Sequence record: KY000079.2
DNA length: 64,000 nucleotides
Strand: one strand, 5' to 3'
DNA from: Acinetobacter phage AM24
The notes beneath the pieces were generated by a model. That model saw nothing but the letters and a program-made list of their open reading frames with translations. It was not told the DNA's origin and searched no databases. Position 1 is the stretch's first letter, and every line of letters starts with the position of its first letter. The position numbers were made by a program, and so were the translations under genes. Positions 1 to 64,000 of the stretch are shown one piece after another.

Positions 1-116
1 TAGGGTAACCTCTGGAGTCAAGTAAAGGCTTTTTCGATATTTTTTCACATATGCATAAGTTGACATTTGAAATAAACTCAGGTAAGATTCCCTTAAGATT
101 AAAAAGGAGGAAATTT

Positions 117-650
117 ATGCCACACGAGTCTTTGGTGCGGAAATCTCACAATTTAACCCTAGAGGGGTTACCTCAAACACCCTTAACTAACCCATTGGCC
201 TACTCTCCAAAATACTTAGGTAGTGCTACAGAAGAAATTGACATTATTGTGCTCCTAGATGGTTTAATAACAGACCCTAAAGTGTCCCGCATCAGTGCTG
301 ACATTGTGCTAGATACCATGAATATTACCTACAAGGCATCCATTGACAACTTGTACAAAGAGGTTGTGCTAAAGCACTCACCTAACGGCGCACCAGTAAA
401 GGGACTCAACAGAGTATATTGTCAGATTATCAGTAAAACGGATGAAAGTCAAGGTCATCTTGAAAGTAAACCTGTAAAGTATTACTTTGAGGTATGGCGC
501 ACCAATACCGAAGGGGAAATTGTAGAGCAACATTGTGCCCAACTTCTGCCACTATTAAACCTGTTATACCCTACAATTCGTAGATTTAAGGTTAAATTAG
601 GTGGGATAACGAATCAAGTTGACATGGTTGGTGCTATTCTGTTAGAATAA
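117..650 (+). CDS. hypothetical protein
   Basis: Track ORF 51..650. A strong RBS (AGGAGG at 105-110) sits 6 nt before the in-frame ATG at 117, so the start was moved there. No recognisable motif. Confidence 0.45.
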   Translation: MPHESLVRKSHNLTLEGLPQTPLTNPLAYSPKYLGSATEEIDIIVLLDGLITDPKVSRISADIVLDTMNITYKASIDNLYKEVVLKHSPNGAPVKGLNRVYCQIISKTDESQGHLESKPVKYYFEVWRTNTEGEIVEQHCAQLLPLLNLLYPTIRRFKVKLGGITNQVDMVGAILLE

Positions 651-748
651 ATGCAATTAGATTACAGTAAGTGCTTAACAAATTCTTAATAAGTCCCTTG
701 AGGGTAATACTTCAGGGGATATTTTAGAAGTGGTGGATATTTTAAAAA

Positions 749-1066
749 TTGTCAGAAAAATCCGAAAAAGTGGGAAAAGTTTTGGAAATTGTTATGGACT
801 ATTATGATGATTGGTATGCTGTACCAGAGGTGCATGCGATAGAGGATAAGCTAAAGGTTGGTTGTATGAGTATGCAGGTGTGTGTTGCGGATAGTGCACA
901 GTATGTTTCATACCTGATGTTATGTAAGATTGAGGATATTAACCTTAAGCATGCCCTAATGATGAAGCTTGCAAGAATAGCCCGGAAAAGAAGAATAAGA
1001 GGTAAGTTCATCGTGACAGCAAAGGACTCTTGTGGTAACGCAACAATCTATATCATAGACTCATAG
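749..1066 (+). CDS. hypothetical protein
   Basis: Track ORF. It begins at TTG 749 and has an in-frame ATG at 794. No clear RBS, so the start is uncertain. Confidence 0.3.
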   Translation: MSEKSEKVGKVLEIVMDYYDDWYAVPEVHAIEDKLKVGCMSMQVCVADSAQYVSYLMLCKIEDINLKHALMMKLARIARKRRIRGKFIVTAKDSCGNATIYIIDS

Positions 1067-1566
1067 GAAATTTTTGAAAAATTTTTTGGGAAATTTTGAA
1101 ATTTGAGATTTTGATATTCTAGCCGAAACCAGAAAAGTGACCCTAAAAATATTCTCCACCCCCTAAAAATCACACTTCAAAAGTAGATCCTCTGGAAGCC
1201 TTTAAAATCAACCCCTCGGTTCATAGGGAAGTGTCGTTACGCTGACCGCTCACTATCGTAATAAAATAAACCCACAAGAATTAACTAAAAAGCTATTTAC
1301 ACGGAGTACTTTTTATGGTATCCGTGCGCGTCTCTTTATAAATACCCCCTTGGGTTAATGCCCTTGGGGGTAAACACGACATAGGACCATAAAGGGAACC
1401 ACTCCTTTATGTGCTCATTATCCCTTGGGGGTTATTTCCCATCCATACCCAAAGTGACTACCAATAAAGCACACATCAATGCAGTATTTTTAAAACTAAA
1501 TAATCTTAAAGAACATACACTTAAGTAAAATCCTAAAAATAATTTAAAAATATATGCTGAAAGGTG

Positions 1567-1595
1567 TTGACCTAAATTATCTTTTTCCTCATAAT
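1567..1595 (+). promoter_or_regulatory. sigma70-like promoter (TTGACC, 17-nt spacer, CATAAT)
   Basis: TTGACC at 1567-1572, a 17-nt spacer, then CATAAT at 1590-1595. It lies about 170 nt upstream of the first gene of the rightward operon that starts at 1761. Confidence 0.35.
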
Positions 1596-1760
1596 GCACT
1601 CATACCAAGTGAGATAGCCAAGTAAAGCTAAACCTCTAAGGTGTAGGCGGTGTAAATGATGCCTTGAATCATTGAGCGGTTGTAACGTCCTCTACTGGTC
1701 AAGAGGGAATAACAAAACACTAAATCGAATTGTGAGGCAAGCTTTGCAAGTTACCATTTA

Positions 1761-2210
1761 GTGAGTTTTATAACTTGGGCAACTTTTGAAGGTTGTCAAA
1801 CTTATGAAATTAAACGTTGCGGAGTAAAAGAAATGGGTGATAAAACAATGAGCATGGGCATAGACTTAATTCATGTGTTGGGTAGTGATGAATATGTCAA
1901 GCTATGTCAGACACAAGGCGTTAACCGTGCATATGATGTTAAAGATGCAATTGTTATGAAGTGGCACAAAAAACACTGTGCAATGACAGTTGAAAGAGCA
2001 CAAAACATAGTGGCTCTTGTAAACAAGTTTAATAAAGACAACCTAAACAAACAAATCAATTGTAGTTATGTTGTTGAGTGTGGTGACGTTCGAATGACTG
2101 TAAACAATGTTCAATATGGCATAGGTGATTTTGCAGAGATATGCTACCATATTAGACGTTTAGGGGTTAAAGTTCCGTTAATCTTTAATGAGTTGGGCAA
2201 AGGTGAATAA
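1761..2210 (+). CDS. hypothetical protein
   Basis: Track ORF starting at GTG 1761. An alternative ATG at 1833 is preceded by GGAG. No motif recognised. Confidence 0.4.
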   Translation: MSFITWATFEGCQTYEIKRCGVKEMGDKTMSMGIDLIHVLGSDEYVKLCQTQGVNRAYDVKDAIVMKWHKKHCAMTVERAQNIVALVNKFNKDNLNKQINCSYVVECGDVRMTVNNVQYGIGDFAEICYHIRRLGVKVPLIFNELGKGE

Positions 2211-2459
2211 ATGAAAAGATCTGCATTACACCTAGGGGTAAACAAGCACGGCATAGTTAAATGGGTAAAGGTTACGGCATTCCGTGACACAAGTTATTCT
2301 CTAGCATGGAAACAGTGCCAAATTCAGGGTATGGACGTTATGCAGTCTTTCGAGTGCTACATTCCAACAAGACAAACAAAACCCTTTAAGAAACTCCTTG
2401 ATAGTGTATACAATCAAGAGTTGGTTTTAGCAGTTATCAATGAGGTTAGAGGTAAATAA
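2211..2459 (+). CDS. hypothetical protein
   Basis: Track ORF. RBS AAAGGTGA precedes the ATG, which overlaps the stop of the upstream gene (TAAATG). Confidence 0.4.
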   Translation: MKRSALHLGVNKHGIVKWVKVTAFRDTSYSLAWKQCQIQGMDVMQSFECYIPTRQTKPFKKLLDSVYNQELVLAVINEVRGK

Positions 2460-2460
2460 G

Positions 2461-2775
2461 ATGAGAAATAAAATAAATGTGGTTTTTGATGCCTTCTTTA
2501 GTTTTCAAAAGAAGCGTGGCCTTGAAGAATATACCCTAATGATTAGTGTATGGTCGTCTGTGAATGGCAGAGTTAAAGATGTTAACTATCCAATTGTCAT
2601 ACATGGCACTAACCCTAGTCGCATGAGCATTGAAGGCATGAACAAGTTTAAAGATTTTGTGGATAAAAGCGAGTATACAAAAGGTGTGCCTATGGGTGAT
2701 GTTAATTACAAGGTGAAAAAATATCACAGCTATTTAGTAGCTACCCATGCCACTATCCAGAGCGAATACAACTAG
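2461..2775 (+). CDS. hypothetical protein
   Basis: Track ORF 2440..2775. The ATG at 2461 is preceded by GAGGT, so it is preferred over the overlapping upstream start. Confidence 0.4.
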   Translation: MRNKINVVFDAFFSFQKKRGLEEYTLMISVWSSVNGRVKDVNYPIVIHGTNPSRMSIEGMNKFKDFVDKSEYTKGVPMGDVNYKVKKYHSYLVATHATIQSEYN

Positions 2776-2870
2776 TTTACTTACAGCAACACTCTAAAAG
2801 GGTGTTGTAAATAAGTAATCAAAGGATTACTAATTAATAATTTAATGAATTAACCCAAAAGGTAAAAGAT

Positions 2871-3617
2871 ATGAAGCGTTTAATTGATGCCAAAACCGAA
2901 GCTTTAGCATTACAAATGCAACTCGAAGGACCTCTAGTACGTTTATCTAAAGTAGGTAAACTCGGTGTCTATTCTTGGTCCCTTCAAGCCCTCAACACAT
3001 GCCCCGCTAGTATTAAATCAAATGGTGAACTAGTAGATTCTTGTAAGGGGTGTTATGCTGCATTTGGTCAATATAACTACCCAAATGTTAAAGCCCCTAG
3101 AGAGTATAACCGTTGGGCATGGAAGCAAGATAACTTTGTGAATGAGTTTGTAGAGATCTTAAACGCATCTCATAAATACTTTCGTTGGTTAGATAGTGGT
3201 GATTTGTACAGTTTAGCCCTAGCGGAAAAAGTTTATGAAATCATGAAGGCCACACCAGAAACTAAACATTGGTTACCTACACGTATGCACAAGTTTGATA
3301 AGTTTAAGGATGTATTAAACCGTATGGCTGCTTTGCCCAATGTTGTAGTTAGACTCTCAAGCGATAGTGTCATGGGTGATCTTGTAGATAAACCAGAAGG
3401 TTTAAACATTGGCACATCTTCAACAATCATACCAGAGCAGCATCTAGGTGACTTTGAGGAAAAAGGGCAGTTTATCTGCAAGGCTTATTATCAAGAGGGT
3501 AAATGCAAGACTTGTCGGACATGTTACGATAAGAGTGTTGAAACAGTTGCTTATGTGGGGCATGGCAAAGTGCTTAAGTCTATCCAAGCGAAACGTATCG
3601 CATTGACTGAGGTATAA
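2871..3617 (+). CDS. hypothetical Cys-rich protein (possibly phage Gp37/Gp68 family)
   Basis: 248 aa. RBS AAAAGG precedes the ATG. The motif CPAS...SCKGCYA resembles the S-x-GC-x-x-CYA signature I recall for the Gp37/Gp68 (DUF5131) family. This assignment is tentative. Confidence 0.35.
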   Translation: MKRLIDAKTEALALQMQLEGPLVRLSKVGKLGVYSWSLQALNTCPASIKSNGELVDSCKGCYAAFGQYNYPNVKAPREYNRWAWKQDNFVNEFVEILNASHKYFRWLDSGDLYSLALAEKVYEIMKATPETKHWLPTRMHKFDKFKDVLNRMAALPNVVVRLSSDSVMGDLVDKPEGLNIGTSSTIIPEQHLGDFEEKGQFICKAYYQEGKCKTCRTCYDKSVETVAYVGHGKVLKSIQAKRIALTEV

Positions 3618-3797
3618 GGTTATGGTTATTTCCCAAAGGGTGAATGTAAAGCCTTTCCTATCTTATGTTTTCCGCTTATACGATGTGAATGGTGAATTAC
3701 TTTATCGGGTTATCTGCATAGATAATAATTTCCATGTTGATTGGTATGATCAAGATGAAGACTATTTTTTTAACTTGGGTAAATTCTAGGGGTTTTT

Positions 3798-3992
3798 ATG
3801 CTGCTGATAGACACATACACACACCCTAAAGGGATTAACCCTCCTAAACATTCCTTGTATGTTGTGCACAATGAGCGCATAATAAGGGAATATAGAAAGA
3901 TCACAACGGATACCCTTGAGGGTTTGCTTAAGGATTACCAGAACCATAGCTTGCAGATTAGTAAGAATGTTGCCAAGGCGAGGGACTTATAA
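3798..3992 (+). CDS. hypothetical protein
   Basis: 64-aa track ORF with a weak RBS. Confidence 0.3.
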   Translation: MLLIDTYTHPKGINPPKHSLYVVHNERIIREYRKITTDTLEGLLKDYQNHSLQISKNVAKARDL

Positions 3993-3993
3993 G

Positions 3994-4167
3994 ATGATTT
4001 ACACTCTAATATTAGTTATTTTTGGCACCCAAGGACAAGTGGTCGACAAGGTGGAAATGCAACGAGGCTTTGATAAGGCATCTTGTCAGACTATGGTCCT
4101 AGAAATCAACTCTCAACTAAACAAACACTCAAATGTTAAATATAAGTGCGAACTAGACAAGGATTAG
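3994..4167 (+). CDS. small protein with hydrophobic N-terminus
   Basis: Internal start of track ORF 3916..4167. The ATG at 3994 is preceded by GAGGGAC, and the N-terminus MIYTLILVIFG is hydrophobic. The longer 3916 start overlaps the previous gene in another frame. Confidence 0.3.
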   Translation: MIYTLILVIFGTQGQVVDKVEMQRGFDKASCQTMVLEINSQLNKHSNVKYKCELDKD

Positions 4168-4171
4168 TACA

Positions 4172-4357
4172 ATGAACATCAAACAACACATAGGTGGTTT
4201 TCTCTTCACATTGGGCCTATTCGTAGCCCTAGGGTTATTCTATATCGCCGTTCAAGATGGGAACTCTATTAAAGATACACTTTTATCTGTCCTTTTCGGA
4301 TTGGCCCTTGTATGGGCTATTGTAAAGGCATTCAAACAAAATAAACTTAGAGGATAA
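4172..4357 (+). CDS. small membrane protein
   Basis: 61 aa with two hydrophobic segments. RBS AAGGA. Confidence 0.4.
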   Translation: MNIKQHIGGFLFTLGLFVALGLFYIAVQDGNSIKDTLLSVLFGLALVWAIVKAFKQNKLRG

Positions 4358-4362
4358 CCCAC

Positions 4363-4719
4363 ATGGATTTTATTGAGCAACGACCTACCCCCAAAGCGGT
4401 TAGCACTCATTTTCTAGCTGACATAGGCACTACAAGCAACCCACAAGAATCTGTAACGGTGCATATCAAAGTTTTATACCCTAGTGTCATCACTCAGTTA
4501 GGAAATGAAGGGTTGAGCTTTGAAGCATGCCAAAACGAAGATGATCACGGGTACAAGGTCCTATTTTGTGCTTTTAAAGACTATCTTTCCGAAGCTGCAT
4601 TAATCATTAAGTGTAAAGATGATGTAGATAGTGTAACCTTAATTGAATTGGCACTGGATTACATCGGAGCGGGTAACCTCAAATATGTTGTCAGTGAGCG
4701 TTACATTGAAGCTCTATAA
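4363..4719 (+). CDS. hypothetical protein
   Basis: 118 aa. RBS GAGGATAACC precedes the ATG. Confidence 0.4.
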   Translation: MDFIEQRPTPKAVSTHFLADIGTTSNPQESVTVHIKVLYPSVITQLGNEGLSFEACQNEDDHGYKVLFCAFKDYLSEAALIIKCKDDVDSVTLIELALDYIGAGNLKYVVSERYIEAL

Positions 4720-4733
4720 TTAGTTATCTATCA

Positions 4734-4761
4734 AGGCTGCCCTAATGGGTGGCCTTTTTTA
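4734..4761 (+). terminator. rho-independent terminator
   Basis: Hairpin AGGCUGCCC-uaau-GGGUGGCCU with two G.U pairs, followed by T6. It closes the rightward operon. Confidence 0.6.
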
Positions 4762-5151
4762 TTGCCTAAAATAAATCAAAAAGGTTTTGCTTTAAGGGGT
4801 GTTATGTGTGGGGTGTTAGCACTACCTATAAATACTCCATGTCATGTGTGGTTATTTCCTAATATAATCACTCAGGTTTAACAGTGGCGGTGGGTAGTAG
4901 GGGTGTACATGGGGGTTATCTATCAGGGCTATAGTGGCCTAAATATATTCATAGGCCCCAGATATTTTAAGATTTTAGGGTCGAAATATATGCCCGCCCC
5001 GCGAGGGGTTAAGTGGGTTGCCGAACCTCCCTAAAGGTACAACCCCGAAGGATAACCAAAAACAACCCCCCACTAGATATTTTGAAAGGCTTCCCAATCC
5101 CTCAATTTCGAAAAGCCAACTCTCAAAAAATTTTTTTAGGATTCCACAGGA

Positions 5152-5967
5152 TTAGCCAAAAAAGATAAACCCACAGGCTATCACCAAAACAGATAAAGCC
5201 ACCACCCAACAAATAGCATGAACTAAAGGACCCCTCTCAGAATTACCATCTGGGGAAATTCTTTCATAGAAATCCAAATCAGCATGCTTGCCAATTGCGA
5301 GTTTAGGTCGATCCTCTGAACTACCCTTCAATCCAGCCTCAACAATACCATCAACAGGCTTCCCTTCGAACTTCTCAATTGCTTTAACCAGTTGTTGTTT
5401 GCTACACTTAAAATACATACTCAATTCACCCCTTTTGGCGTAGTTTGACTTATACACATCCAAACCAAAGCTTAATATGTAAGAACGTAGCTTTAATGTT
5501 AGCTCTGCATAGTCAATATCCAGTAGAAGCCTTTTTGCCTCACGATGCATTCTATCATGTCTTTCAAATTGGTCTGGGGTAAACTCCCCTCTCCACGATA
5601 AATCGGGGTAGGTGGCATGAGCTTCCTCTCCAGCCCCATCTTCCACCATAAAATACGAGTAAAAGGTTTTATATTTGTACTTTTTACAAAGCACAGGGAT
5701 GAGGTCAATATAAGATAAGTGAAAGTAACCCTTGCAATCATTTTCAATTAAATAACCAACCACCCTTTTGAACACTTCTTCACGAATTTCTAAGTAAACC
5801 TTTTCGGTAAACTCTGCACGATTCAAACCCTGTTGAGTCTTAATTCTCAACTTTTCAGATAACTCCACAAGATACCTCCTAATTTTCCTAAAACATAAAT
5901 TTTGTGTGCTCAGTAATAACAACCCAATACCAAAAAGAACACATAAAAAGAATGAACGTTGGTACAA
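5152..5967 (-). CDS. hypothetical protein with N- and C-terminal hydrophobic segments
   Basis: 271-aa track ORF and the last gene of the minus-strand block. The start may be at an internal Met. Confidence 0.4.
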   Translation of the reverse strand: MYQRSFFLCVLFGIGLLLLSTQNLCFRKIRRYLVELSEKLRIKTQQGLNRAEFTEKVYLEIREEVFKRVVGYLIENDCKGYFHLSYIDLIPVLCKKYKYKTFYSYFMVEDGAGEEAHATYPDLSWRGEFTPDQFERHDRMHREAKRLLLDIDYAELTLKLRSYILSFGLDVYKSNYAKRGELSMYFKCSKQQLVKAIEKFEGKPVDGIVEAGLKGSSEDRPKLAIGKHADLDFYERISPDGNSERGPLVHAICWVVALSVLVIACGFIFFG

Positions 5968-6109
5968 ATGTTATGAAAAGAAAACTGATAGAATCTAACA
6001 CATACTTGTCTTGAATGAATTTGATGCAAAATATCCAAGCCTTTGTAAATAACACCACAAAGCAAATATAGAACGATACTATACCAAACATTAATAAAAA
6101 ATCTATCAT
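5888..6109 (-). CDS. small membrane protein
   Basis: 73 aa and very hydrophobic. Overlaps the downstream gene. Confidence 0.3.
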   Translation of the reverse strand: MIDFLLMFGIVSFYICFVVLFTKAWIFCIKFIQDKYVLDSISFLFITFVPTFILFMCSFWYWVVITEHTKFMF

Positions 6110-6346
6110 TTAGTTTTCCTCTTTAATTACTGTGCCAAGAACCTTGAGTTCACCATTTCTGTAGTTATTATATTGACCATTTGACCAATGAACCTTCCAC
6201 CATATCATATTCTCATCATCACTTTCATGTGCCACTCTAACCACTTCACCAACGATACCTCTTGGGTTGTCTAGGTAGTTTCCTTCCCAGTATGGACTTA
6301 GGGGATCTAGTGTAACTTTTGCACCAACAAATAATCTACGACTCAT
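6110..6346 (-). CDS. small paralog-family protein (copy 1 of 3)
   Basis: 78 aa. Shares GAKVT...NP.GI.G.V...WW.V.W.NG..N.Y....LKVLG with the next two genes. Confidence 0.5.
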   Translation of the reverse strand: MSRRLFVGAKVTLDPLSPYWEGNYLDNPRGIVGEVVRVAHESDDENMIWWKVHWSNGQYNNYRNGELKVLGTVIKEEN

Positions 6347-6581
6347 CGACCACCACTCCTAAAACCTTTAAGTCACCATGTTGGTAGATGTTAGCTTCAC
6401 CATTACTCCACTTAACTCCCCACCAAATTTCATCATCCTCATCATCCTCTTCAACAATACCAGTTACAACACCTGCAATATCTGATGGGTTTCTATAATA
6501 ATTCCCATAATAATTACTCTTTGAGTCAATGGTAACTTTTGCCCCAATGAACAATTTCCGATCTCCCTCTAGTATTACCAT
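6336..6581 (-). CDS. small paralog-family protein (copy 2 of 3)
   Basis: 81 aa. Same motif as copy 1 with an acidic insert (EEDDEDDE). Overlaps both neighbours. Confidence 0.5.
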   Translation of the reverse strand: MVILEGDRKLFIGAKVTIDSKSNYYGNYYRNPSDIAGVVTGIVEEDDEDDEIWWGVKWSNGEANIYQHGDLKVLGVVVDES

Positions 6582-7144
6582 GTCGGCAAGCCCTCCACAA
6601 ACTGTTTACACCAATGTACTCGACCAAGTTTCCAAGAACCACAGAAAGATATCTCTCCAAATGTTGAGAGCAATTTTACCTCAAGCTTATCTTCCCAGTC
6701 TCCATTTCTCGACATAATATCCCAACCATAAATAAAGAAGTGTTCGCCATCAAAGACCAAAGAACCAATCCCAAACGTATTGTTTATTAAGTCACGGACT
6801 TCCAATAAATCACCAACATAAAGTGGCTCACGCTCAAATAGATTGATTTTTGAGTAAGTTCCAATTCTACCTAAATGGTAAATATCTCCATGTATGTTTG
6901 TATATAGTTCTCCAAAATTATAACCTTGACCAAGAACTTTTAAATCAACCGCATCGTATGAATTTCTTTGACCATTCTCCCACTGAACTTGGTAGGGTAA
7001 ATGGCATACTTTACAACCATCCAGTTGATTTCTTGTGACTACTCCAGCTATACCTTGGGGGTTGTCGAACATACCATCATCATTCCACCATCTTGAATCT
7101 TTACTTAAGGTAACTTTAGTTCCAACCTGAATTATCTTTTCCAC
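6575..7144 (-). CDS. paralog-family protein (copy 3) with extra C-terminal domain
   Basis: 189 aa. The N-terminal 75 aa match copies 1 and 2, and about 110 aa of unknown C-terminal domain follow. Confidence 0.5.
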   Translation of the reverse strand: MEKIIQVGTKVTLSKDSRWWNDDGMFDNPQGIAGVVTRNQLDGCKVCHLPYQVQWENGQRNSYDAVDLKVLGQGYNFGELYTNIHGDIYHLGRIGTYSKINLFEREPLYVGDLLEVRDLINNTFGIGSLVFDGEHFFIYGWDIMSRNGDWEDKLEVKLLSTFGEISFCGSWKLGRVHWCKQFVEGLPTW

Positions 7145-7159
7145 AATTACCTCTCATGT

Positions 7160-7528
7160 TTACTTATCTGTCCGCACTAAGTAACTTGTAAATTTACCTA
7201 TGCGCTTTTTGCCCTTAGAACTACCTTGGTTCTCTCTACATATTTTTAGTTTACCTTTTTTAATAAGATACTTCAAGTCTTGATCAATGTACCACTGCCA
7301 TTTAATATTAATCCACAACCTTACAGGTTCACTGGAGGTCTCATAGCGAATATCCTGATTGAACCACTCCATAATTAACTTACGTCTTGGTGCACCAAAA
7401 GGCATATGCCACCACATACGCATACCTTGTGCACGAGCCTCAGAGAACCAACTCTTATTTTCTCCCAAGGAACTTAGAATTTTCTCTAAATAAAATTCCT
7501 TTTGAATATCCTTTAAAGTTTTTTCCAT
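7160..7528 (-). CDS. hypothetical protein
   Basis: Track ORF 7160..7552. The in-frame ATG at 7528 is preceded by GGAGG, whereas the longer start would put the coding sequence through the terminator hairpin. Confidence 0.4.
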   Translation of the reverse strand: MEKTLKDIQKEFYLEKILSSLGENKSWFSEARAQGMRMWWHMPFGAPRRKLIMEWFNQDIRYETSSEPVRLWINIKWQWYIDQDLKYLIKKGKLKICRENQGSSKGKKRIGKFTSYLVRTDK

Positions 7529-7541
7529 AACAAACCTCCAC

Positions 7542-7563
7542 AAAAAAGCCACCTTACGGTGGC
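7542..7563 (-). terminator. hairpin terminator (bidirectional-looking)
   Basis: GCCACC-uuac-GGUGGC hairpin flanked by an A6 run on the plus strand, which is a U-run on the minus strand. Confidence 0.5.
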
Positions 7564-7579
7564 CTCTATTTTAACTTAC

Positions 7580-7837
7580 TTAGTTTTCTTCTTCAAGACT
7601 TTCAATTTCCTCACCAGAAATATGTCGCACTAGTTCCCAGTATTGCTTGTAGAAGTCTTTTCGTCCTAACTTACACATTTCCAAAATTTGTTCTTCGGCT
7701 TGTGGTTCGGTTAGACCTTCGTTTTCCATCAGCAAGTATTTCAATACTGAAATCTCCATCAGTAACCTATCCTTTGCAGCTTTGTTACGAATGTCTTCCA
7801 GAACGGTTAAAACTTTTTCTTCAAACACTTGACTCAT
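7580..7837 (-). CDS. hypothetical acidic protein
   Basis: 85 aa. Its stop overlaps the start of the upstream gene. Confidence 0.4.
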   Translation of the reverse strand: MSQVFEEKVLTVLEDIRNKAAKDRLLMEISVLKYLLMENEGLTEPQAEEQILEMCKLGRKDFYKQYWELVRHISGEEIESLEEEN

Positions 7838-9033
7838 TTTGACTCCTTAATTTTCAGTTTAACATCTTTCATTTGTTCAAATCCCCAGTAGGTACTCACC
7901 TGATCAAAAGGCATACCCCCACCGCCATTTACAATTTGATCACCAATTTCAAAACCTTTGCCTTTGAAATTTAATAAGTATTTGTAGCGACTTAAGCCAT
8001 AGTAACTACTTCCATATCGATGAGCAGTGTCAATATTATGTTTTCGCAATACTTCACTATAGTCAAATCCTTTTGCACTGAACTGATATAGAGCACCAGC
8101 TTTAAAACTTTTCACAGCATCATGGTTAAACACAGTTCCACCATCTTTTGGTTCTATATACACCGACTTACTCTTGTACTGTGCAATTCTCCCATCTGTA
8201 CTGACAAAAGTCAACAATTTCGGCATATCTAATGTTCCAGTTGTTTGTGAGGTATTTACGGTATCACCGATGATTACTCTTTCGTCAGCACCCCAACCCT
8301 TACCTTCAACATAAACCTCTTTTTCATCATATACATACCCTCCACCTGAGAACGTGTATATACCTTTAGAGAAAACTTGGTAGGTGTTATGCTTTCTAGG
8401 GACGCTGAAAATATGAATTTCTCCAACAGTTCCAACAGCTTCTAATTCATGTCTACCAACGTATACCCAATCAACATCATTTTCCTTGTAACCTTTAGGT
8501 AGGCTTACAACCATACCTTCAACAAGTTTGATTGACTTATTTAATTTTTTACTGGCATTTACTTTTCGAGTCTCAGCATCAAGTTTATTCATTTCAGGCT
8601 CTAGTGAACTACCTTCAGAAAAGATACTCCACTTACCATTCATGTTATAAAACATTTTGTACTTACCATTAAGCACACCACCCTTAGAACAACCATCAGC
8701 ACGTAGAACCTCTAAGAGATTTGATGTGTAAATCTCAAAGCTATAACCATTAGGATGCTTAATAACAATGTACTCAGCTTCAGTCTGCCATCGACCAGAA
8801 GTAGTAATAAATTTGAATCCGTGCTGGAAGTCGTTCACGAATTCATGCTGAATTAGCTGTTCAACTGGAACACGATCACTATAACGATCACCTCTAGCCC
8901 AATTTAAAGCTGTACTTTGGCGTTTTTCAAAAGTTGCCTGTGTTGTATTCACTTCTTCATCTGGCTTAGGCACAAAGAAAGAAATGTCACGTGTACCATG
9001 TTTTACAAGCCAAATATCTTTAGGTATATACAT
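7834..9033 (-). CDS. hypothetical protein (399 aa)
   Basis: The largest ORF of the early block. Gly-rich patches such as GGGYVYD and NGGGGMP are present, but no recognisable catalytic motif. Confidence 0.45.
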   Translation of the reverse strand: MYIPKDIWLVKHGTRDISFFVPKPDEEVNTTQATFEKRQSTALNWARGDRYSDRVPVEQLIQHEFVNDFQHGFKFITTSGRWQTEAEYIVIKHPNGYSFEIYTSNLLEVLRADGCSKGGVLNGKYKMFYNMNGKWSIFSEGSSLEPEMNKLDAETRKVNASKKLNKSIKLVEGMVVSLPKGYKENDVDWVYVGRHELEAVGTVGEIHIFSVPRKHNTYQVFSKGIYTFSGGGYVYDEKEVYVEGKGWGADERVIIGDTVNTSQTTGTLDMPKLLTFVSTDGRIAQYKSKSVYIEPKDGGTVFNHDAVKSFKAGALYQFSAKGFDYSEVLRKHNIDTAHRYGSSYYGLSRYKYLLNFKGKGFEIGDQIVNGGGGMPFDQVSTYWGFEQMKDVKLKIKESK

Positions 9034-9050
9034 TATTTACTCCAAGAGTT

Positions 9051-9749
9051 TTAATTTAAATAAGTTTCAATCAGCTCTTCTGCGCCAACTACACACATAC
9101 CATAACCGAAGCAGCCACCATAGTCAATAAAAAGTTGGTTACCCCTTAAAATTTTTCTCCCTTTGGTTACAGAATGACCGTGTATCATCAAATCTACACC
9201 AGAAATTGGTTTAATTTCCTCTAAAGATTGAATTGTTGAACGTTCCCACATTAAAATATCCTGTAGTTCTCGTCCATGTACCTTGTGTTTTGCCTTGAGG
9301 TGGTAAATCCCCTCATGGTATTCATTGTAAGGGTAATCTGCATGTGTAACCACAAATCTTTTACCGTGCACATCTATCTCAATGATCAAAGGTAGCTCAG
9401 CAAAGACTTTAGCAATGTTATACATAGCTTGACCATCTAATTGGTAAAACCAAGCACCACCATTATCAATATGGCATCGTGCATAACTCTCATTGTATAA
9501 ACCCTGAATGGCTAAGTCTTCATGGTTACCCCTTACAGATTCAAACCAATCCTCTTTTAATAATTGGATAACCTCTAGGTTTTGTTCCCCACGATCCACC
9601 AAATCACCAGTACAAATTAAAAGGTCTTCTTTAAAATTAAACCCTTTTGACTTAAGAACTCCCATTAAGAGATCCAAACAACCATGAATATCCCCACAGA
9701 ACCACACTTTACCCTTGCGAGGTTTCACTACTTTAACCAAATCAACCAT
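9051..9749 (-). CDS. Ser/Thr protein phosphatase (PPP/calcineurin-like metallophosphoesterase)
   Basis: GDIHG, GDLVDRG and GNHE motifs in the canonical order and spacing of lambda-PPase-like phosphatases. Confidence 0.8.
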   Translation of the reverse strand: MVDLVKVVKPRKGKVWFCGDIHGCLDLLMGVLKSKGFNFKEDLLICTGDLVDRGEQNLEVIQLLKEDWFESVRGNHEDLAIQGLYNESYARCHIDNGGAWFYQLDGQAMYNIAKVFAELPLIIEIDVHGKRFVVTHADYPYNEYHEGIYHLKAKHKVHGRELQDILMWERSTIQSLEEIKPISGVDLMIHGHSVTKGRKILRGNQLFIDYGGCFGYGMCVVGAEELIETYLN

Positions 9750-10185
9750 TCAGGAACTCCTTATTAACTCGATCATCTTCACTCTTATGTGTAATAACTC
9801 CAACATAGTCATAAAAACCCCATTGCATCATAGTTTCAAGTTGATATTCACCAAATCCCGAATAACTATCTTCAAAAGAAACTATGGCAGAAAGTCTTTC
9901 TTTAAATTTCTTAAAATTTTCATCCCAGCCTACTTTTTGACGTATCATAACAGTCCGCGCTGAGATATACTCCATAACATCTTTATATTTATGTCTCTCC
10001 TCTTCGAAGTCTTTCATCATAGCGCACTCCACTCTTCTGTAATCATGAGAGAACATCTCAATCTCTTTGATTATAGGTTCAAGTGCCTCTTTCACCTTCT
10101 CAGCAACCCCTCGATCACTCACAATTACCACTTTTACGACATCTGGCCCACACCCTGAAAGGAAAACCTCATGTACTGCACTCAT
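9742..10185 (-). CDS. hypothetical protein
   Basis: 147 aa. Overlaps the phosphatase start. Confidence 0.4.
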   Translation of the reverse strand: MSAVHEVFLSGCGPDVVKVVIVSDRGVAEKVKEALEPIIKEIEMFSHDYRRVECAMMKDFEEERHKYKDVMEYISARTVMIRQKVGWDENFKKFKERLSAIVSFEDSYSGFGEYQLETMMQWGFYDYVGVITHKSEDDRVNKEFLNG

Positions 10186-10484
10186 TTTTCACCTCTTTTA
10201 AACTTTTTGAAGATATCTTGTTTATTTTCCAAATAGAAATATACCAAGAATATTAATAAAAATACCAGTAAAATAACTAAAAGCATTCCTCTCGTAGCAA
10301 TGATTAGACCTACAGTAGCTACTAGGAAAGCAACACCTGAGAATAAGTAGACAAATAACCTAAAAGCTTTTGTTAAAGGACCCTCTACATCCATAAACAC
10401 CTCCAAAACATAAAATTCAAGCAATAAAAAACCCTGAAGGATATCCTTCAGGGCTAATTTACCAGTTATCTTATTCAGAGTCAA
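10182..10484 (-). CDS. membrane protein
   Basis: 100 aa with two or three hydrophobic helices. Confidence 0.4.
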   Translation of the reverse strand: MTLNKITGKLALKDILQGFLLLEFYVLEVFMDVEGPLTKAFRLFVYLFSGVAFLVATVGLIIATRGMLLVILLVFLLIFLVYFYLENKQDIFKKFKRGEK

Positions 10485-10887
10485 CTGATTTTGCTTTAGA
10501 AGCTCGTTTTGGTTGAGATTTTGTAGCTACTTCTGCTGGTTTTTCTTCTACCACTTTTCGATCCACTTCTTTAGGAATCTCAGCTTGTTTTACTGGTTCT
10601 TCTTTTGGTTGTTCACCAACTTTGAATGCAGCATAAGCTAATGGAAAGTGTTTACTTACAAGATCATCTGTACCATTAACAAAAACAATGAAACGTGCAC
10701 TAGAACCTAATGCGATATTTCCCTGTGTTCTTGAAAGCACAGTTTCAGACAATTCAAATCCCCACTTGCTAAGCACAAGAAGATTCTGATTACTCTTGTG
10801 AAAAGAGTTTGAATATACACTTACTTCGATTTTACCATCTTCAAGTCGTCTAAGTTTTGGTGCAAATGTTGTATTTAATTCGGACAT
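10471..10887 (-). CDS. hypothetical protein with Lys/Glu/Pro-rich C-terminal tail
   Basis: 138 aa. The C-terminal tail is low-complexity and basic-acidic. Confidence 0.4.
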   Translation of the reverse strand: MSELNTTFAPKLRRLEDGKIEVSVYSNSFHKSNQNLLVLSKWGFELSETVLSRTQGNIALGSSARFIVFVNGTDDLVSKHFPLAYAAFKVGEQPKEEPVKQAEIPKEVDRKVVEEKPAEVATKSQPKRASKAKSVDSE

Positions 10888-10897
10888 TAAGAACTCC

Positions 10898-11080
10898 TTA
10901 ACCTTCTAATCCTTCACGTTTATTACTTCGCTTACTTTTTCGATCTAAAGTACGGGCTTTATCATTAAGTTTACGCTGAAGTTTATCACTAATACCATAA
11001 CCCTCAGACATCTCAACACCAATACCATAACCATCTTTATAAGCTTTGCGTTTAGCCACGAATACACTCCTATGTGACAA
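10898..11080 (-). CDS. small basic protein
   Basis: 60 aa, rich in K and R. Confidence 0.35.
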   Translation of the reverse strand: MSHRSVFVAKRKAYKDGYGIGVEMSEGYGISDKLQRKLNDKARTLDRKSKRSNKREGLEG

Positions 11081-11136
11081 ATAAGTTACTTTACTACTTA
11101 AATAAGTTTACCACGTTTTAACAATGTGTCAACTAT

Positions 11137-11373
11137 TTATTCCTCTCCATCATCTCCACCGTATCCAAATCTTGAATTAAAGAAACATTCTACAAGTGTG
11201 CAGATGATGTTGTAGATGATAATTGAGAGGATTCCCACTGTCAAGATACTTTGATCAAATCCCCACCCAACAAAATCCAAGGCAAAGAGTAAGCACTTAG
11301 TTATAACAGCAGATAAAAATATAATACAAAAGTTTAAAACCAAATAGAGTAGTTGCAAACTAGACTCACTCAT
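11137..11373 (-). CDS. small membrane protein
   Basis: 78 aa with two TM-like segments. Confidence 0.35.
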   Translation of the reverse strand: MSESSLQLLYLVLNFCIIFLSAVITKCLLFALDFVGWGFDQSILTVGILSIIIYNIICTLVECFFNSRFGYGGDDGEE

Positions 11374-11396
11374 AACACCTCCTTGTGAGGATAACC

Positions 11397-11633
11397 TCAG
11401 ATCTCTTCCAAGTCATCATAGCCTGTTAGGAGTTTCGCAGATGGCATTTCTTCCACAGATAACTCCCCACATTTTGAACATTCCAAGGTTATTACAGGCA
11501 TCTCTATCCCAAATAACTCATTGAATTCCTTACCACTTTCCTTAAAAATCAAAACACCAGAACCCTTACATGACCCATTGGTGTGTTTTACAGGTTTATC
11601 TTTCATAAACACCATCCATGAAAAAGAGGGCAC
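11397..11633 (-). CDS. hypothetical protein with CxxC motif
   Basis: 78 aa. Contains CSKCGE and an acidic C-terminus. Confidence 0.35.
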   Translation of the reverse strand: MPSFSWMVFMKDKPVKHTNGSCKGSGVLIFKESGKEFNELFGIEMPVITLECSKCGELSVEEMPSAKLLTGYDDLEEI

Positions 11634-11650
11634 TAAGCCCCCATTTTTAA

Positions 11651-12088
11651 TTAAATATCATACCGAACTCTAATTATCTCACGCTTATCAAGATCTGTCA
11701 AGATACCATAAGCATAACAATTGTTCTGTATGTAATTGTCAACAGTTTGGATATTGAAGGATACCCACCTTGGTGATTTTCCTTCACTGATTGTACACAA
11801 TAAGCAACTACCCTTCCGTATGTGTAGAACAGTCAACATTCCTTCAATACTAACCATCCAATGTGTAGCAGATTCTAAGTGCTCTTTACGACCTACAAAT
11901 GTTCTAACAACAGATGAATGGACGCTTTTCATCTGAATTGCACCTAGAAAGCTGTTATGCATGGCCAGTCTAGGTTTTCCCCACTGGTATTGCCCATTGT
12001 TATAACTAGTTACACCAATTAAAGCCATCATCCACCCCAAATTGCTATACAAACCATAAGGACAGTATAGCAAATAATGCCTGTACAA
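11651..12088 (-). CDS. hypothetical protein
   Basis: 145-aa track ORF. Confidence 0.35.
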   Translation of the reverse strand: MYRHYLLYCPYGLYSNLGWMMALIGVTSYNNGQYQWGKPRLAMHNSFLGAIQMKSVHSSVVRTFVGRKEHLESATHWMVSIEGMLTVLHIRKGSCLLCTISEGKSPRWVSFNIQTVDNYIQNNCYAYGILTDLDKREIIRVRYDI

Positions 12089-12477
12089 ATAACAAGAGCA
12101 GTGTATTTATTCAAAATAAAAACTCCCACATTAGTTGAAATAGTTTAAACCCAATAAAGGCAAACCCTCCCATAATAACCGATATTACAAGCATACCTAT
12201 AATCATCACAACTATTTTCCAGTTCATGTTAATCCTCTTTAGTTGTACCTACATTCTTACCACATAAGAATGCATAAAGCATGACAGGTGCCCAGAAGAA
12301 CATAACAAATATGATTGTCAGTGATAAGGCAAATGAATTAACAGCTTGTTTTTTTCTGTGCTCGATCCAACTTAATCATAACTGCCAGCTTACCAGCATT
12401 AAAGCAACCATACATCAGATATAAAGAAACTAAAAAGCTTAATGTGTCAGAATTGATCATCAATTATCTCCAAAAGA

Positions 12478-12774
12478 TTAATGTTTATGTATGAAGTTTA
12501 AATCACCTAGATTTTTAATGCAAGCATCAATTGTAGCTTGTACACGCTTGTCTAAGGCTTCTAAATCATTTAAGTCACTAGATATTACCTCCATGAACTT
12601 AACACGCTCTAAACAAGCCTTAACAGTCGAGAAATAACCTATAGGTGTTCTACGTATTTCACCCTCTTGCTTGCCACTTTTGGCAATACTCAAGCTATAC
12701 AAGATGAAATTCATATCATCTGAACCTAAAGCATACCCAACCTCATCCTTAGTTGGTTCTTTTAAAATTTTCAC
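12478..12774 (-). CDS. hypothetical protein
   Basis: 98-aa track ORF. Confidence 0.35.
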   Translation of the reverse strand: MKILKEPTKDEVGYALGSDDMNFILYSLSIAKSGKQEGEIRRTPIGYFSTVKACLERVKFMEVISSDLNDLEALDKRVQATIDACIKNLGDLNFIHKH

Positions 12775-12811
12775 GCATCAATCTCCTTTTCAACCACTTT
12801 TCAATCTCGGA

Positions 12812-13102
12812 CTAGCCACACAACTTCTCCCAACAAGAATCAAACCACTCAGACTTAGCTACAAAATAACCCTTTCCATCATACATTATAAAGTCACCCA
12901 TATTAGCAACCTGTAATCCATACTCTGGGTCAGTGAATTCAAACTCACGTATATCACATGTGGTTATTGCAGAAGGTTTATAGACACCACCAACTTCCAT
13001 CCAACGTGTTAAAGTAGAAATGTCGGTTGAGGAACCACCAAACATTACCGCAATAACAACCTTACCACTTACTTTGTTCTTACAACGCTTGGCAGTTCTC
13101 AT
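12812..13102 (-). CDS. hypothetical protein
   Basis: 96-aa track ORF. Confidence 0.35.
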   Translation of the reverse strand: MRTAKRCKNKVSGKVVIAVMFGGSSTDISTLTRWMEVGGVYKPSAITTCDIREFEFTDPEYGLQVANMGDFIMYDGKGYFVAKSEWFDSCWEKLCG

Positions 13103-13104
13103 AA

Positions 13105-13383
13105 TTAAGCTCCAGATACTTGGTTTTCAGTGCACCACTCTTTCATGTCAGTTTTGGTAATAGTTGCACTATCCACATCGATTGTAATCAGATCATAACC
13201 TTCAGGCTCATTTCTGGTGTATTGTTCTTTGTAAACACCATCACGGAATAATCGATTTAACTGTAGGGCATTTTTCAGTGCACCCAAAGAGGTCCAACAT
13301 TTACCATTTTTTGTCACAGCCATACCAGCAGCTAGGTACTTACCGTTCTTTTTACCACGAATCATGTAAAGTTTCATAGTCAC
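13105..13383 (-). CDS. hypothetical protein
   Basis: 92-aa track ORF, 2 nt from its neighbour. Confidence 0.35.
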   Translation of the reverse strand: MTMKLYMIRGKKNGKYLAAGMAVTKNGKCWTSLGALKNALQLNRLFRDGVYKEQYTRNEPEGYDLITIDVDSATITKTDMKEWCTENQVSGA

Positions 13384-13389
13384 TCCAAA

Positions 13390-13812
13390 TTACTTAGCAT
13401 GTTTATCAAGGAACTTTTTACCAATCTCTTCAAAGCTTTTCAAACTATCTATGAAGTGCTCTTTTCTCTTTTCAACCAGTTTGTGGCATAAGAGTTTAAA
13501 AGCTTCTTGGCTTTCTTCAAGAGTCTCTGTGATTACATAATAATCACCCCAGTGACCTGTACTTTTTAACTGGCTCCACACAGGTTCATATGGATCATAT
13601 ACTGTTGGTTTATTTATGCAAGTCGCTTTGTTTGCTTTACTAGTGTCCCACTGCAAACCACAAATAAACTTACCTTCCTTAACTAATCGATCCGCTTCCT
13701 TTACTGCATAATCATCTGTAAAATCAATTCGAAACTGGTCAACTTCAGTCAAGAATTCACCATTTTTATAAACTAGTTGAGTCATCGGTATCTCCTTCAG
13801 GTTTACCTTCAT
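13390..13812 (-). CDS. hypothetical protein
   Basis: 140-aa track ORF. Confidence 0.4.
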   Translation of the reverse strand: MKVNLKEIPMTQLVYKNGEFLTEVDQFRIDFTDDYAVKEADRLVKEGKFICGLQWDTSKANKATCINKPTVYDPYEPVWSQLKSTGHWGDYYVITETLEESQEAFKLLCHKLVEKRKEHFIDSLKSFEEIGKKFLDKHAK

Positions 13813-13951
13813 TGTCTAAGATTTCAAGGGAAATCTCTTTACTTCCCTTTGAGTAACCAAGCTTATCATCTTTCTTTCTATCTTTAAATACTTTTGGCGA
13901 ATTATATTTCGACATATTTTTAGCCACGTAATTTCTTGAACCTTTAGCCAT
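13766..13951 (-). CDS. small basic protein
   Basis: 61 aa. Its start abuts the stop of the upstream ORF and it overlaps the next gene in another frame. Confidence 0.3.
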   Translation of the reverse strand: MAKGSRNYVAKNMSKYNSPKVFKDRKKDDKLGYSKGSKEISLEILDNEGKPEGDTDDSTSL

Positions 13952-14163
13952 TAGATTAAGTGCTCAAATCTAAAGTATTCATAAACCTTTTCACCATTTA
14001 GTGTAACTTCACCAACACTACCAACAATTTCAATCTGAAGGACATCATCACCTTTATTCAAGGTGTGCACCTCCATCTTACCACAACGTACAGACTGGAT
14101 GTTGTCTGCACTTTTAAACTCATCAATCAAACCGAAAAGTTTATATTCATCATAAGTTTGCAT
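13951..14163 (-). CDS. hypothetical protein
   Basis: 70-aa track ORF. Confidence 0.35.
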   Translation of the reverse strand: MQTYDEYKLFGLIDEFKSADNIQSVRCGKMEVHTLNKGDDVLQIEIVGSVGEVTLNGEKVYEYFRFEHLI

Positions 14164-14295
14164 AGATAACTACCACCTCTAAAATTATAAAAATACACAT
14201 AACATATAAAAACTGCTTAAAATTACGACTAACAGAGATAGCCATACCAATAAAACAGAAGTTAAGCATTAATAATATGAAAAAACCTAAAAGTG

Positions 14296-14832
14296 TCATT
14301 TCTTGTATTCCTCTATAGCTTCTTGGAGTGTAGGGTACACAATATAGTGAATGTATTGTGAGAAACTTCTAAAATCGTTATACCACTCTTGGAAGGCTTC
14401 TTCATCGTAGTTAAACCATTTATCAAGAACTCGTTTAGCTTCTAAACTAACATAAACACTTGAAGATACACCAGATGTGTCAAGTAATTCCAACACCTTC
14501 ATGTCTTTCTGGTATTTGACACGTTTAGCTTTAGCATACTGTCTAAACCAAGATTGCTTTCCAATGTAAATATTGTTTCGTTTTAAGGTCTTCCTACCCC
14601 ACTCAATACCCAAGAAGCTGTATTGGTAAACAGGATATTCTTCATATGACAACTTTTCCATCACCTGAAAGAATTTTTCACGATCCTCAAGGTACTTCTT
14701 GAGGTTTTTTATCGCTTCTTTCTGCATATAGCTAACACTAGTGCTTGTCAAATTGACAAACCCTACAGGATTAAATTCAGACATCCAAACTCTCCACTCA
14801 CTTAAAGTTACACCTAATCTCTGTCTAACCAA
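14296..14832 (-). CDS. hypothetical protein
   Basis: 178 aa. Overlaps the NTPase gene. Confidence 0.4.
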   Translation of the reverse strand: MVRQRLGVTLSEWRVWMSEFNPVGFVNLTSTSVSYMQKEAIKNLKKYLEDREKFFQVMEKLSYEEYPVYQYSFLGIEWGRKTLKRNNIYIGKQSWFRQYAKAKRVKYQKDMKVLELLDTSGVSSSVYVSLEAKRVLDKWFNYDEEAFQEWYNDFRSFSQYIHYIVYPTLQEAIEEYKK

Positions 14833-16040
14833 TCTTTAAACAAACTATACATACGTTTTGATGCTATTGCAAGCACAATTTTCTCACCTTTACGGATACG
14901 TGAACGCCAAACCCACTGAAGCATCTCCGACAATGCAAAAACCTCACGGGAAATCGGATAGCCATAATCTTGAAGATAAGACTCAACACTAACAATAGGG
15001 TAACGATCATAGCAGTGCACTAAAACTGACTTGTCAGCATAATCGTTGGTCGCTCTTGTCTGCACTGGTAACCAACAATAACTCCAAGAGCCATCTTGAT
15101 TTCTTTTACGGTAATAACCTTTTGGTTTAACTAAGTTTTTACTTCCAATATGTCTTTCTTTTGGTATTGTGTACATTAAATCATCTGGTGTGGCTTTATA
15201 CTTCATGGCAACACTTCTAATGTATTTACCAACCACATCAAGTTGAGCCTGACTAGCTCTTTTGTACCAACTACTTGATAAACCAGTAGAAATTGACAAG
15301 TCAACCTTCGGCTCAACCAATTCAATCAAATCTCGAATGGAATCTTTAGAGACATTAACAACTTGGACTTCCTCAAATGGCTTCGACTCAACACCTTTTA
15401 GCTTTAAAAATCGATCTAAAATATTCCCTTCAAACATGTATGTGAGAATAACCACTCTTTTAGCCACAGTCATTAACCGAATAGGCAGTTGAGTGACCAT
15501 CATAACGTTACTTCTCTTAGCAACATACAAACATTGACTATCACAGTATTGCTTGAGCATGTAGTACTTATGGGCTTTCCCTACAGGTTGATCGCACACC
15601 CAAGACAGCATACCATCGTGTGGATCAACTGAAACCTTGTCGTTTGAATACAACCACATGTAGTCATCTACAGAATACTTGTCAAACCCCTCAATGACAT
15701 TGATTTCCTCATCGATTACCACCGTATACCCATGATATTCAACAAGGTCCAAGTGCTCATTTGTCAGAGACATGTATAGACTATGTGTGCAAGCAATATT
15801 CTCACCATTACTCAAGAGTTCCAGCAAGTGGTCAGACTTGGTGTCATGATCTTCAGTAGTAGGATAAGCAAACGAAATACGGCTAACCGCTTGGGATAAC
15901 CTACCACCATCACCTACCTCAGAAAGAAGAGGAGAAACATAAATATACTTCTCCTCATGGTGCTCCTCCATCCACTTAATGATTCCTTGGGTTTTACCGC
16001 TACCCATTATGGCATCTAAAACCTCAATTACCTCAGCCAT
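14814..16040 (-). CDS. P-loop NTPase of unknown function
   Basis: 408 aa. N-terminal Walker A (MGSGKT) and a Walker-B-like VVIDEE. No helicase motifs identified beyond these. Confidence 0.5.
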   Translation of the reverse strand: MAEVIEVLDAIMGSGKTQGIIKWMEEHHEEKYIYVSPLLSEVGDGGRLSQAVSRISFAYPTTEDHDTKSDHLLELLSNGENIACTHSLYMSLTNEHLDLVEYHGYTVVIDEEINVIEGFDKYSVDDYMWLYSNDKVSVDPHDGMLSWVCDQPVGKAHKYYMLKQYCDSQCLYVAKRSNVMMVTQLPIRLMTVAKRVVILTYMFEGNILDRFLKLKGVESKPFEEVQVVNVSKDSIRDLIELVEPKVDLSISTGLSSSWYKRASQAQLDVVGKYIRSVAMKYKATPDDLMYTIPKERHIGSKNLVKPKGYYRKRNQDGSWSYCWLPVQTRATNDYADKSVLVHCYDRYPIVSVESYLQDYGYPISREVFALSEMLQWVWRSRIRKGEKIVLAIASKRMYSLFKDWLDRD

Positions 16041-16274
16041 TTAATCTCCAAAATATTCACGTAGTGTATCTATCCAATACTGATTATACTTCAAGTCATA
16101 TTCTATTTCTGCAACCTCACGAGCAGTAAACCACCATACACCATTCTCATTACATGTGTTTTCTACAACAAAATCACCATCCGAGTTTTTATAACAAATA
16201 AAAATTAAATTTAAACCTTCGTGATAAAATGCATGTTTCTTAACTACTTCCATCACATGTCCTCCACTTTGCAA
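16041..16274 (-). CDS. hypothetical protein
   Basis: 77 aa. Its stop abuts the start of the NTPase gene. Confidence 0.35.
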   Translation of the reverse strand: MQSGGHVMEVVKKHAFYHEGLNLIFICYKNSDGDFVVENTCNENGVWWFTAREVAEIEYDLKYNQYWIDTLREYFGD

Positions 16275-16534
16275 TTCGGCGAAATGTGGTTTTCTAGTTT
16301 GTCTAGGGTTTCCAATTCCCTCGAATTCGAGGGTTTATCAATGCAGCCAATGCTGTTTTCTGTGTGGGCATCATCACTTATCAACTCTAGAAAATTCTCA
16401 TGAAGTACCTTTGCAAACTCTGGATACAGTTCTTGTAGGCTCCCAACTGGCTTGGGTAAAGTTGGCATATCAATATCGTTAAACTCACTCATGGCTTGCT
16501 CCCCACATAAACTGGCACTTGTTGAAAATCGCAC
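16253..16534 (-). CDS. hypothetical acidic protein
   Basis: 93-aa track ORF. Confidence 0.35.
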   Translation of the reverse strand: MRFSTSASLCGEQAMSEFNDIDMPTLPKPVGSLQELYPEFAKVLHENFLELISDDAHTENSIGCIDKPSNSRELETLDKLENHISPNCKVEDM

Positions 16535-16719
16535 CGCACATCTGTTCGATCTGTTTCGTGGCGTAGTTTTTGCTTTTCACAAATTGACTGAGTTGCATAT
16601 TGAAGCTGATATGTTGACTCGGTGGCACTACCAACCATCTGATGTTGGGTCACAGTGAGAACCCATACGGTAATAAACTTAATCATCCACACCTCCGTAT
16701 ATTGATTCGTATGCTGCAA
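16489..16719 (-). CDS. hypothetical protein
   Basis: 76 aa. Overlaps both neighbours by about 40 nt, so it is doubtful. Confidence 0.25.
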   Translation of the reverse strand: MQHTNQYTEVWMIKFITVWVLTVTQHQMVGSATESTYQLQYATQSICEKQKLRHETDRTDVRCDFQQVPVYVGSKP

Positions 16720-16996
16720 TTGCAGCTAGCAATGGCTGGTTATATACAAAACAATCTTTATGAGCTTCTGAACGTGCTGCTTTTAATCCACCTAAGCTAT
16801 TTACTAAATCAACCGACTCCACCAGACGCTTAACCACATCACGCTCAAATACACGATCGCCATGGTGAGGCTTGATTTCATCTGTAAAATCAATTTCACC
16901 TTCATGAACCACCAAATACTTAGCAGTGTTGACAAATGACATTGATATTCTGAAAGTGTTAGGCCCATACTCACGAATAAACTGTTCTGGTTTCAT
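16679..16996 (-). CDS. hypothetical protein
   Basis: 105-aa track ORF. Confidence 0.35.
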   Translation of the reverse strand: MKPEQFIREYGPNTFRISMSFVNTAKYLVVHEGEIDFTDEIKPHHGDRVFERDVVKRLVESVDLVNSLGGLKAARSEAHKDCFVYNQPLLAAIAAYESIYGGVDD

Positions 16997-17092
16997 TTAG
17001 GAACTCCTTTACTGATCATTGGACAGTATATCGCATGTTCTTTAATACTTCTACCACAAAATTGACATTTTACCATATTAGTTCTCCATGCA

Positions 17093-17293
17093 CTACCCCT
17101 CAAAGATATTGTTGTCTAGGATTTCTGAAATGACCTCATTGATTTCGTTTTCAGTTTCCTCAATCATGGTGTCATAGCTTTTTTTATCCGCAAAGACTGC
17201 CCTCTCAGTCTTCAACTTCTCAAGACGAATATGAAGAGAATGTAACTGAGTGTGAAGCCTTGCGAGATTACCTGTGGTTTCTAAGTCAAACAT
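17093..17293 (-). CDS. hypothetical protein
   Basis: 66 aa, predicted helical. Confidence 0.3.
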   Translation of the reverse strand: MFDLETTGNLARLHTQLHSLHIRLEKLKTERAVFADKKSYDTMIEETENEINEVISEILDNNIFEG

Positions 17294-17303
17294 GGTTATT
17301 CTC

Positions 17304-17534
17304 CTAAATAAAAGTCAAAGCACAGATACCTACAGCATATTCCATAGGAATGCTTTTTTCAGAACTAATTCGAAGCTCTGCATCACAGAGACATTGATAC
17401 CTTTCCTCAAAGTATAACTCACCCCAACGCACACTCCCATCATTAAACAACACCATAACCTCATGACCACTTAAGTAGCCAAGAGCCTTAAGGTTTTCTT
17501 TGCTGTTGTTATTGTTAATGTTTTGAAAAATCAT
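17304..17534 (-). CDS. hypothetical protein
   Basis: 76-aa track ORF. Confidence 0.3.
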   Translation of the reverse strand: MIFQNINNNNSKENLKALGYLSGHEVMVLFNDGSVRWGELYFEERYQCLCDAELRISSEKSIPMEYAVGICALTFI

Positions 17535-17842
17535 TCTTCATCCTCCATTAAATTGTAGGCAGAAATTAGGCTGGTTATCAACTGATCCAACTCACTCTTC
17601 GATAAAATTCCAACTTTTTGACATGAAACTTCATCAAGCATATTTCTTCTTGTATCATAGAAGTCAATACTATTATCTTCTTGCACACTAATTAACTCTT
17701 GCTCACACAGGAAGTTTGGTTTTAAGTCGTCACTTATAACAATTCTCAAACCATTAGCATCACCATCACTATCAAGAAAAGTGTAGACAAACACCCCTTT
17801 CTCTTTACCGATACCTCTTTTATCATTGGTAGTTATTTTCAT
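17531..17842 (-). CDS. hypothetical protein
   Basis: 103 aa with ATGA stop/start overlap. Confidence 0.35.
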   Translation of the reverse strand: MKITTNDKRGIGKEKGVFVYTFLDSDGDANGLRIVISDDLKPNFLCEQELISVQEDNSIDFYDTRRNMLDEVSCQKVGILSKSELDQLITSLISAYNLMEDEE

Positions 17843-18114
17843 AGCGATCTCTGACTCCCTAAATAACTCTCTAAAATAACATCATATAAATCATCTTGGT
17901 TATTTATGTAGTAGCTATTGTAAGGGCTTAGCACCAAGATTTCATATGGTCTATACGCCCTACCTTCTTCATTGACTATTGTGGATTTTTCACTGTTGTA
18001 ATACTCACTATTAAGTTTCAGCTTACCAACTAAAATCCTACCACAATCTCTAGGTATAAACTGGACTAGATCACCATCTCGGTATGAACTCACCCATTTT
18101 CCATAAATGATCAT
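17839..18114 (-). CDS. hypothetical protein
   Basis: 91 aa with ATGA overlap. Confidence 0.35.
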   Translation of the reverse strand: MIIYGKWVSSYRDGDLVQFIPRDCGRILVGKLKLNSEYYNSEKSTIVNEEGRAYRPYEILVLSPYNSYYINNQDDLYDVILESYLGSQRSL

Positions 18115-18362
18115 TCCTCATCCCCCACAGAAACCAACCAAGATATATGAGTTTTCCCAGTAAGTACAACTGCTGCATAACCAGACTTTCTTAACTCCTC
18201 CAAGGTTCTTTTTGTAACTTTTTTGTCAAGCAATACACTGAATGCACCCGAACTTGCTGCATTCTTAATATTTTTATAGCACTCTTCAAGATCTGCTTCT
18301 GTGTTACGCTCATCAAAACTATCAGCCATCTTTCTAGCTTCTTTTGCAGTTATCTTTTCCAT
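18111..18362 (-). CDS. hypothetical protein (first gene of the minus-strand block)
   Basis: 83 aa, followed upstream by a 470-bp intergenic region. Confidence 0.35.
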   Translation of the reverse strand: MEKITAKEARKMADSFDERNTEADLEECYKNIKNAASSGAFSVLLDKKVTKRTLEELRKSGYAAVVLTGKTHISWLVSVGDEE

Positions 18363-18721
18363 TTCTACCTCCTAAAATTTTGTTTATTTTAGCACTAAAA
18401 ATCACCAAATACAAGCACCATAAAAATCACCTTTGGAAACCGCACTTCCAGAAATTAAAAAACATCAAAAAATTTAACTTAAAAAACAAGAACTTGTAGC
18501 ACTAAAATTTATCGTCCCTTGAGAAAAGAAACATCGAAAAGGATACCTTAAAAAGAAAATAAAAGAGCACATAAAAACTTACCTAAAAGGATAACCTAAA
18601 GGTTAAATTTGGTGGGTGGGTAATTTTTAAAACAAACAACCCAAACAAAGGAAAAACCTAAAGGTTAAAACTTAAGAAGATCCTTAGAGGATAACCTAAA
18701 GGTACACCTTAAAGAAACAAC

Positions 18722-18750
18722 TTGACAAAGAGATAAACTGTGCTATTGTA
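18722..18750 (+). promoter_or_regulatory. sigma70-like promoter for the late rightward operon
   Basis: TTGACA at 18722-18727, a 16-17-nt spacer, then TATTGT or ATTGTA. It lies about 80 nt upstream of the gene at 18833. Confidence 0.3.
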
Positions 18751-18832
18751 ATTAGTATAGGATAACCATAATTAATAACCATATTGATCACTAGGATGTG
18801 ATTGTCCCAATAACTTACAAGGAAGGTTTCAT

Positions 18833-19132
18833 ATGCGTAAAAGCAAAAAGAAATCTGGTAAAATTTCCTTCAGTATTGTTCCTAAAGAAGCTGTTCAGGC
18901 AAAACCTTTAAAAATAACATGTTCAGAGTGCTCCAGTCATAATGTAATTATTGATACTGGTGTGTGCTCTTTACCTAAAGGAAATAATCCAGAAAAACAA
19001 GTAATCCACCAGACCATTTGTCTCGATTGCAGTCATGTTGGTGGGGTTTGTCTGACCAGTGAACAAGTAGAACAACTCATTAGAGATGAGGAAGAGCTAA
19101 CTGAAGTGATGATTGTTGCTGGAAAACTTTAA
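18833..19132 (+). CDS. Cys-rich (zinc-finger-like) protein
   Basis: 99 aa. RBS AAGGAAGG. Contains several C-x2-C and CxxxC pairs. Confidence 0.4.
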   Translation: MRKSKKKSGKISFSIVPKEAVQAKPLKITCSECSSHNVIIDTGVCSLPKGNNPEKQVIHQTICLDCSHVGGVCLTSEQVEQLIRDEEELTEVMIVAGKL

Positions 19133-19142
19133 CATAATATAG

Positions 19143-19766
19143 GTGAATGGCATGTTAGTCTTTAAAACACTTGTCTTGGATTTCCTGACAGGTTTAGTTG
19201 GTTTTTTACTTAAAAACTGGAAGTTAGCCTTAATTGGTTTCTTGATTTTACTCTCAGTGCTTTATACCAGTCACCTTAAAGGTGAGTTAAAAGATGCTAA
19301 AAATGATTTGGATGCTCAAAAGGCATACCATAATGCATACGTACAGGCATATGAAAAGGAATTCCAGAAGAGATATGCAGAGGTCTTGCACACAAACAAA
19401 AGATTAGTAAAAGATTTGGAGGAAGTCAATGGACAAATTGAAAGGAAAAATCAAGAAGTTGAAGCTACTTATACCTATAACCGTGCTCTTCTTGATGAGC
19501 TTACTCGCAGGTTGTCAAAGCAGCAAAGTTCAGGAACCAAAGGTGGGAACGGTTCCAATACCAGTTTACCAACTACCAGAACTTCAGAACAAACATCCAC
19601 AAGCAGATCATTCATCGAATGTGCAGAAGAGCTTACAGAAGTGGCTAGACAAGCCGACTCCTTAGCAATTGATCTTCAAGCGGTTATCCAAAGTCATAAC
19701 AATTATTTAACAGAGATAGAGATTTTAAATAGTGGAAATTCCAAGGAATTAGATAAGAGGGATTAA
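19143..19766 (+). CDS. i-spanin (Rz-like)
   Basis: 207 aa with an N-terminal TM segment, then predicted coiled coil. It contains an embedded +1-frame lipoprotein ORF. Confidence 0.5.
   Translation: MNGMLVFKTLVLDFLTGLVGFLLKNWKLALIGFLILLSVLYTSHLKGELKDAKNDLDAQKAYHNAYVQAYEKEFQKRYAEVLHTNKRLVKDLEEVNGQIERKNQEVEATYTYNRALLDELTRRLSKQQSSGTKGGNGSNTSLPTTRTSEQTSTSRSFIECAEELTEVARQADSLAIDLQAVIQSHNNYLTEIEILNSGNSKELDKRD
19429..19665 (+). CDS. o-spanin (Rz1-like lipoprotein) embedded in +1 frame
   Basis: Signal peptide ending in the lipobox LLAGC. The mature part is short and Pro-rich (VGTVPIPVYQLPELQ). Lies entirely inside 19143..19766. Confidence 0.5.
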   Translation: MDKLKGKIKKLKLLIPITVLFLMSLLAGCQSSKVQEPKVGTVPIPVYQLPELQNKHPQADHSSNVQKSLQKWLDKPTP

Positions 19767-19769
19767 GTA

Positions 19770-22316
19770 ATGGCTGATGTATTAGTCACAGGTATTAAAA
19801 TTGGGGATATGCCCCTTAAAGGTACTGTTTCAGGGGATGAAAAGTTACCTACAGGAGATGTGGGAGATTTAGCTGTTACTCCTAATCAAATTAAAAAGTA
19901 TACGATTGAAACAGGTAATTTAGTTACAGGAACTCAGCTTGATGATGCTATTAAGTCAGTGGAGCAAACATCATCAGTGCTTGTTGGAAGAGTGCAGACG
20001 CTAGAAGATAGAACTTCTTATGTAGATAATACATCTGATCTTGATAAGCCTATCAGCAACGCCACACAAACTGCTTTGAATGCTAAGGCAGATAAGGTAG
20101 ATGTAGACGCAAAGTTAGATCTCAAAGCTGACAAAGATAAAGTAGTTTCTTCTTTTAATGGTCAAACTGGTGCAGTTACACTAGATCAATCCGATCTTGT
20201 TGATGTTGGTGGTAATTTCACTGCAACACCAATTTTTCAAAACGTACCTAAATTAACAAAACCTGATGGTAGCTCTATACCAGAGATTGATTCTCAAATT
20301 CAACCATTAGTAAATAGTCTAGCAGTCCATAGACAAGGATTAACGCCGACATTTGATCAAGATTACGCTGCATCTATTGGTGGCTATCCATTAAATGCGC
20401 GCATTATGCTTGATAATGGGGATATTGCTCGCTCTACCGTTGCGAATAACACTAACAACCCAAATGTCGATATGACTGGATGGGAGGTTAAACTACCTGC
20501 TGACTTGATTAAGGACTCTAGTGGAAAATCTCAACAAGAGGTAAATAATAGCCTTAAATTAAAGACTTTTGATGATCTAAGAAACTTTAAGCCAATAGTG
20601 AACGGTCAAACGGTTTATGTTGGGCAAAGAAGCAACACATATTTGCAAGGTGGTGGACTTTTTTATGCTGATACATCTGATACCACTAGCTTAGATAATG
20701 ATGGGACAATTCTAGTTGGTATTGATGGCACAAGATGGAAGAGAAAATGGAATACTCACGCAGACCCTTGCTGGTTTGGTGCTGATTATACAGGTACGGA
20801 GGATTGTTCTGCCCAAGTACAGAAAGCAGTTGATGTATCATATGGACGCGTTTGGTTTGGAAATGCTGATCGAAGTTTCAAAATGATGACACCTGTTGGA
20901 CTGCCAACTAATAGTATCGTTGGCGACATGCTAATGGAAATCTGCGGAGATGGGGCTAGGGTTTGGGTTTACTCAAATACAGGAATTTTTACATCAAAGA
21001 GATCAATAGGGTTAGAAACATCAACCGATGACCTATATACAGCAGCTCTTGAGATCGGGCGTGGTTTGAGATTTCAGGGTGATGGAGTAAGTCAGTCAGT
21101 CGTTGTTAATGGTGATCGTCTTTATAACGTTAATATGAAAGGTGGTCGATATTTGCGAATATCAGCACTAGTTAGAGCAACACAGCCACGCAGGAATGAA
21201 ACAACAGGATACGTACAATCCGTGACGATTGAGGAAAATCATCTAGCCCTTTGTAATCGTATCATTGATTCTAAGCGCGGATTTAATGTCACAGTTAGTC
21301 GAAATTTTTGTGAGTCGTGCTATGGAGGTGTTTACTTAGATGGTGATGGTAGTCCAGCAGTAAACGTTATTCGTTGTGATGGGAATCTATGGGAGTCTAG
21401 CGGGGTATTTGCAAAACTTGGTGCTGTTTACGCTGGCACATTTATTGGAAACTATTTTGAAGGGAATAATACTGGTGATTTACCCACACTTAAATGTCTT
21501 ATTGAGTTGGGAAAAACTGGAACAACTGGGTATTCAAGTGGAGTAACATTTATTGGTAATCAGTTTGGTGCTGCTGCTGCTTACAAGGCAGATGTTAATT
21601 ATGCTGATGTTAAGTTTACTGCATCATTAAGCGGAACTAATTTAGATGTGTTGGCGCCACCGACTTTTGTTGGGAACTGGACAAATGCATATAGAATGTG
21701 GTCGGAAGGTCAAGTAGTTACACAATTCGGCAACGCATTTAGTGGTGGTAATGCGCGAAGACATCAAGCACCAAAATTACACACAGAAGCCAGAGTCACT
21801 TTTGATCTATCTCGAAAGGAATTTTTAAGCTCTACGAACTTGGTTGGCGGTGTTCATACAGTTGCAGAAATAGATACAAATTTAATATCGAATCTAGCAA
21901 GCCAATCATCTAGGGCTTGTACAGCCGATATGAATATATTCATGCAAATGAAGACTGCAAGTAACGTTGTTTTGGGTGCTGCGGTTGCTAAGGTTTCTCT
22001 AGTAGTGCAAGGTTCAGAGGGTATCGGTACTGGAGCAACAACAGATGTTTATGTTGCAGCATCTCTAACTGGATTCACTCAATTGGAAGGTGGAGTTATT
22101 GATACAGTTAACAATGTTAGCTTGTTCAAGCATTTTACATCACCAGTTTTAACAATTGAGCGAGTAGGTACAAAATACTTATTAAAATTGTCTGGCTATG
22201 TTGCAGCAAGTGGTTCTCTGTATGGAGCAACGGCTAAAGTTTTTTCAAGTACAACCATGACTATTTACTCGTTAAATAGCGGTGCTTCAGTAGCTGGTCA
22301 AATATATCCAACCTAA
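19770..22316 (+). CDS. tail fibre/tailspike protein
   Basis: 848 aa. The N-terminal 45 aa match the small ORF at 53308. The body is Gly/Asn/Thr-rich and beta-rich, typical of receptor-binding fibres. Confidence 0.6.
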   Translation: MADVLVTGIKIGDMPLKGTVSGDEKLPTGDVGDLAVTPNQIKKYTIETGNLVTGTQLDDAIKSVEQTSSVLVGRVQTLEDRTSYVDNTSDLDKPISNATQTALNAKADKVDVDAKLDLKADKDKVVSSFNGQTGAVTLDQSDLVDVGGNFTATPIFQNVPKLTKPDGSSIPEIDSQIQPLVNSLAVHRQGLTPTFDQDYAASIGGYPLNARIMLDNGDIARSTVANNTNNPNVDMTGWEVKLPADLIKDSSGKSQQEVNNSLKLKTFDDLRNFKPIVNGQTVYVGQRSNTYLQGGGLFYADTSDTTSLDNDGTILVGIDGTRWKRKWNTHADPCWFGADYTGTEDCSAQVQKAVDVSYGRVWFGNADRSFKMMTPVGLPTNSIVGDMLMEICGDGARVWVYSNTGIFTSKRSIGLETSTDDLYTAALEIGRGLRFQGDGVSQSVVVNGDRLYNVNMKGGRYLRISALVRATQPRRNETTGYVQSVTIEENHLALCNRIIDSKRGFNVTVSRNFCESCYGGVYLDGDGSPAVNVIRCDGNLWESSGVFAKLGAVYAGTFIGNYFEGNNTGDLPTLKCLIELGKTGTTGYSSGVTFIGNQFGAAAAYKADVNYADVKFTASLSGTNLDVLAPPTFVGNWTNAYRMWSEGQVVTQFGNAFSGGNARRHQAPKLHTEARVTFDLSRKEFLSSTNLVGGVHTVAEIDTNLISNLASQSSRACTADMNIFMQMKTASNVVLGAAVAKVSLVVQGSEGIGTGATTDVYVAASLTGFTQLEGGVIDTVNNVSLFKHFTSPVLTIERVGTKYLLKLSGYVAASGSLYGATAKVFSSTTMTIYSLNSGASVAGQIYPT

Positions 22317-22318
22317 CT

Positions 22319-22340
22319 AAACCCCTTCGGGGGGTTTTTG
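22319..22340 (+). terminator. rho-independent terminator
   Basis: CCCC-uucg-GGGG hairpin with a UUCG tetraloop, followed by T5. Confidence 0.6.
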
Positions 22341-22557
22341 CTATTATAAGTAAAACTTATATAGGATGAATCCATAGCGGATTTTGTTAAGTTGCTCCAG
22401 TCACCGCGCTAGTACCTTCTGGCAAGCCGTTAGCTGAACGAATTATTAGCTGGATTGTTGGTGTTATCTTGTGTGCAGCACTTTCAACACCAATGGTTTT
22501 GTACCACTCCTCTAGACAATTTGACAAACTAACTTTCTGTGATAAAATGAATAGTTT

Positions 22558-22962
22558 TTGATCAAGGAGTTAGTTTTGTCTAGTTTAATGTGTATGGCAT
22601 TGGTTATCTTTTCAGAAGCTCGTGGTGAGCCACTTAAAGGTAAACAAGCTGTTGCAGAAGTGGTAGCAACACGATCTATTGAATGGAACAAAGATGTATG
22701 TGGTGTGATATACCAGAAGGGTCAATTTACAGGAATTAGAAATGTAAAGCCACCTAGAGAGGGGACACCAGCACGAAAAGAATGGGAAGACTGTCATGCA
22801 ATTGCCAAAAAGTATGTTCATGATGAGAAAGCCGTTACAGAATATAAAGTAAAAAGACCTACAAACTTTACCAATAGGGCACTCTACTTCAATCGAGGTA
22901 GTAGTTGCTCTAACGGTAATTATAAGATAACCAAGATAGGAAATCATGTTTTTTGTAGGTGA
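22558..22962 (+). CDS. cell-wall hydrolase, SleB/CwlJ-like (Hydrolase_2 family)
   Basis: N-terminal hydrophobic signal-like segment, then EARGE...GK.AVAEVVATR, which is characteristic of the SleB family. The start is uncertain: TTG 22558, TTG 22576 (AAGGAG 6 nt upstream) or ATG 22588. Confidence 0.55.
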   Translation: MIKELVLSSLMCMALVIFSEARGEPLKGKQAVAEVVATRSIEWNKDVCGVIYQKGQFTGIRNVKPPREGTPARKEWEDCHAIAKKYVHDEKAVTEYKVKRPTNFTNRALYFNRGSSCSNGNYKITKIGNHVFCR

Positions 22963-23282
22963 CAAGGAGGTTATGTATGTCAAAAGAATCAATAAAAATT
23001 GATTTATTCAAAGGTGAAATTAAAGGGTCTTATTCTTTCACTGTTAAATTCCAAAGTGGTGAGATGTATACACAAACAATGCAGACATTTCCAAGTTTAG
23101 CTAAGAATGTTCTTGATTCTTATAAACATATGAGAGGAAGCCTTGAGGGAATTTCTGATGAAGATTTTATATCTTGTATTAGGCTTATAGATCAAGGTTT
23201 ACCTGAAAGAAAGCATGAACAAATAAACTATAATGGAAAAACCCTTTCTCTCTGCATTCAAAATATCGACAGTGGAGGTTAA
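22959..23282 (+). CDS. hypothetical protein
   Basis: 107 aa. RBS GGAGG. Overlaps the upstream stop. Confidence 0.4.
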   Translation: MTRRLCMSKESIKIDLFKGEIKGSYSFTVKFQSGEMYTQTMQTFPSLAKNVLDSYKHMRGSLEGISDEDFISCIRLIDQGLPERKHEQINYNGKTLSLCIQNIDSGG

Positions 23283-23284
23283 GT

Positions 23285-23800
23285 ATGTCACAGGAACGTG
23301 AAGACTTAGAAGTTTCTTCTCAAGATACTCCAATTGGCTCTGAGTTAATGACTAATGCCCAGAAAAAACTCAAAGAAGCCCAAAAGAAAAGAGTATCTTT
23401 AGAAAAAATTATTGCTTTAACAGACGATGCTATGATTGACTCAATTCAATACATGCACCAAACAGTAAATAATCCTAAAGTAAGTCCAAATGCTCGTGTT
23501 GTTTGTGCGAATAACTTGGTTGCAATCAACCTTAAAGCTAAAAAACAACTTACAGAAGAAAAAATGGCTGAACAAATGTACAGACATAAGGAACTTGTTA
23601 TCCGTGCTGAAGCTATGAAGATTGCCCAATTGGCTGGTATAGGTCAAGAAGGTGGGGGATATGCTTCAGAAAGAACTGGGACTTTACAATTAGAATATGT
23701 AGAGAATCCAGAATATGCCGATGTTCCTACAGACCCAACATTAGCTGATGGATATGTTCCTGAATCTGGTGAAGGTCTGGGTGAGTATGAGGTTACTTAA
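23285..23800 (+). CDS. hypothetical protein (possible small terminase candidate)
   Basis: 171 aa, helical with an acidic C-terminus. No recognisable terS gene lies next to the large terminase, so this is a speculative candidate. Confidence 0.35.
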   Translation: MSQEREDLEVSSQDTPIGSELMTNAQKKLKEAQKKRVSLEKIIALTDDAMIDSIQYMHQTVNNPKVSPNARVVCANNLVAINLKAKKQLTEEKMAEQMYRHKELVIRAEAMKIAQLAGIGQEGGGYASERTGTLQLEYVENPEYADVPTDPTLADGYVPESGEGLGEYEVT

Positions 23801-23984
23801 TGATTATTTTTTAATCAATCAACACTTATTTTCACTATTTTTAAAATTATTTTTAAAATTTATTGGTTTTAGGTGTTGACATTAATAAAATATCTGGTAA
23901 TCTTAATTACATAAGCAGATTTGACATGAGATGCTTGTTTCCTTTTAGATAACCAATGACTTAAATTACCATTGGTTATCTTTT

Positions 23985-24066
23985 GTAGTAGTGCCCGAGT
24001 GGTCGAAGGGGGTGGACTGTAAATTCACTATATCACACGTTGGTTCGAATCCAACCTGCTACACCA
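23985..24066 (+). tRNA. tRNA-Tyr (anticodon GTA)
   Basis: Hand-folded cloverleaf: acceptor GTAGTAG/CTGCTAC, anticodon loop CTGTAAA, long variable arm, T-loop TTCGAAT, encoded CCA. Confidence 0.6.
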
Positions 24067-24520
24067 CAATGGTGGAAATTTTAGAGAGTGAATAACGCTG
24101 TGTGCCTATATGGTGCTACGGATACCAAGTCCAACTCTTATTCACTCTACTAAAGTTTAAGCATATTAGCGAAAGGCAAAACTCGAAAGAGATATTACGC
24201 TATGAGAAAGGGAACAATGAAATGCCGAACCTTCTCCCCTACTTGCAATGCGGTATTAGCGTCAAGTCAAAATGACAAAGTGCAAGATTGTAGACTGACT
24301 GCTAGGAAAGACTAGTAAATTTAGAGAAGTGAATGCTAAAAGCTAACCAGACCGAGAAGGGCACAAGCTGCTAGATATAAACTGGAGTTCACTTCATCTA
24401 AGTTTATGCGGAGACCTGATCGGTGTATTGAAGCAAGTGACTAGTTAAACTTGTGGATAGAGAGTGGTTTGAATCCACGTGACCCCGCTCCAAAATTTTA
24501 CTCGTTATATAGTACCTTAG

Positions 24521-24595
24521 TTCAGTGGTAGAACGCAGAACTGATAATTCTGAGGTCGATGGTTCGAAACCATCAGGTACTACCAAAATTTAATT
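24521..24595 (+). tRNA. tRNA-Ile (anticodon GAT)
   Basis: Acceptor AGTACCT/AGGTACT, D stem GTTC/GAAC, anticodon loop CTGATAA, T-loop TTCGAAA, CCA. Confidence 0.7.
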
Positions 24596-24726
24596 GAAAG
24601 ATTTATTTAAGATGTACTCTCTATTTGTCAAATTAACATCAAGTGTAATCTTACGCCACTGGTACGGCAATACCATAAGATTACATCTTAAATAGATTTT
24701 ATAGCTATTTTAAAAGTTTATTCAGG

Positions 24727-24798
24727 TCTAGTGTAGCACAACGGTAGTGCAGCAGATTGTTAATCTGTTGGTTGTTGGTTCGAATCCAGCCTCTAGAG
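24727..24798 (+). tRNA. tRNA-Asn (anticodon GTT)
   Basis: D stem GCAC/GTGC, anticodon stem GCAGA/TCTGT with loop TTGTTAA, T arm GTTGG-TTCGAAT-CCAGC. One acceptor mismatch and no encoded CCA. Confidence 0.5.
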
Positions 24799-25590
24799 CC
24801 TGAGTAAATTTTTGATGATTTGCATGAGTGTAACTGATATGGTTGTAAGTCATCAAATTAAATATTACCCTTCGGGGTATGGGTCGTGTATAACCCTTAG
24901 ATAAACTGCAAAACAGTATAAAGTCGTAACGGCAGTTATGGCGCAGAGTAAAATCTGTCAAGTACACACTCAAGGTATCATACTTATGTGGCGTAGAGCC
25001 AATCGGTGTAAACCATTTAAGTATGGGAGTGTAATGCTCCTGAGTCGATAGACAATAAGAGAACTTGAAGGTATCTAGCGAAGTTGATTGTCAAGTCAAA
25101 ACGCTGTTTACCATTGTGAGAGGTGTATAGAGTTTAACAGGTGGTGCTGAATCTCGTAGTCCTAAACCAAGTGGACAATATATGCTTGAAACATCGTGCA
25201 TGGTAAAGCACATTAGGTAGTGTGGTATTGATGGGTTCAAAAGATCTGTTAGCCACAGAGAAACCACTATCTATGCGAAAACAAATTTCAAGTTTAGGAA
25301 AAATTTAAAATTCAAAAGCGTTTCTCACGTTGGCATGAAAGGTGCTTACATAGTAATGGGTTGTCCATTTCACATTTAACCCGAAAGGTTACTTGTATTT
25401 TCATGAAAGGATTATGTTTGGTAGGCATACTAGCATAGTTTGAGTATTGGGAGAGTAATTCCAACGTCTAAGAGTGGTTAGCTATACTGACCAGCACTGA
25501 TCACTACTATATAAAGTATAGTGGATAATGAGGGAAAAATAATCCTCTCAAGGTGGTCATTTAAACGTGTAATCTCAGCGTTTTACTTGT

Positions 25591-25666
25591 GGCTCTGTAG
25601 CATAGTGGATTATGCGACTCCCTGTCTAGGAGAAAAACGCCAGTTCGAGTCTGGTCAGAGTCGCCA
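25591..25666 (+). tRNA. tRNA-Asp (anticodon GTC), tentative
   Basis: 76 nt. Acceptor GGCTCTG/CAGAGTC, D stem GCAT/ATGC, anticodon loop CTGTCTA, T arm GCCAG-TTCGAGT-CTGGT, CCA. The atypical T at position 37 lowers confidence. Confidence 0.45.
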
Positions 25667-25670
25667 ATAT

Positions 25671-25745
25671 TGTCGTATGGTGTAATGGTTAGCACAGAAG
25701 ACTTTGACTCTTCTAGTTTAGGTTCGAGTCCTAATTCGACTGCCA
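25671..25745 (+). tRNA. tRNA-Gln (anticodon TTG)
   Basis: Anticodon stem GAAGA/TCTTC with loop CTTTGAC, T arm TTAGG-TTCGAGT-CCTAA, CCA. Two acceptor mismatches. Confidence 0.5.
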
Positions 25746-25748
25746 AAT

Positions 25749-25824
25749 GGGTCACTAGCACAATGGTAGTGCAGTTGCTTTGCAAGCATCAGGTTAAGGG
25801 TTCGAGTCCCTTGTGTATCCACCA
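25749..25824 (+). tRNA. tRNA-Ala (anticodon TGC), tentative
   Basis: D stem GCAC/GTGC, anticodon loop TTTGCAA, T arm AAGGG-TTCGAGT-CCCTT. The acceptor stem pairs poorly, so it may be a pseudogene. Confidence 0.35.
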
Positions 25825-25826
25825 AT

Positions 25827-25901
25827 ATTCCTATCGAACAATGGTTAGTTCGCTGGACTTTCACTCCAGAAATCTCGGTTCAAATCCGTGTAGGAATACC
25901 A
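25827..25901 (+). tRNA. tRNA-Glu (anticodon TTC)
   Basis: Perfect acceptor ATTCCTA/TAGGAAT, D stem GAAC/GTTC, anticodon stem CTGGA/TCCAG with loop CTTTCAC, T-loop TTCAAAT, CCA. Confidence 0.7.
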
Positions 25902-25903
25902 AT

Positions 25904-25980
25904 AGGACGTTAGCTCAGTTGGTTAGAGCAAGAGCCTTTTAAGTTCGAGGTCATAGGTTCAAATCCTATACGTCCTACCA
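25904..25980 (+). tRNA. tRNA-Lys (anticodon TTT)
   Basis: Acceptor AGGACGT/ACGTCCT, D stem GCTC/GAGC, anticodon loop CTTTTAA, T arm ATAGG-TTCAAAT-CCTAT, CCA. Confidence 0.7.
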
Positions 25981-25995
25981 AATTTTGGAGTTTTT

Positions 25996-26349
25996 ATGTC
26001 AAAAAAGTTGAAACAGTTAGGTATGAGTCCTAGTACTGCACAGGGGCGATTAGTTAAAGATCTTCTTTGGGATTTTGTGGTTCGTACTGGTCAAGATAAA
26101 TGTCATCATTGTGGTGAATTGATGTGTAGGGAGACTTTCTCTATAGAACACAAGACACCTTGGTTGGACAGTGACACACCAAAAGAAACTTATTTTGATT
26201 TAAGTAATATCAGTTTTAGTCATTTGAGTTGTAACTGTCGTGCAGCCAGAAGAGGAAAATATTCTACTGACGAAGAGCGTATTGAGGCTAGAAGAAAGTC
26301 TAATCGTGAAAGTAAACGTAGGATGAAGTTAAAAGCACAAGTAGCTTAG
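25996..26349 (+). CDS. HNH homing endonuclease
   Basis: 117 aa. RBS TGGAG. Motif CHHCGE...FSIEHKTPW (HNH with Cys ligands) and a basic C-terminal tail. Embedded in the tRNA array. Confidence 0.6.
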   Translation: MSKKLKQLGMSPSTAQGRLVKDLLWDFVVRTGQDKCHHCGELMCRETFSIEHKTPWLDSDTPKETYFDLSNISFSHLSCNCRAARRGKYSTDEERIEARRKSNRESKRRMKLKAQVA

Positions 26350-26437
26350 ATGGATTAGCGTAACCCTGAAAAGGTTGAGAGGTTGGATCGTTACCAACAT
26401 TGTGCACCAAATTTTTAAAAGAGAGATTATTTTAGGA

Positions 26438-26513
26438 TTACCATAACCTAAAGGCTCGAAGGGGCGGTCTGCAACATCGTTGTTAGTGAGTTGAAGTCTC
26501 ACATGGTAATCCA
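26438..26513 (+). tRNA. tRNA-Cys (anticodon GCA)
   Basis: Acceptor TTACCAT/ATGGTAA, anticodon stem GCGGT/ATCGT with loop CTGCAAC, T arm GTGAG-TTGAAGT-CTCAC, CCA. Confidence 0.55.
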
Positions 26514-26526
26514 AAGTGATTTTTAT

Positions 26527-26614
26527 AGAGGTTAAACCAGATAGGTTCTGGGACACCCTGCTAAGGTGATCGTGTTAGAAATAGCATTCGGATCGAGACC
26601 GATGGCCTCTGCCA
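26527..26614 (+). tRNA. tRNA-Ser (anticodon GCT)
   Basis: 88 nt, class II. Anticodon loop CTGCTAA, long variable arm, 4-bp T stem with loop ATCGAGA, acceptor AGAGGTT/GGCCTCT, CCA. Confidence 0.5.
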
Positions 26615-26619
26615 AGTTT

Positions 26620-26695
26620 GATTCCTTAGCTCAATTGGTAGAGCATTTCCCTTACAAGGAAGAGGTCGTAGGTTCGAAACCTACAGGAATCACCA
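26620..26695 (+). tRNA. tRNA-Val (anticodon TAC)
   Basis: Acceptor GATTCCT/AGGAATC, D stem GCTC/GAGC, anticodon loop CTTACAA, T arm GTAGG-TTCGAAA-CCTAC, CCA. Confidence 0.7.
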
Positions 26696-26698
26696 AAT

Positions 26699-26789
26699 GG
26701 AGGAATAATCCGAGTTGGCCTAACGGATGCTGTCTTGAAAACAGTTAGGTGTAATAGCCGTGTGAGTTCGAGTCTCACTTTCTCCGCCA
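26699..26789 (+). tRNA. tRNA-Ser (anticodon TGA)
   Basis: 91 nt, class II. Anticodon stem GCTGT/ACAGT with loop CTTGAAA, 16-nt variable arm, T arm GTGAG-TTCGAGT-CTCAC, acceptor GGAGGAA/TTTCTCC, CCA. Confidence 0.6.
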
Positions 26790-26790
26790 A

Positions 26791-26864
26791 GCGTCTATAG
26801 TGTAGTGGTAACACCCTGTACTTCCAATTCAGTATCTTCGGTTCGAATCCGAATGGACGCTCCA
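26791..26864 (+). tRNA. tRNA-Gly (anticodon TCC)
   Basis: Acceptor GCGTCTA/TGGACGC, anticodon loop CTTCCAA, T arm TTCGG-TTCGAAT-CCGAA, CCA. Confidence 0.6.
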
Positions 26865-27018
26865 GATTATGTTAATGGACACTTCCTAAGGTTCTTTCTA
26901 CAGGTTCGAAACTGTTTTAAGAATTGCTGGTGCTAGGTTTAGCGTCAAGAATCATTCGAAGGGTTCTTGGGGTGGTGAGTTCGATTCTCACAGTGTTCCT
27001 CCCGATTTTAAAGTTTAT

Positions 27019-27095
27019 CTCTGTGTAGCTCAGTTTGGTAGAGCACTCGCTTTGGGAGTGAGGGGTCGTAAGTTCAATTCTTACTACAGAGACCA
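27019..27095 (+). tRNA. tRNA-Pro (anticodon TGG)
   Basis: Acceptor CTCTGTG/TACAGAG, D stem GCTC/GAGC, anticodon stem CTCGC/GTGAG with loop TTTGGGA, T arm GTAAG-TTCAATT-CTTAC, CCA. Confidence 0.65.
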
Positions 27096-27101
27096 ATTGT
27101 T

Positions 27102-27178
27102 GGGTAGTTGAAGGGAATGGCATACCTTTCACGCTTAGAACGTGAAGTTTCTGAGTTCGAGTCTCAGACTACCTACCA
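27102..27178 (+). tRNA. tRNA with anticodon TAG (Leu-decoding) but short variable arm
   Basis: Good cloverleaf: anticodon stem TCACG/CGTGA with loop CTTAGAA, T arm CTGAG-TTCGAGT-CTCAG, CCA. It has a 5-nt variable arm, whereas bacterial Leu tRNAs are class II. Confidence 0.5.
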
Positions 27179-27184
27179 AATTCT

Positions 27185-27260
27185 GGGGATATAGCCCAAC
27201 GGCAGAGGCAAGAGGTTTAAACCCTCTCAAGTTTCAGTTCGAGTCTGAATATCCCTACCA
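27185..27260 (+). tRNA. tRNA with anticodon TAA (Leu-decoding) but short variable arm
   Basis: 76 nt. Anticodon stem AGAGG/CCTCT with loop TTTAAAC, T arm TTCAG-TTCGAGT-CTGAA, acceptor GGGGATA/TATCCCT, CCA. Class-I architecture. Confidence 0.5.
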
Positions 27261-27275
27261 ATTTAGGAGTGCTAC

Positions 27276-27557
27276 ATGGAAGTATTACTTGTTAGTGATT
27301 GTAGATGCCAAGAGCGTTTTGACTTTGCAGATATTGTAAAGGATGCTCAAGAACAAGGTATTAAAATTAAATATTCATTAGTTCCTAAGAAGATATCCTA
27401 TGAAGATAGAACTTACACATTTGTTAATGTTGAAGATCTCACTAAGGATAAAAGTTGTATTGTTGGTAAGAAGTTTGATGATGTCTATTTGACACCAGAA
27501 GCTAAAGATGCTATACCTTTAGGGTTGCTATCATTTATACTTACAAGAATACGTTAA
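27276..27557 (+). CDS. hypothetical protein
   Basis: 93 aa. RBS AGGAG 7 nt upstream. Lies inside the tRNA array. Confidence 0.4.
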   Translation: MEVLLVSDCRCQERFDFADIVKDAQEQGIKIKYSLVPKKISYEDRTYTFVNVEDLTKDKSCIVGKKFDDVYLTPEAKDAIPLGLLSFILTRIR

Positions 27558-27640
27558 GGTTTAAGTCCCTACACCCTCCAAGAGCCTTCTAAGCTCTCGA
27601 CATTAAATAGGGGGAAGGTAGTCAGAGTGTTCGATTCACT

Positions 27641-28135
27641 GTGGGGACTCCATTGTTTATATCAGGAAAGGTACTCGACCTACCTTTCACTAATATGAAC
27701 TACATAGAGGTCGAGTCTGTGAAAATTGAAGTACAAAACCCTTTTAACTATAAACGTGGTTATCTCCGTACTACTAAAAGTGGTAGGAAGTTGGTTGACC
27801 TTGTGAACTCAAACAAAGATCGTACTACGATATCGTATGCTAGGTATCTGATGTGCGTGAAGGTCGGTTACATAATTAGTTCTGATTTAGAGGTTGATCA
27901 TATTGATGGTGATAGAACAAATGATGAATTGAGTAATCTACAAATTCTTTCGAAGGAAAGTCACCGAAAGAAGACTGCACTATCAAAGACTAGAAGTGTG
28001 ACAACTTTAATATGTCCACAGTGTGGTAAGGAGTTTGAAAGATTTACTAATTTAATTAAGAAAGGTTCCAACCCAAAGTGTAGTAGACGTTGTAACGCAC
28101 TGTATAATCGCTCTAATTGTGGTTGGGGTAAGTAA
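27641..28135 (+). CDS. HNH homing endonuclease (HNH_3-like)
   Basis: Motif EVDHIDGDRTNDELSNLQILSKESHRKK plus a C-terminal Cys-rich zinc ribbon (CPQCG...CSRRC). The start is GTG 27641 or ATG 27695. Confidence 0.6.
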   Translation: MGTPLFISGKVLDLPFTNMNYIEVESVKIEVQNPFNYKRGYLRTTKSGRKLVDLVNSNKDRTTISYARYLMCVKVGYIISSDLEVDHIDGDRTNDELSNLQILSKESHRKKTALSKTRSVTTLICPQCGKEFERFTNLIKKGSNPKCSRRCNALYNRSNCGWGK

Positions 28136-28150
28136 ATTAATGAGTTTTAT

Positions 28151-28225
28151 TCCGAATTAGCTCAATGGTAGAGCAGCGCTTTTGTAATGCGAAGGTTGTG
28201 TGTTCGACTCACATATTCGGAACCA
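28151..28225 (+). tRNA. tRNA-Thr (anticodon TGT)
   Basis: Acceptor TCCGAAT/ATTCGGA, D stem GCTC/GAGC, anticodon loop TTTGTAA on a weak 3-bp stem, T arm GTGTG-TTCGACT-CACAT, CCA. Confidence 0.55.
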
Positions 28226-28230
28226 ATTAA

Positions 28231-28305
28231 GGTCCTTTAGCACATACTGGTCTGTGCACCATGCTCATAACGTGGAGGATTTTGGTTCGATTCCAAAAAG
28301 GACCA
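28231..28305 (+). tRNA. tRNA-Met (anticodon CAT; elongator or Ile2-type)
   Basis: Acceptor GGTCCTT/AAGGACC, D stem GCAC/GTGC, anticodon stem CCATG/CGTGG with loop CTCATAA, T arm TTTGG-TTCGATT-CCAAA. No CCA encoded. Confidence 0.65.
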
Positions 28306-28317
28306 CTAAATTATTAT

Positions 28318-28388
28318 GGGTTGACCACTGGGTGGTGGCGAGTCTCCAAAACTTGCCTTGCTAGGTTCGATTCCTAGTCGATCTGCCA
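28318..28388 (+). tRNA. tRNA-Trp (anticodon CCA), tentative
   Basis: Anticodon stem CGAGT/ACTTG with loop CTCCAAA, T arm CTAGG-TTCGATT-CCTAG, CCA. The D arm is irregular and the acceptor has several G.U pairs. Confidence 0.45.
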
Positions 28389-28420
28389 AATAAAATGTTA
28401 AAAATAATTAAACAAAACAC

Positions 28421-28449
28421 TTGACAAATAGATTTTTAGTATTATATAT
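28421..28449 (+). promoter_or_regulatory. sigma70-like promoter followed by (TATATAA)x3
   Basis: TTGACA at 28421-28426, a 16-17-nt spacer, then TATATA. A tandem TATATAA x3 follows. Lies upstream of the last tRNA and the thioredoxin gene. Confidence 0.4.
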
Positions 28450-28481
28450 AATATATAATATATAAGCAATTAAGTTTTCAT

Positions 28482-28556
28482 AGCGAGGTAGTGTAACGGT
28501 TTGCACAGGGGACTCATAATCCTCTGGTTTGGGTTCGAATCCCAACTTCGCTTCCA
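28482..28556 (+). tRNA. tRNA with anticodon CAT (Met, initiator or Ile2-type)
   Basis: Acceptor AGCGAGG/CTTCGCT, anticodon stem GGGGA/TCCTC with loop CTCATAA, T arm TTGGG-TTCGAAT-CCCAA, CCA. Confidence 0.6.
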
Positions 28557-28576
28557 GTTTCGGAGGATCAATTATC

Positions 28577-28891
28577 GTGTATTTAGAACTAGTAGAAAAT
28601 GAAGCATTTAGCCAGATTGGTACAAACCGAAAGGTTATCTTCAAATTTGGTGCAAAATGGTGCTCTGGTTGTAAAGCGATAACTCCAGTCCTCAAAAAAT
28701 TATCTGAACAAAATCCTGATATTGTCTTTGTAGATATCGATATTGAGCAATCGAAAGGACTAGCTGAAAAATTTAATGTTCAGACCTTACCAACTTTCAT
28801 ATCTTTCCAAGAGTCCTTAAAGAAGGATACCATTGTAGGTACTCCTAAAATTACTCAGTTGAAAGAAATGATCACAAATATGCAAAAATAA
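28577..28891 (+). CDS. thioredoxin-like protein
   Basis: WCSGCK active-site motif (CxxC) with a Trx-fold-sized protein. RBS GGAGGA lies 9 nt before GTG 28577. The longer track ORF start at 28529 lies inside the tRNA. Confidence 0.6.
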   Translation: MYLELVENEAFSQIGTNRKVIFKFGAKWCSGCKAITPVLKKLSEQNPDIVFVDIDIEQSKGLAEKFNVQTLPTFISFQESLKKDTIVGTPKITQLKEMITNMQK

Positions 28892-29038
28892 TAATAAAAA
28901 TACATCGGTTCCGTTCCAAACCTTTAGTTTAAGGTTTTTCTCCAATCCCACTAACCAAATAACTGTTATGGATGACACAAGTCAATAATAGGGAATAATT
29001 AAGGTTAGTGGGTTTTCTTTTATTCAAGGAGTGTAAGT

Positions 29039-30469
29039 ATGAGTAACATATTTGCACCTTGCTCTCCAGTACAAGCGAAGCTACTTCAAAGTGATGCCAC
29101 AATCACAGTTTATGGTGGATCTATGGGTAGTGCTAAAACCTATGGAGGTCTACTAAGACACCTTCAATATGTAAATAGTCCACATTATGTTGGTTACGTA
29201 ATCCGTAAAAATGAAGTAGTTCTGAGGGCTGGTGGTGGTGCTTTTGAAGAAGCCAAAGCTTTATACAAGGCATTTGAGCCAAGAGTTAAAATCACAGAGA
29301 AACCTATGAGGTTTCGCTTTCCTTCTGGTGCTGTAATTAACTTTGCAGGTGCTGAAGATGAGAAAGCTATGGAAAAATATCGTGGTCTTAACTTAACTGG
29401 TGTAATGGTCGATGAAGGTACACAGTTATCAGAAAGACAAATTTGGTTCTTAATTTCTCGTTTGCGTAATGGTAAAGATCCAAACATTATGCCAAATATA
29501 TGGATTACATGTAACCCTGACCCTGATAGTTATTTGTTTGAATGGGTTAAGTGGTATTTATATCCTGTAGGGCATCCTCTTGCTGGAAGACCTGATAAAG
29601 ATAAGAATGGATTAAAAAGATATTTCGTATCGACTCCAGAAGGTTTAGTTTGGAGTGATAATGAACAGGAATTACTTGATAAGTATCCGCATTTATTTAC
29701 AAAAGGGACTAGACCACTAAGTTTTAGATTTATTGGTGGTACAGTTTACGATAACCCACCTCTTCTTAAGAACTCACCTCAATATCTTCAAAACCTACTC
29801 CAACAGAAAGACCGAGTAGTGCGAGAACGTGAGTTGTACGGTAACTGGTTTGCACGTAGGGAAGATTCAAGTTACTTCAACAGGTCTTGGTGTGAGATAG
29901 TTGATAAGCCTCCTGAAAGGGTCCGTAAAAGGGTTCGTTCTTGGGACTTGGCTTTCACATTACCAACTGAGACAAACCCAAACCCCGATTATACCTGTGG
30001 TGTTCGTCTAAGTAAAGATGATGAAGGTACAATCTATGTTGAAGACATGGTTCTTGAAAGGGTTGGTTCTGGGAAAATTATTGAGTTAATTGCAAAGACT
30101 GGCCTAGAAGATGCTGAGATGTTTGGTGTTGTTGAAACAACAATCCCTCAAGATGCTGGTGGTATGGCTAAATTTGCAGCTAGGGATATGGCCTCTAAGC
30201 TAAGAGAGCATGGTGTATCTCCTATTGTAGTTCCTGTAGGTAATAAAGGCAAGCTCGTTCGTTTTATTCCATTCTCAGGTGCAGCACAAAATAAACATGT
30301 GAAGATTGTACGTGGTGATTGGAATGCAGCCTTCTTTCATCAGTTAGAAGCTTTTGGAAGTGGAAATAAGGCTGTGCACGATGATGCTGTCGATGCTGTT
30401 GCTGATGCTTATAAAAGAGTAGCAGAAAATAGAACGATTGACTATGCCATCGACTTAGCAGTTTTATAA
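29039..30469 (+). CDS. terL: terminase large subunit
   Basis: 476 aa. N-terminal ATPase Walker A (VYGGSMGSAKT), Walker B (GVMVDEG) and C-terminal nuclease-like acidic residues. Sits immediately upstream of the portal gene. Confidence 0.8.
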   Translation: MSNIFAPCSPVQAKLLQSDATITVYGGSMGSAKTYGGLLRHLQYVNSPHYVGYVIRKNEVVLRAGGGAFEEAKALYKAFEPRVKITEKPMRFRFPSGAVINFAGAEDEKAMEKYRGLNLTGVMVDEGTQLSERQIWFLISRLRNGKDPNIMPNIWITCNPDPDSYLFEWVKWYLYPVGHPLAGRPDKDKNGLKRYFVSTPEGLVWSDNEQELLDKYPHLFTKGTRPLSFRFIGGTVYDNPPLLKNSPQYLQNLLQQKDRVVRERELYGNWFARREDSSYFNRSWCEIVDKPPERVRKRVRSWDLAFTLPTETNPNPDYTCGVRLSKDDEGTIYVEDMVLERVGSGKIIELIAKTGLEDAEMFGVVETTIPQDAGGMAKFAARDMASKLREHGVSPIVVPVGNKGKLVRFIPFSGAAQNKHVKIVRGDWNAAFFHQLEAFGSGNKAVHDDAVDAVADAYKRVAENRTIDYAIDLAVL

Positions 30470-30479
30470 AGGAGTAGTC

Positions 30480-31982
30480 ATGGCTATAAATGAAGTACAA
30501 ACAGTTTCTGGTTTCAGTGATACTGGAATGGTTGTTAAAAAACGTGTTAGAAGAAAAAAACTCGACCCAGTAAACGTTGAGTTAGGTGTTCATGGTAATA
30601 CCTTCAAGGATTTAACTGAAATGAATTGGGATGCTCTAACATACCCAACAAGCCTTGAAACATACAAATTAATGGGCAAACATTTAGTTATATCTTCAGC
30701 ACTTAATTTAATTTCAACCATGATGGCTAGGGTTCCTTGGAGAATTGAAGCTTACGAGCCTAAAGAGGCTGATATAAAGAATGCTAAATTTATGACTGAA
30801 GTGTTTAACGACATGGATGAAGGCTGGCAGACTTTTATTTCAGAAGTATCAACAATGAACCAATATGGACATTCTGTTCATGAGATTGTTTTAAGATACA
30901 GAAGATTTGAGGAAGGTTCACGATACAATGATGGTAAGATTGGCCTAAAATATTTACCAATCAGATCACAACATAGTATTGCTGAATGGGTTTATGACCC
31001 TAATGGTAGAACCTTGTTAGGTATTACTCAGAAGATTCCTCAAACTAAAAAATATATGGGTTATAAAGAAAAAGAAATCTTTATTCCTATTGAAAGTCTC
31101 TTAATTTTCAGAGTCAATCCTCAAGATGGTAGCCCTATTGGGACAAGCCCTTTAGATGGATGTTATAGTGCTTGGAGATACTTGGTAACTTATCAAGAAA
31201 TTGAAGGTACAACTGTTAGTAAAAACCTTAACGGTGTGGGTATTTTTAAAATCCCATCTAAGTATATGGCTGAGCATGCCACTCCAGCAGACCGAAAGGT
31301 TTATGAGAATGCAAAACGCATTGTTTCTAATGTGAACAATGGTGAGCAAGCTGGTATGGTTATCCCTTCAGATTTTGATGAAGTTAGTGGTAAGCCTTAC
31401 TTTGGTTTTGAAGTTATTAACTCTACAGCATCTAATACATCTGTTACAGGTGAGATTGTTAAAAGATACACCAATGAAATTCTTCAATGCTTGAGTGCAG
31501 ATTTATTACAACTTGGTTCTACCAATACTGGTTCTTACTCTCTTGCCGATAGTAAAACTTCTTTAGTAGAAACTGTAGTTGAATCTCGTATGATGGTTAT
31601 TAAAGAATTAATGAATAGGAAGTTAATTCCAATCATTGCAGAAGCTAATGGTATGGATTTAGAAAGACTACCTAAATTTGAATTTGGTGATATCTCTAGA
31701 CCAGACCTTGAGACTTTCGCTAAGGCAATCCAACAACTTACTGCTGTTAATATGGTATATCGCTCAGCACGTAATGTCAACAGAATTGCAGAGATTCTAA
31801 GTCTTCCTGACATGGTTGACCCTGATATCTCTAAAGAGGAACTTGACAAGTTACTTGGTGTTGACCAAGAAATGCAAAGTAAGAGTGGTAAAGGTTACGC
31901 TTCTGATACTGGTGGACTTAATGGAACATCAAATAAAGTAGCCAAGAAGGATAACTCAGCAAATAATTTACAAAATAAGTGA
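30480..31982 (+). CDS. portal protein
   Basis: 500 aa, directly downstream of terL with a 10-nt gap. Size and position are typical of a portal. Confidence 0.65.
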   Translation: MAINEVQTVSGFSDTGMVVKKRVRRKKLDPVNVELGVHGNTFKDLTEMNWDALTYPTSLETYKLMGKHLVISSALNLISTMMARVPWRIEAYEPKEADIKNAKFMTEVFNDMDEGWQTFISEVSTMNQYGHSVHEIVLRYRRFEEGSRYNDGKIGLKYLPIRSQHSIAEWVYDPNGRTLLGITQKIPQTKKYMGYKEKEIFIPIESLLIFRVNPQDGSPIGTSPLDGCYSAWRYLVTYQEIEGTTVSKNLNGVGIFKIPSKYMAEHATPADRKVYENAKRIVSNVNNGEQAGMVIPSDFDEVSGKPYFGFEVINSTASNTSVTGEIVKRYTNEILQCLSADLLQLGSTNTGSYSLADSKTSLVETVVESRMMVIKELMNRKLIPIIAEANGMDLERLPKFEFGDISRPDLETFAKAIQQLTAVNMVYRSARNVNRIAEILSLPDMVDPDISKEELDKLLGVDQEMQSKSGKGYASDTGGLNGTSNKVAKKDNSANNLQNK

Positions 31983-31989
31983 GGTACTA

Positions 31990-33564
31990 ATGTCAAGAGC
32001 ACACAGTATTATGCGCTTGAGTGAATCTGTTTTCAATACTCCACAATACATGCTTCCAGAGCACTTTGAAAAGCTTACCAGTTATATGATTGATCGTAAC
32101 ACTGGTAAGTTAGCTTGGCAAGTAGATATTGGTGCTGAAAAAGAAAGAGCAGCAAAAGAAAAAGCTGAAAAGGATAAAGACAAGGTTTTAGCCTTAGATC
32201 CAGTTAAAGCAAATTCATTCAAACGACCTGACTTCTCACAGTATCCAGAAGAAACTCGTGAGCAAGCTCGACAAGATTATTATGACTTCATTCAATATGA
32301 CCCTAAGAATAAATTAGGTGTTTTAAATATTGAAGGTACGACTGTTTACAGAAGTACCCCCTTCGAGGCTATGTGTGGGATGACCTCTTACCAAAGACTC
32401 GAACGTACTATCAAGGCACAAATAGCAGAGGGTGCTAAAACCATCCTCATGTATGTTGATAGTGGAGGTGGTGAAGCATTCGGAAATATTGAAACAGCAG
32501 TTAACTTGAGAAATATTGCTGACCAAAATGGTGCAAAACTTATTGCATACGTAGATGGTCGTGCAGCTTCAGCAGCTTATGCACTTTCCTCAGTAGCTCA
32601 TACAGTGGTAGCAAATCCAGACTCAGAAGTGGGTTCAATTGGGGTTGTTGTTTCACTGATTGAGGATACCACAAAAGAGGAAGGTATACAAACAATCACA
32701 CTCTTTAGAGGTGATAACAAAGTAGCAACTGATGATGAAGGACGTTTTAAAGAAGGCTTCATTCAAAGAATGAACAACACACTTGATCGTATGTATGGAT
32801 TGTTTACAGGCCACGTAGCTAAGTACAGAAATATGGATGTCAAGGATGTTGTAGCAACACAAGCTTCTATGTATACCGCAGAGAAAGCCCTAGAGGTTGG
32901 CTTGGTGGATGTATTGATGACTCGTGCAGATTTCTTTGGTGATTACCTTCCAAGACAAACCCAAAGAGTTAACTCTTTAAGTTTCAGTCCGTTTGCTGAA
33001 ACTACCAAGTTCAAAACAACATGTGAGGATGTAAAACAAATGGACGTAAAAGATTTAGATTTAAACCAAAAAGATAATCCAGAAGTAGTAACCCTGCAAA
33101 AATCTGAATATGAAGATTTGATGACTAAGGTTTCTGCTAGTGATGAACAAATTAAATTGGCTATTGATGCTGCATTAGCTGAACAGGCTGATACACACCA
33201 ACAAGCACTTCAAGCATTACAAGCTGACTTAGCACAAAAAGAAGTTGACTTACAAGCTTTAACTGAACGTGCACAACTAGCTGAACAAAGTTTAATTGAT
33301 CTAAAACATGAAACTTTAATGGCTGACCGCAGAGAAAAACTTGAGAAAGTTCTTGCAGTTGACCAAGTAGAAGGTGCAATGCAACTGGCTGCTACATTTA
33401 GTGATGAGCAATTCGAAGCTTATCATGCAACACTTTCAAGTGTTTACCAAAAATCAAAAGACAGTCTTAAAGAGAAGGGTACAAAGGCAAATGATGAAGA
33501 GCCTACCAAAGATTATTCTTCTATTTTAGGTGCTGCAATTCAAAAACACAATCAATCTCGATAA
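31990..33564 (+). CDS. prohead protease (S49/ClpP-like) fused to scaffolding domain
   Basis: Central SppA/ClpP-like motifs (MYVDSGGGEAF...AYVDGRAASAAYAL). The C-terminal 180 aa are coiled-coil-like and Q/A/L/E-rich, as scaffolds usually are. Confidence 0.65.
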   Translation: MSRAHSIMRLSESVFNTPQYMLPEHFEKLTSYMIDRNTGKLAWQVDIGAEKERAAKEKAEKDKDKVLALDPVKANSFKRPDFSQYPEETREQARQDYYDFIQYDPKNKLGVLNIEGTTVYRSTPFEAMCGMTSYQRLERTIKAQIAEGAKTILMYVDSGGGEAFGNIETAVNLRNIADQNGAKLIAYVDGRAASAAYALSSVAHTVVANPDSEVGSIGVVVSLIEDTTKEEGIQTITLFRGDNKVATDDEGRFKEGFIQRMNNTLDRMYGLFTGHVAKYRNMDVKDVVATQASMYTAEKALEVGLVDVLMTRADFFGDYLPRQTQRVNSLSFSPFAETTKFKTTCEDVKQMDVKDLDLNQKDNPEVVTLQKSEYEDLMTKVSASDEQIKLAIDAALAEQADTHQQALQALQADLAQKEVDLQALTERAQLAEQSLIDLKHETLMADRREKLEKVLAVDQVEGAMQLAATFSDEQFEAYHATLSSVYQKSKDSLKEKGTKANDEEPTKDYSSILGAAIQKHNQSR

Positions 33565-33582
33565 TTAGAGGAAGTTCAACAT

Positions 33583-34047
33583 ATGGCAACTTTAGATTTA
33601 AATGCATTGTTTAATCTTGGTCACACCGAGTTTTCTGATGTTTTCCAGACTGAAGCTGGTACAACTATTGGTTATGTTCGTAAGAACATCACAGTAACAG
33701 GTACGGCTGGTACAACTTTACAAATCGGTCACATCTTACAAGATAATGGAGATGGTACTGCCACAATCCCTGCAACTACAGCTTCAATTACAAACCCTGT
33801 AATTTACTGTGGTGATGACCCTTACAAACAACAAGCTGATGGTAAGCGTGACTGGAATTCAAATACAACTGTATTCACAGCAGATAACCTTACACAAGAT
33901 GTTGTAGTTGTTTATCGTGGTCGTGTTGGTGTAGGTACATCTTACCTAGTATTCCCTGCCGATGTAACTCCAACTACTCGTGCAGCAGTTTACAAAGCTC
34001 TTGACGACAAAGGCTTCAAGATCATCAGACAAATCGCTAAATACTAA
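33583..34047 (+). CDS. head decoration or head-associated protein
   Basis: 154 aa and Thr/Gly-rich. Lies between the protease-scaffold and major capsid genes. Confidence 0.35.
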   Translation: MATLDLNALFNLGHTEFSDVFQTEAGTTIGYVRKNITVTGTAGTTLQIGHILQDNGDGTATIPATTASITNPVIYCGDDPYKQQADGKRDWNSNTTVFTADNLTQDVVVVYRGRVGVGTSYLVFPADVTPTTRAAVYKALDDKGFKIIRQIAKY

Positions 34048-34152
34048 TTTTAAGATATTTACGAAAAATAGTCAAAAGGAATTGATGGTGGGTGGGATGA
34101 ATTTGTTTCGCCACTCATCCCATAACACTTTCAAATATGAGGAATTTATAAT

Positions 34153-35223
34153 ATGCCAACTATTCGCAATCCATTAGATTTCAGCACTACTCTTGATCTT
34201 ACTGATGCTATTAATGAGATCGTACCAGAGTATGGTGCTTTTAACAACTCTGGATTATTTAATAAACGTGGTACAACTCAGGAAGCTGTACTTTACGAAA
34301 TCAACCAAGGCGCTCGTAGCTCAATGGTTGGTACAACTTCTCGTAGAGAACGTAACACTGTTAAAGACGCTCGTGGGCGTGTTAAACAACAAGCTCTCTA
34401 CATTCCTTACATCAAACACAGCGCACAAATCGCTCGTGAAGATGTAGCGTATGTTGTACGTGACTGGAAAGAGCTTACTGTTGAATCAGTAACAGAGTTA
34501 TACGTAGACAAGCTTGCAAGCTTACGTAGAAACTTAGAGCAATCTCATGAATATATGGCTGTAACAGCTACACAAGGTATCACTCGTGATCCTCTAGATG
34601 GTTCTGTGATTGTTGACATGTTCGCTATCAATGGCGTTACACAAACAGTTCATACTTGGAACTTCACTGACCCTAACTTCGACCTTATTGGTGCGATTCG
34701 TAAGTTAAAAACTGACTTAACTCGTGCTAACCTTTGGGGTGGTGTGATTCAGTCAGTGGACGTACCAGTAGGTGAAGCGTTGTTTAATGCTATCGTAACA
34801 CACCCTCAATTAGCTGAACTTTATGTTCTTGCTATGACTGGTCGTGGTCAAGAGGCAATCAACAACTCTCGTCCTTGGGCGACAGAAACAATGACTCGTT
34901 ACGGTATTGCTTCTACGTTTACATTTGATGGTGTACGTTTCATGACTTACCCTTCAACATTCCGTACAGAGCAAGGTGACTTGATTGAACCTATCGCTAA
35001 TAACGAAGGTCACACAATTGTACGTGGTTTATCTGGTATGTATGAAGCTCGCTTCGCTCCAGACAACAACCTTGATACAATTGGTCAAGTAGGTCAAGAG
35101 ATTTTCGCATGGCGTACTCCATTGATCGAACGTCACCACTTCGAAATCATCACTGAAACAAGCCCAATCTACTTCGCTACACATCCTGAATTAATCTTCA
35201 AGATCGTAGGTACATTGGCTTAA
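34153..35223 (+). CDS. major capsid protein
   Basis: 356 aa. Its position after protease/scaffold and decoration, and its size, fit an HK97-fold major capsid protein. Confidence 0.6.
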   Translation: MPTIRNPLDFSTTLDLTDAINEIVPEYGAFNNSGLFNKRGTTQEAVLYEINQGARSSMVGTTSRRERNTVKDARGRVKQQALYIPYIKHSAQIAREDVAYVVRDWKELTVESVTELYVDKLASLRRNLEQSHEYMAVTATQGITRDPLDGSVIVDMFAINGVTQTVHTWNFTDPNFDLIGAIRKLKTDLTRANLWGGVIQSVDVPVGEALFNAIVTHPQLAELYVLAMTGRGQEAINNSRPWATETMTRYGIASTFTFDGVRFMTYPSTFRTEQGDLIEPIANNEGHTIVRGLSGMYEARFAPDNNLDTIGQVGQEIFAWRTPLIERHHFEIITETSPIYFATHPELIFKIVGTLA

Positions 35224-35340
35224 TCAGTCAAATGAATAACCTTCTAGGCTATCTTTCTAGGTAGCCTAGATAACTTTATCTAAAGGCATTTCATAAGGTT
35301 TAGAGATGTTTTTACATAAAGTTATTTCTAGGAGAATGTA

Positions 35341-35889
35341 ATGACATTTACATATACAGGCGATCCATCAAACAACAAAATCGATGAGCTTAGATTACTC
35401 TTAGGTGACTTAGATGAAAGACAACCAATCTACCAAGATGAAGAGCTTCAATACTTTTTAGATCAAGCTGATGGTAACGTGAAGGTAGCCTTCTACTTAG
35501 CTATTGGTGCTATGATTCCAAAGTTTACCCGAATGGCTAGAGAAAGGGCTGGACAAATCGAAGTCTATGCTGGTGATTACTTCAACCACTACTTACAGTG
35601 GATTAAGATGTTAATGAAGCCAACTTCACCATCATTCCAGTTAAGAGAAGATGCTCTTTTCTATGGTGGTATTGAGAAGGCTCAGTCACAGCAATACTTC
35701 CTAGACCCTTCTATTGTTGCACAACCATTCTATAGAGGACAATTCTTCAGAATGCCAACTATGATGGGATATCGTAGATTAACCCCTACGGGATTCGCTG
35801 AAGTTGATGAAAGTGGAAGACTTTTAGGTTTTGTGAGAGATGTAGCACTACCAGCAGTTATTGATGATTCTGATGTGCCAAATCCTTAA
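35341..35889 (+). CDS. head-tail connector/adaptor protein
   Basis: 182 aa, positioned between the capsid and tail genes. Confidence 0.4.
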   Translation: MTFTYTGDPSNNKIDELRLLLGDLDERQPIYQDEELQYFLDQADGNVKVAFYLAIGAMIPKFTRMARERAGQIEVYAGDYFNHYLQWIKMLMKPTSPSFQLREDALFYGGIEKAQSQQYFLDPSIVAQPFYRGQFFRMPTMMGYRRLTPTGFAEVDESGRLLGFVRDVALPAVIDDSDVPNP

Positions 35890-35898
35890 GGAGTAAGT

Positions 35899-36504
35899 AT
35901 GGCTAGGGGTGGATTACCTGAATGGCAAAAGGCCAGATACAGAACAACATATGCTGGAAAGAAAGCCTATACGGTTAGACATAAGAACCTAACCATGCAT
36001 GTGAATACTGAAAAGTTAGAAGCCTTGAAAGGTGAACTTGTTAACCTATCTCTTCAACATGTACGTTACGGTATTGTGGATGATAATAGATATCCTACAA
36101 GTGACCCTAGAGGTAGAGGTGGGATGTATGTAGCAACCATTTGGAAGCGTCTTGAGTTTGGTTCAGTAGATGAGATCAATGGTAAAGCCAGAGTTATTCC
36201 ACCACGACCAACATTTACACAACATGTGCACACTGGTGGTAAAGGTACAGCAAAACTTGTAATGATGGATATCATGCACGATGTCTTTACAGGTAAATCT
36301 GTTAGGGATAAAGCATGGGTGAAGTTAGGTTTAGCAATGCAATCTCGTCTTAAATTTGATGTAATGACTCAGAAAGGTTTTGTTCCATTGAAGTTACCTA
36401 GTTGGTCCGATAGATCCCCAACAGACTTCTATAATGATACAGGTCATTTAATTAGAAGTATTTCTTATCGAATTATGCCTATAGGTTTAGATTTTAGCAA
36501 GTGA
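35899..36504 (+). CDS. head-tail joining protein
   Basis: 201 aa. Position only. Confidence 0.35.
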   Translation: MARGGLPEWQKARYRTTYAGKKAYTVRHKNLTMHVNTEKLEALKGELVNLSLQHVRYGIVDDNRYPTSDPRGRGGMYVATIWKRLEFGSVDEINGKARVIPPRPTFTQHVHTGGKGTAKLVMMDIMHDVFTGKSVRDKAWVKLGLAMQSRLKFDVMTQKGFVPLKLPSWSDRSPTDFYNDTGHLIRSISYRIMPIGLDFSK

Positions 36505-36522
36505 TTTAGTGGAGATTAAAAT

Positions 36523-36933
36523 ATGGAAATTATGCCACTATCATCACCTACAGGGCGTGTCAATTTAAAAGTATTGAGACATGTTGGTGGGTATTACGAT
36601 GAAGATGGGATGTGGGTTGGTGGTCAATATCAAGAGATTTCTGTTATTGCCAATGTTCAACCAGCTAACAGATGGAACGTACAACAACAATTAAAAGAAG
36701 GGGACAGACAGAAAGATACAATCTTAGTTCTCTGTTACGACAATCTTGTCAAGGCAGATGATAGGGCTGATCCTTCAGGGAATCCTCAAGTTAAAACCAA
36801 AGCTGATATTGTTGTCTGGAAAGATAAATACTATGAGGTAAAAACAGCAGAACCTTATGAAATGGGTGTGCTCAATCACTGTGAATGTATTTGTGTAAGG
36901 CTAGATGATGAATCACCATTTATTGGAGGTTAA
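36523..36933 (+). CDS. head closure/tail completion protein
   Basis: 136 aa. Position only. Confidence 0.35.
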   Translation: MEIMPLSSPTGRVNLKVLRHVGGYYDEDGMWVGGQYQEISVIANVQPANRWNVQQQLKEGDRQKDTILVLCYDNLVKADDRADPSGNPQVKTKADIVVWKDKYYEVKTAEPYEMGVLNHCECICVRLDDESPFIGG

Positions 36934-36935
36934 TC

Positions 36936-37502
36936 ATGCAAGACAGAAGACAATTCTCAAGAGCATTTAGAGAGTTGATGCCAGATGTACAGTTCTACTG
37001 GTCTGGACAAGAAGGTGTAAAACTAACTCCCCCAATGGTTCTATTTGATGTTTTAGCCGATGAAATTGTTGGTATGGGTGAAAAACCAACCTCAACCGCA
37101 CCAAGAGATGTAGCTGGTGATACTGACTATGTTGGACGTTATGGGGAAACTAGAGAGGTAGTCGTTCGGGTTTCCTTTATAGGTAAATTTACTGATAGCA
37201 CATATGCTAATTCCAGAAAGTTTATGGCAATCGTAAAAAGTTTTCAAGGAAGAAGTGCATTTTACCGACAGGGATTGTCTTTAGCAGGTGTCTCTCCGAT
37301 GAGGCCAGTTGATGTTTCTACAGAGACTACAGCCTATACAAACAACTATGTGGATCTTACCCTTAGATATAAATCAATCTTTGAATTTAATTTAGAGCCT
37401 ATTGAAGAAGTAGAAGTGAGCCATGTTCTCACTATTGACGAAGATTTAGGGACTCCAGAACCTGACTACACAATAACAGGTACAAACACTATCACCAGAT
37501 AA
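36936..37502 (+). CDS. tail completion/neck protein
   Basis: 188 aa. Position only. Confidence 0.35.
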   Translation: MQDRRQFSRAFRELMPDVQFYWSGQEGVKLTPPMVLFDVLADEIVGMGEKPTSTAPRDVAGDTDYVGRYGETREVVVRVSFIGKFTDSTYANSRKFMAIVKSFQGRSAFYRQGLSLAGVSPMRPVDVSTETTAYTNNYVDLTLRYKSIFEFNLEPIEEVEVSHVLTIDEDLGTPEPDYTITGTNTITR

Positions 37503-37515
37503 AAGAGGAAGAAAA

Positions 37516-38544
37516 ATGGCTTCAAAACTTTCTGAAGTAGTGAATGTTGTTATTAGAAGAGAGACTAGTTTCATCCGTGAAGCTGATTTAAACACAATGG
37601 CTATTGTCTCAAATAACACAACATTTACAGATGCATACCGCATCTACACTAATATTGATCAAATTTTAGATGATGGCTTTGATACAGATTCTTATGTTTA
37701 TAAAGCAGCAGCAATGGCTTTTGGACAAGAAATTAAACCAGCTAAGATTGTTGTTACAGGTGGTGCTGTTGCAACTGGCGAGTATGTTACAAAGCTTACA
37801 AGTACATTAAGTGCATATAACCAATTTTTATACGTTGTCACAGATGCTACAGCAGATGCAGATATTCTTGCAATTGCAGCTTATGTGGAAACACAAGAGT
37901 TATTTTATGGAGTTACTATGACTGATATTACAGCACAAGGCAACTTGATGACTCAGCTAAAAACTCTTGGCTACGATCGTACACTTGTTTTATTCAATGA
38001 AAATACTACAGGAACTATCCCAGAAGCTGGATGGATTGCTAGATTTGGTTCTGAGCAAGCTGGAAGTATCACTTGGGTTCTTAAACCAGTTAAAGGTCTT
38101 TTACCATCAAAACTTTCTGAAACACAGAAAACATTCTTAGAGACCAACAACGTTTCATGGCTAGACAGTTATGAAAACGATGCGGTTATCTCTAATCGTG
38201 GTGGTAAGGTTGCTTCTGGTGAGTGGATTGATGTAATGCTTGGGGTTCAGTGGATTATCACTCGCTTGAGAGAAGCAGTTTACAACGTTCTAAGAAACCA
38301 ACGTAAAGTAGGTATGAGTAATGAAGGGGTTGCTTTAATTGAGGCACCGATTCGTAGAGTTTTAGAACAAGCTATCCTGTTTGGTATCTTGGCAAGAGAA
38401 CCACAATATTCTCTTATCATGCCTGATGTTCTAGCATTGACACCAGCAGAACGTAACTCTCGTAAACTTAAAGGCATCACTTTCAGAGCTAGACTTGAAG
38501 GTGCTATTCACTATGTTGACATTGAAGGTACTGTTTACCCTTAA
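37516..38544 (+). CDS. tail sheath-like protein (short form)
   Basis: 342 aa, immediately upstream of the tube-like genes in a module that also carries gp25/J-like baseplate genes. Assigned by position only. Confidence 0.4.
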   Translation: MASKLSEVVNVVIRRETSFIREADLNTMAIVSNNTTFTDAYRIYTNIDQILDDGFDTDSYVYKAAAMAFGQEIKPAKIVVTGGAVATGEYVTKLTSTLSAYNQFLYVVTDATADADILAIAAYVETQELFYGVTMTDITAQGNLMTQLKTLGYDRTLVLFNENTTGTIPEAGWIARFGSEQAGSITWVLKPVKGLLPSKLSETQKTFLETNNVSWLDSYENDAVISNRGGKVASGEWIDVMLGVQWIITRLREAVYNVLRNQRKVGMSNEGVALIEAPIRRVLEQAILFGILAREPQYSLIMPDVLALTPAERNSRKLKGITFRARLEGAIHYVDIEGTVYP

Positions 38545-38581
38545 TCTGAGGGTAAACTTACTTAAAATAAGGAGAGTTTAG

Positions 38582-39109
38582 ATGGCTGAACAAAACTTAG
38601 GTACATACAGTGCTGAAGAAGTTCAAGTAATTTTAGAGCAAGAAAGTACAGGTCTAGTTTATAGGGTTGTAGGTTTCATGGAAGATTCTATGGTTACTAT
38701 AACACCTTCAGTAGATACATACACACCATACAATGGTGCAGATAATACTGGTGCCCGTATTCACAATGGTAACAGAAGTGCAAACGTGGTTTTATCTCTA
38801 CAACAAACTTCACCTTCGAACGATGTCTTAACAAGACTACTTCAAAAGGATGTTCGTTCACGTAGAAATGAAGGTCTCTTCTCAGTAATGATTAAGGATG
38901 CTTCTGGACGTACTGTTGCGACAGCACGACAAGCATACATTACAAGACTACCAGAAATCACTTACACAAACAACATGTCAGTGCGTGAATGGAATATTTA
39001 TGCATACAACTCAGAAATCTTCGTTGGTGGTAACGCTATGTTAGAACCAGAAGTTGTAGATGCTTTAACAACACTTGAAGCGCCTATCGACAACACTTGG
39101 GTTGACTAA
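38582..39109 (+). CDS. tail tube protein (paralog 1)
   Basis: 175 aa. Shares LSLQQTSPSN with the next two genes. Confidence 0.45.
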   Translation: MAEQNLGTYSAEEVQVILEQESTGLVYRVVGFMEDSMVTITPSVDTYTPYNGADNTGARIHNGNRSANVVLSLQQTSPSNDVLTRLLQKDVRSRRNEGLFSVMIKDASGRTVATARQAYITRLPEITYTNNMSVREWNIYAYNSEIFVGGNAMLEPEVVDALTTLEAPIDNTWVD

Positions 39110-39165
39110 TGCTTGGGAGGGTTGGGTTTTCCTTCCCTCCCTTTTTGTTTCTTTGAGAGGATATT

Positions 39166-39732
39166 ATGATCAATGAATTGATGTATTACTCACCAATGGA
39201 TGTGCAATTCACCATTCTTGGAAAAACTATTTCAGGTTATGCTGAAGACAACTTCATTGTGATTGAGCCTCAAAATGACACATCAACCATGAAGGATTCT
39301 CTTGATGGTAGAGTGCAAATAACACAGAAACCTAATGCAATGTATACTGTAACTCTTTCATTGCAGCAGACATCACCAGATAACACCTTATTGAGTGCAC
39401 TACATACAATCTACAAGAGATTTGGTTCAACATTAAAACTTCCATTGATTATTAAAGATCATAATACAGGGACCACAATGTATGCAACTGATGTTTTCTT
39501 TAGAAGGGAACCTACAGTTACTTTTGGTTCAGGTATGAATGTACTTAACTGGGAGTTTAATGTAAAGAATCCTTCTTTTGTCATTAGTGGTAACCCTATA
39601 GGTGATAATGATGATATTGAAAGAATGATCAACCAAGCTATTCAAATAGCTGGTTATTTAGATATTGACCTATCTTCAATTTTAGGAACTGTTAATAATC
39701 TTTTTGAAGATGTTAGAGACATATTTGTCTAG
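39166..39732 (+). CDS. tail tube-like protein (paralog 2)
   Basis: 188 aa. Carries LSLQQTSPDN. Confidence 0.4.
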   Translation: MINELMYYSPMDVQFTILGKTISGYAEDNFIVIEPQNDTSTMKDSLDGRVQITQKPNAMYTVTLSLQQTSPDNTLLSALHTIYKRFGSTLKLPLIIKDHNTGTTMYATDVFFRREPTVTFGSGMNVLNWEFNVKNPSFVISGNPIGDNDDIERMINQAIQIAGYLDIDLSSILGTVNNLFEDVRDIFV

Positions 39733-39735
39733 GGA

Positions 39736-40350
39736 GTGAATTATATGGCTGATCTTGATTTTGATCAATACATCAAAGAAAACCCCGACATCTTAGGTCA
39801 AACAGTTGATAGAGATTCCTTGCTAGGTCCACAAGCTACAAATACTGTTTTAAAGTCATCAACAAAGGCTTCTGAGAGCTTTGGTAACTTTGTTAAGCAA
39901 ACCCAAAGTGTTCTTAACAGTAGAGTTTTTACAACCCTTAAGAGGATTGCTGGAAAGATTATCTCTAATGGTGAGGGTTCTTATGACCCTTCAAAGCATA
40001 TCTTTTATGTTGGTGATTTAAAATTAGAGGGTGTTGTTGAATGTAGAATCAACTACCCAGATGTTTTCAAAACTTACGAAAGTATGGCAATTGGTGGAAA
40101 CCCTGTAACCAGAAAAAGAAATGGTGTCATTACTATGGAGATTGTACTGCAAAGAACCTCTCCTAGTTGTAATGCACTTAATCAAGCATGGGATATCATG
40201 TATAGAACTGGTAGGGGAAAACTTAAAATCCACATTGTCGATAATGGTGGTATTGGCCTAGATGGTGATGCCATTATTGTTAAAAAACCAGACAATACAA
40301 TGGATATTGATGGTGCAGATTTTACATATACCTTTCAATTATTTAGATAA
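39736..40350 (+). CDS. tail tube-like protein (paralog 3)
   Basis: 204 aa. Carries VLQRTSPSCN in the equivalent position. Confidence 0.4.
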   Translation: MNYMADLDFDQYIKENPDILGQTVDRDSLLGPQATNTVLKSSTKASESFGNFVKQTQSVLNSRVFTTLKRIAGKIISNGEGSYDPSKHIFYVGDLKLEGVVECRINYPDVFKTYESMAIGGNPVTRKRNGVITMEIVLQRTSPSCNALNQAWDIMYRTGRGKLKIHIVDNGGIGLDGDAIIVKKPDNTMDIDGADFTYTFQLFR

Positions 40351-40369
40351 TATCTTTGTTATATAAGGA

Positions 40370-40801
40370 GTGAATATGACACAAGAACTACAACGAGTTG
40401 TTACTGTTAACGACAAAGAATACACAATTCAAATCTTCAAGGGTGAAACCTCAATGGTTATCTTCCATGAGTTAAGCCGTGTAATCATCCCCTTCATTAA
40501 GGATTTACAGGATGCCTTCACAACTGAAGATGAAGCAGAAAAAAGTAAAATGATTTTAAGTGCTCTAGAGAAAGTATTCACTACAGTGGATTATAACACA
40601 GCACTCAAACTCTTAAAAACTCTGGTAAGTCAAGTATATGGTGCCAATGGCCGTGTAATTGTTCCTAATGATGAATTCGCTAAGAACATTACTTCATGGT
40701 ACTTGTTAGCTTGGGAAGTTATCTCATTCAACTACGCTGATGTTTTTTCCTTTCTCGGTTCAGGAGAGACAGCAGCAGACCTGAACCGAGACTTAATCTA
40801 A
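40370..40801 (+). CDS. tail assembly chaperone
   Basis: 143 aa, acidic, immediately upstream of the tape measure gene. Its 3' end overlaps an ORF in the -1 frame. Confidence 0.5.
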   Translation: MNMTQELQRVVTVNDKEYTIQIFKGETSMVIFHELSRVIIPFIKDLQDAFTTEDEAEKSKMILSALEKVFTTVDYNTALKLLKTLVSQVYGANGRVIVPNDEFAKNITSWYLLAWEVISFNYADVFSFLGSGETAADLNRDLI

Positions 40802-41010
40802 AATTAAGGGCTGAACTTGACAAATTAGATGAAGAGTTCAGCATGCCTCATGAATGGCTGCAAATACTTAGTGCTAAAAAACCTTTGGTTACCTATATGG
40901 AATTAAGGAATATGACATGCTCTGAAGTATACGACATTCTTGAGTTGCAAGATAGTTTAGACCTCTACAGGGATGTTGCTGAATATATCCAAGAGCAAAA
41001 TAAAAAATAA
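40741..41010 (+). CDS. putative -1 frameshift extension of tail chaperone (G/GT-like)
   Basis: An open -1 frame runs from the T6 run (40743-40748) to the stop at 41008-41010, in the same frame as the tape measure gene. This is the classic arrangement of programmed chaperone frameshifts. Confidence 0.35.
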   Translation, partial: CFFLSRFRRDSSRPEPRLNLKLRAELDKLDEEFSMPHEWLQILSAKKPLVTYMELRNMTCSEVYDILELQDSLDLYRDVAEYIQEQNKK

Positions 41011-41025
41011 TTGTGAGGTAATATA

Positions 41026-43140
41026 ATGGAAATTGCTAAGCTGTTTGCCTCTGTCGGCTTCCGAGTTGACACAACAAACCTTGAAAAGTTCGAAAGCAAG
41101 TTAGGCCAAGTACAGACTAAGTTTGTAGGTTTTAGCCAAACAATTAGTGCTGTTGGTACACAAGCATCCACAGCAATTGTCCCTGTAAATAATCTCCTAA
41201 AAGCTTTAGATTTCAAAGGAAAAAGCACAGGTATTACACCTTTAGTTACCGCTTTAGGTAAATTATCAACAACCGTGAACTCAATGAATACTTCTGAGTT
41301 CCACTCAAAGATTCAAAAAATTACATTAGCACTAGAAGAATCTAGACCTAGTATATGGAAAAGTAAAAATGCTTGGGAAGCATACGCTAAAGCTGTAGCA
41401 GAAGCAAGGGCTGCCTTAACAGGAAACTGGGGAAGAATGCCTCCTAGCCCAAGAACTGCTGCTAGTAGTGCTGCTGGGGTAGCTGGAGGTATGGCTTTAG
41501 GGTCAACTATGAGAGGAGGTGGTGGTTATGTATCATCACCCCACTACACACCAGCAAGTAGACTTTTAGCCCCTATGGTTGGCTCTCACTTAGCTTATTT
41601 AGGTTCTGGTGGTGTTATGGCTGGGGTTGGTGCTATCTATGCAACTAAAGCCACTCTAGATAGAGCACAAGAGAACGTAACAGCAGAAAACTTCGTAAAG
41701 ATGGCCTCTAAAGATGATGCCGAGTTCAAACAAAACCGCGATTGGTTGTGGGAAAGATCACAGTACTATGGTACTGACATCAATGCCAACATGGAAGGTT
41801 TTGGTAAGATTTATATGAACACCATTGATTCTCTAGGAAGAAAAGCTTCTTTAAATGTTATTGAAGACATTATGAAATATAACACTGCTATGCACACCTC
41901 TAGGGAAGCTCAGAAGTTTATTAACAAGTCATTGTACCAAATGGCAGGTACAGCCCAAGTAAACGCTCAAGACTATAACCAATGGGAAGAACACGTAGCT
42001 GGTGGTAACAAAGTGGCTTCTGCTGCTCTTGATATCTTAGCACGACAAGGTAAAGTCCAAAAAGATTGGCGTACATTAGGTAATGCTAAAAAAGCTATCT
42101 CTGAATTAAAACTTGAAGGTAAAGATTTAGTTCCAGCCTTGACACAAGCTATGGCTAATGCTTCTGCTAAAGGTCTTGAAACTGGTCGTACTGGTTACCA
42201 AGCCCAACAAACAAGATTCCAAAACCAAGTGACACAATTTGCTAGGGATCTTGCTGATGGTGGCTTGTTCGATATGGCTAAGAATTTCTTTAAGTTACTA
42301 TCAACCATTATGGATGTCATGAAGGCAATGATGCCTGTATGGACTGGTTTAGCTAAGGTTATGGGATTCTTCTTTGAGAATTTAGCTTCTGGCATTGAAG
42401 CCATTAAGGAATTCTTGAAGTATAGCCTAGATTTTATATCATTCTTATACGAAACACGTACTGGTGCTCTTATTGCCAATGCTGGTATTGCTTTACTTCT
42501 TATTGGACTTTGGAGATTCTTCAGTGGCTTCAAGAAGTTTATGACTGCTGTTAAATTATTAATGGCTTCAAACCCAATACTATTAGCATTAATGGCAATC
42601 ATTACTGTTCTAGGTTTCCTATATGGTCAATGGAAAGCACAACAAGAAGGTTTAGATAACTGGTTAGATGTCTTTACAGATGTTCTAACAATTGCCAAAT
42701 ATTCATTCTTAGAGTTTGTCTACAATGTACAATCATACTTCTTTATGATGATTTCGTCAATTGTCTCTAAAGGCATGGAAATCAAAACTTGGTTGTCTGA
42801 TGTAATTGAAGAAATGAGGGAGATGAGTAAAGTTGATGACTTAATTGTTACTGGTTTTGAGAAAGTTGAAGAGTTGAGACAAAGAAACAAAAAGAACCGA
42901 GAGGAACTTGATGGAGTATTTGAAAAATATGGAATCAACAGAAATAGCTTCTGGTTACCAATGATGAAAATACCACAACCACCAACACCATCTCAAAATG
43001 CATATGGTAATGGCTTAAGTGGCTTTACTGGTGCTGACTTCAGAATCAAAACTGAAGGTCAATTCACACTGGTTGACCAAAAAGGAAAACCTCTGGGTAA
43101 TGCTGAGAATATTAATTCTCAAGTTGCTTATGGTGTTTAG
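41026..43140 (+). CDS. tail tape measure protein
   Basis: 704 aa, predicted helical. Contains Gly-rich MGSTMRGGGGY and a C-terminal hydrophobic block (IANAGIALLLIGLW...LLALMAIITVLGFLY). Position fits a tape measure. Confidence 0.75.
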   Translation: MEIAKLFASVGFRVDTTNLEKFESKLGQVQTKFVGFSQTISAVGTQASTAIVPVNNLLKALDFKGKSTGITPLVTALGKLSTTVNSMNTSEFHSKIQKITLALEESRPSIWKSKNAWEAYAKAVAEARAALTGNWGRMPPSPRTAASSAAGVAGGMALGSTMRGGGGYVSSPHYTPASRLLAPMVGSHLAYLGSGGVMAGVGAIYATKATLDRAQENVTAENFVKMASKDDAEFKQNRDWLWERSQYYGTDINANMEGFGKIYMNTIDSLGRKASLNVIEDIMKYNTAMHTSREAQKFINKSLYQMAGTAQVNAQDYNQWEEHVAGGNKVASAALDILARQGKVQKDWRTLGNAKKAISELKLEGKDLVPALTQAMANASAKGLETGRTGYQAQQTRFQNQVTQFARDLADGGLFDMAKNFFKLLSTIMDVMKAMMPVWTGLAKVMGFFFENLASGIEAIKEFLKYSLDFISFLYETRTGALIANAGIALLLIGLWRFFSGFKKFMTAVKLLMASNPILLALMAIITVLGFLYGQWKAQQEGLDNWLDVFTDVLTIAKYSFLEFVYNVQSYFFMMISSIVSKGMEIKTWLSDVIEEMREMSKVDDLIVTGFEKVEELRQRNKKNREELDGVFEKYGINRNSFWLPMMKIPQPPTPSQNAYGNGLSGFTGADFRIKTEGQFTLVDQKGKPLGNAENINSQVAYGV

Positions 43141-43177
43141 GTAGCAGAATACAGGAGAATAAAATGAGGGATCATGA

Positions 43178-44071
43178 ATGAGATATCACCTATATTCAAT
43201 AAACACGGGAGAGGTAATCTCTCTTGATGCTACTACAAGCTTTAGTGAAAGCCATAAGGCCAATGTCACAGAGCATCCTGTGGAAATGGGCACACCAATT
43301 AGTGACCATGTGTTCTTATCCAACCCAACACTTAACCTGAAGGGTATCGTGACAGATTATGATGTAGTTAATAGTCAATATATTGACTTGTCAAGCTTCT
43401 CGGTATCCTCAGTAGTTCAAGATGTAATTAGTCTTTTTAAGGACCCTACAGATGTTGATAATATTTCAACACAGGATGACACTAAGTTAGACTTTAGGTC
43501 AATTGCTGTTGCAAACGCCTTGAAGAAAGCTTTTTATGATCGCCATGTTTTCTCTTTGTTTGTTTTAGATGACACAGAAGATACACCACCTATTGATCAC
43601 TACAACACAGTGGTAATCGATGGTCTAAACTTCACTAGAAGTGCTGACAATGGTGGTGAAATGATTGAGGTTGATATTGCACTCAAGCAAATACGATTAG
43701 CCAAAATCAGAAGATCTGAAGTGACAAAAGCCGAGAAGGATGCCTTAGATAAAGCTGTTTCTCAGACAGCTAAATCAAACGCTACTAAAGATAGTACTAG
43801 TGGTTCATCTAAGAGTACTAAAGATGGTAAAGGGACTAAAACAAGTGGTGATGGTGCCTTTTCAGATCCTTCAGATATTAGCAAACAATTTGATGTTGGT
43901 GCTAAAGAAGGTGAAGGTGCTGGAAGTTTAGTTGGTAAGGTTAGATCCAAGACAGCAGCTATGGCTAAACAAAAGATGGTAGATGCAGAAGATGCTAGAA
44001 AGTTAGCCGAAAGAAACCGAGCAGGTATTTCTGAAGGTAAAACTTACGGAACTACTTATGGTGGTAGATAA
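43178..44071 (+). CDS. tail/baseplate-associated protein
   Basis: 297 aa with a Ser/Thr/Lys/Gly-rich low-complexity C-terminal half. Position only. Confidence 0.35.
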   Translation: MRYHLYSINTGEVISLDATTSFSESHKANVTEHPVEMGTPISDHVFLSNPTLNLKGIVTDYDVVNSQYIDLSSFSVSSVVQDVISLFKDPTDVDNISTQDDTKLDFRSIAVANALKKAFYDRHVFSLFVLDDTEDTPPIDHYNTVVIDGLNFTRSADNGGEMIEVDIALKQIRLAKIRRSEVTKAEKDALDKAVSQTAKSNATKDSTSGSSKSTKDGKGTKTSGDGAFSDPSDISKQFDVGAKEGEGAGSLVGKVRSKTAAMAKQKMVDAEDARKLAERNRAGISEGKTYGTTYGGR

Positions 44072-44085
44072 TTTAAGGAGTATGT

Positions 44086-44433
44086 ATGGAGCAATTAAAA
44101 TATTATGGTTGTAGGGTAGCACTTTATAACGATAAAAATTACACATGCTTTATCAAGCTCTCAGATTTTACCTACCACTTAGCCTTTAGGTACAACACCT
44201 TTGCTGGTGCATATATGTTAACTGTATATGATGCCAATGGTAATACCCTAATATCAAACAAAATGGTCAAACCTGACAGGATGTTTGATATTAGACCTAG
44301 AGAGAATTCTGTAGAATCTTTGAACTTGGTATTTAACAAAATATTCCCAAATGCTGATATAAATTATGACAAATGGGATGACAACATGATGTGCACAGCC
44401 TATCTTACACGATGGGAGAATGTAGAGCAATAG
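44086..44433 (+). CDS. hypothetical tail protein
   Basis: 115 aa. Position only. Confidence 0.3.
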   Translation: MEQLKYYGCRVALYNDKNYTCFIKLSDFTYHLAFRYNTFAGAYMLTVYDANGNTLISNKMVKPDRMFDIRPRENSVESLNLVFNKIFPNADINYDKWDDNMMCTAYLTRWENVEQ

Positions 44434-44445
44434 GAAGGAGGGTTT

Positions 44446-45642
44446 ATGTCTGAATATTTATGGGACAGGAAGATCAGGGTTACAGTTTACAAACAAGGCT
44501 TGACAACTGATGAAATCACCAAAATCCTTGCAAGCACAGATGATGGTCTTGAAGAGGGTTTCGATAGAAGCCCAACTCAGACAGGTATTTTAAAGTTTGA
44601 AATTGATCAAGAGTTACCTATTGAATTTGAGATTACAAAAACTCTAGACAATAGTGGAAAGAATAACTCTGCAAGTTTAAGAATATACAATATTAGTGAA
44701 GATACTGCAAAAACTATGGGCCACCAAATGCTCACAGTTAAAATTGAAGTAGCTTATAGAGGTATGCCTCTTACACCAATCTTCTTAGGGGATGTTATTA
44801 GTGCATCCTACAAAAGAGGTAAAGAAGGAAACTATGCTGACTTTGAAATGAGTCAATCATACCTAATACAAAATACAGGAATCAAGTTCTCTGCTACATT
44901 CCCTGCTGGGATGACCTATGCGGAAGCTGTGTTTTTTGTTTTAGATTTTTATAGTTTTGCTGGTGAGTTTTACTCTGCCAAAGAAGATGAAATTGCCATG
45001 TTCCAAAAGCCATTACCTTATGGGTTAAGCTTAGAGGGAAACATGGCTGAATGTTTAGCAAAGCTTTTAAAGCCTATAGGTATGAATTGGCACATTACTC
45101 AAGCTAACACTATTCAAATTTTTACTGATAGGGTTTTTGAGGAAGGTGGCACTAGTGGAACAATCTCAAAACAAGGTCTAGTTCCAAATAAAACACAATC
45201 AAGTGATGTTACAACAAGCACTGGTTTAACAATATACTCATTCGATGCTGATAGTGGTTTGATTGAAAAACCATACCTAAAAACTGAAACAGTTACAAAA
45301 AGAATGGGTGAGGTAGCTAACAACGAAACATTCATTGCAGTAAAACCTACAAAGTCAAAAGCTAAATCTACAAGTGAAGCGGTTGGTACAAATAAAAAGA
45401 AAACCAAAAAAGCTGTAAAGACACCAAACAAACCGAAGATCACTGTAGCTCGACAAGTTGTTGAGTTTAAAACCCTACTATTACCTCAAATAGAACCAAA
45501 AACGGTTGTTGATATTGTTTCCAAAACACAGGAAAACATTAGTGGTCGTTATGGAATCTTAGAGGTTAAGTATACAGGTGCCAGCTATGATGATAAATGG
45601 TACTGTGAATGCATCGGAGTTGCAACCAGTAAGATAGATTAA
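44446..45642 (+). CDS. baseplate hub protein (Mu gpP / P2 gpD-like position)
   Basis: 398 aa. Its size and its place before the spike, gp25-like and J-like genes match the Mu and P2 hub proteins. Confidence 0.4.
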   Translation: MSEYLWDRKIRVTVYKQGLTTDEITKILASTDDGLEEGFDRSPTQTGILKFEIDQELPIEFEITKTLDNSGKNNSASLRIYNISEDTAKTMGHQMLTVKIEVAYRGMPLTPIFLGDVISASYKRGKEGNYADFEMSQSYLIQNTGIKFSATFPAGMTYAEAVFFVLDFYSFAGEFYSAKEDEIAMFQKPLPYGLSLEGNMAECLAKLLKPIGMNWHITQANTIQIFTDRVFEEGGTSGTISKQGLVPNKTQSSDVTTSTGLTIYSFDADSGLIEKPYLKTETVTKRMGEVANNETFIAVKPTKSKAKSTSEAVGTNKKKTKKAVKTPNKPKITVARQVVEFKTLLLPQIEPKTVVDIVSKTQENISGRYGILEVKYTGASYDDKWYCECIGVATSKID

Positions 45643-45646
45643 AGGA

Positions 45647-46396
45647 GTGAACATGAACACAGATTTTATCACAGCACTAAAGAAAGGTGCACAAACTCAG
45701 ACTGAGAACAGGTACTATTGTTTACCAGCCGAGGTTGTTGGTGTTGCCAATCTTGATAAGGGTGTAATTGATGTAAAACCAATTATTGAACGAGTGTATG
45801 ATGATGGATCTGTAAATGAAGTTCCTACCATATTATCTGTGCCAATAGCACACCCACACACAAGAAATAGTGCCATAATGTTGCCAGTAAATCAAGGTGA
45901 CAGTGTACTTTTAGTTTTCTCTCAAAGGGATATTTCTGCATTTAAAGGTGGAGCAAGAAGTTCCCATGAACCAGAAACAAGAAGAGTTCATGATCTAAAT
46001 GATGCCTTTGCCATTCTTGGAATTAGCCCCCTAGAGGAAAGCCCTTATGCATCACAGCAGCATTCCTTGCCACACTCCACAAGTGATGTTGTTGTGGTGC
46101 ATAATTTAGGTTCTTCAAATGAAAATGAAGTAAGACTAAAACGCAATGGAGACATTGAGTTAACTACACCAAATAATTTCGTAGTTAATGCAAAAACAGC
46201 ACAATTTAATGTTGACAAATTGATAAATACGGGTGATAATATTGTAGAGGGAGACTCTACTGTAAATAGCAACCAGACAGTTAATGGAATGACTAATCTT
46301 GTTGGTGGTGGTGTTGCCAAGGGAATCTCTCTAGAACAACATAGACACCATTACACCGATGATGGTAACGATATGATTACAGACCCTCCACAATAG
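45647..46396 (+). CDS. baseplate central spike (gpV/Mu gp45-like)
   Basis: 249 aa and beta-rich. Lies upstream of the gp25-like gene. Confidence 0.45.
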   Translation: MNMNTDFITALKKGAQTQTENRYYCLPAEVVGVANLDKGVIDVKPIIERVYDDGSVNEVPTILSVPIAHPHTRNSAIMLPVNQGDSVLLVFSQRDISAFKGGARSSHEPETRRVHDLNDAFAILGISPLEESPYASQQHSLPHSTSDVVVVHNLGSSNENEVRLKRNGDIELTTPNNFVVNAKTAQFNVDKLINTGDNIVEGDSTVNSNQTVNGMTNLVGGGVAKGISLEQHRHHYTDDGNDMITDPPQ

Positions 46397-46416
46397 TGAG
46401 GGTTTATTTTTAAGGG

Positions 46417-46833
46417 GTGTATATGGACATACTATTAGTAAATGGGAAGGTTTCCATTACAGGAAATCAACTCCATCCAACAACAGACCTTGCCAGTAAA
46501 GTTTCCCAAAGAATCTACGTAAGACTTAAAAGCAACAAAGGTTACTGGTTTCTTGACACTACCTTTGGGGTTGCTTGGCTTGATGAAATCTTTGGAAAAA
46601 GAAGAACTAAAGCTGCAATCGATACTCGACTTCAACAAGAAATCTTAAAAGACACTTATATTGAAAGAATTAGTTCTTGGTCATCTAACATTGATGGTCG
46701 TTCCTATAGTTGTCAATTTACCATACAGGTTATAAGAAGTCAAGATGAGGATAACACAATTACCATGAGGTTAGTTGGTAACGAATCTGGTCTTATCCTT
46801 CAAGATAGTCTAGGTAATGTATATGAAATATAG
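46417..46833 (+). CDS. baseplate wedge protein (gp25/GPW-like)
   Basis: 138 aa. Size and position match the gp25 family upstream of the J-like gene. Confidence 0.45.
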   Translation: MYMDILLVNGKVSITGNQLHPTTDLASKVSQRIYVRLKSNKGYWFLDTTFGVAWLDEIFGKRRTKAAIDTRLQQEILKDTYIERISSWSSNIDGRSYSCQFTIQVIRSQDEDNTITMRLVGNESGLILQDSLGNVYEI

Positions 46834-46842
46834 GAGGCTTAA

Positions 46843-48306
46843 ATGGCTAGAACTGTAAATGGAGTTTTACAAAGAGATTCTTTATCAGATATTAGAACAA
46901 AGCTAAGAACCAAAGCTGTTGAGATTTTCCAAGAAGTTACACCTTATGGTCAATCAGTTGATACAGACCCAGCTTCTATTTTAGGTAGATGGATTGATAT
47001 TAATGCTGAAGCAAAATACGACCTTGAAGAAATAACTGAGTATCTTATTAATATGGCTGACTTAGACACAGCCGAAGGTAACAAACTTGAAGACATTACC
47101 AGTTTAGGTGGTATTGATAGATTACAGTCAACAGCTTCTCAGGTTTTACTTGTTGTTGTAGCTAAACCATATACAGTTATCCCAGCAGGTTCATTCATTA
47201 AGAGTGCTTACACTAACGACACTTTCTCAACCGACTATGAAATTCAAATCCAATCGACACAAGGAGAAGGCGGTGTTTTTGGTTATGACCTCAATGTTGC
47301 TGACTCTAGTGATCCAAACTTTAACTACGTCTTCACATGGCAACGAGATTCATCTCCGAGCACAAACATTAATGTTAATGTACAACGTGGCACTGGTTCT
47401 TTTGACTCTTTTCTACAACTGCTTGTAGATACAATCAATCAAACAACCGATGATGTATTTGCTGAGATATCTTCAGATGGATACCTTAAGATCACTACAA
47501 CAGATTACAATGAAACAATATCACTAAAATTAACAGCAAGTCAAGTTGTTAATGTTTACCAAGGTGTTGAAGCAACCTGTACTAACTTAGGTGCTGTATC
47601 GGCTGATGCTGGTACTTTAACTTCAATTCAAAGTCCTGTTAATGGTTGGTTATCAGTTAATAACCCTTTTGATGCTTCTATTGGTTCAGAAATTCAAACC
47701 GATGAAGAATTGAGAGATTACTACAAAGCAGCTAAAAACTTTGGTGGGTCAAGTACTTTGAATGCTCTTCAAGCTTCCTTGTACAGAGTCTCAGGCGTTA
47801 AATACGTTTATATCAGTGAGAACACATCTAACATTACTACCACAATGCCTTCACACTCATTCAGTGCTGTAGTTCTTGGTGGAAGAAGAGATGATATCGC
47901 ACAGGTTATCTTCGAAAATAAACCTCTAGGTATTAACTCTTTTGGTTCTTCTGAAGGTAATGCTGTTGATATCAATGGAAACAACTACACTGTTAATTTT
48001 AGTCGGCCTGAGTTTGTTCCTATTGCTATCAGAATCAGTCTTACACAACAAGCTGGTTTCGAAAATAGTAACTACGATCAAATTAGACAGAATATTATCA
48101 ATTATCTAAACAGTATGCAATATGGTGGAGGGGTTGTTTCAATATCAAGACTTTATACACCAATTAATGCGGTGCCAAACCACTATATTAATAGTTTGGA
48201 AATTGGTCGAATAGTGAATGGTGTACCTGAATATGGAACATCAAACATTACTCTTCAATATAATGAGATACCAACAATCAATCCAGAAAACATCCAATTC
48301 TACTAG
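46843..48306 (+). CDS. baseplate J-like protein
   Basis: 487 aa. Size and position. Confidence 0.5.
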   Translation: MARTVNGVLQRDSLSDIRTKLRTKAVEIFQEVTPYGQSVDTDPASILGRWIDINAEAKYDLEEITEYLINMADLDTAEGNKLEDITSLGGIDRLQSTASQVLLVVVAKPYTVIPAGSFIKSAYTNDTFSTDYEIQIQSTQGEGGVFGYDLNVADSSDPNFNYVFTWQRDSSPSTNINVNVQRGTGSFDSFLQLLVDTINQTTDDVFAEISSDGYLKITTTDYNETISLKLTASQVVNVYQGVEATCTNLGAVSADAGTLTSIQSPVNGWLSVNNPFDASIGSEIQTDEELRDYYKAAKNFGGSSTLNALQASLYRVSGVKYVYISENTSNITTTMPSHSFSAVVLGGRRDDIAQVIFENKPLGINSFGSSEGNAVDINGNNYTVNFSRPEFVPIAIRISLTQQAGFENSNYDQIRQNIINYLNSMQYGGGVVSISRLYTPINAVPNHYINSLEIGRIVNGVPEYGTSNITLQYNEIPTINPENIQFY

Positions 48307-48314
48307 GAGGTTAT

Positions 48315-48941
48315 ATGATAGATCATAGCTTCACAGAAAAAGCTCGATCAAGATATACAGGAACTTTTAAGGGTGATGGTGTTTTTGATTGTGCAGTTAG
48401 AACTGGTATTGCATATGAACAAGATTGCTTAGATCAGTTTGATGACTTTGTTGATAAGCTTTTCAACATTGAAAAATCTTCTGGTTTGATGTTGGACCTT
48501 ATAGGGAAAATTGTAGGTCAGGATAGGGTTTTAATTTCTTACACTGACCAAAAGAATTTTGGTTTCTTAGGTCACCCCTTGGCAGAATCCTTTGGTACAA
48601 AAGCAAATCCAAATATTGGTGGTTATTGGAAGAGTTCTTCGTCTTCCAGCACTATTTATAGGAAGATGGCTGATGATACTTACAGGACTGTCTTGAGGGC
48701 AAGAATTGCATCAAATATCTCTAGAGGAACTATCAATGACTTCCTCAGAGTTATAAATATTCTTACTGGTCACACCAGATCTCAAATTATTGAGGGTCCT
48801 GAAAGTGGTAGTGTAACTTTGGTAATCCCTTCGGGTAATGCAACATTAGTTCAATATTATTATACACGTATAGGACAACCAGATCAAATTCTGCCAATTC
48901 CTGTAGGTGTTAGTTTAAAAGTTATTATTGTAGAGGAATAA
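48315..48941 (+). CDS. baseplate/tail fibre attachment protein (gpI-like)
   Basis: 208 aa. Position. Confidence 0.4.
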   Translation: MIDHSFTEKARSRYTGTFKGDGVFDCAVRTGIAYEQDCLDQFDDFVDKLFNIEKSSGLMLDLIGKIVGQDRVLISYTDQKNFGFLGHPLAESFGTKANPNIGGYWKSSSSSSTIYRKMADDTYRTVLRARIASNISRGTINDFLRVINILTGHTRSQIIEGPESGSVTLVIPSGNATLVQYYYTRIGQPDQILPIPVGVSLKVIIVEE

Positions 48942-48942
48942 A

Positions 48943-50031
48943 ATGGCAAGAATTAACAAGCCCAACGACTACAATGTTATTTGGGCACAATCAGGTGGTA
49001 AATCTGATATTACAGCTAAGATTCCTGAAGGTTGGGTTGTTGAGATTCCTGACTTTGAAGATATGAACGCCCTTCAGTACAGACAAGATAGAGCCATTGC
49101 TTATCTTCTACAAGCTGGTGTTCCTGAGTGGGGTTCTAGTAGTGTTTACTATGTAAACCAAATTACAAACAGAAGCGGTGTATTGTATAGAGCTATTCAA
49201 GAAAACCAAGGAAGAGACCCTTCAACCTCAGTTGCTAATGGTTATTGGGAAAAATTATCACCTTCTTATGCTGAGTTCACAACACTTCAAAATAGGATAA
49301 ACTCAACAGATCCATTCTCACAATACATCCTTAAAACTCAACCAGTAGTTTCTGTATCTATAGGTGCTACTGGTTATCGGTCCAACATTGAGCCAACGAC
49401 AGGTATGTTCTTTAATGGAACCGAGATGGAGTTTAGAAAATCAGGAACAACAACAGCAGTTATCCCTCCAGAAACATTGAGTATTGAGGATAATAGCAGA
49501 AACTTAGCAACAACTGCTTGGGTAAAATCTTTAATTGCAGACGAGATTTCTAAAGTTACAACTAAGTTCCAGATTGGTATCGGTGAATCAATTATCAGTA
49601 ATAACCCACAAAACCCAGCAACAACTAAAGGTTATGGTGTTTGGGCTTTAGATTGCCAAGGTAGAACAATTGTAGGTGTTTCACAAAATACACCAGACCC
49701 TACTTGGACGAAAACTGTAAATAGTTTGTTTGGTGCTTACACAAACACATTAACTACAGATAATATCCCACCACATAGACACTTTGCCGTAAGAATTGGT
49801 AACCCTATTGGCGATATGTCTTTAACTAATAATGTCTTTGTGAATGCACACAGAACCAACTCTGATTATAACGGATATATTGCTGGTTCAACAAACCCAA
49901 GTGAGATTCCAAATACAGGTGTGACATCAAATCCAATTGGAACTGATGGTCAACCTATCGGTGGGACAGCAGCGTCTTTTAGTAATGTTCAGCCATCACA
50001 AACCAAGTATATCTGGACAAGAATCGCTTAA
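48943..50031 (+). CDS. tail fibre protein
   Basis: 362 aa, Thr/Asn/Gly-rich beta-type sequence. Lies downstream of the baseplate genes. Confidence 0.5.
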   Translation: MARINKPNDYNVIWAQSGGKSDITAKIPEGWVVEIPDFEDMNALQYRQDRAIAYLLQAGVPEWGSSSVYYVNQITNRSGVLYRAIQENQGRDPSTSVANGYWEKLSPSYAEFTTLQNRINSTDPFSQYILKTQPVVSVSIGATGYRSNIEPTTGMFFNGTEMEFRKSGTTTAVIPPETLSIEDNSRNLATTAWVKSLIADEISKVTTKFQIGIGESIISNNPQNPATTKGYGVWALDCQGRTIVGVSQNTPDPTWTKTVNSLFGAYTNTLTTDNIPPHRHFAVRIGNPIGDMSLTNNVFVNAHRTNSDYNGYIAGSTNPSEIPNTGVTSNPIGTDGQPIGGTAASFSNVQPSQTKYIWTRIA

Positions 50032-50043
50032 TTAGGAGTAGGA

Positions 50044-50430
50044 GTGATGGAGATATTTTCAATTAGTACAGCTATTGCCTTCATCAAACCTATAATTCCA
50101 AATATCATCGGTGGTGCTTTATCCATTAAGGATGAGATAACAAGTGGTGCTAAAGAACAATCTTTCAAGAGGTACTTTGTTCTTTTCATTATGTTTATCT
50201 TGGCAGTATCTTTTGGGTACTACCTTGGTGGCTTTATTATTGAGTATTTGAAGATAGAGAAATGGAGTGGTGACTTGCCCACATTCTCTTATGCAATGAT
50301 CATGATATTAGCCACAGCATCGAGTCTAAGGTTTATTAAGAAATTCACAAGCCGTATCGAAGAAGTATTGGATTTAATCTTTGATGGTTTTATCGGCTTG
50401 ATCAAAACCATATTTAAGATGGATAAGTGA
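50044..50430 (+). CDS. membrane protein (holin candidate)
   Basis: 128 aa with three hydrophobic helices. Confidence 0.35.
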   Translation: MMEIFSISTAIAFIKPIIPNIIGGALSIKDEITSGAKEQSFKRYFVLFIMFILAVSFGYYLGGFIIEYLKIEKWSGDLPTFSYAMIMILATASSLRFIKKFTSRIEEVLDLIFDGFIGLIKTIFKMDK

Positions 50431-50451
50431 TAGCCATGAAGGAGTTATCGA

Positions 50452-50778
50452 ATGAATAACATTATCGACAGTATTACTGCATCTTTTGTTGGAATAGCTT
50501 TGTTGCTAACCCCAACAGTTGTATTCCAAGGGGTGATGGTTGCACTTGTCGCCTTTTTCATTTGGATTGAGTATTTCTCAAAGAAATTTGATAAGAATGG
50601 TTTTATGTATGTGATGTTCACATTTATAGGAATGTCAGCATCCATACTCTATTACTATGCCCCTAGTATTCAGACCGATTTTGGTTGGACTATAGCGTTA
50701 ATTACATTTAGTTTATACACAATATACTTCTTAAAGTATATTTGGAGAATGAGAAAAGATAATCGCACAGGAGATTAG
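50452..50778 (+). CDS. membrane protein (holin candidate)
   Basis: 108 aa with three or four hydrophobic helices and a charged C-terminus (RMRKDNRTGD). Confidence 0.4.
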   Translation: MNNIIDSITASFVGIALLLTPTVVFQGVMVALVAFFIWIEYFSKKFDKNGFMYVMFTFIGMSASILYYYAPSIQTDFGWTIALITFSLYTIYFLKYIWRMRKDNRTGD

Positions 50779-50779
50779 A

Positions 50780-52024
50780 ATGGAACAACTTGTTTTAAAT
50801 ATTAATAAAGTCCCTGTTGTGGAAGCCTCTCAATTTAAATACTCAGACCATATTTTTGTTTCAGTTAATGGTCAATTTAAAAGAATGAAAAGAACTGATC
50901 TCCTTACCTTATTGAGTGCTGATGTTAAAGGTGAAAAAGGTGATAGAGGTCCGATTGGTTTACAAGGTAGGACTGGAGCTACAGGTGCAACTGGGGCCAC
51001 AGGAGCTACAGGTGCAACTGGAGATAAAGGTGTTAAGGGAGATCGTGGAGATGCTGGTTTCCGAGGATGGTCACCAGTCTTCAAATCTGTAGCTGACTCT
51101 GGATCTATCTACCTATACCTAAGTGATTGGGTTGGTGGTGAAAATACAAAACCTGATGTTCTAGGTTATATCTCACCTACAGGGATTGTAAACTATATCT
51201 CTGAGGGCGCAACTGCAATCAACACTGACTTTGCACCACAAATCAATGACCTTCAAACAAGTAAACTAGATGTTGGCTCTACAACTAGTGCTATCCCTGA
51301 AGGTTCAAACTTATATTATACAGATGCACGAGTTCGTGCTGCAACCCTTACAGGTCTCTCTACTGCGACCTCTACAGCTATTGCAGCGACTGATACTGTA
51401 TTAAGTGCATTTGGCAAGGCACAGGCTCAACTTAACCTTAAACAGAACAGTGCAAGCTTAGGAACAGATGTACAAGCTACAGTTCTATCTACTTACACTG
51501 TTGGTGGTAATACAGCAATTGCCAACACTGATACCATAGCAGCAGCTTTTGGTAAAGCTCAAGGGCAAATTAATGCTAGACAACTTTCAGCCAATCTTTC
51601 ATCTGATGTTCAGGCGTTAGTACTTTCAAGTTATGTTGTTGGTTCTAACACAGCTTTAGCCAATACAGATACTTTCATTGCTGCTCTTGGCAAGTTGCAA
51701 GGTCAGATCAATGCTAGAGAGGTAGCTGCCAATGTACCAGCAGATGTTAGGGCAACAGTTCTTACAGGTCTCTCTACAGCGACCTCTACAGCAATTACTG
51801 CTACAGATACTGTCTTGTCAGCCTTCGGGAAATTACAAGCCCAAGTCAACTTGAAACAAGACTCATCTACCCTAGCTGCAAATGTAAGATCAACAACCCT
51901 TACAGGTTTCTCTGCAACACCAAACTCAGCAGTAGTTGCAGCAGATACACTATTGGCAGCAATAGGAAAATTACAGGCTCAAGTTGATAGTTTATCTTCT
52001 AGAGTAACAGCACTAGGAGGATAA
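50780..52024 (+). CDS. collagen-like tail fibre protein
   Basis: 15 consecutive G-X-Y triplets (GEKGDRGPIGLQGRTGATGATGATGATGATGDKGVKGDRGDAGFRG), then about five 38-aa repeats of the form VLTGLSTATSTAI.ATDTVLSAFGKLQAQ.NLKQ. Confidence 0.6.
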   Translation: MEQLVLNINKVPVVEASQFKYSDHIFVSVNGQFKRMKRTDLLTLLSADVKGEKGDRGPIGLQGRTGATGATGATGATGATGDKGVKGDRGDAGFRGWSPVFKSVADSGSIYLYLSDWVGGENTKPDVLGYISPTGIVNYISEGATAINTDFAPQINDLQTSKLDVGSTTSAIPEGSNLYYTDARVRAATLTGLSTATSTAIAATDTVLSAFGKAQAQLNLKQNSASLGTDVQATVLSTYTVGGNTAIANTDTIAAAFGKAQGQINARQLSANLSSDVQALVLSSYVVGSNTALANTDTFIAALGKLQGQINAREVAANVPADVRATVLTGLSTATSTAITATDTVLSAFGKLQAQVNLKQDSSTLAANVRSTTLTGFSATPNSAVVAADTLLAAIGKLQAQVDSLSSRVTALGG

Positions 52025-52025
52025 T

Positions 52026-52592
52026 ATGGCAACAACTTTTCTAGAGGAAACTGTGGAAGTTTCAATTTCTCGTGAAGAGGCACCAACAACCTCTTCAGGA
52101 GTTGACCTAAGAAATATTTTAATTGTTAGTGACAACCCTAGATATTCAGATAGTCATCGAGTTTACTCATCTGTTTCTGAAATGAAAATGGATGGTTTCA
52201 CCAGTGATGACTTCGCTTTAAAATTTGCTGCTCTTTACTTCCCAAACACAACAATACCCTACGATAGACCAAAGCTTATTGTATCTGGTGGTGCTCTTCT
52301 AACAGACTACCATGAATATATTAACAAGATATCTCAAGTATTGCAATCAACAGATAACTTTGGATTGATTATTACTGATGGTTTATATAGGGGCTTGACT
52401 GAGGAACAGGGTGCCAACTTTGTAATTAATGTTGCCCAGTATGTTGAAACTACTGAGAAGTTTTATGCAGTTTTTCTCGACAATAGATTTATGCCTGAAT
52501 ACAAAAAATTCATCCACACAGCTAGTGACGATGTTGTACTAACAGAATCACCTGAAGGATTATTGACAGAGAGTTCTTTTGTCAAAGAGTAA
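52026..52592 (+). CDS. hypothetical protein (fibre-associated?)
   Basis: 188 aa. ATGG start overlaps the stop of the collagen-like fibre gene. Confidence 0.35.
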   Translation: MATTFLEETVEVSISREEAPTTSSGVDLRNILIVSDNPRYSDSHRVYSSVSEMKMDGFTSDDFALKFAALYFPNTTIPYDRPKLIVSGGALLTDYHEYINKISQVLQSTDNFGLIITDGLYRGLTEEQGANFVINVAQYVETTEKFYAVFLDNRFMPEYKKFIHTASDDVVLTESPEGLLTESSFVKE

Positions 52593-52618
52593 TTCAAGGC
52601 AGTTAAAAGGAGTTTAAC

Positions 52619-53293
52619 ATGGACATTTTAAAATTTAACTCTCGTGGTGATTTAGTAGTTCACCTACAGAAAAAACTTGCATCATTAGGCTATAAGTTAA
52701 ACCCAGATGGGATCTTTGGAAAGGCCACTCAAGAAGCTGTTATTCATTTCCAAAGACAAAATGGTTTAACTTCTGATGGTATCGTTGGCAAGTTAACTTG
52801 GTCTATGTTGGACTCTAAAACTTCATCAATAGGTAAAACTAGAACAATTAGCCAAAACGGTATTAACTTTATAAAAAGTTTTGAGGGTTTAAGACTACGT
52901 GCTTATGACGATGGTGTTGGGGTGATCACTATTGGTTATGGCACAACTCGTTATCCAAATGGTCATAAAGTTCAATTAGGCGATACCTGCACTGAAAAAC
53001 AGGCAGAACAGTACTTATCCAATGATTTAGTCAAGTTTGAAAAGGCTGTTAATGAACTAGTCAAAGTTCCAGTCAATCAAAACCAATATGATGCACTTGT
53101 TAGCTTCACATACAATGTTGGAGTAGGTGCACTATCAACAAGTAAGGCTTTAAAGCTTCTAAATGCTGGTGATTACACTGGTTGTGCTAAAGCAATGCTT
53201 TCTTGGAATAAGGGTCGTGTTGGTGGAAAACTTGTTGAAATCGGTGGTCTAACCAGAAGAAGAAATGCAGAAAAGGATTTATTTTTAAAATAA
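52619..53293 (+). CDS. endolysin (PG_binding_1 domain + GH24 lysozyme)
   Basis: An N-terminal peptidoglycan-binding repeat (LQKKLASLGYKLNPDGIFGKATQEAVIHFQRQNGLTSDGIVGKLTW), then a T4-lysozyme-like core (FEGLRLRAYDDGVGVITIGYGTT). Confidence 0.8.
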   Translation: MDILKFNSRGDLVVHLQKKLASLGYKLNPDGIFGKATQEAVIHFQRQNGLTSDGIVGKLTWSMLDSKTSSIGKTRTISQNGINFIKSFEGLRLRAYDDGVGVITIGYGTTRYPNGHKVQLGDTCTEKQAEQYLSNDLVKFEKAVNELVKVPVNQNQYDALVSFTYNVGVGALSTSKALKLLNAGDYTGCAKAMLSWNKGRVGGKLVEIGGLTRRRNAEKDLFLK

Positions 53294-53307
53294 TCAAGGA
53301 GTGATTT

Positions 53308-53589
53308 ATGGCTGATGTTTTAGTATCAGGTATCAAAATTTCAGAAATGGACCTTGTTAATGAAGTTCAAGGTTCAGAAAAGGTCCCTACAGACCAAGTT
53401 GGTGATAAAGCTATTAGTATTGATCAAATACTTACTTATGTCAACAACAAAGTAAAACCAACTTGGGGAAACATCCAAGGTGATATTAATACACAGACTG
53501 ATTTAATCAACCTTATAACTAACCAAAATGCAGCCTTGATGAATGAGGTCGAACAACTTAAAATCAGGGTTTCACAACTAGAAACCTAA
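53308..53589 (+). CDS. small protein sharing the tail-fibre N-terminal module
   Basis: 93 aa. The N-terminus MADVLVSGIKISEMDL...PTDQVGD matches that of the 848-aa fibre (19770). A coiled-coil-like tail follows. Confidence 0.4.
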   Translation: MADVLVSGIKISEMDLVNEVQGSEKVPTDQVGDKAISIDQILTYVNNKVKPTWGNIQGDINTQTDLINLITNQNAALMNEVEQLKIRVSQLET

Positions 53590-53596
53590 AACAAAC

Positions 53597-53625
53597 CCCT
53601 GAAGGAATTCCTTCAGGGGTTTTTC
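53597..53625. terminator. bidirectional rho-independent terminator
   Basis: Perfect hairpin CCCCUGAAGG-aauu-CCUUCAGGGG with a T-run on one side and an A-run on the other. Lies between convergent genes. Confidence 0.65.
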
Positions 53626-53645
53626 TATGGTATATAATTCAAACT

Positions 53646-56417
53646 TTATTGACAGTTTTCACATTCTTCATATCTCTTAATATCACCAGATCCTCGCATA
53701 GAGTAAATGTAATAAAGAGCTAAAATACCATCATTTATTAAAGCATACTTATGAACCTTCATAATATACTCTGGGGTGTCATTGCTTGTAAAGTACAAGT
53801 TGATTGATTGTTGTTGGTCAATATATTGTTGACGCTGAGCACACAAATCAAGATGCTTTAGCATATCAATTTCAAAGGCAGTTCGGAAAACATCTTTCTC
53901 ATGTTGAGTCAGCCAGTGTACATGTTGTACAGAACCCTTATGTTTATTGATGTCGTTTACTACATCTTCATTATAAACACCACGCTCCTTCATGATCTCC
54001 AGAAGGACTTTATTCACCCTCCAGATATCACCTCCAGCACTTTGCTTCACAAACACCATAGCAACATCTAGGCCAATACCTTCGGAAGCCCCTGCCATAA
54101 TCTCTGCTGTTGACTTTGTAGGTGGCATCATCATGGTTGTTGCATTACGGATACCTAGGTGAGCACAACCTTCAGGCATTCCTAATTCACGTGCTAACCA
54201 CTTAGAAGCTGCTAAGGTTTGATCTCGCATACCCTTAAAGATTTCTTCATTAAGCCAGAAACTCTCAAGGCTCCCTACAACAATTCTACGTTTTTGTAGT
54301 AGTGTGTGGAAACCTAATACACCTGTACCAACTGCACGGAATCTCTTGGTGAAGGCTAAGATTTTTCTAAATGCCAAGGCATCCTCTTTATCTTGAACCA
54401 TTCTCTTTTCCATAAACTCAATGTAGTCACTCACATTACAGTCTTGCATAATATGTGCAATAAATGCTAAGTGAGGACATCTTGATTTCCACTCATCGTA
54501 TAAGTCAAGGTTTAAGTTTAGAATTACACAAGAGAATGTATGCTTCTCATCACTACCAAGTAACACTTCTTGGCAATTCATTGTATTCAAACCATTGAAC
54601 ATCAACATGTTACGTTTTGGCTCAAGTGCACAATATGTATCATCAAATCTTCCTTGGTCGATCACTTCATCAACACATACAAATCTTTCAGCAGAACGTT
54701 GAGGTTTTCTTTCACTCCATTTTAGGCGGTGTGTTTTTAAACCTAACTGACTCAACTTAAAGAGACCTGTACTCGATACAAGAAGACGATAAGCATCTTG
54801 GCATTCATACAGTCCTTTATCACCTGTACCATTATTGAGAGGTAATTCTTTTAGACCACCTACATCCCTCAAGACAACCTTTGAAGAAACACCAAGTGTT
54901 TGTAACATCAATTGCACATCTTGTAAGAATGTCTTGTGAATGCTTACCACTTGGATAGATTCATTTTCACCATTACGAGCAATAGTTCCATCTGAATCTA
55001 GGAGTCCAGCAAACCATTCCAATCGGCTTTCAATAGTGTACTCAGATGTTGGTACAAAGAATTTATCCTTAAGCCCTTCACTGTGAGTAAGCTTAATACG
55101 ATCACCACCTTGAAGTCCTGACACTGAAGAAACGCAAGTTATATTTTCAAGTAACTCCTTCTTCTTACCATACAAGTATGTGTGTTTTTTACCTTTGTAT
55201 TCAAAACCATCACCAGTGAAGAATCCATTAGTGTAAGCATGTTCGAGGGCCTTGTCACCTAAAATAACTGGTAGATCAAATTTAGATAGTCGATCACCAG
55301 ACTTCAACTCGTAGGCACGTTTAATGACCTCATTGCCATCCTCACCAACAACCTTAAAGCGGTGATACTCTGTGCAATCTAATTCATACCCTGAATCAGT
55401 TACCACTTTAACTAACTTCTGATTTTCACCAGTTTTGATAATTGTCACTTCAGACCATTCAAAACCATTCCACACCTCGATCTGCTGTCCCTCAAGGTCA
55501 GAAATCGTTTGATATCCACTTTTAGTTAAGATTAACGTCTCAGGTGAAACACATAAGTTTGATGCCTTAGCAGTCATACCTGCATCTTTAAATGCCTGAG
55601 CTAAGTGGCGGTTCATTTCATCAATCTTAGTGAAGTAACCCTTACCACGCTGCATCTTGATAGCAATAGCTTTAGCTAATAGAGCAACTGCTTCTGGGTC
55701 ATCCTTGACTAACTTCTCAATGTACTCGTCCTTACATAACCATGCTGGGTTATTACTTTCAGGTCGTTTGAATAGGTACTTTAAAACTTCCTCAAACTCA
55801 GGATGTTCAATACTAACAGCATAAGATAAACTACCTCTACGGCTACCTTGAACAACCTCATCCATACAATTAATCAAGTCACGAATGACAGGCATCACCC
55901 CACCACCATAACCACCCCTAGGTAGTTTCTTACCTTTATAGGCCCAGTCATCAACTGAGTAAGATGTACCATGCGAATGTTTAGTCAAGATACCTGCTTC
56001 AGTCACACAATCGTAACGAGAGAACAAGTTGTCACCAACATAACCACCAGCACAACTTACTGTTGATCCCCTTTCAGGTAAACCACTGTTCGCCAATAAA
56101 GGAGTTGAACAAGACACATAACCATCCCAAAGTACGTCAAAAAACACTTCCTCCCAAGTTTTACCAGCCGTATAAGTATCCACATTCCACCAAGAAGGGT
56201 ACTTATCTGGTGCATGTTTAGCTAAAGTCTTAGCAATCATTTTATAGCGAGCTTTTACAGTCTCACCATTCCAAGAATACTTTTCAAAGAACAACTGAGT
56301 CCCACCAGTAGTAAACCATTTAGGGATCTCTCCATGTTCTTGTAGTTTTTTTCGAAGTTGACTGTAACTATCAACCCCGTATAATTCTAATGTTTCTAAA
56401 AAAGACAAAACAGCCAC
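53646..56417 (-). CDS. nrdA: ribonucleotide reductase class I alpha subunit, intein-containing
   Basis: Catalytic N-x-C-x-E (SNL-[intein]-CQE) is split by the intein. Also present: the radical-transfer YY pair (LALYYIYS), the C-terminal redox Cys pair (ECENC) and a SC(A)GG motif near the site equivalent to C225. No ATP-cone. Confidence 0.85.
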   Translation of the reverse strand: MAVLSFLETLELYGVDSYSQLRKKLQEHGEIPKWFTTGGTQLFFEKYSWNGETVKARYKMIAKTLAKHAPDKYPSWWNVDTYTAGKTWEEVFFDVLWDGYVSCSTPLLANSGLPERGSTVSCAGGYVGDNLFSRYDCVTEAGILTKHSHGTSYSVDDWAYKGKKLPRGGYGGGVMPVIRDLINCMDEVVQGSRRGSLSYAVSIEHPEFEEVLKYLFKRPESNNPAWLCKDEYIEKLVKDDPEAVALLAKAIAIKMQRGKGYFTKIDEMNRHLAQAFKDAGMTAKASNLCVSPETLILTKSGYQTISDLEGQQIEVWNGFEWSEVTIIKTGENQKLVKVVTDSGYELDCTEYHRFKVVGEDGNEVIKRAYELKSGDRLSKFDLPVILGDKALEHAYTNGFFTGDGFEYKGKKHTYLYGKKKELLENITCVSSVSGLQGGDRIKLTHSEGLKDKFFVPTSEYTIESRLEWFAGLLDSDGTIARNGENESIQVVSIHKTFLQDVQLMLQTLGVSSKVVLRDVGGLKELPLNNGTGDKGLYECQDAYRLLVSSTGLFKLSQLGLKTHRLKWSERKPQRSAERFVCVDEVIDQGRFDDTYCALEPKRNMLMFNGLNTMNCQEVLLGSDEKHTFSCVILNLNLDLYDEWKSRCPHLAFIAHIMQDCNVSDYIEFMEKRMVQDKEDALAFRKILAFTKRFRAVGTGVLGFHTLLQKRRIVVGSLESFWLNEEIFKGMRDQTLAASKWLARELGMPEGCAHLGIRNATTMMMPPTKSTAEIMAGASEGIGLDVAMVFVKQSAGGDIWRVNKVLLEIMKERGVYNEDVVNDINKHKGSVQHVHWLTQHEKDVFRTAFEIDMLKHLDLCAQRQQYIDQQQSINLYFTSNDTPEYIMKVHKYALINDGILALYYIYSMRGSGDIKRYEECENCQ
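54576..55553 (-). mobile_element. intein with LAGLIDADG homing-endonuclease domain (326 aa)
   Basis: Begins with Cys (CVSPETLIL) directly after SNL of the NxCxE motif and ends in ...TMN followed by Cys (+1). Two LAGLIDADG-like motifs are inside (LEHAYTNGFFTGDGF and LEWFAGLLDSDGTI). Removing it restores SNLCQEV. Confidence 0.7.
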
Positions 56418-56427
56418 AAATATCTCC

Positions 56428-57699
56428 TTACTTACTTCCTTGTAATCCTTTATTATCTTCTGAATCTTCCATGATCAGATTCAAGAGTTCTTCTTGTTCC
56501 TCTTGTTCTTTCTTCCTCATATTATTCCAAGCTTCTACAAACATAGCCTCAGACCAGTTACTTTCATACTCTCGGTTTTGACCCTTAGTGAAGAAATCTG
56601 GCATCTGGTAACCGTATGTATTTAAGTTAAACATCTTAGCCACTTTGGAATCCTTCTGAGTAACTTGGAACTCTTTAGGGATTTTATCTACAGGAACCTG
56701 CAAACGAGTCAAGAAAGTAAAGATTCGGAAGCGCACAAAATCAATGTACTCGGCTGTTGTATACCCATTGAGTGAACCTGAAGGGATTGCCATATCAATG
56801 ATTCGCTTCTCATGCTCTAACACGTAGTGGCAAGCTTGTAGTAACTTTCCAAACATTTCTTCATGCTCATGTAGAGGTTTTCCTACTTCATGGAAATAGG
56901 TGTTAAAATGTTCTGCTGCATAAATACCATGAAGGTCTTCATCTAGTGCACTTTGGTTAGCAATTTGTGCAATAACTTTAATTAAGTTAAAACCGTTTGT
57001 CTGGAAGCTTTTAAGGATGGCAAAGCTAGAGAACAACAAAGCTGTCTCTGTTAAAGAGAAGCACAAGCATGCAAGCATCTTGTTTTCATCTCGCATTAAC
57101 CCATCTAACCATTCCATACGTTCATTGAGCACAGGGTCATCAATGTAGGATGTGTAGTAATCATCGGTATCTAGGCCAAGTACAATGTTAATTTCATTGT
57201 ATGTTCGTGCATGGACCATCAACTCAATCATTGCTAAAGCAGAAGCACCAGCACGGGATTCATGTCGAGGGAATACTTTAATGAATAATCCATTCCAGAA
57301 TTCATCACCAACAATTAGTTCATACTGTAAGAATAAGTGTAGAACTGTTTTTACTGCATGTAGTTGCTCTTTAGTAAGCACATACTCAAGTTCCATCTGG
57401 TCATTCTTGACTTCCATTTCACTCTTGAACCACATCTGCTCTTCAAGCTGCTGGTCAGCAATCTCAAGAATCTTTGGGTACTTAATTTCATAGCCACTAT
57501 TGGGTGATGTAATACGGGTTTGCACTAACCCAGTTTTCTCTGAATTTAGTGTTTTGTTTATTGTCACATAAACGAATTTCCCTTCAGGGTTTTTCTCATC
57601 CTTGACATTGATAATAACCTTTCCAGTTGGTGGTGGTAAAAATCCAATCTTCTCAACCTGGCCTTCGGTTAAATCTACCTCAATATTGATTTTAGACAT
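56428..57699 (-). CDS. nrdB: ribonucleotide reductase class I beta subunit
   Basis: Di-iron ligand motifs of ferritin-like R2 (ELMVHARTY, DEDLHGIY, FSLTETALLFSSFA) and an N-terminal extension of about 45 aa. Lies immediately upstream of nrdA. Confidence 0.75.
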   Translation of the reverse strand: MSKINIEVDLTEGQVEKIGFLPPPTGKVIINVKDEKNPEGKFVYVTINKTLNSEKTGLVQTRITSPNSGYEIKYPKILEIADQQLEEQMWFKSEMEVKNDQMELEYVLTKEQLHAVKTVLHLFLQYELIVGDEFWNGLFIKVFPRHESRAGASALAMIELMVHARTYNEINIVLGLDTDDYYTSYIDDPVLNERMEWLDGLMRDENKMLACLCFSLTETALLFSSFAILKSFQTNGFNLIKVIAQIANQSALDEDLHGIYAAEHFNTYFHEVGKPLHEHEEMFGKLLQACHYVLEHEKRIIDMAIPSGSLNGYTTAEYIDFVRFRIFTFLTRLQVPVDKIPKEFQVTQKDSKVAKMFNLNTYGYQMPDFFTKGQNREYESNWSEAMFVEAWNNMRKKEQEEQEELLNLIMEDSEDNKGLQGSK

Positions 57700-57744
57700 C
57701 TTAACTCCTTTTAATTTATAAAATTATAAATCATAAACTCCATG

Positions 57745-57772
57745 TAAAAGTAAGGCCACTCAATGGTGGCCT
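57745..57772 (-). terminator. rho-independent terminator
   Basis: AGGCCAC-ucaaug-GUGGCCU hairpin followed on the minus strand by UUACUUUU. Confidence 0.4.
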
Positions 57773-57778
57773 CTTCTG

Positions 57779-58255
57779 TTATTTACGTTTAATTCTTGCA
57801 CTGGTAATTCGAGGTTTATCTGAAGAGCGATGATACTCAATTTCAAAACCCAACTCATTTAAGATGTCTGAAAATTCACGAGAGGTTAAATTGGAGTCAA
57901 ACAATGGTACATCCTCACCATAATTCTTGACAACTTTAATACCTTGAATTTCCTTACGAGATACCTTTTCCAAGATTTCTTCACAAAATAACTTAGCGAA
58001 TAAGTCACACAGTGTTTGTACTGCTGGTCGTTTCTCTGGGGTTCGAAAACCGTTCTGGTCCTCTAATGAGTGCCAACCCCACCAACGACCTTCACCAATG
58101 TCAGTCTGTGCAAATAAACTTCGAGTATTTCTTTTGTGATCCTGATAATGCCCAAGTCGCACAATAAAGTTATCTAGAGTATTCCCTGTCATGTCTACAT
58201 AATTAGGACGTTTGGTAGGGTCTTTCTCTTGGACTTGGTTTACTGTTTCAATCAT
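57779..58255 (-). CDS. hypothetical protein
   Basis: 158 aa and His/Trp-rich (GRWWGWHSLEDQNGF). No family recognised. Confidence 0.4.
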   Translation of the reverse strand: MIETVNQVQEKDPTKRPNYVDMTGNTLDNFIVRLGHYQDHKRNTRSLFAQTDIGEGRWWGWHSLEDQNGFRTPEKRPAVQTLCDLFAKLFCEEILEKVSRKEIQGIKVVKNYGEDVPLFDSNLTSREFSDILNELGFEIEYHRSSDKPRITSARIKRK

Positions 58256-58677
58256 ATAGTCTCCTTATGAATTGTTTACATAATATGTAGGGATGTTATC
58301 TGGCACCACTACAAGTTGAAGGTATTGTAGTATGAATTAAATTTATAAAACACCCCACACCTTTAGAAATTCTTAAAAGTTTACCTTGTTTGGTTGTTTG
58401 TTAAACACAACACAAAATAAAGGTAGAACCTAGAGGTTATCTTTAAATTTGTCCCTAGGGGAAAATCCTTCAGGGAATAAAAAAGGACACCACTTAAAGT
58501 AGTGCCCTAAAAAGTACCCTAGGAAATATTACTATAATAACCCTGAGTCAAATTTTTTAAGTATCCCTTATATTTATAATACCCCAAAAAGTAATTTTGT
58601 CAAGCTAAAACCATGCCAACTAATCATTGGAAATTTCGATTAAAAATTAAATATTAGTAAATTCTGTAAAAATACAT

Positions 58678-58760
58678 CAGACCGATTTGATCAAATGCAT
58701 TTTTTAAAAGTGAAAATAACCAGTTCAAAATGGTTTTAACCAGACCGATTTGATCAAATG
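58678..58760. repeat. direct repeats (iteron-like), 2 x 20 bp with palindromic core TTTGATCAAA
   Basis: CAGACCGATTTGATCAAATG occurs at 58678-58697 and again at 58741-58760 (63-bp periodicity). Lies in a 620-bp AT-rich intergenic region upstream of the replication-gene cluster. Confidence 0.55.
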
Positions 58761-58807
58761 TTCTAATAAGGTAATAAATAGGGTTTTAAATATGTTTCTT
58801 TTTTAAG

Positions 58808-58836
58808 TTGACAGAGAAAAAATTTTTTTATAAAGT
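58808..58836 (+). promoter_or_regulatory. sigma70-like promoter
   Basis: TTGACA, a 17-nt A/T-rich spacer, then TAAAGT. About 50 nt upstream of the gene at 58884. Confidence 0.35.
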
Positions 58837-58883
58837 TATCCACATCCAAAGATGGTTGATTGGTATAAGTAAGGAGAATTTCA

Positions 58884-59599
58884 TGTTTAAAGGTTTTTTA
58901 ACAGATGTTGCAAAAGAAGCTGGTGTTGGTCCTGCAATTCTTTTAAATCAGTTGCACCAATGGGTTAAGTCTACTGGAAACCAGAAGATTTACCGTTCTA
59001 ATGCTCAATTATCTGAAGACCTTGATGGAGTTCTTTCAGTAGCAGCTATTCAACGTCATAAGGTAAAACTGATTGAATGTGGATACATTATCGTTTCTCA
59101 CGATAAAGGAACTATTCGTACCACTACTTACCAATTAACTGAGAAAGCTTTGAAATCTTTAGGTGCTTTCTTTGACAAAGCTAAAGACAAAGTTAAACAA
59201 GCCTTCCAACCTAAAAAACCTAAACAACAAGTTCCAGCACAACCTAAAGAGGAACCAGTAAAGCAAAGCACTGAGAAACCAACCTCTATGGAAGAAGAGT
59301 TTAAGAAAGCTGGTCAAGAACGTAAGGACCGCCCTAGAGGTTGCCCTAAAGAACTTCTTAAAGGTATCTTTATGAGTGCTAAGAAAGAAGAGGAAAAACA
59401 AGAAGATGTTGTTTATGAGGACAATTCTGAAGAGTTATTTGGAAAGAAATTCGAAAGTGAAGACTTGAGTGATGAAGAAATCTTTGATAAAATGAGTAAA
59501 ACTCTTGGTGGTTTATTTAAGACTATCCCTAATGTGGATAAAAGAAATTCAAACCTTCAAGCTATAAATAACTTTGGTAACTTTCGAGAAGAGTACTAA
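58884..59599 (+). CDS. winged-helix DNA-binding protein (replication initiator-like)
   Basis: Track ORF 58808..59599. The ATG at 58884 has AAGGAG 6 nt upstream. The N-terminal 100 aa are helix-turn-helix-like and the C-terminal half is K/E/P-rich and low-complexity. It sits beside the iteron-like repeats. Confidence 0.4.
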
Positions 59600-59631
59600 G
59601 GTTTGTTGATTAATAATCGGAGAAATCGATA

Positions 59632-60252
59632 ATGACTAAACATAAAATCGGAAAAGTTGCGTGTCAAAACTACCCAGAACTGAATGCACTATTCGAACAA
59701 GAATTACAAGATTTATTTCAGGAAAGATCTGAAGAAGAGTCTCGTATTCATGAAGCATTTAATAAATTCAAACCATTTCTGACCAAAGCTGTATATGGGA
59801 CAACTGAATGTGTTGATCCTCAAGTTCGTGTGTGGGCACATGCTGGATATGGTTTTGGTACTAAAAACTGGCGTTTTTATTATAAAGATATTTTAGAAAA
59901 TGCTCTTGAGTATGCCCGTGAAAAGCTGAGTGCTGATGAGTATGAAGGTGTTCGTGCAATGAAGAAAACTTTCTTAGGTGAGGACTTGATAGAGCAGCAC
60001 TGTCAAGATATGCTAAAAGAATTTTACGGGTATGATTACAAAGTTTATTGTTCAGAGTTTTATCGCTACTTTATACGAGATATGAGTTTGTTTGAAGAAA
60101 TGTGGTTTTTCAGCTTTGCAAATGTTGCTGGTTGGAAGGCATGGTTATTAATTAAAATTCTTGTTGGTATTCCTTGGGCAATATTTATGTTTGTACTAGT
60201 GTTTATTCTCTCTGGCTTGGAAAGAATTTATAATATTCTTTTTAAAAAGTAG
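59632..60252 (+). CDS. hypothetical protein with C-terminal TM segment
   Basis: 206 aa. RBS GGAGA. The C-terminal 40 aa are hydrophobic. Confidence 0.4.
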   Translation: MTKHKIGKVACQNYPELNALFEQELQDLFQERSEEESRIHEAFNKFKPFLTKAVYGTTECVDPQVRVWAHAGYGFGTKNWRFYYKDILENALEYAREKLSADEYEGVRAMKKTFLGEDLIEQHCQDMLKEFYGYDYKVYCSEFYRYFIRDMSLFEEMWFFSFANVAGWKAWLLIKILVGIPWAIFMFVLVFILSGLERIYNILFKK

Positions 60253-60342
60253 TTGACATTATTTTCTACCTGATCTAATATACACACATCAGGTAGAGAT
60301 ACCTAAAAATTAATAAACGAGATATCCTAAGAGGAAACTTAA

Positions 60343-60834
60343 ATGAAAGCGATTGTTAGTTCATCTTTAAAAGCACAAGAAGTTAGTTCTAAGCGTGAAA
60401 ACTTAGAGTTTAAATCAAATGGGACTAAGTTGTATCGTTCACTTGAAAAAATGTTCAAGGTTCGTGATGCACTTGCTGATGCTAAAGCAACTATTGCTGA
60501 AGTAACTGGTGAGAAATACATGATCGTTACAGCCGATGAAGCGATCCGCATTTATGAAAATAACAAATCATCATTTACAAGTTTTACTTTTGTAAAGATT
60601 TCTGATTGCACATTACGTACAATTTCTACTCGACAAACTGATATTGGTGTGTCTGGCACTGCTCGTCCAAGTAAAAACAAAGATCAATATAATGTCTTTG
60701 ATACCAACTTGGCTAAGAAAATGATCAAAGAAGGTCGTAAAGAAGAAGTTGAAAGTGGTGGTGCATGGCGTTCATTTAACAAGAAATCACTTGTTAGTAT
60801 GCGACACAATGGTATAACTTATTTGATTGCATAA
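60343..60834 (+). CDS. hypothetical protein
   Basis: 163 aa. RBS AAGAGGA. Confidence 0.4.
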   Translation: MKAIVSSSLKAQEVSSKRENLEFKSNGTKLYRSLEKMFKVRDALADAKATIAEVTGEKYMIVTADEAIRIYENNKSSFTSFTFVKISDCTLRTISTRQTDIGVSGTARPSKNKDQYNVFDTNLAKKMIKEGRKEEVESGGAWRSFNKKSLVSMRHNGITYLIA

Positions 60835-60914
60835 GTTAAAGAACCAATTAAAACTTAGAAATTAATTTAACAAGAGTCATCCAAAAGGGTGATCTTGTTT
60901 TTCGTCTTTATAAA

Positions 60915-61214
60915 ATGGAGAAAAAGATGGTATTTGAAATTGGAATTCTTAGAGAAGCTTTGCAAGGTATCAGGAAGGCCAAAATGAAAGTGAGACTTGA
61001 TCCGTATATTAGCGAGGAAGAGTGCATCGAAATTCTTGAGGAACTTAATCTTGCAGAGATGGTGCACATGTCTCTCATTGCAACAATGCATGAGCAGCAA
61101 CAAGTTGTGTCTGGAAAAGTAATTATAAAAGGGACTAAGACACCAAAAGAAATTTTAGATCAACTTCGAGAGAAATCACCAGAGGATTCTAAAGTAATTT
61201 TACCAGATAATTAA
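60915..61214 (+). CDS. hypothetical protein
   Basis: 99 aa. The start is ATG 60915 or ATG 60927. Confidence 0.35.
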   Translation: MEKKMVFEIGILREALQGIRKAKMKVRLDPYISEEECIEILEELNLAEMVHMSLIATMHEQQQVVSGKVIIKGTKTPKEILDQLREKSPEDSKVILPDN

Positions 61215-61227
61215 AAGGAGTAAAACT

Positions 61228-63264
61228 GTGCAATATGAAGGATTCAAAATAAAAGGTGGAACTTACCAAAATTTTGATGTGAGCGATTTAGATTTTAGCC
61301 ATGAACACAAAACAACCTGCCCTAAATGTAAATCTAAAGGTAAGGACCGTTCTGGGAATAACTTTCATATTTACTCTCCAGATGAATTAGGTAGACCGAG
61401 TGGTGGTAAGTGTTGGGCTGCTGGTTGTGGATTCCGTATCTTAAGCGCTGAAATTATCGGTGAGTTAGAAGCTACAGGAAATGGTCATGGTAAATATGAG
61501 TTAACAGAAGAGGAAAAAGCTGAATTAAAAACACAACAGCTTTTAAGGAAATCTCAAAGGAATAAGGAGAAGGCATTGGAAAAGGCATTATCTAGGGAAG
61601 ATTTTTTGTCGATTTGGCAAAGCACTGGACCTGACCCTAAAGGTTGGAGAGGTTTGACAAAAGAAACCTGTGATGATTTAAAAATCCGATTCCGATATAA
61701 TGAGGATGATGGTAAGCCAAACTCAATGTTGGTCCCAACCTTTATGCCTATGGAGGATGGCGCTAAGGCTGTACCAGTGGGTTATAAGATTCGAGTATTT
61801 CCTAAAGACTTCTCTCATTCAGTTGGTGCTTTTGGTAAAGCTACTGATTTAATTGGTATGGCAAAATTCCACAGCCATAACAAAACTTTAGTGATTACTG
61901 CTGGTGAAGTTGACTGGGCTTCAGCTTATCAGATGTATAAGGCTAAGAAACCTGAACGTTATATTCCAGCTATTGTAACCTCACCACTGGGTGAAGAGGG
62001 AACCTTGCAGCACTTCTTGGAGAATCCTAGAAACTATGAGTTCTTCATGCAATTTGATAAGGTTATCTTGTGCTTAGACTCTGATGATGCTGGCTTAAAG
62101 GCTATGGAATCATTTGCCGAGAAGATGCCTAGAGAGAAGCTTTGGAAGGTTCAACTACGATACAAAGATGTGAATGAGTATCTCGTACAGGGCAAATATC
62201 AAGAGTTTGTCGATGATGTTGAGTTTAAGGCCAAACCATGTCATGATTCCTTGATCATTGGTTCTGGTGGTTGGCAAGTTGCCATTAAGCGTGAAATTAG
62301 TGTTGAGAAGTTGCAATTGCCTCCAATGTTGTGTAGACTAGAGAAATCTATAAAAGGTGGTTTCCCAATGGGTCGTATTGTAACCATTGGTGCAGCAAGT
62401 TCTGCTGGTAAAACCACCTTAGTAAACTCAATGATTTATTACTGGTTGGGTTTAAGAACACATAAAATCGGTATTGTATCTTTGGAGTTAACCTTCGGTC
62501 AATACTGTATGGATATGCTGTCACGACATGTTGGTAGAAAAATTGATGCATTTGAGACAGTTAAGGAACAACAAGATTTCTTAAATCGTCCAGATGTGAT
62601 TGATGCTGCAAATGATTTCTTCTACAATGAAGATGGAAGTGATAGATTCTGGGTGGTTGATAACCGAGATTCAAACATTGCAGAGATTCAACGCCTGTGT
62701 GAACAGATGGTTATCCAACATGGAATTAATGTTCTTATCTTAGACCCAGTTTCAGACTTAACACAAAAACTTGATAAGGAAAAACAAGTTGAGTTTGCTT
62801 CTTGGCAAAAGAGCTTTGTTAAGAAACACAATGTCTTGATGATTCAAATTTCACACGTTCGTAAAACAGGAAATGGTCAAAAGAGTTATGCTGAAGGTGC
62901 TGTCCCTACAGAAGATGACTTGATTGGTTCATATGCTGTTGGTTCATCTAGTGCGTGTACCATTATGCTTGCACGTAATAAGATGAGTGATAACCCGCGT
63001 GTACGTAATACCACAGGTGTCTATGTTCCGAAGTGTCGTTGGAGTCCAGTTACAGGTCACTTAGATGATATTTACTACGATCTAGAGACACACCGATTGC
63101 ACAATCTAGAGCAATGGGATTTGGGTATTGTTGATACTGGACAGAAGCTCTTGTTAGATGAAGACCTAGATACAAAAGGTGATGATCAAGATCATGTTTG
63201 TGCTGATGAACAGGAATCTGTATATGCATCATCAAGTGATGTAACTCAATTGTTTAGTGAGTAA
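61228..63264 (+). CDS. DNA primase-helicase (T7 gp4-like: zinc finger + TOPRIM + DnaB-family helicase)
   Basis: GTG start after AAAAGGAG. N-terminal zinc ribbon (CPKCKSKG...CWAAGCG), TOPRIM acidic motifs (VITAGEVD, ILCLDSDDAG), then helicase Walker A (GAASSAGKTT) and Walker B (ILILDP). Confidence 0.8.
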   Translation: MQYEGFKIKGGTYQNFDVSDLDFSHEHKTTCPKCKSKGKDRSGNNFHIYSPDELGRPSGGKCWAAGCGFRILSAEIIGELEATGNGHGKYELTEEEKAELKTQQLLRKSQRNKEKALEKALSREDFLSIWQSTGPDPKGWRGLTKETCDDLKIRFRYNEDDGKPNSMLVPTFMPMEDGAKAVPVGYKIRVFPKDFSHSVGAFGKATDLIGMAKFHSHNKTLVITAGEVDWASAYQMYKAKKPERYIPAIVTSPLGEEGTLQHFLENPRNYEFFMQFDKVILCLDSDDAGLKAMESFAEKMPREKLWKVQLRYKDVNEYLVQGKYQEFVDDVEFKAKPCHDSLIIGSGGWQVAIKREISVEKLQLPPMLCRLEKSIKGGFPMGRIVTIGAASSAGKTTLVNSMIYYWLGLRTHKIGIVSLELTFGQYCMDMLSRHVGRKIDAFETVKEQQDFLNRPDVIDAANDFFYNEDGSDRFWVVDNRDSNIAEIQRLCEQMVIQHGINVLILDPVSDLTQKLDKEKQVEFASWQKSFVKKHNVLMIQISHVRKTGNGQKSYAEGAVPTEDDLIGSYAVGSSSACTIMLARNKMSDNPRVRNTTGVYVPKCRWSPVTGHLDDIYYDLETHRLHNLEQWDLGIVDTGQKLLLDEDLDTKGDDQDHVCADEQESVYASSSDVTQLFSE

Positions 63265-63304
63265 TTGAATGCATATTTATTAAAGGATTAATTAGGAGGT
63301 AATT

Positions 63305-64000
63305 TTGACAGACCAAAAGAAATATCACGTTTTTGCAGCAGACTTAGAAAGTACAGGTTTGCTTCATCATCTTGAAGAACAGGGTGAGAATGCCCGATTA
63401 CACAACTTTGGTCTGTTATCTACCAAAAGTGATTCTTATGCCATTCTACATCCAATGAAACAAGGTGACCGTGAGAAACTTCAAAAGGTTTTAGATCGTG
63501 AAGATACTGTTTTGGTTATCCATAATGGTATCTGCTATGATATAGAAGCTTTAAAACATTTTAAATTTGATACTTCAAAAGTTAAAGTAATTGATACTTT
63601 ATATCTTGCTTGGTACTTAGATTTCTTTAAGGAAGGTCGTTATGGCTTAGAGGCTTATGGTGAGTTGTTAGGCTTTCCGAAGCCACCTATTGAAGACTGG
63701 GAGAATCTAACCCAAGAGGATTATGACCACCGTGTTTATGGGGATATTAAAATCCAGAAAGCACTTTGGTTAAAGCTTTGTAAGCAGTTTGCAGAACTGT
63801 ACAACATTCCAAATGATGAGTACATGGAGTCCCGTGTCATTGATCATTATGCAATGAAGTATATTATGTGGAAGGGTGAACAGATGCGTATTCAACAAGA
63901 GAATATGTGGAAGTTCGACTATGAAAAAGCTGCACCAATGCTTAAGAAGATTGAGTTTCAAATCAATGAAAAGATTGAAGCTCTCACAAGTGTAATGCCG
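63305..64000 (+). CDS. DNA polymerase (family A), N-terminal 3'-5' exonuclease domain, truncated by window end
   Basis: TTG start after GGAGG. The Exo I motif VFAADLESTGL is present and the ORF stays open to the window end. Confidence 0.65.
   Translation, partial: MTDQKKYHVFAADLESTGLLHHLEEQGENARLHNFGLLSTKSDSYAILHPMKQGDREKLQKVLDREDTVLVIHNGICYDIEALKHFKFDTSKVKVIDTLYLAWYLDFFKEGRYGLEAYGELLGFPKPPIEDWENLTQEDYDHRVYGDIKIQKALWLKLCKQFAELYNIPNDEYMESRVIDHYAMKYIMWKGEQMRIQQENMWKFDYEKAAPMLKKIEFQINEKIEALTSVMP

Follow-up and report, generated by a model that had tools for sequence, protein, structure and literature searches.

The 64,000-nt stretch of Acinetobacter phage AM24 analyzed here (KY000079.2; hereafter, the window) contains a crowded interval, positions 23985–28556, which raises the question of whether an array of tRNA genes accounts for all that it encodes. 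The phage, a lytic myophage of Acinetobacter baumannii with a genome of ~98 kb, belongs to the Bestia/Herod/YMC13-03-R2096 group, and the interval is a tRNA gene cluster, a feature type already known, located 3′ of lysis-region genes and 5′ of a thioredoxin-terminase module. The preliminary description of this DNA, a dense tRNA array interleaved with two HNH endonuclease genes, a small ORF and a thioredoxin, in a pattern known from large lytic phages, was right in its core but incomplete. It overlooked a GOLLD RNA that takes up ~720 nt of the interval and is not tRNA at all, and what the leftover gaps contain is structured RNA of other kinds, not ordinary tRNA. The island consists of 18 canonical and 3 probable non-canonical tRNAs, the ~720-nt GOLLD, at least two further tRNA-shaped RNAs, and three mRNAs (two free-standing HNH genes and a 93-residue ORF). 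The island itself is ordinary and known, while two of the RNAs inside it are modestly novel.

Sister phages in GenBank (Bestia, Herod, Mithridates, YMC13/03/R2096, P577 and Ab15) share the gene order and 95–98% identical blocks with the window, as well as its flanks: a cell-wall hydrolase upstream, and thioredoxin and terminase downstream. The tRNAs of their arrays are annotated; their records carry no annotation of GOLLD, of the 85-nt and 88-nt RNAs described below, or of Cys, Ser-GCU or Trp genes. The array is highly mosaic, with only 72% of the interval covered by the best relative. The mosaic of the window is unique, with the first HNH gene at the relatives' tRNA-His site and the second between the 88-nt RNA and tRNA-Thr. 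We consider it likely that the whole represents a stable-RNA island of a lytic phage, which would be processed from precursors, support nearly self-sufficient decoding, encode a GOLLD nanocage and harbor selfish HNH genes.

Canonical tRNA genes and decoding capacity

With default settings, ARAGORN finds 18 tRNAs, all on the plus strand (as are all features below), and none in the rest of the 64-kb window; their span is identical to the limits first given for the island, 23985–28556. A covariance scan, which the preliminary description had named as the check on its cloverleaves, upholds nearly all of these calls: the Rfam tRNA model accepts 17 of the 18 (42–73 bits; gathering score 29). The one call outside the accepted set is the class II tRNA-Ser(UGA), which has a long variable arm (26699–26789) and is annotated in relatives.

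The island's first gene is an 82-nt tRNA-Tyr(GUA) (23985–24066; 55.3 bits), followed by tRNA-Ile(GAU) (24511–24585; 72.7 bits) and tRNA-Asn(GUU) (24727–24800; 65.8 bits). Nine nucleotides past the GOLLD 3′ end, tRNA-Asp(GUC) (25591–25666) opens a run with tRNA-Gln(UUG) (25671–25745), tRNA-Ala(UGC) (25749–25821), tRNA-Glu(UUC) (25827–25901) and tRNA-Lys(UUU) (25904–25980). Farther downstream are tRNA-Phe(GAA) (26335–26409; 42.2 bits), tRNA-Val(UAC) (26620–26695; 72.9 bits), tRNA-Ser(UGA), tRNA-Gly(UCC) (26791–26864) and tRNA-Pro(UGG) (27019–27095). Leucine is served by two tRNAs with discriminator A73 and no long variable arm, a 77-nt tRNA-Leu(UAG) (27102–27178; 48 bits) and a 76-nt tRNA-Leu(UAA) (27185–27260; 54.5 bits). 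The array ends with tRNA-Thr(UGU) (28151–28225) and two tRNAs with a CAU anticodon, one for Met or Ile2 with no encoded CCA (28231–28306) and, as the last gene, one for Met, possibly of the initiator type (28482–28556).

Seventeen of the 20 tRNAs called by hand are thus canonical, namely every gene just given other than tRNA-Phe, and the spacing of 1–6 nt reported for many neighbors is correct; the remaining three (Cys-GCA, Ser-GCU and Trp-CCA) are called by ARAGORN only when its thresholds are relaxed. The hand search had listed Phe, His, Arg and class II Leu tRNAs as missing and possibly hidden in the gaps. This was true of Phe, which is present. Arg is found only as the non-canonical 88-nt UCU RNA, Leu is accounted for by the two short-armed tRNAs, and tRNA-His is absent from the array, its site in relatives being held here by the first HNH gene.

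We saw no convincing internal terminators in the island, and a scan for sigma-70-like promoters returned 9 sites, fewer than the 15.8 in shuffled sequence. The island would be transcribed as long precursors, which host tRNA-processing enzymes would then cut.

In general, each codon box has a single tRNA in the set, and those for four-codon boxes have U34. The set reads 72% of phage codons under strict wobble rules, or 95% if a U34 tRNA can read all four codons of its box, and may provide the phage with nearly self-sufficient decoding during infection. Alternatively, the tRNAs could serve only for classical codon compensation, rather than for self-sufficiency or as a guard against depletion or cleavage of host tRNAs. 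Third codon positions of the phage genes are rich in A and T (GC3 28%), the U34 and G34 tRNAs of the array favor A/U-ending codons, and compensation is the traditional view of phage tRNAs, for which a counter-defense role has also been proposed (PMC10264068). However, nearly every box is covered once, including those of abundant codons, so that the set resembles a minimal complete decoder more than a selective supplement. Moreover, the GC content of the phage (37.5%) is near that of A. baumannii (~39%), which makes a strong codon mismatch between phage and host unlikely. We therefore regard compensation alone as possible, but rather doubtful.

Non-canonical tRNAs and tRNA-shaped RNAs

Five RNAs in the island, three probable tRNAs and two tRNA-shaped RNAs, fail the standard tRNA models. 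The probable tRNAs are a tRNA-Cys(GCA) whose D stem is degenerate (26438–26513; ARAGORN -ps90), a class II tRNA-Ser(GCU) whose D arm is abnormal (26527–26614; ARAGORN -ps80 only) and a 71-nt tRNA-Trp(CCA) with a minimal D arm (28318–28388; ARAGORN -ps). The Rfam tRNA model matches none of the three, the Trp region giving only a sub-threshold tRNA-Sec match (25.7 bits). Apart from the D arm, each forms its acceptor, anticodon and T arms well, encodes the CCA and has the discriminator base expected for its identity (U73 in Cys, G73 in Ser-GCU and Trp). The Cys gene has an 89% identical copy in Acibel004, where it is annotated as tRNA-Cys, and a 91% identical copy in L006 with a compensatory change in the T stem. 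The minimum free energy (MFE) fold of tRNA-Ser(GCU) is a five-arm cloverleaf (z = −2.5); that of tRNA-Trp is also a cloverleaf, and an identical copy is present in Mithridates.

The two tRNA-shaped RNAs are unannotated and supported by covariation. The first (24408–24492) is an 85-nt cloverleaf with a 3′ UCCA and an invariant 10-nt loop, GACUAGUUAA. Its 12 distinct copies are all 85 nt long, with 92.9% of cells paired (34–50% when slid) and compensatory changes at 7 pairs; it has no Rfam match. The second (27565–27652) is an 88-nt non-canonical tRNA(UCU)-like RNA, in which a long-range helix replaces the D arm and encloses the anticodon hairpin; the T arm is present and the CCA is encoded. It is called neither by default ARAGORN nor by Rfam. 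Four divergent types, each 88 nt, come from four phage lineages, including a marine Zobellviridae phage; 95.5% of cells are paired, 15 of the 22 pairs show compensatory changes, and the loop and bulge sequences are invariant. Both RNAs would be freed, like the tRNAs, by host tRNA processing.

We found no published description of either RNA, and consider them modestly novel. Non-standard tRNAs are also known from mitochondria, where D arms may be lacking, and as 8/4 or 9/3 cloverleaf tRNAs (PMC7609411, PMC5389517). The 88-nt RNA, Cys, Ser-GCU and Trp likewise keep acceptor, anticodon and T arms and a CCA end, with a non-standard D arm. A term search of a review on non-canonical tRNAs returned no phages and no counterpart of this architecture, an anticodon hairpin within a long-range helix that has a conserved bulge of 12 nt.

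A further element of 122 nt (26877–26998) is tRNA-like but lacks a CCA. Its predicted MFE fold (z = −1.5) is closed by an outer stem of 7 bp and includes an extra hairpin, a D-like hairpin, a 9-bp stem capped by a loop of 8 nt, and a T arm, GUGAG-UUCGAUU-CUCAC; copies are found only in near-identical relatives, and it is absent from Mithridates.

These six elements (Cys, Ser-GCU, Trp and the 85-, 88- and 122-nt RNAs) might instead be functionless tRNA pseudogenes in decay, or scars of recombination. Such an origin would suit the failure of ARAGORN at default settings and of Rfam's tRNA model to recognize them, the mosaicism of the array, an A·C mismatch in the window's 85-nt RNA at a position paired in other copies, and the missing CCA and divergent homologs of the 122-nt element. 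It is nevertheless improbable in light of the covariation: all four helices of the 88-nt RNA are held through 15 compensatory pairs across the four lineages, and the 85-nt RNA keeps its length, seven covarying pairs and invariant loop in 12 copies. The Cys gene combines the T-stem compensation in L006 and the annotation in Acibel004 with the identity set of U73 and GCA.

The spacers also contain long hairpins. Hairpin hp1 (24076–24159; z = −5.1; inverted repeat I1) has an AU-rich stem of ~20 bp and belongs to an indel-polymorphic 444-nt spacer that YMC13 lacks. In hp2 (24318–24405; z = −3.2), alignment between phages shows a conserved stem and a hypervariable interior. A third is located in the Ile-Asn spacer (24598–24700; z = −3.7; inverted repeat I2).

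Endonuclease genes and other ORFs

The two HNH genes, small ORF and thioredoxin reported inside or adjoining the array are all confirmed by Pfam, PHROG and relatives. HNH gene 1 (25996–26349; 117 residues) is free-standing and matches phrog_23251 (E = 3.6e-37), with no Pfam match. It fills the Lys-Phe interval exactly, and its final 15 nt overlap tRNA-Phe; one junction of the cassette is precisely where tRNA-Lys ends, the other where tRNA-Phe starts. All five relatives compared lack it and have tRNA-His at the site; its closest homologs belong to phages of Pseudomonas, Pectobacterium and Aeromonas, with identities no higher than 73%. HNH gene 2 (27695–28135; 146 residues), also free-standing, matches Pfam HNH_3 (E = 2e-7) and phrog_14913 (E = 5.8e-62); its start is the ATG at 27695, not the GTG at 27641 given initially. 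It is missing from relatives at the equivalent site, and a 78% identical gene in Saclayvirus 14/CRR8 is likewise downstream of the 88-nt RNA. Across the group, the Arg/Thr junction holds four different endonuclease genes: the window has HNH gene 2, Bestia a different HNH_3, Herod a PD-(D/E)XK and Ab15 a gene annotated as HNH.

Judged from sequence distribution, this presence and absence, together with the four junction endonucleases, fits the pattern of mobile homing endonucleases. The HNH genes would then be selfish mobile elements, whose proteins cut endonuclease-free alleles of co-infecting relatives, with repair copying the genes in; such homing, along with recombination at tRNA borders, may have produced the mosaic array. 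In some phages, an HNH protein is required for terminase activity, and both genes here are 1–3 kb from the terminase gene (29039–30469), so they could be domesticated, for example as packaging nucleases. We find this very unlikely, since viable phages with 95–98% identity carry neither gene at these positions, unrelated endonuclease families fill the equivalent junction in sister phages, and the homologs are scattered among phages of many hosts.

The island has a parallel in phage T4, whose cluster of 8 tRNAs is co-transcribed and processed by host RNase P, and includes the small stable RNAs C and D of unknown function; the free-standing homing endonuclease SegB, of the GIY-YIG family, drives its preferential inheritance. 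The window resembles this cluster in combining tRNAs, free-standing endonuclease genes and extra small RNAs, but differs in having HNH rather than GIY-YIG endonucleases, more tRNAs, and a GOLLD, which T4 lacks.

The 93-residue ORF (27276–27557) is conserved (phrog_37672, E = 9e-64) and annotated in all relatives. The 104-residue thioredoxin (28577–28891; PF00085, E = 5e-19) has a WCSGC motif and a GTG start preceded by GGAGGA, and its length equals that of the annotated thioredoxins of relatives.

The GOLLD RNA between tRNA-Asn and tRNA-Asp

The largest gap of the array, 790 nt between tRNA-Asn and tRNA-Asp, contains a complete two-domain GOLLD RNA of ~720 nt (~24861–25581). Its conserved 3′ domain (25213–25581) spans the full Rfam model RF02032 (positions 1–416) with 214.7 bits (E = 2e-59; gathering score 150). 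The 5′ domain (24861–25212, with an approximate 5′ boundary) is conserved with the copy in an A. johnsonii phage. This domain is homologous to those of other GOLLD RNAs and covaries: compensatory changes occur in 33 of 49 predicted pairs, and of 111 IMG/VR GOLLD loci, 28 have a collinear match to its profile on the 5′ side of the 3′ domain. A family profile that includes the Acinetobacter domain matches the 5′ domain of env-38 GOLLD with E = 5e-48; the link needs intermediate environmental sequences, as the Acinetobacter-only profile gives E = 0.36. That the gap works as DNA, for example as a replication origin, is hardly credible: a neighboring non-coding stretch is labeled "putative replication origin" in the record of vB_AciJM_313, but the label spans tRNA genes and not the GOLLD copy (L006, 3763–5067 versus 6288–6671), while the gap scores 65 bits over threshold with a structure-aware covariance model and its 5′ half shows compensatory changes of the RNA type.

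GOLLD is found at the equivalent site in four of five relatives, as well as in the distant A. johnsonii phage. Mithridates lacks it, indicating that it is dispensable. Since a supplementary alignment published in 2025 (PMC12286853) includes the 3′ domains from YMC13/03/R2096, P577, Bestia and Herod as rows, the GOLLD here is already known, though unannotated in GenBank. The 3′ end of the RNA may be set by RNase P when it releases the 5′ end of tRNA-Asp, which begins 9 nt farther on. Of 85 non-redundant IMG/VR GOLLD loci, 18 have a tRNA that starts 3–16 nt past the 3′ end of GOLLD; in about half of the environmental loci, the stretch retrieved contains no tRNA, so tRNA-dependent maturation is not universal.

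GOLLD has been described as a 14-mer nanocage, encoded by phages near tRNA islands and with no known function (PMC12286853). By homology to the env-38 RNA solved by cryo-EM (Kretsch et al. 2025, PMC12286853), the window's RNA would be predicted to fold into a homo-oligomeric nanocage. The two share the 3′ domain at full model length, a 5′ domain of ~350–400 nt, an A-rich linker and a phage site adjoining tRNAs; the window's copy is shorter (~720 versus 833 nt), and its linker contains no tRNA, unlike that of the comparison GOLLD (PMC12286853). A tRNA cluster, GOLLD and HNH gene also co-occur in Mycobacterium (Behra et al. 2019, PMC6582537), where horizontally acquired arrays have, like the window, the GOLLD gene inside a large tRNA cluster with an HNH gene (Morgado et al. 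2020, cited therein). Those arrays are chromosomal or plasmid-borne, occur in Actinobacteria and have a pseudo-tRNA inside GOLLD, whereas the array in the window belongs to a lytic phage genome with a gammaproteobacterial host.

The tRNA array and its relatives

At default settings, ARAGORN identifies 18 tRNA genes in the 64-kb window, all on the + strand between 23985 and 28556, and none outside this interval. The first and the last of these genes coincide exactly with the limits of the array in the preliminary description, which had been obtained by hand folding and contained 20 tRNAs. Seventeen of the 18 genes pass the Rfam tRNA model (RF00005) with scores of 42-73 bits, compared to a gathering score of 29, and most of the hand-drawn cloverleaves are thus not rejected by a covariance model. 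The 18th gene, the class II tRNA-Ser-UGA, is called by ARAGORN and is also annotated in related phages. Among the 20 hand-folded tRNAs, 17 are canonical, and Trp-CCA, Cys-GCA and Ser-GCU are detected only at a lowered ARAGORN threshold. The spacings of 1-6 nt between tRNAs are correct. tRNA-Phe(GAA), which had been reported as missing, is present at 26335-26409 (+). The interpretation of the region as a tRNA array was right but incomplete, the largest gap containing a GOLLD RNA (a large RNA, Rfam RF02032) that had been missed.

The region represents a known type of feature, a tRNA island of a phage in which mobile endonuclease genes are interspersed and a GOLLD is enclosed. Close relatives of it are on record. 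The interval matches the sister phages Bestia, Ab15, Herod, YMC13/03/R2096 (YMC13), P577 and Mithridates piecewise at 95-98% identity. Genomes of the A. baumannii relatives are ~97-102 kb in size, and the best of them covers 72% of the interval. The common gene order is cell-wall hydrolase, a hypothetical gene, tRNA array, thioredoxin and large terminase subunit. Mapped block by block, the arrays prove to be mosaics, in which tRNA modules are present, absent or exchanged. The tRNAs are annotated in the GenBank records of the relatives, so the array as such is routine. In PMC11126041, the only relevant paper found for Bestia, Herod and Mithridates, the word "tRNA" is absent by term count.

The tRNA set serves each codon box with a single tRNA, which has U34 for four-codon boxes and G34 for NNY boxes. 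In the 52 open reading frames of the window (GC 37.5%, GC3 28%), it reads 72% of the codons under strict wobble rules, and 95% if U34 reads whole boxes. The uncovered codons are His CAY, Arg CGN and Ile AUA, the last unless one of the two CAU tRNAs is of the Ile2 type. The set looks like a near-minimal complete decoder. As far as codon usage on the phage side goes, such a decoder would fit ideas of self-sufficiency or counter-defence (PMC10264068) no less well than it would fit selective codon compensation.

A sigma-70 scan of 23300-29200 found fewer promoter-like sites than shuffled sequences (9 vs 15.8), and the only terminator-like matches in the same region fall within tRNA anticodon arms. 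Two annotation artefacts were noticed in the relatives: small "hypothetical protein" CDSs lie over GOLLD and tRNA genes in Ab15 (L002 2719-3089 and neighbours), and a seven-tRNA stretch of the A. johnsonii phage vB_AciJM_313 (L006 3763-5067) is labelled "putative replication origin".

A GOLLD RNA between tRNA-Asn and tRNA-Asp

The largest unresolved stretch of the array extends for 790 nt from tRNA-Asn to tRNA-Asp. Residues 25213-25581 (+) match the Rfam GOLLD model over its entire length (positions 1-416 of 416) with 214.7 bits, compared to a gathering score of 150 (E = 2e-59). This model spans the conserved 3' domain only. The ~350 nt preceding it, ~24861-25212 (+), were assigned to the 5' domain by conservation, collinear profile matches and covariation. 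This region is conserved as well as the 3' domain in the distant phage vB_AciJM_313, where GOLLD is also located within a tRNA array. Of 111 environmental GOLLD loci from IMG/VR, 28 contain a collinear match to a 5'-domain profile that directly precedes the 3' domain. Compensatory changes occur in 33 of the 49 predicted pairs in a 20-sequence alignment. The profile of this alignment matches residues 3-410 of env-38 (E = 5e-48), which form the 5' "cap" domain of a GOLLD RNA whose 14-mer nanocage was solved by cryo-EM (Kretsch et al. 2025, PMC12286853). A profile restricted to Acinetobacter 5' domains has no significant match to env-38 (E = 0.36), so that the link between the two runs through intermediates. 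The two-domain architecture of GOLLD, with a less conserved 5' domain of ~400 nt before the 3' domain, is present here.

GOLLD RNAs are phage-encoded, are often found near tRNA islands and have no known function; assembly into a homo-14-mer nanocage and induction during lysis are known for env-38 and L. brevis (PMC12286853). A tRNA cluster, GOLLD and HNH endonuclease genes also occur together in Mycobacterium (PMC6582537). In this lytic Acinetobacter phage, GOLLD likewise lies beside tRNAs, with tRNA-Asn 60 nt upstream and tRNA-Asp 9 nt downstream. The 49 nt directly after tRNA-Asn, which are outside GOLLD, are an indel and are missing in Ab15 and YMC13. GOLLD occupies the same place in Bestia, Ab15, YMC13 and Herod. 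It is missing from Mithridates and is therefore dispensable.

The close proximity of tRNA-Asp suggests a maturation route, in which RNase P cleavage of the downstream tRNA would generate the 3' end of GOLLD. Such a route is plausible and would be recurrent, since a same-strand tRNA starts 3-16 nt past the GOLLD 3' end in 18 of 85 non-redundant environmental IMG/VR loci. About half of the environmental GOLLD loci are without a nearby tRNA.

No GOLLD annotation is present in any of the GenBank records of relatives inspected, including that of vB_AciJM_313. The RNA is not new to Acinetobacter phages, since the 3' domains of YMC13, P577, Bestia and Herod are among the rows of the supplementary alignment of Kretsch et al. 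2025 (PMC12286853). No paper was found that discusses these sister-phage copies. GOLLD here is thus known biology left unannotated: ~720 nt in A. baumannii phages that are therapy candidates encode a GOLLD, an RNA family that counts among the few natural ones for which a cage exceeding the ribosome in size is known. The culturable lytic phages, the GOLLD-less sibling Mithridates and the tRNA adjoining the GOLLD 3' end provide a tractable system. The interest of the feature, which is modest, is raised somewhat by this sibling, by the current attention to GOLLD and by two covariation-supported RNAs elsewhere in the array.

Probable homing endonucleases and turnover within the array

Two HNH genes, a small open reading frame and a thioredoxin had been described in the array, and database searches bear out all four. 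HNH#1 (25996-26349, +) matches phrog_23251 (HNH endonuclease, E = 3.6e-37); it has no Pfam match, and its translation shows a CHHC...EH...N...HLSCN motif. HNH#2 matches both phrog_14913 (E = 5.8e-62) and Pfam HNH_3 (31 bits, cut-off 24.8). Its start is ATG 27695 and not GTG 27641 as previously assigned, so that the gene spans 27695-28135 (+). The small open reading frame encodes 93 residues and falls into a conserved PHROG without an assigned function. The thioredoxin (28577-28891, +) matches PF00085 with 68.6 bits (cut-off 23.5, E = 5e-19) and has a CxxC active site, WCSGC in the translation.

Both HNH cassettes are intergenic and are absent from close relatives whose flanks are 95-98% identical, a location and a presence/absence polymorphism typical of free-standing homing endonucleases. 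HNH#1 spans exactly the region from the CCA end of tRNA-Lys to the first base of tRNA-Phe. Bestia, YMC13 and Ab15 have tRNA-His and a spacer at this position; tRNA-His, correctly reported as not found, is missing because HNH#1 has replaced it together with the spacer. The closest homologues of HNH#1 share at most 73% identity with it and come from phages that infect Pseudomonas, Pectobacterium, Aeromonas and other hosts. The last 15 nt of the HNH#1 reading frame (26335-26349), including its TAG stop, overlap the 5' end of tRNA-Phe, whose first base marks the right-hand junction of the cassette.

The junction between the Arg and Thr positions of the array contains four different endonuclease genes across the group: HNH#2 in the window, an unannotated HNH_3 paralogue (43% identical) in Bestia, a PD-(D/E)XK endonuclease in Herod and an annotated HNH endonuclease in Ab15. 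Such a pattern is the mark that free-standing homing endonucleases leave when they turn over at a hot spot, and from it we infer cleavage and homing by these enzymes. The junction is a natural experiment in homing-endonuclease turnover in near-identical genomes.

No intron family was detected in the window with Rfam. Between thioredoxin and terminase, where the window has neither, YMC13 (L003 7338-7607 and 7723-7945) and Herod (L005 6610-6879) carry group I introns (Rfam, 79-97 bits) and a NUMOD4-HNH gene.

tRNA-shaped RNAs and other elements of the spacers

Standard tRNA finders under-report this island: five tRNA-shaped RNAs are missed, two of which have covariation support. The first of these two, an 88-nt RNA with a UCU anticodon, is located at 27565-27652 (+). 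Four divergent versions, all exactly 88 nt long, are found in the window group, in Saclayvirus 14/CRR8, in MD-2021a/phiAB441 and in a marine Zobellviridae phage (further copies at L137 ~1493-1580, L138 ~793-880 and L139 1492-1579). Common to all are an acceptor stem of 7 bp, a long-range helix of 5 bp, a T arm and a terminal CCA. The long-range helix takes the place of the D arm and surrounds both the anticodon hairpin and a 12-nt bulge that does not vary; the anticodon loop, CUUCUAA, is likewise invariant and is of the Arg type. Within this structure, 95.5% of the cells pair, compared to 33-53% when the partners are slid, and both-sided, compensatory changes affect 15 of the 22 pairs across the four phage lineages. 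The reading of 27565-27652 as a degenerate tRNA-Arg pseudogene was rejected in view of these 15 pairs in divergent copies. The RNA is not called by ARAGORN at default settings or by the Rfam tRNA model; ARAGORN with introns allowed, in tmRNA mode and in mitochondrial mode fails as well. It is annotated in none of the records that carry it.

The place of the 88-nt RNA in the array is taken in Mithridates, Ab15 and Herod by a tRNA-Arg(UCU) that is canonical and unrelated to it. An HNH gene follows the RNA at a distance of 43-75 nt in three lineages; the HNH genes concerned are unrelated to one another and come from different families. One possibility is that the 88-nt RNA is an endonuclease-resistant replacement allele, carried within a homing cassette whose target is the canonical tRNA-Arg gene.

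The second RNA is an 85-nt cloverleaf at 24408-24492 (+). It has a UCCA end and a 10-nt loop, GACUAGUUAA, which is invariant and includes the palindrome ACUAGU. Twelve distinct copies, all exactly 85 nt, were collected from several Acinetobacter phage groups and IMG/VR contigs (loci L001, L002, L004, L005, L128 and L130-L136). In these copies, 92.9% of the cells pair, compared to 34-50% in slid registers, and seven pairs covary. The RNA belongs to no Rfam family and falls below default tRNA detection. One variant is read by ARAGORN, with introns allowed and at a low threshold, as a tRNA-Asn whose anticodon loop carries a 3-nt insert. In ~93-kb Acinetobacter phages, the 85-nt RNA is located in a non-coding gap upstream of hydrolase and terminase, without a large tRNA array. 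The 85-nt RNA begins with 20 nt (24408-24427, GCGGAGACCTGATCGGTGTA) that share 80% identity with residues 24991-25010 (GCGTAGAGCCAATCGGTGTA), a conserved block within the 5' domain of GOLLD, and this likeness may be due to chance.

No description of either RNA was found in the literature searched, which is no proof of novelty; a term search of one review of non-canonical tRNAs gave no mention of phages. Strict-pattern searches for both RNAs returned nothing from GTDB genomes and almost nothing new from IMG/VR, and it looks as if either the families are narrow or the patterns are too strict. That the two RNAs represent previously undescribed functional families of tRNA-shaped RNA, rather than pseudogenes, is a tentative proposal that we hold with rather less than even confidence. 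As such, they might act as unconventional decoders, or as decoys evading host defences that target tRNAs.

The three hand-folded tRNAs with non-canonical features, Trp-CCA (28318-28388, +), Cys-GCA (26438-26513, +) and Ser-GCU (26527-26614, +), are recovered by ARAGORN with -ps, -ps90 and -ps80, respectively, and do not match the Rfam tRNA model. Since the -ps80 setting also yields evident false positives, all three require other support. The acceptor, anticodon and T arms are intact in each of them, and the CCA is encoded. The D arm is abnormal in all three and departs from the standard form, a 3-4 bp stem with a loop containing G18G19 before the anticodon arm: it consists of a 4-bp stem and a 3-nt loop in Trp, of a 5-bp stem and a 5-nt loop in Ser-GCU, and its stem is reduced to ~2 Watson-Crick pairs in Cys. 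The cloverleaves of Ser-GCU and Trp are obtained by energy folding alone. The record of phage Acibel004 lists the Cys gene as tRNA-Cys, and a distant copy of the gene has a compensatory change in the T stem. The discriminator bases (G73 in Trp, U73 in Cys, G73 in Ser, A73 in Leu) are as expected for the predicted identities, an agreement that is only suggestive.

tRNA-Leu-UAG (27102-27178) and tRNA-Leu-UAA (27185-27260) are 76-77 nt long with A73, and are without the long variable arm usual for bacterial tRNA-Leu. Short Leu-UAG tRNAs of 72-78 nt are frequent in environmental GOLLD-linked arrays from IMG/VR (L008, L016, L024, L040, L051 and others), which rules out that such tRNAs are peculiar to AM24. 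One short tRNA-Leu is labelled "tRNA-OTHER/pseudo" in the RefSeq record of YMC13.

A 122-nt tRNA-like element is located between tRNA-Gly and tRNA-Pro (26877-26998, +). Its predicted fold comprises an outer stem of 7 bp, an additional hairpin of 44 nt, a D-like hairpin with GG in its loop, a stem of 9 bp closed by an 8-nt loop (AUUCGAAG) and a T arm of canonical appearance; CCA is absent. The element is absent from Mithridates, and all known copies are at least 97% identical.

The 444-nt spacer between tRNA-Tyr and tRNA-Ile is unlikely to be a single large structured RNA, since the z-score of the whole spacer is only -1.8; it is made up of two long hairpins and the 85-nt RNA. Three long AU-rich hairpins (24076-24159, 24318-24405 and 24598-24700), with stems of ~19-20 bp and z-scores of -3.2 to -5.1, occur in indel-polymorphic spacers that are entirely missing from YMC13. 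In the second of them, the stem is conserved and the interior varies among phages. A core of ~45 nt just upstream of this hairpin (~24293-24343; TGACTGCTAGGAAAGACTAG.AAATTTAGAGAAGTGAAT) has counterparts of 88-97% identity in unrelated ~45-kb Obolenskvirus-type phages, located there within a non-coding gap of 1 kb.

Follow-up and report, generated by a model that had tools for sequence, protein, structure and literature searches.

A GOLLD RNA and further conserved structured RNAs within the tRNA array of Acinetobacter phage AM24

The tRNA array of Acinetobacter phage AM24 (KY000079.2) is interrupted by two gene-free stretches, stretch 1 (24067-24510) and stretch 2 (24801-25590), and the question is what these encode. 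Positions are those of the window, the whole 64,000-nucleotide stretch of DNA analysed. The initial annotation had described both as poor in ORFs and proposed that they hold small stable RNAs. In phage T4 the stable RNAs species 1 and 2 (rnaD and rnaC) are not tRNAs, lie among the tRNA genes and are processed from the same precursors; the modules described here have the same type of placement, and nothing indicates homology. We have found that both stretches encode conserved structured RNAs within the phage tRNA operon, with covariation and no conserved protein gene. The earlier proposal is therefore right in that the RNAs are non-coding, conserved and structured, and wrong for stretch 2 in that its Rfam match identifies a single RNA of ~730 nt, a GOLLD RNA, rather than several small ones. 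We consider it likely (probability about 0.8) that this region forms the 5' part of a single long transcript of the tRNA operon, with several non-tRNA structured RNAs between the tRNAs. The features are listed in Table 1.

Table 1 Features of the tRNA array and its non-tRNA modules in the window
Feature	Position	Strand	Evidence
Likely promoter of the tRNA/ncRNA operon	23876-23903	+	Read from sequence; putative function
Leader hairpin, perfect 12-bp stem, directly 5' of tRNA-Tyr	23947-23981	+	Inverted repeat; MFE z = -5.69
tRNA-Tyr (the four tRNAs bracket every module)	23985-24066	+	ARAGORN, Rfam tRNA
Stem-with-insert element, copy 1 (hairpin 1 of the initial annotation)	24076-24160	+	Inverted repeat, folding
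Module B, 137-nt pseudoknotted structured RNA	24163-24299	+	Model R1, covariation
Small hairpin CUAG-GAAAGA-CUAG preceding copy 2	24302-24315	+	Folding
Stem-with-insert element, copy 2 (hairpin 2 of the initial annotation)	24317-24406	+	Conserved arms, folding
Module C, 89-nt cloverleaf-like (tRNA-like) RNA	24406-24494	+	Model R2, covariation
tRNA-Ile	24511-24585	+	ARAGORN, Rfam tRNA
Long stem in tRNA-Ile/tRNA-Asn spacer	24598-24700	+	Inverted repeat; z = -3.70
tRNA-Asn	24727-24800	+	ARAGORN, Rfam tRNA
Optional 14-bp hairpin between tRNA-Asn and GOLLD	24811-24857	+	Inverted repeat; z = -4.24
GOLLD variable 5' domain	24855-25212	+	Alignment and consensus fold with A. johnsonii phage vB_AciJM_313
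GOLLD conserved 3' domain	25213-25581	+	Rfam RF02032
tRNA-Asp	25591-25666	+	ARAGORN, Rfam tRNA

The description of the stretches as ORF-poor is borne out, there being no conserved ORF in any frame of either. Each of the six frames of 24067-24510 is interrupted by 7-12 stop codons, and the longest open run is 59 aa. No frame is conserved across eight homologous regions of stretch 1, which are likewise rich in stops, and the eight longest ORFs of 24102-25685 gave no PHROG or Pfam family match above noise; the small-ORF hypothesis was rejected for practical purposes on these grounds. Folded as a whole, stretch 2 reaches z = -4.39, compared with -1.82 for stretch 1. For stretch 1, Rfam searches of an 8-kb segment (E ≤ 1) and a 461-nt segment (E ≤ 10) gave no match even at E ≤ 10, returning only noise from snoRNA and lncRNA models at E ≥ 4, and the tRNA-Ile/tRNA-Asn spacer and the 5' half of GOLLD also returned only noise.

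Stretch 2 (24855-25585) is one GOLLD RNA, a previously unannotated member of a known family that reportedly goes back to Weinberg et al. 2009. The 3' domain matches RF02032 with 214.7 bits (gathering score 150, E = 3e-60) over model positions 1-416 of 416, and in the cmscan alignment the long-range helix/pseudoknot and the hairpins of the core are kept with few non-canonical pairs. Scores of 207-225 bits were obtained for the homologues in five related phages. The 5' domain is 70% identical over its whole length to that of the GOLLD of vB_AciJM_313, and 21 of the 99 pairs in their consensus fold are maintained through changes on both sides. Two smaller motifs noticed earlier fall within this RNA. 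The UUCG hairpin exists and is part of the 5' domain, and lies at 24867-24878 (ACCC-UUCG-GGGU), ~15 nt from the position 24888 first given. The repeat CATGAAAGG does occur at 25334 and 25402, both copies being inside the 3' domain and aligned to conserved core positions; its two copies are within chance (0.86 expected; two or more in 23 of 100 shuffles), and it was rejected as a meaningful repeat.

GOLLD RNAs are phage-borne, adjoin tRNA islands and have a conserved 3' and a variable 5' region (PMC12286853); the cryo-EM structure (Kretsch et al. 2025, PMC12286853) is a homo-14-mer cage held by kissing loops and A-minor contacts. Going by its homology to env-38 GOLLD, whose structure has been solved, the RNA encoded here between tRNA-Asn and tRNA-Asp would be expected to assemble by itself, without protein, into a nanocage of 14 copies. 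A hairpin loop at ~25478-25486 has the palindrome AGCU where the GOLLD model consensus has GGCC; it resembles the published description of the symmetric kissing loop (PMC12286853) and is a candidate for positional correspondence with it. The RNA differs from the family description in being ~730 nt long where many members exceed 800 nt, in its short A/U-rich linker (~25274-25322, in the 3' domain) with no tRNA inside, and in its host clade, Acinetobacter phages lying outside the sources that gave the family its name. ROOL RNA (RF03087) is similarly a large phage or prophage RNA near tRNA islands that forms an RNA-only cage (PMC12286853); Rfam gave no match to it anywhere in the window region. 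Few natural RNAs are known to assemble cages free of protein, and GOLLD is one of them; the phages that carry this copy infect a clinical pathogen, can be cultured and are amenable to genetics.

Stretch 1 is composed of several elements, two of which are the long hairpins reported before. Both hairpins are present. The arms of the first lie at 24069-24095 and 24138-24164 around the core AGAGAGTGAATAA/TTATTCACTCT (24083-24148; MFE z = -4.65); as a stem-with-insert element it has a 5' arm at 24076-24095, a 42-nt insert at 24096-24137 and a 3' arm at 24138-24160. The second has the arms TTAGAGAAGTGAA (24321-24333) and TTCACTTCATCTAAG (24388-24402; z = -2.98), which enclose a 54-nt insert (24334-24387), with TTTA after the 3' arm. 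A repeat comparison bore out the resemblance between the two, flanks included, and copy 1 is, to judge by sequence, a diverged paralogue of copy 2. What did not stand is the idea of stand-alone RNAs specific to this phage: both are copies of an element, widespread in Acinetobacter phages, in which a conserved stem encloses a hypervariable insert, with 33 distinct inserts in Acinetobacter phages and prophages. The arms contain an asymmetric internal loop and are nearly invariant across unrelated phage types; the differences include two compensatory changes in locus L015, outer pairs AAAU/UUUA or UAAU/UUAA, and, in L006, a single G-U variant able to pair only as + strand RNA. The insert of copy 2 shares a covarying fold with those of L102, L108 and L121, and several inserts terminate in T-arm-like sequences.

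In architecture, and in architecture only, the element is like YrlA or bacterial Y RNA (RF02553), where a conserved stem formed by the ends and an internal loop carry a variable, often tRNA-like module; its insert is, however, far more variable than that of YrlA. Rfam found no YrlA match at 24076-24406, and the sole weak one in the window is at 26971-27044 (22.9 bits vs 69). Pseudomonadales-1 RNA (RF03046) likewise occurs in such non-coding islands (in the prophage-like contig L094 it lies ~140 nt upstream of a stem-with-insert element); it is unrelated in sequence and fold, and absent from the window. The stem of the small hairpin before copy 2 covaries in other phages (GCCC/GGGC, GCCA/UGGC, UCCC/UGAG) with its GAAAG loop retained. 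A boxB/nut-like reading of this hairpin is a lead only, and no boxA was seen with it.

Module B has five helices, P1 (24167-24171/24198-24202), P2 (24182-24184/24189-24191), P3 (24204-24211/24230-24236), P4 (24239-24247/24281-24293) and P5 (24261-24264/24273-24276), and a pseudoknot between GGCA (24175-24178) and UGCC (24223-24226). In the alignment 91.5% of pair cells are paired compared with 26-45% in slid controls, a contrast that is inflated because the structure was drawn from the same sequences. Pairing is 100% in P1, the pseudoknot and inner P4, double changes are seen at 16 of the 31 pairs, and the two pseudoknot strands covary, taking three forms (GGCA/UGCC, GUCC/GGAC and GCAC/GUGC). 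The support for this module and for module C is from covariation alone, since folding z is ~0 for both; the independent lineages contributing are few, about six sequence types for module B and four for module C. The covariance model R1 scores 154 bits at the window copy and 138-154 bits at 13 true members. All 42 matches of a pattern scan of 185,579 genomes were due to chance (≤ 21 bits with R1, none from Acinetobacter), the collection holding one genome per species, so that prophage copies may be missed. Module B is followed by a terminator in Obolenskvirus only and elsewhere by another RNA module. A riboswitch reading was rejected, there being neither a consistent expression platform nor an Rfam riboswitch match, as was the rule that every stem-with-insert element has module B downstream of it, the module being present in 0 of 39 further viral contigs.

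The four helices of module C are arranged as in a cloverleaf, and the module occupies the place in the array where a tRNA would be expected. Its acceptor-like stem P1 (24408-24413/24483-24488) is of 6 bp with one compensatory position and is followed by UCCA (24489-24492), of which the discriminator U and the CCA are invariant. Between lie a D-like stem of 3 bp with a 5-nt loop, a 10-nt loop, GACUAGUUAA (24439-24448), that is the same in all copies and partly self-complementary, and a T-arm-like hairpin, TGGTTTGAATCCA. Model R2 found 19 copies (62-115 bits), some of them in phages without a tRNA at the locus; 6 of 20 matches in a metagenome scan were real. Compensatory changes are found in P1, P2 and P3, and 92.8% of pair cells are paired as against 34-57% when slid, a contrast inflated in the same way as that of module B. 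The likeness to tRNA and tRNA-like RNAs (RF00005, the tmRNA tRNA-like domain, viral TLS, mascRNA) extends to the N-CCA end after the terminal stem and to the 7-nt T-loop-like hairpin in most copies. The module differs from them in that the invariant 10-nt loop stands where a tRNA has a 7-nt anticodon loop with U33 and an anticodon that can be read, in its 2-4 nt linker between the T-like hairpin and the terminal stem, and in the lack of a conserved T-loop/D-loop elbow: the T-like loop is UUUGAAU or UUAGAAU, without C56, and in one subtype (L024-L026) it is lost to a plain 5-nt loop, GCAUA, indicating that what is conserved is the overall fold rather than tRNA identity. ARAGORN makes no tRNA call here, and the Rfam models for tRNA, tmRNA, tRNA-Sec and YrlA give no match even at E ≤ 10 in the 461-nt search; module C was accordingly rejected as a tRNA, tmRNA or tRNA-Sec.

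Several observations bear on how the region is transcribed. The candidate promoter has a -35 TTGACA (23876-23881), a 16-nt spacer and an extended -10-like TGgTAATCT (23895-23903); with only three of six -10 positions matching, it escapes a consensus scan. The segment ~23868-23913 keeps 87-100% conservation in relatives with differing flanks, and similar TTGACA promoters lie upstream of the non-coding islands of Phab24, BS46 and B9. All modules are on the strand of the tRNAs and the flanking genes, and the G-U pairs of modules B and C would become A-C mismatches if the opposite strand were read. A terminator scan found no intrinsic terminator inside the array, and the equivalent Obolenskvirus island closes with a + strand terminator. 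We infer that the modules are co-transcribed with the tRNAs. The array also contains an HNH endonuclease gene (25996-26349), and in one related record a putative replication origin is annotated beside the tRNA cluster.

The modules are exchangeable cassettes, combined differently in related phages. YMC13/03/R2096 has GOLLD and lacks stretch 1, whereas Mithridates has stretch 1 and lacks GOLLD, so that close relatives offer a comparison resembling a natural knockout. Copy 1 is kept in Bestia and Mithridates and substituted in Ab15 and Herod. The spacer between tRNA-Ile and tRNA-Asn, whose stem has arms of ~19-23 nt with 87% complementarity, is 94-97% conserved in four relatives and missing from YMC13/03/R2096; the 14-bp hairpin is missing in Ab15 and YMC13/03/R2096, where tRNA-Asn is followed directly by GOLLD. 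Neither this hairpin nor the spacer stem had been singled out before.

In the reading that we prefer, the modules are probably excised from the tRNA-operon transcript. Within stretch 1 the order would be stem-with-insert copy 1, module B, GAAAG-loop hairpin with copy 2, and module C. Neighbouring tRNAs and the tRNA-like module C would serve as punctuation, being cleaved by RNase P and by the nucleases that act on tRNA 3' ends, while RNase III may either cleave or protect the long stems (17-23 bp). Processing of this kind would set the modules free as stable RNAs whose ends are paired. For the stem-held inserts and for modules B and C the most likely role would be a trans-acting one in infection, through binding to protein or RNA, with module C as a tRNA mimic.

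Other explanations have to be weighed against this. Small protein-coding genes, the reading of the auto-annotated GenBank record of Ab15 with its six short 'hypothetical protein' CDS over the region, could appeal to the 57-aa and 37-aa ORFs that stretch 1 of the window contains. We find this scarcely credible: the same record annotates 0 of the region's tRNAs, its short CDS overlie tRNAs and GOLLD, and substitutions track base pairing, not codons, in homologues with no frame open throughout and no family match. Stretch 1 might alternatively consist of neutral spacer and the remains of dead tRNA genes, with module C as a tRNA pseudogene; its T-arm-like hairpin, acceptor-like stem and CCA, the T-arm-like ends of several inserts and the differing tRNA content of arrays among relatives all suit this. 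Module B, however, does not resemble a tRNA, and module C has been retained with compensatory changes and an invariant loop through four sequence types and 19 copies, in some cases with no tRNA nearby at the locus, and this conservation of pairs in both modules largely refutes decay, which we regard as very improbable.

It is unlikely, though less so, that the elements act as DNA, the inverted arms being recombination boundaries or terminal repeats of small mobile cassettes, perhaps spread with the aid of homing endonucleases, and the inserts passengers without a role as RNA. Arms conserved mainly as sequence rather than by covariation are what recombination boundaries or DNA-level recognition would equally give, next to hypervariable inserts; mosaic joints are visible, such as the Ab15/Herod junction within tRNA-Tyr, and the HNH gene and the putative origin would fit. 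Set against this are the compensatory arm changes, the G-U variant that pairs only in + strand RNA, an asymmetric internal loop unexpected in simple terminal repeats and the covarying hairpin within the window's own insert family, and modules B and C and GOLLD are left unaddressed. The last alternative, doubtful in our view and the one to be taken most seriously, is that the stems, module C and perhaps module B are processing or leader elements acting only in cis: sites for RNase P, RNase Z/E and RNase III would punctuate the precursor, and neighbouring tRNAs or downstream mRNAs would be stabilised. A long stem is found in every non-tRNA spacer here (z -3 to -5.7), module C lies 15 nt 5' of the endolysin start codon in 93-kb phages, in prophage-like contigs 15-20 nt separate the end of the stem-with-insert element from a following start codon, and in L094 that element is in the late leader, downstream of a Q-like antiterminator gene. 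Yet a pure processing signal needs neither a 137-nt pseudoknotted fold nor a 10-nt loop kept identical across four sequence types that diverge elsewhere; the contexts downstream of the modules are very diverse (tRNA, mRNA, terminator or another module), and YMC13/03/R2096 has its tRNA-Tyr and tRNA-Ile 3 nt apart with none of the stretch-1 elements.

A bolder extension of the trans-acting reading, which we hold only tentatively and think rather improbable, is that unrelated Acinetobacter phage types share an exchangeable toolkit of RNA cassettes that are effectors in the phage-host arms race and not mere processing signals. The conserved stem would be a universal handle displaying a hypervariable structured insert (at least 33 versions, many tRNA-like), and module B with its pseudoknot and module C as a tRNA mimic would be its fixed companions; the cassettes might, for instance, inhibit defence nucleases that target tRNAs or serve them as decoys, or they might associate with the GOLLD cage encoded alongside, as its partners or its cargo. 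If so, a hypervariable insert in a conserved scaffold would be the RNA counterpart of a diversifying protein domain.

The stretch-1 modules, confined to Acinetobacter phages and prophages, appear to be undescribed so far: our literature search found nothing specific on them or on transcriptomes of these phages, and Rfam 15 contains neither the one stem-with-variable-insert element nor the folds supported by covariation, of which there are at least two. Several of the phages bearing them are used or proposed for therapy, and public records leave such regions empty or fill them with spurious short CDS. As a minor point, the 12-mer GTCAAGTCAAAA is indeed repeated as first noted, at 24261 and 25090, these being the only two copies in 64 kb (0.01 expected). 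It was rejected as a functional motif linking the two stretches because it is replaced in the homologues of each and has different structural roles, forming the 5' strand and loop of P5 in module B and the loop and 3' strand of another hairpin in GOLLD.

The source of the window is an Acinetobacter myovirus in the ~98-kb group; its closest relatives, Bestia, Herod, Mithridates, Ab15 and YMC13/03/R2096, are 93–98% identical to it across the region. ARAGORN places 18 tRNA genes on the + strand at 23985-28556. Two gaps in this array (stretches 1 and 2, table below) had been described as ORF-poor, and this holds: each frame carries 7–12 stops, the same is found in eight homologous regions, no frame is conserved, and the longest ORFs of the region match no family in PHROG or Pfam. 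The sequence features listed in the initial annotation are all present, though its coordinates were slightly off. The two similar hairpins are confirmed; the UUCG hairpin exists at 24867-24878 rather than 24888; the 12-mer repeat occurs at 24261 and 25090, with no third copy in the 64 kb; and CATGAAAGG does recur, at 25334 and 25402, though a count of two is at chance level. Compared with shuffled sequence the long stems are much more stably folded (MFE z of −3.0 to −5.7), and stretch 2 folded as a whole gives z = −4.39. The idea that the gaps encode small stable RNAs was right in kind and wrong in detail.

Positions of the gaps and RNA elements (window coordinates unless a fetched locus, L, is given)
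Feature	Position	Description
Tyr-Ile gap (stretch 1)	24067-24510	444 nt
Hairpin 1 arms	24069-24095/24138-24164	
Module B	24163-24299	pseudoknotted RNA; covariance model and pair counts
Hairpin 2 arms	24321-24333/24388-24402	TTAGAGAAGTGAA / TTCACTTCATCTAAG
Module C	24406-24494	four helices in cloverleaf order
Module C terminal stem		6 bp; GCGGAG/CUCCGC; GCGGAA/UUCCGC in B9
Module C 3-bp stem		ACC/GGU vs AUC/GAU
Module C 5-6-bp stem		CAAGU/ACUUG, UAAGU/ACUUA, CAAGC/GUUUG; capped by 10-nt loop GACUAGUUAA
Module C fourth hairpin		T-like
Module C 3′ end		U-CCA, invariant
Asn-Asp gap (stretch 2)	24801-25590	790 nt
Optional hairpin between tRNA-Asn and GOLLD	24811-24857	missing in Ab15, YMC13/03/R2096
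ATTGATCG...CGATCAAT domain	L010 ~1235-1340; L011 ~1325-1450; L007 ~2035-2160	
TTTCACCCATGATCAGATTACGGTGGGTATGAAACGTGTAG-hairpin-CCATGTAAGCGAATG module	L012 ~2095-2170; L006 ~2200-2275; L008 ~1360-1430; L013 ~1580-1655	

Stretch 2 is a GOLLD RNA, a single molecule in place of the small stable RNAs that had been proposed there. Positions 25213-25581 match the Rfam model RF02032 end to end at 214.7 bits (gathering score 150, E = 3e-60), this model spanning the universally conserved 3′ half only. The 5′ half starts at ~24855, because Ab15 and YMC13/03/R2096, without the optional hairpin, join tRNA-Asn directly at that point. The consensus fold of the 5′ domain has 99 pairs, of which 21 keep their pairing through two-sided changes; over its whole length the RNA is 70% identical to its copy in the A. 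johnsonii phage vB_AciJM_313. GOLLD scores 207–225 bits in that phage and in Ab15, Bestia, Herod and YMC13/03/R2096. This one RNA includes the tetraloop hairpin and also both copies of CATGAAAGG. GOLLD RNAs are phage- or prophage-borne, often near tRNA islands, and conserved in the 3′ region with a variable 5′ region (Kretsch et al. 2025, PMC12286853); stretch 2 agrees with this description and shows each defining feature that can be tested. It belongs to a known family and has gone unannotated: the GenBank records of these phages carry no GOLLD annotation. The Ab15 record (PP763259.1) annotates no tRNAs and lays short 'hypothetical protein' CDS over the tRNA genes, GOLLD and stretch 1; neither GOLLD nor the modules are annotated in the other records. 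In vB_AciJM_313 the GOLLD-bearing gap is 986 nt long, and ~190 nt (2772-2964 of its locus) between the GOLLD 3′ end and tRNA-Pro are unaccounted for.

Stretch 1 has no Rfam match even at E ≤ 10 (461-nt search). Alignment with the relatives and BLAST against the fetched loci resolve it into independent pieces, and it reads as a mosaic of conserved RNA modules. In YMC13/03/R2096 tRNA-Tyr and tRNA-Ile are 3 nt apart, so that stretch 1 is absent, and GOLLD is kept; Mithridates has stretch 1 without GOLLD, none being found by the Rfam model search of the relatives.

Module B lies directly 3′ of hairpin 1, as in Obolenskvirus, and is found also in the 93-kb phage BS46, in Obolenskvirus members (AP22, IME-Ap7, Abp95 and others) and in IMG/VR contigs, with no counterpart in Rfam 15. 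A covariance model built on eight sequence types scores 13 true members at 138–154 bits, against at most 21 bits for chance pattern matches in genome contigs. Standard pairs fill 91.5% of pair cells in the model-based alignment, compared with 26–45% when partners are slid by 1–3 columns, the structure having been drawn from the same sequences as were scored and the sequence types numbering only about six. Two-sided changes occur in 16 of 31 pairs. Pairing is complete (100%) in P1, inner P4 and a pseudoknot of four pairs, the last in the versions GGCA/UGCC, GUCC/GGAC (GGGC in Ab15) and GCAC/GUGC, and the single-sequence MFE fold independently gives P1, P2, P3 and P5. The islands of Obolenskvirus and BS46 open with a domain closed by ATTGATCG...CGATCAAT, with conserved ends (…GAATCTGTGGGCGACACAG … GCAACTATTCGCACGTTGCCGATCAAT) and a variable middle, which may be a further structured module.

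The covariance model for module C finds 19 copies at 62–115 bits, and the 10-nt loop is identical in every copy. In the pair counts for module C 92.8% of pair cells are paired, compared with 34–57% when slid. Some copies are in Phab24, B9 and MD-2021a, phages without a tRNA at the locus, and carriers of the remainder include IMG/VR and metagenome contigs. Module C resembles a tRNA yet fails every test for one: ARAGORN and the Rfam models are negative, one loop has 10 nt, and the T-like loop is GCAUA in one subtype. In the 93-kb phages the endolysin start codon lies 15 nt past its end. A further non-coding module conserved in those phages, TTTCACCCATGATCAGATTACGGTGGGTATGAAACGTGTAG-hairpin-CCATGTAAGCGAATG, adjoins module C there and is absent from the window.

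The arms of hairpin 2, which follows a small GAAAG-loop hairpin, pair in two blocks of 8 and 4 bp separated by an A/AU internal loop, with an A/U-rich extension after the second. They form a stem-with-insert element: in relatives the arms are unchanged and the interior is swapped, with a different one in each of the five nearest phages and tRNA-like sequence in that of Herod. The fetched loci hold 33 distinct inserts of 26–157 nt. The window insert (24334-24387) shares a fold with those of L102, L108 and L121, including a covarying hairpin (GGCA/UGCU vs GCUC/GAGU). The likeness of the two hairpins stands, hairpin 1 being a diverged paralogue of the hairpin 2 element. The element's likeness to Y RNAs is in architecture only. 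The exact 3′-arm 17-mer occurs in 42 IMG/VR contigs, mostly Obolenskvirus-like or lambdoid prophage-like, and 36 of these have the 5′ arm too. What follows downstream varies: module B, module C, a terminator, or a start codon at 15–20 nt. In L094, a contig resembling a lambdoid Acinetobacter prophage, the order is a Q-like antiterminator gene, promoter and terminator, Pseudomonadales-1 RNA, tRNA-Arg and the stem-with-insert; the Pseudomonadales-1 RNA (RF03046, 3896-4063, 115.5 bits vs 68) lies within the leader of the late operon, a short way upstream of the stem-with-insert.

A segment almost the same as Obolenskvirus non-coding DNA takes the place of hairpin 1 and the 3′ part of tRNA-Tyr in Ab15 and Herod. 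The first (5′) two-thirds of this tRNA gene are intact (Ab15 L001 1687-1770, Herod L003 ~1504-1590) and the switch comes after ...CACACGTTG, past which the segment is nearly identical to IME-Ap7 (L010 ~1310-1520). The junction, where a tRNA-Tyr is recognised neither by ARAGORN-style annotation nor by Rfam, looks like an inter-genus recombination joint within a tRNA gene. A 117-aa ORF within the array (25996-26349, +) matches the HNH endonuclease phrog_23251 (E = 3.6e-37), with no match in Pfam, and is possibly a homing endonuclease feeding the mosaicism. tRNA-His adjoins tRNA-Lys in Bestia, YMC13/03/R2096 and Ab15 and is missing from the window.

A likely promoter at 23876-23903, made up of TTGACA and an extended −10-like element, is kept in relatives (the consensus promoter scan gives it no score), no intrinsic terminator was found inside the array, every module is on the strand of the tRNAs, and the G-U pairs of the modules become mismatches on the opposite strand. 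For these reasons the array would be transcribed as a single precursor. Its cleavage by RNase P and the tRNA 3′-end nucleases would take place at the tRNAs and at module C, which is tRNA-like; the 17–23-bp stems may serve as substrates for RNase III or as protective clamps, and each module would be freed as a stable RNA. GOLLD could then, purely by homology, assemble into the D7 14-mer cage, 380 Å across, of the published structure (Kretsch et al. 2025, PMC12286853).

As to function, the main rival is that the modules act purely in cis, for processing. Constraint is strongest in loops and the pseudoknot, not at cleavage sites, and we therefore favour the inference that modules B and C and the stem-held inserts are trans-acting, partner-binding RNAs. 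The arms might also be a recombination boundary at the DNA level. Their conservation is chiefly at the sequence level; support for their pairing comes from two compensatory changes in L015, covarying outer pairs and a G-U variant in L006.

That the stretch-1 modules are structured RNAs is well supported, and they appear to be undescribed so far: we found in the literature no description of them and no transcriptome for these phages. They may be among the ~10,000 candidate viral RNA structures of a 2023 catalogue (PMC10690425). The same array has more non-tRNA spacers of 150–210 nt (26410-26619, 26865-27018 and 28307-28481), which may hold further tRNA-like or structured RNAs; two of the three have weak, sub-threshold Rfam matches, YrlA-like at 26971-27044 (22.9 bits) and tRNA-Sec-like at 28317-28385 (25.7 bits).

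Follow-up and report, generated by a model that had tools for sequence, protein, structure and literature searches.

An intein with a two-motif LAGLIDADG endonuclease domain at the radical-cysteine site of NrdA in Acinetobacter phage AM24

The nrdA gene of Acinetobacter phage AM24, encoding the alpha subunit of ribonucleotide reductase (RNR), contains a class-1-type intein in which a Hint domain for splicing is combined with a LAGLIDADG endonuclease of two motifs. This identity was confirmed by profile matches, by a confident AlphaFold model resembling PI-SceI, TliVMA and PI-PfuI, and by Acinetobacter phage Mithridates, whose natural allele, at 1794 nt, is free of the intein. The TIGR01445 and PF14528 scores, the continuity of the exteins and the natural allele without the 978 nt identify the insert far beyond chance. 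The initial annotation of this DNA had proposed an intein that carries a LAGLIDADG homing endonuclease, and this proposal is supported by profiles, conserved blocks and a fold like that of solved intein endonucleases. The analysed DNA, hereafter the window, is a stretch of 64,000 nt of AM24 (KY000079.2), and intein coordinates refer to this window.

Results

Organization of the nrdA precursor gene

The precursor gene and its partner are arranged as follows.

53646..56417, minus strand: nrdA precursor ORF, 923 aa, GTG start, stop codon included; N-extein, intein and C-extein
55554..56417, minus strand: N-extein, precursor residues 1-288, ending ...KASNL; its alignment to 6dqw and TIGR02510 runs on into the C-extein
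54576..55553, minus strand: intein, 326 aa (978 nt), precursor residues 289-614, in frame between SNL and CQE
53649..54575, minus strand: C-extein, precursor residues 615-923
56428..57699, minus strand: nrdB, RNR beta subunit of 423 aa (PF00268), in the same operon as nrdA and directly upstream of it; partner subunit of NrdA once spliced

The precursor ORF of 2772 nt matched the Pfam families Ribonuc_red_lgN, Ribonuc_red_lgC, LAGLIDADG_3 and Intein_splicing, the last of these (PF14890) with 27.1 bits, which is under the gathering score of 35.8 (E=4e-6). The intein starts with CVSPETLIL and ends with NTMN, followed by CQEV. The first C-extein codon (54573-54575) encodes Cys+1 (Cys615), which is the cysteine of the NLCxE motif, and the C-extein carries the Cys pair CENC at its C-terminus. 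Removal of the intein in silico gave a 597-aa NrdA with the sequence ...KASNLCQEVLL... at the junction. This extein-only protein matched TIGR02510 in one unbroken stretch (profile positions 2-558 of 560), and in the alignment with PDB 6dqw, which was unbroken across the junction, ASNLCQE was placed over ASNLCSE. The extein junction thus aligns with the NLCxE motif of RNR alpha subunits.

All the earlier statements on the sequence itself, namely, a 923-aa NrdA ORF with a 326-aa insert running from CVSPETLIL to TMN-C, were correct, and the predicted excision product SNLCQEV was obtained in silico. The insertion, which had been assigned to the cysteine of N-x-C-x-E, lies immediately N-terminal to that cysteine.

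Splicing blocks and Hint domain

Intein blocks A, B, F and G were all present.

55515..55553, minus strand: block A, CVSPETLILTKSG; Cys1 is the first nucleophile, and homologs conserve CV(A/S/T)(P/G)ET
55350..55382, minus strand: block B, LDCTEYHRFKV, with the T-x-x-H motif (Thr61 and His64)
54576..54644, minus strand: blocks F and G, DDTYCALEPKRNMLMF-NGLNTMN, with F:4 Cys, G:5 Thr, G:6 Met and G:7 Asn326

The match to TIGR01445 (intein_Nterm) began exactly at residue 289, with a score of 36.9 bits against a cutoff of 24.5 (E=5e-9). The N-terminal nucleophile within block A, Cys1 (Cys289), is invariant across the intein family. In block B, CTEYH occupies intein residues 60-64, and T-x-(Y/W)-H is conserved in all eight aligned homologs; the roles of Thr B:7 and His B:10 are described in PMC4031507. 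Block G ends with Asn614, followed by Cys615, while homologs end with N or Q and are likewise followed by C. The penultimate residue (G:6) is Met613, not the usual His, and a His at G:6 was found in none of the sampled family members, which end with TGQ, TGN or AGN. Inteins that function with another residue at G:6 have been documented, as has the CIV RNR intein with a C-terminal Gln (PMC4031507).

The AlphaFold model of the intein had a pLDDT of 92.6. The best Foldseek matches to this model, covering both domains, were PI-SceI, TliVMA and PI-PfuI (E about 1e-13 to 1e-11), and I-DmoI (E about 2e-5) and the Ssp DnaB mini-intein were among the lower-ranked matches. PI-SceI, PI-PfuI and TliVMA resemble the AM24 intein in joining a Hint domain to a LAGLIDADG endonuclease of two motifs (TM-scores of 0.55-0.64 when normalised to the query), but they are only 12-17% identical to it, reside in other host proteins and are approximately 100-130 residues longer. 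Judging from this size difference, the extra DNA-recognition elements of the larger inteins may be reduced or absent in the compact phage intein.

Cys at F:4 (intein Cys308, in block F) and Thr at G:5, both found in the window and in most homologs, raise the question of a class-3-like or redox-controlled route in place of plain class-1 splicing. Cys1, Cys F:4 and Cys+1 would sit near the splicing centre, and disulfide-switch inteins are cited among the references of PMC4031507. We consider such a route highly improbable, given that the intein has Cys1, which does not vary within the family, and that position B:12 is occupied by Phe or Tyr, where the class-3 W-C-T triplet has Trp; furthermore, Cys ranks second in frequency among the residues at F:4 (PMC4031507), and the SPbeta-type homolog has Asp at this position. 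Hardly more probable is the idea that the intein might be a redox- or condition-sensitive gate that delays RNR maturation until the cell is suitable, which is raised because Cys1 and the future radical Cys+1 flank the intein and a third Cys lies at F:4. Conditional-splicing inteins would provide an analogy for such a gate, as would the R2 intein of Aquifex, for which better cofactor loading has been reported (PMC8772380). If such a gate existed, the intein would be more than a neutral parasite.

Homing endonuclease domain

Two LAGLIDADG motifs had been claimed for the insert, and both were located.

55203..55238, minus strand: first LAGLIDADG motif, AYTNGFFTGDGF, intein residues 106-117; predicted catalytic Asp115 (GFFTGDG); heads model helix 106-115
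54984..55022, minus strand: second LAGLIDADG motif, LEWFAGLLDSDGT, intein residues 178-190; predicted catalytic Asp188 (AGLLDSDG); model helix 174-188

Intein residues 177-229 matched PF14528 (LAGLIDADG_3) with 44.6 bits against a cutoff of 22.5. The duplicated alpha-beta-beta-alpha-beta-beta core of LAGLIDADG endonucleases was present in the AlphaFold model, in which helix 106-115, two strands, helix 129-137 and two strands are followed by helix 174-188, two strands, helix 207-218 and two strands. The endonuclease domain is 45-51% identical to its homologs in phages ICP1 and PG07, a level of conservation nearly equal to that of the splicing domain. The catalytic Asp residues are kept in the window intein, as they are at these positions of both motifs in the ICP1 intein, whereas the homolog of phage Karma is degenerate.

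Class of the host enzyme

Class Ia/Ib RNRs had been suggested as the comparison class for the host enzyme. This choice was not borne out, as the alpha and beta subunits are both closest to class Id (NrdAi/Ak-like). The exteins matched PF02867 and PF00317, with no match to PF03477 (ATP cone). The PDB entries closest to the NrdA extein were 6dqw and 6dqx, and those closest to the nrdB product were 8dq4 and 6cwo, which are beta subunits of class Id, a class marked by a Mn(IV)/Mn(III) cofactor in this subunit. Like the class Id alpha subunit 6dqw, to which residues 89-596 were aligned (E=6e-70), NrdA is short and without an ATP cone; the two also agree in the ASNLC(S/Q)E motif, in having a Cys pair at the C-terminus and in gene order (beta-alpha). 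Unlike class Id, the extein-only protein of the window scored 404 bits with TIGR02510, under the equivalog cutoff of 602, and its length of 597 aa falls between the median lengths of NrdAi (564) and NrdAk (620) (PMC9669993). On this score, NrdA is to be classed as a relative of the TIGR02510 family, not as an equivalog. By sequence, the host enzyme appears closest to the short class Id (NrdAi/Ak) RNR and not to class Ia or Ib. GenBank entries of relatives call nrdA 'class Ia' or 'NrdZ'.

Distribution of the intein and comparison with known systems

Homologous inteins were found in 339 phage records, including Vibrio phage ICP1 and T5-like, SPbeta-like and Caulobacter phages. The insertion site, SNL↓C...(N/Q)↓CxE (arrows mark the junctions), was the same in all seven sampled phages (ICP1, SelmaRatti, Karma, PG07, phi3Ts, Sau-RP15 and C3PO), and it was identical to that of the window in those metagenomic homologs whose sequence spans a junction. 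Full-length identity ranged from 25 to 59% for the inteins of ICP1, PG07, SelmaRatti, phi3Ts and the metagenomic proteins P0001-P0008. A search for a donor found no phage in the collection, outside the Acinetobacter group, with an intein more than 60% identical.

The position of the insertion had been regarded as noteworthy, a view that we do not share: it is the most frequent intein site in RNRs (Dassa et al. 2009; PMC2677866), and the intein family occurs in hundreds of phages. The ICP1 NrdA intein has been called commonplace, with gp203 as its intein-encoded LAGLIDADG endonuclease, and the literature describes it as spliced out of NrdA (PMC3037004, PMC10448857). An NrdA intein at the radical-cysteine site is an already known, ordinary case.

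Five published Acinetobacter baumannii phages carry the 326-aa intein at about 98% identity. The NrdA inteins of YMC13/03/R2096 (KM672662), P577, Bestia, Herod and Ab15 agree with that of the window in gene, site and length (98.2-98.8% amino acid identity), and the GenBank note of the KM672662 CDS already names intein_Nterm and LAGLIDADG-like domains. The window differs from some of the Acinetobacter phage alleles by a few substitutions, e.g. Ser3 versus Ala3, and from these five phages by approximately 10% in the 3' part of the C-extein.

Further afield, the ICP1 intein shares the insertion point (SSNL↓C...↓CQE) and full-length homology at 50.6% identity; it differs in residing in a long NrdA of class Ia and in ending with Gly-Gln, not with the Met-Asn of the window. 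The SPbeta-type Bacillus prophage NrdE (bnrdE) intein and the RNR 'thiyl-radical site' allele class of InBase have the same insertion point. The intein of the SPbeta-type phage phi3Ts, on whose sequence this comparison rests, is likewise inserted directly N-terminal to the radical cysteine (FSNL↓C...TGN↓CSE), but it is only 25% identical and longer (385 aa), has Asp at F:4 and resides in a class Ib NrdE.

Intein-free allele and signs of spread

The intein is carried by six of the seven known phages of the YMC13/03/R2096-Bestia group. Mithridates has the only intein-free allele found, and its nrdA, at exactly 1794 nt, is without exactly the 978 nt of the intein. The junction of this allele and the two stretches of the window that adjoin the insertion are as follows.

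Mithridates-type intein-free nrdA junction: GCGAAAGCTTCTAATTTG↓TGTCAGGAAGTG; also written as …ACAGCGAAAGCTTCTAATTTG↓TGTCAGGAAGTGTTA…
54570..54575, minus strand: codons 1 and 2 of the C-extein; every allele with the intein has TGC CAA, the intein-free allele TGT CAG
55554..55574, minus strand: 21-nt patch adjoining the N-junction, in which all seven wobble positions differ between haplotypes A and B

A precise deletion of the present intein in Mithridates is unlikely because the bases at +2 and +5 (TGTCAG) differ there from those of every intein-containing allele (TGCCAA). Judging from these alleles, the TGC CAA codons may be a flank that was co-converted with the intein, or may form one half of the homing site.

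Among the Acinetobacter phage relatives, the window shares its upstream haplotype (A) only with Bestia, while YMC13, P577, Herod, Ab15, the metagenomic contig L027 and the intein-free Mithridates have haplotype B. The run of nine differing codons across the insertion site was reproduced in 12 of 200,000 permutations, and we infer that the 21-nt patch is a gene-conversion tract. Endonuclease resistance of the empty allele was considered as another reading of this synonymous run and was largely rejected for the upstream seven codons, since four intein-containing alleles share the haplotype of Mithridates; resistance via the two downstream codons is possible. A separate idea, that the two junction haplotypes might reflect two independent invasions from different donors, is as improbable as the redox gate.

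In the search for more alleles of the group, IMG/VR queried with the intein protein gave YMC13/03/R2096 itself as the only close relative, the degenerate DNA pattern of the empty site gave no match, and a conserved N-extein anchor of 26 nt gave no match in metagenome or genome contigs, so that these searches yielded no further alleles with which to polarise the 21-nt patch. The intein-free phage Ab1-TPeters (69% identity) has haplotype A at four of the seven wobble sites and haplotype B at three, and is uninformative as an outgroup for the polarity of the patch.

Between phages of the group, the intein diverged by 0.0-1.4%, compared with up to 6.5% for the N-extein and up to 10% for the C-extein, such that intein divergence is 5- to 20-fold below that of the exteins. 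For example, L027 and YMC13 differ by 3 nt in the intein and by 54 and 41 nt in the exteins. Synonymous variable codons numbered 8 in the 326 intein codons and 130 in the 597 extein codons, and the nonsynonymous to synonymous ratio within the clade was 10:8 for the intein and 22:130 for the exteins. The ratio of the intein suggests relaxed constraint, while the exteins, judging from these counts, are under strong purifying selection, which is the one piece of indirect support for the predicted splicing. None of the 10 amino acid polymorphisms of the intein fell in the LAGLIDADG motifs or in block B, F or G; the sole polymorphism in a splicing block was Ala/Ser at position 3 of block A, where Ala is usual in homologs.

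The lower divergence of the intein relative to the exteins, the conversion patches at both junctions and the presence/absence polymorphism indicate apparently recent homing. The low intein divergence could also come from ordinary recombination without endonuclease-driven homing. The initial suggestion of an active selfish element in an essential gene has indirect support as regards spread; the word 'essential' is to be corrected, since the RNR of a phage usually plays an auxiliary role and is not strictly required (PMC3037004) and the inteins of related contigs carry a stop codon.

These data also bear on the possibility that splicing is kept and NrdA is functional, but that the endonuclease, late in the homing cycle, is no longer active, so that the intein passes on only by vertical inheritance or general phage recombination. 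The excess of nonsynonymous changes in the intein relative to the exteins would fit this possibility, as would the scarcity of targets in a group in which all known phages but one already carry the intein, the degenerate endonucleases of the same intein family, e.g. that of Karma, and the mini-inteins without endonuclease that the family includes. We regard it as unlikely on the grounds that both catalytic Asp residues and both LAGLIDADG motifs are intact and are spared by the polymorphisms, that the endonuclease domain is conserved almost to the level of the splicing domain, and that the low intein divergence, together with conversion patches exactly at the junctions, fits endonuclease-initiated repair.

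Alternatively, the missing penultimate His might cause a splicing defect, leaving nrdA effectively a pseudogene and the phage dependent on the host RNR. Besides Met at G:6, an opal stop (TGA) was found at intein codon 54 of the related metagenomic contigs L026 and L027 (ENA ERZ15185583, ERZ28614953), and nrdA of phage T4 is non-essential (PMC3037004). However, six independent phage genomes keep the 2772-nt ORF intact, the predominance of synonymous variable codons in the exteins is unexpected for a dead gene, and the intein family, in which all sampled members are without G:6 His, is maintained in hundreds of phages. In conjunction with the documented inteins that function without this His or end with Gln, these observations make a splicing defect extremely improbable.

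Discussion

Proposed mechanism

The reading that we prefer, and hold with high confidence, is that of a standard class-1 intein with a LAGLIDADG endonuclease at the canonical RNR site in nrdA of an A. baumannii myophage of the YMC13/03/R2096-Bestia group. In the 923-aa precursor, the active site of NrdA would be unable to form. Splicing would start with an N-S acyl shift at Cys289 (intein Cys1); the resulting thioester would be attacked by Cys615 (+1) to give a branched intermediate, and cyclisation of Asn614 would free the intein. An S-N shift would then join Leu288 to Cys615, yielding the 597-aa short class-Id-like NrdA with SNLCQE intact. Cys615 would thus have two successive roles, as nucleophile in splicing and then as radical site in catalysis. 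During co-infection, the endonuclease of the excised intein (Asp115, Asp188) would cut intein-free nrdA at a site of approximately 20-30 bp spanning the junction, and repair off the intein-containing genome would copy the intein and a few flanking bases, that is, homing. Splicing, cleavage activity and target sequence of the intein are all predicted in this scheme.

Implications

The current understanding of inteins and RNRs is unchanged by the AM24 intein. Its practical value lies in correct annotation: the mature NrdA is a class-Id-like protein of 597 aa, and the 923-aa product is a precursor. The near-identical A. baumannii phages, comprising six genomes with the intein, a single empty allele and a single allele interrupted by a nonsense codon, form a natural system in which homing, the length of the co-conversion tract and target-site variation can be studied by co-infection. 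The phages of this group are of interest for phage therapy, and homing would shape the inheritance of markers in mixed infections.

Identification of an intein within nrdA

Translation and residue indexing of nrdA, the gene for the ribonucleotide reductase (RNR) alpha subunit, placed the insert exactly at the coordinates and length of the initial annotation. The features of the operon are as follows.

53646–56417, minus strand: nrdA precursor ORF, 923 aa, GTG start (translation)
54576–55553, minus strand: intein insert, 326 aa (translation and residue indexing)
56428–57699, minus strand: nrdB, RNR beta subunit gene, upstream of nrdA (nearest PDB entries 8dq4 and 6cwo)

By translation and indexing, CVSPETLIL begins at precursor residue 289 and NTMN/CQEV lies at 611–614/615, and excision in silico gave a 597-aa protein with ...TAKASNLCQEVLLG... 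at the junction. As the initial annotation implied, the extein-only protein aligned straight across this junction with 6dqw and 6dqx, ASNLCQE over ASNLCSE. In RNRs, the cysteine of NLCxE is known to carry the thiyl radical (C439 in E. coli, alongside N437 and E441). This RNR insertion site has been named the 'thiyl radical active site' (PMC2677866).

Within the insert, TIGR01445 (intein_Nterm) started exactly at residue 289 and, like PF14528 (LAGLIDADG_3), scored above cutoff; PF14890 (Intein_splicing) was significant (E=4e-6), yet under its gathering score. Alignment with homologs and residue indexing identified blocks A, B, F and G, in support of the initial assignment.

Block A: CVSPETLILT
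Block B: CTEYH (T-x-x-H)
Two LAGLIDADG motifs: Asp115 and Asp188
Block F: DDTYCALEPKRNMLMF, with Cys at F:4
Block G: NGLNTMN, with Thr at G:5, Met at G:6 and Asn at G:7, followed by Cys+1

The AlphaFold model of the intein, built with 17 sequences, was confident (pLDDT 92.6, pTM 0.91). Its best PDB matches were PI-SceI, the TliVMA intein and PI-PfuI (E ~1e-13 to 1e-11); next came I-DmoI, matching the endonuclease domain, and the Ssp DnaB mini-intein, matching the splicing domain.

The best-supported mechanism is predicted class-1 splicing together with predicted LAGLIDADG homing, in which the precursor would undergo the standard four steps before the endonuclease mediates homing. The cysteine at F:4 could instead serve a class-3-like or redox-gated splicing route, to which we give lower weight. 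The penultimate His (G:6) is absent from the window intein, which has Met, and from every sampled family member. We judge this not to be disqualifying, because inteins with other G:6 residues are functional and a viral RNR intein with a C-terminal Gln splices (PMC4031507).

Classification of the host RNR

The initial annotation was right in taking the host for an RNR alpha subunit, but its class Ia/Ib framing did not hold. The nrdA ORF matched Ribonuc_red_lgN and Ribonuc_red_lgC in Pfam. Extein-only NrdA matched NCBIfam TIGR02510 in one stretch (residues 19–596 to profile 2–558 of 560), with a score of 404 bits that falls short of the equivalog cutoff (602 bits), whereas the unspliced precursor matched in two pieces, the second starting at residue 615. 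The nearest solved structures were 6dqw and 6dqx (E=6e-70), and the NrdB body was nearest to 8dq4 and 6cwo, both class Id beta subunits. The beta gene comes first, followed after a 10-nt spacer by the alpha gene, an arrangement shared with most NrdAi operons. Based on these matches and this gene order, the window RNR is best described as short, cone-less and class-Id-like, neither class Ia nor Ib. The N-terminal extension of NrdB (~70 aa) had no Pfam or NCBIfam match, and these profiles do not identify it as an ATP cone.

Distribution of the intein family

The initial finding is real and its interpretation correct. The insert is a textbook example of an intein at the insertion point used most often in RNRs (Dassa et al. 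2009), with hundreds of phage homologs and near-identical annotated GenBank copies. By tblastn, homologs were found in 339 phage records, including 115 Rheinheimera phages, 92 Vibrio phages (ICP1 among them, annotated 'intein-containing ... precursor'), SPbeta-like Bacillus, Staphylococcus and Corynebacterium phages, and T5-like SelmaRatti and Caulobacter phage Karma, both with an annotated 'intein' mature peptide. The ICP1 NrdA intein was termed 'fairly commonplace' by Seed et al. 2011; Barth et al. 2023 described ICP1 gp203 as a LAGLIDADG endonuclease encoded by an intein and located at least 8 of 20 LAGLIDADG endonucleases within nrdA. The insertion point was identical in all seven fetched phage homologs, (S/T)NL/C...(N/Q)/C-x-E, and the junction-containing proteins among 31 metagenomic proteins (P0001–P0031) shared it, including class II enzymes with TNPC. 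In IMG/VR, ~130–137-aa matches of the same family in L023 and L024 (~223-kb contigs) and L025 look like mini-inteins that lack the endonuclease domain; a giant-virus MAG (L020) carried a full-length copy, 31% identical.

Among Acinetobacter baumannii myophages, nrdA of Bestia, YMC13/03/R2096 (YMC13), P577, Herod and Ab15 showed 94.7–96.1% DNA identity to that of the window, and all five contain the intein (98.2–98.8% amino-acid identity). The GenBank note for YMC13 already records intein_Nterm and LAGLIDADG domains; the intein goes unmentioned in a review of this phage group (PMC11126041). In Mithridates, of the same cluster, nrdA is exactly 1794 nt, a precise empty site.

Constraint and endonuclease integrity

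Within the clade, nonsynonymous to synonymous variable codons numbered 10:8 in the intein against 22:130 in the exteins, which suggests relaxed constraint on the intein sequence. None of the 10 nonsynonymous changes fell in the LAGLIDADG motifs or blocks B, F or G, and the sole splicing-block change was Ala/Ser at block A position 3. That the window endonuclease is already inactive, as relaxed constraint would allow, is given lower weight beside these intact motifs. Its endonuclease domain was 45–51% identical to those of ICP1 and PG07, close to the 53–60% of the splicing domain. In the annotated same-site intein of Karma (L010), by contrast, Ala replaces the catalytic acid of each LAGLIDADG motif; its endonuclease domain, only 18% identical to that of the window, looks degenerate, as expected late in the homing cycle.

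A splicing-dead nrdA pseudogene in the window is likewise given lower weight; the gene is split in two ENA metagenome contigs from a related phage, where TGA replaces TCA at intein codon 54 and nrdA is called as 341-aa and 553-aa fragments (L026 751–3539, L027 820–3591). Their intein type is 3 nt from the YMC13 allele. The two are identical over their first 2100 nt and may be one phage strain assembled twice; L026 carries an insertion of 17 nt, and its coverage is very low.

Neighbouring features

A ~1-kb mosaic patch (53200–54300), 11–22% diverged from Bestia against ~2% elsewhere, covers the 3' ~650 nt of the nrdA C-extein and a convergent ORF (53308–53589) and ends ~280 nt from the intein C-terminal junction; its window-specific variants occur in none of the six other alleles. 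The ORF at 50780–52024 (plus strand), whose Bestia and Mithridates counterparts are annotated tail fibre, encodes a putative tail fibre with a collagen-like G-x-y stretch, in which the triplet GAT (Gly-Ala-Thr) occurs five times in a row, followed by several ~35-aa tandem repeats (...T(V/A)LS..GK(A/L)Q(A/G)Q(I/L/V)N...). Just past the end of the Bestia–window alignment (window ~58646), Bestia carries an annotated HNH homing endonuclease/DNA-binding gene (L002 8006–8614), with no equivalent among the ORFs of at least 80 aa listed at window ~58650–58800. This looks like a presence/absence difference in a free-standing HNH gene near the nrd operon.

Evidence for intein mobility

Intein-containing alleles diverged by 0.0–1.4% in the intein, against up to 6.5% in the N-extein and 10% in the C-extein of the same genomes; metagenomic L027 and YMC13 differ by 3 nt in the intein and by 54 and 41 nt in the exteins. 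From the synonymous variable codons (8 of 326 in the intein, 130 of 597 in the exteins), we infer that the common ancestor of the intein alleles is much more recent than that of the surrounding gene.

In a 21-nt patch adjoining the junction upstream, all seven wobble positions differ between haplotype A (window and Bestia) and haplotype B (YMC13, P577, Herod, Ab15, L027 and the empty Mithridates allele). Adjoining downstream, every intein-containing allele has TGC CAA and the empty allele TGT CAG, a difference which argues against precise deletion of the intein in Mithridates. Between the window and Mithridates, nine consecutive codons differ synonymously, with the insertion point at the centre; a run as long arose in 12 of 200,000 permutations. 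The simplest reading of this pattern is gene conversion during homing, in which a donor (haplotype A, intein, TGCCAA) would have invaded a recipient (haplotype B, TGTCAG), upstream co-conversion being minimal or absent and downstream co-conversion covering a few bases. No additional alleles to polarise the direction were found in IMG/VR or in metagenome and genome contigs.

The evidence for mobility in this group is new here. The only added value, a modest one, lies in the natural polymorphism for intein presence and in the pattern of conversion tracts, in a phage group of therapeutic interest.
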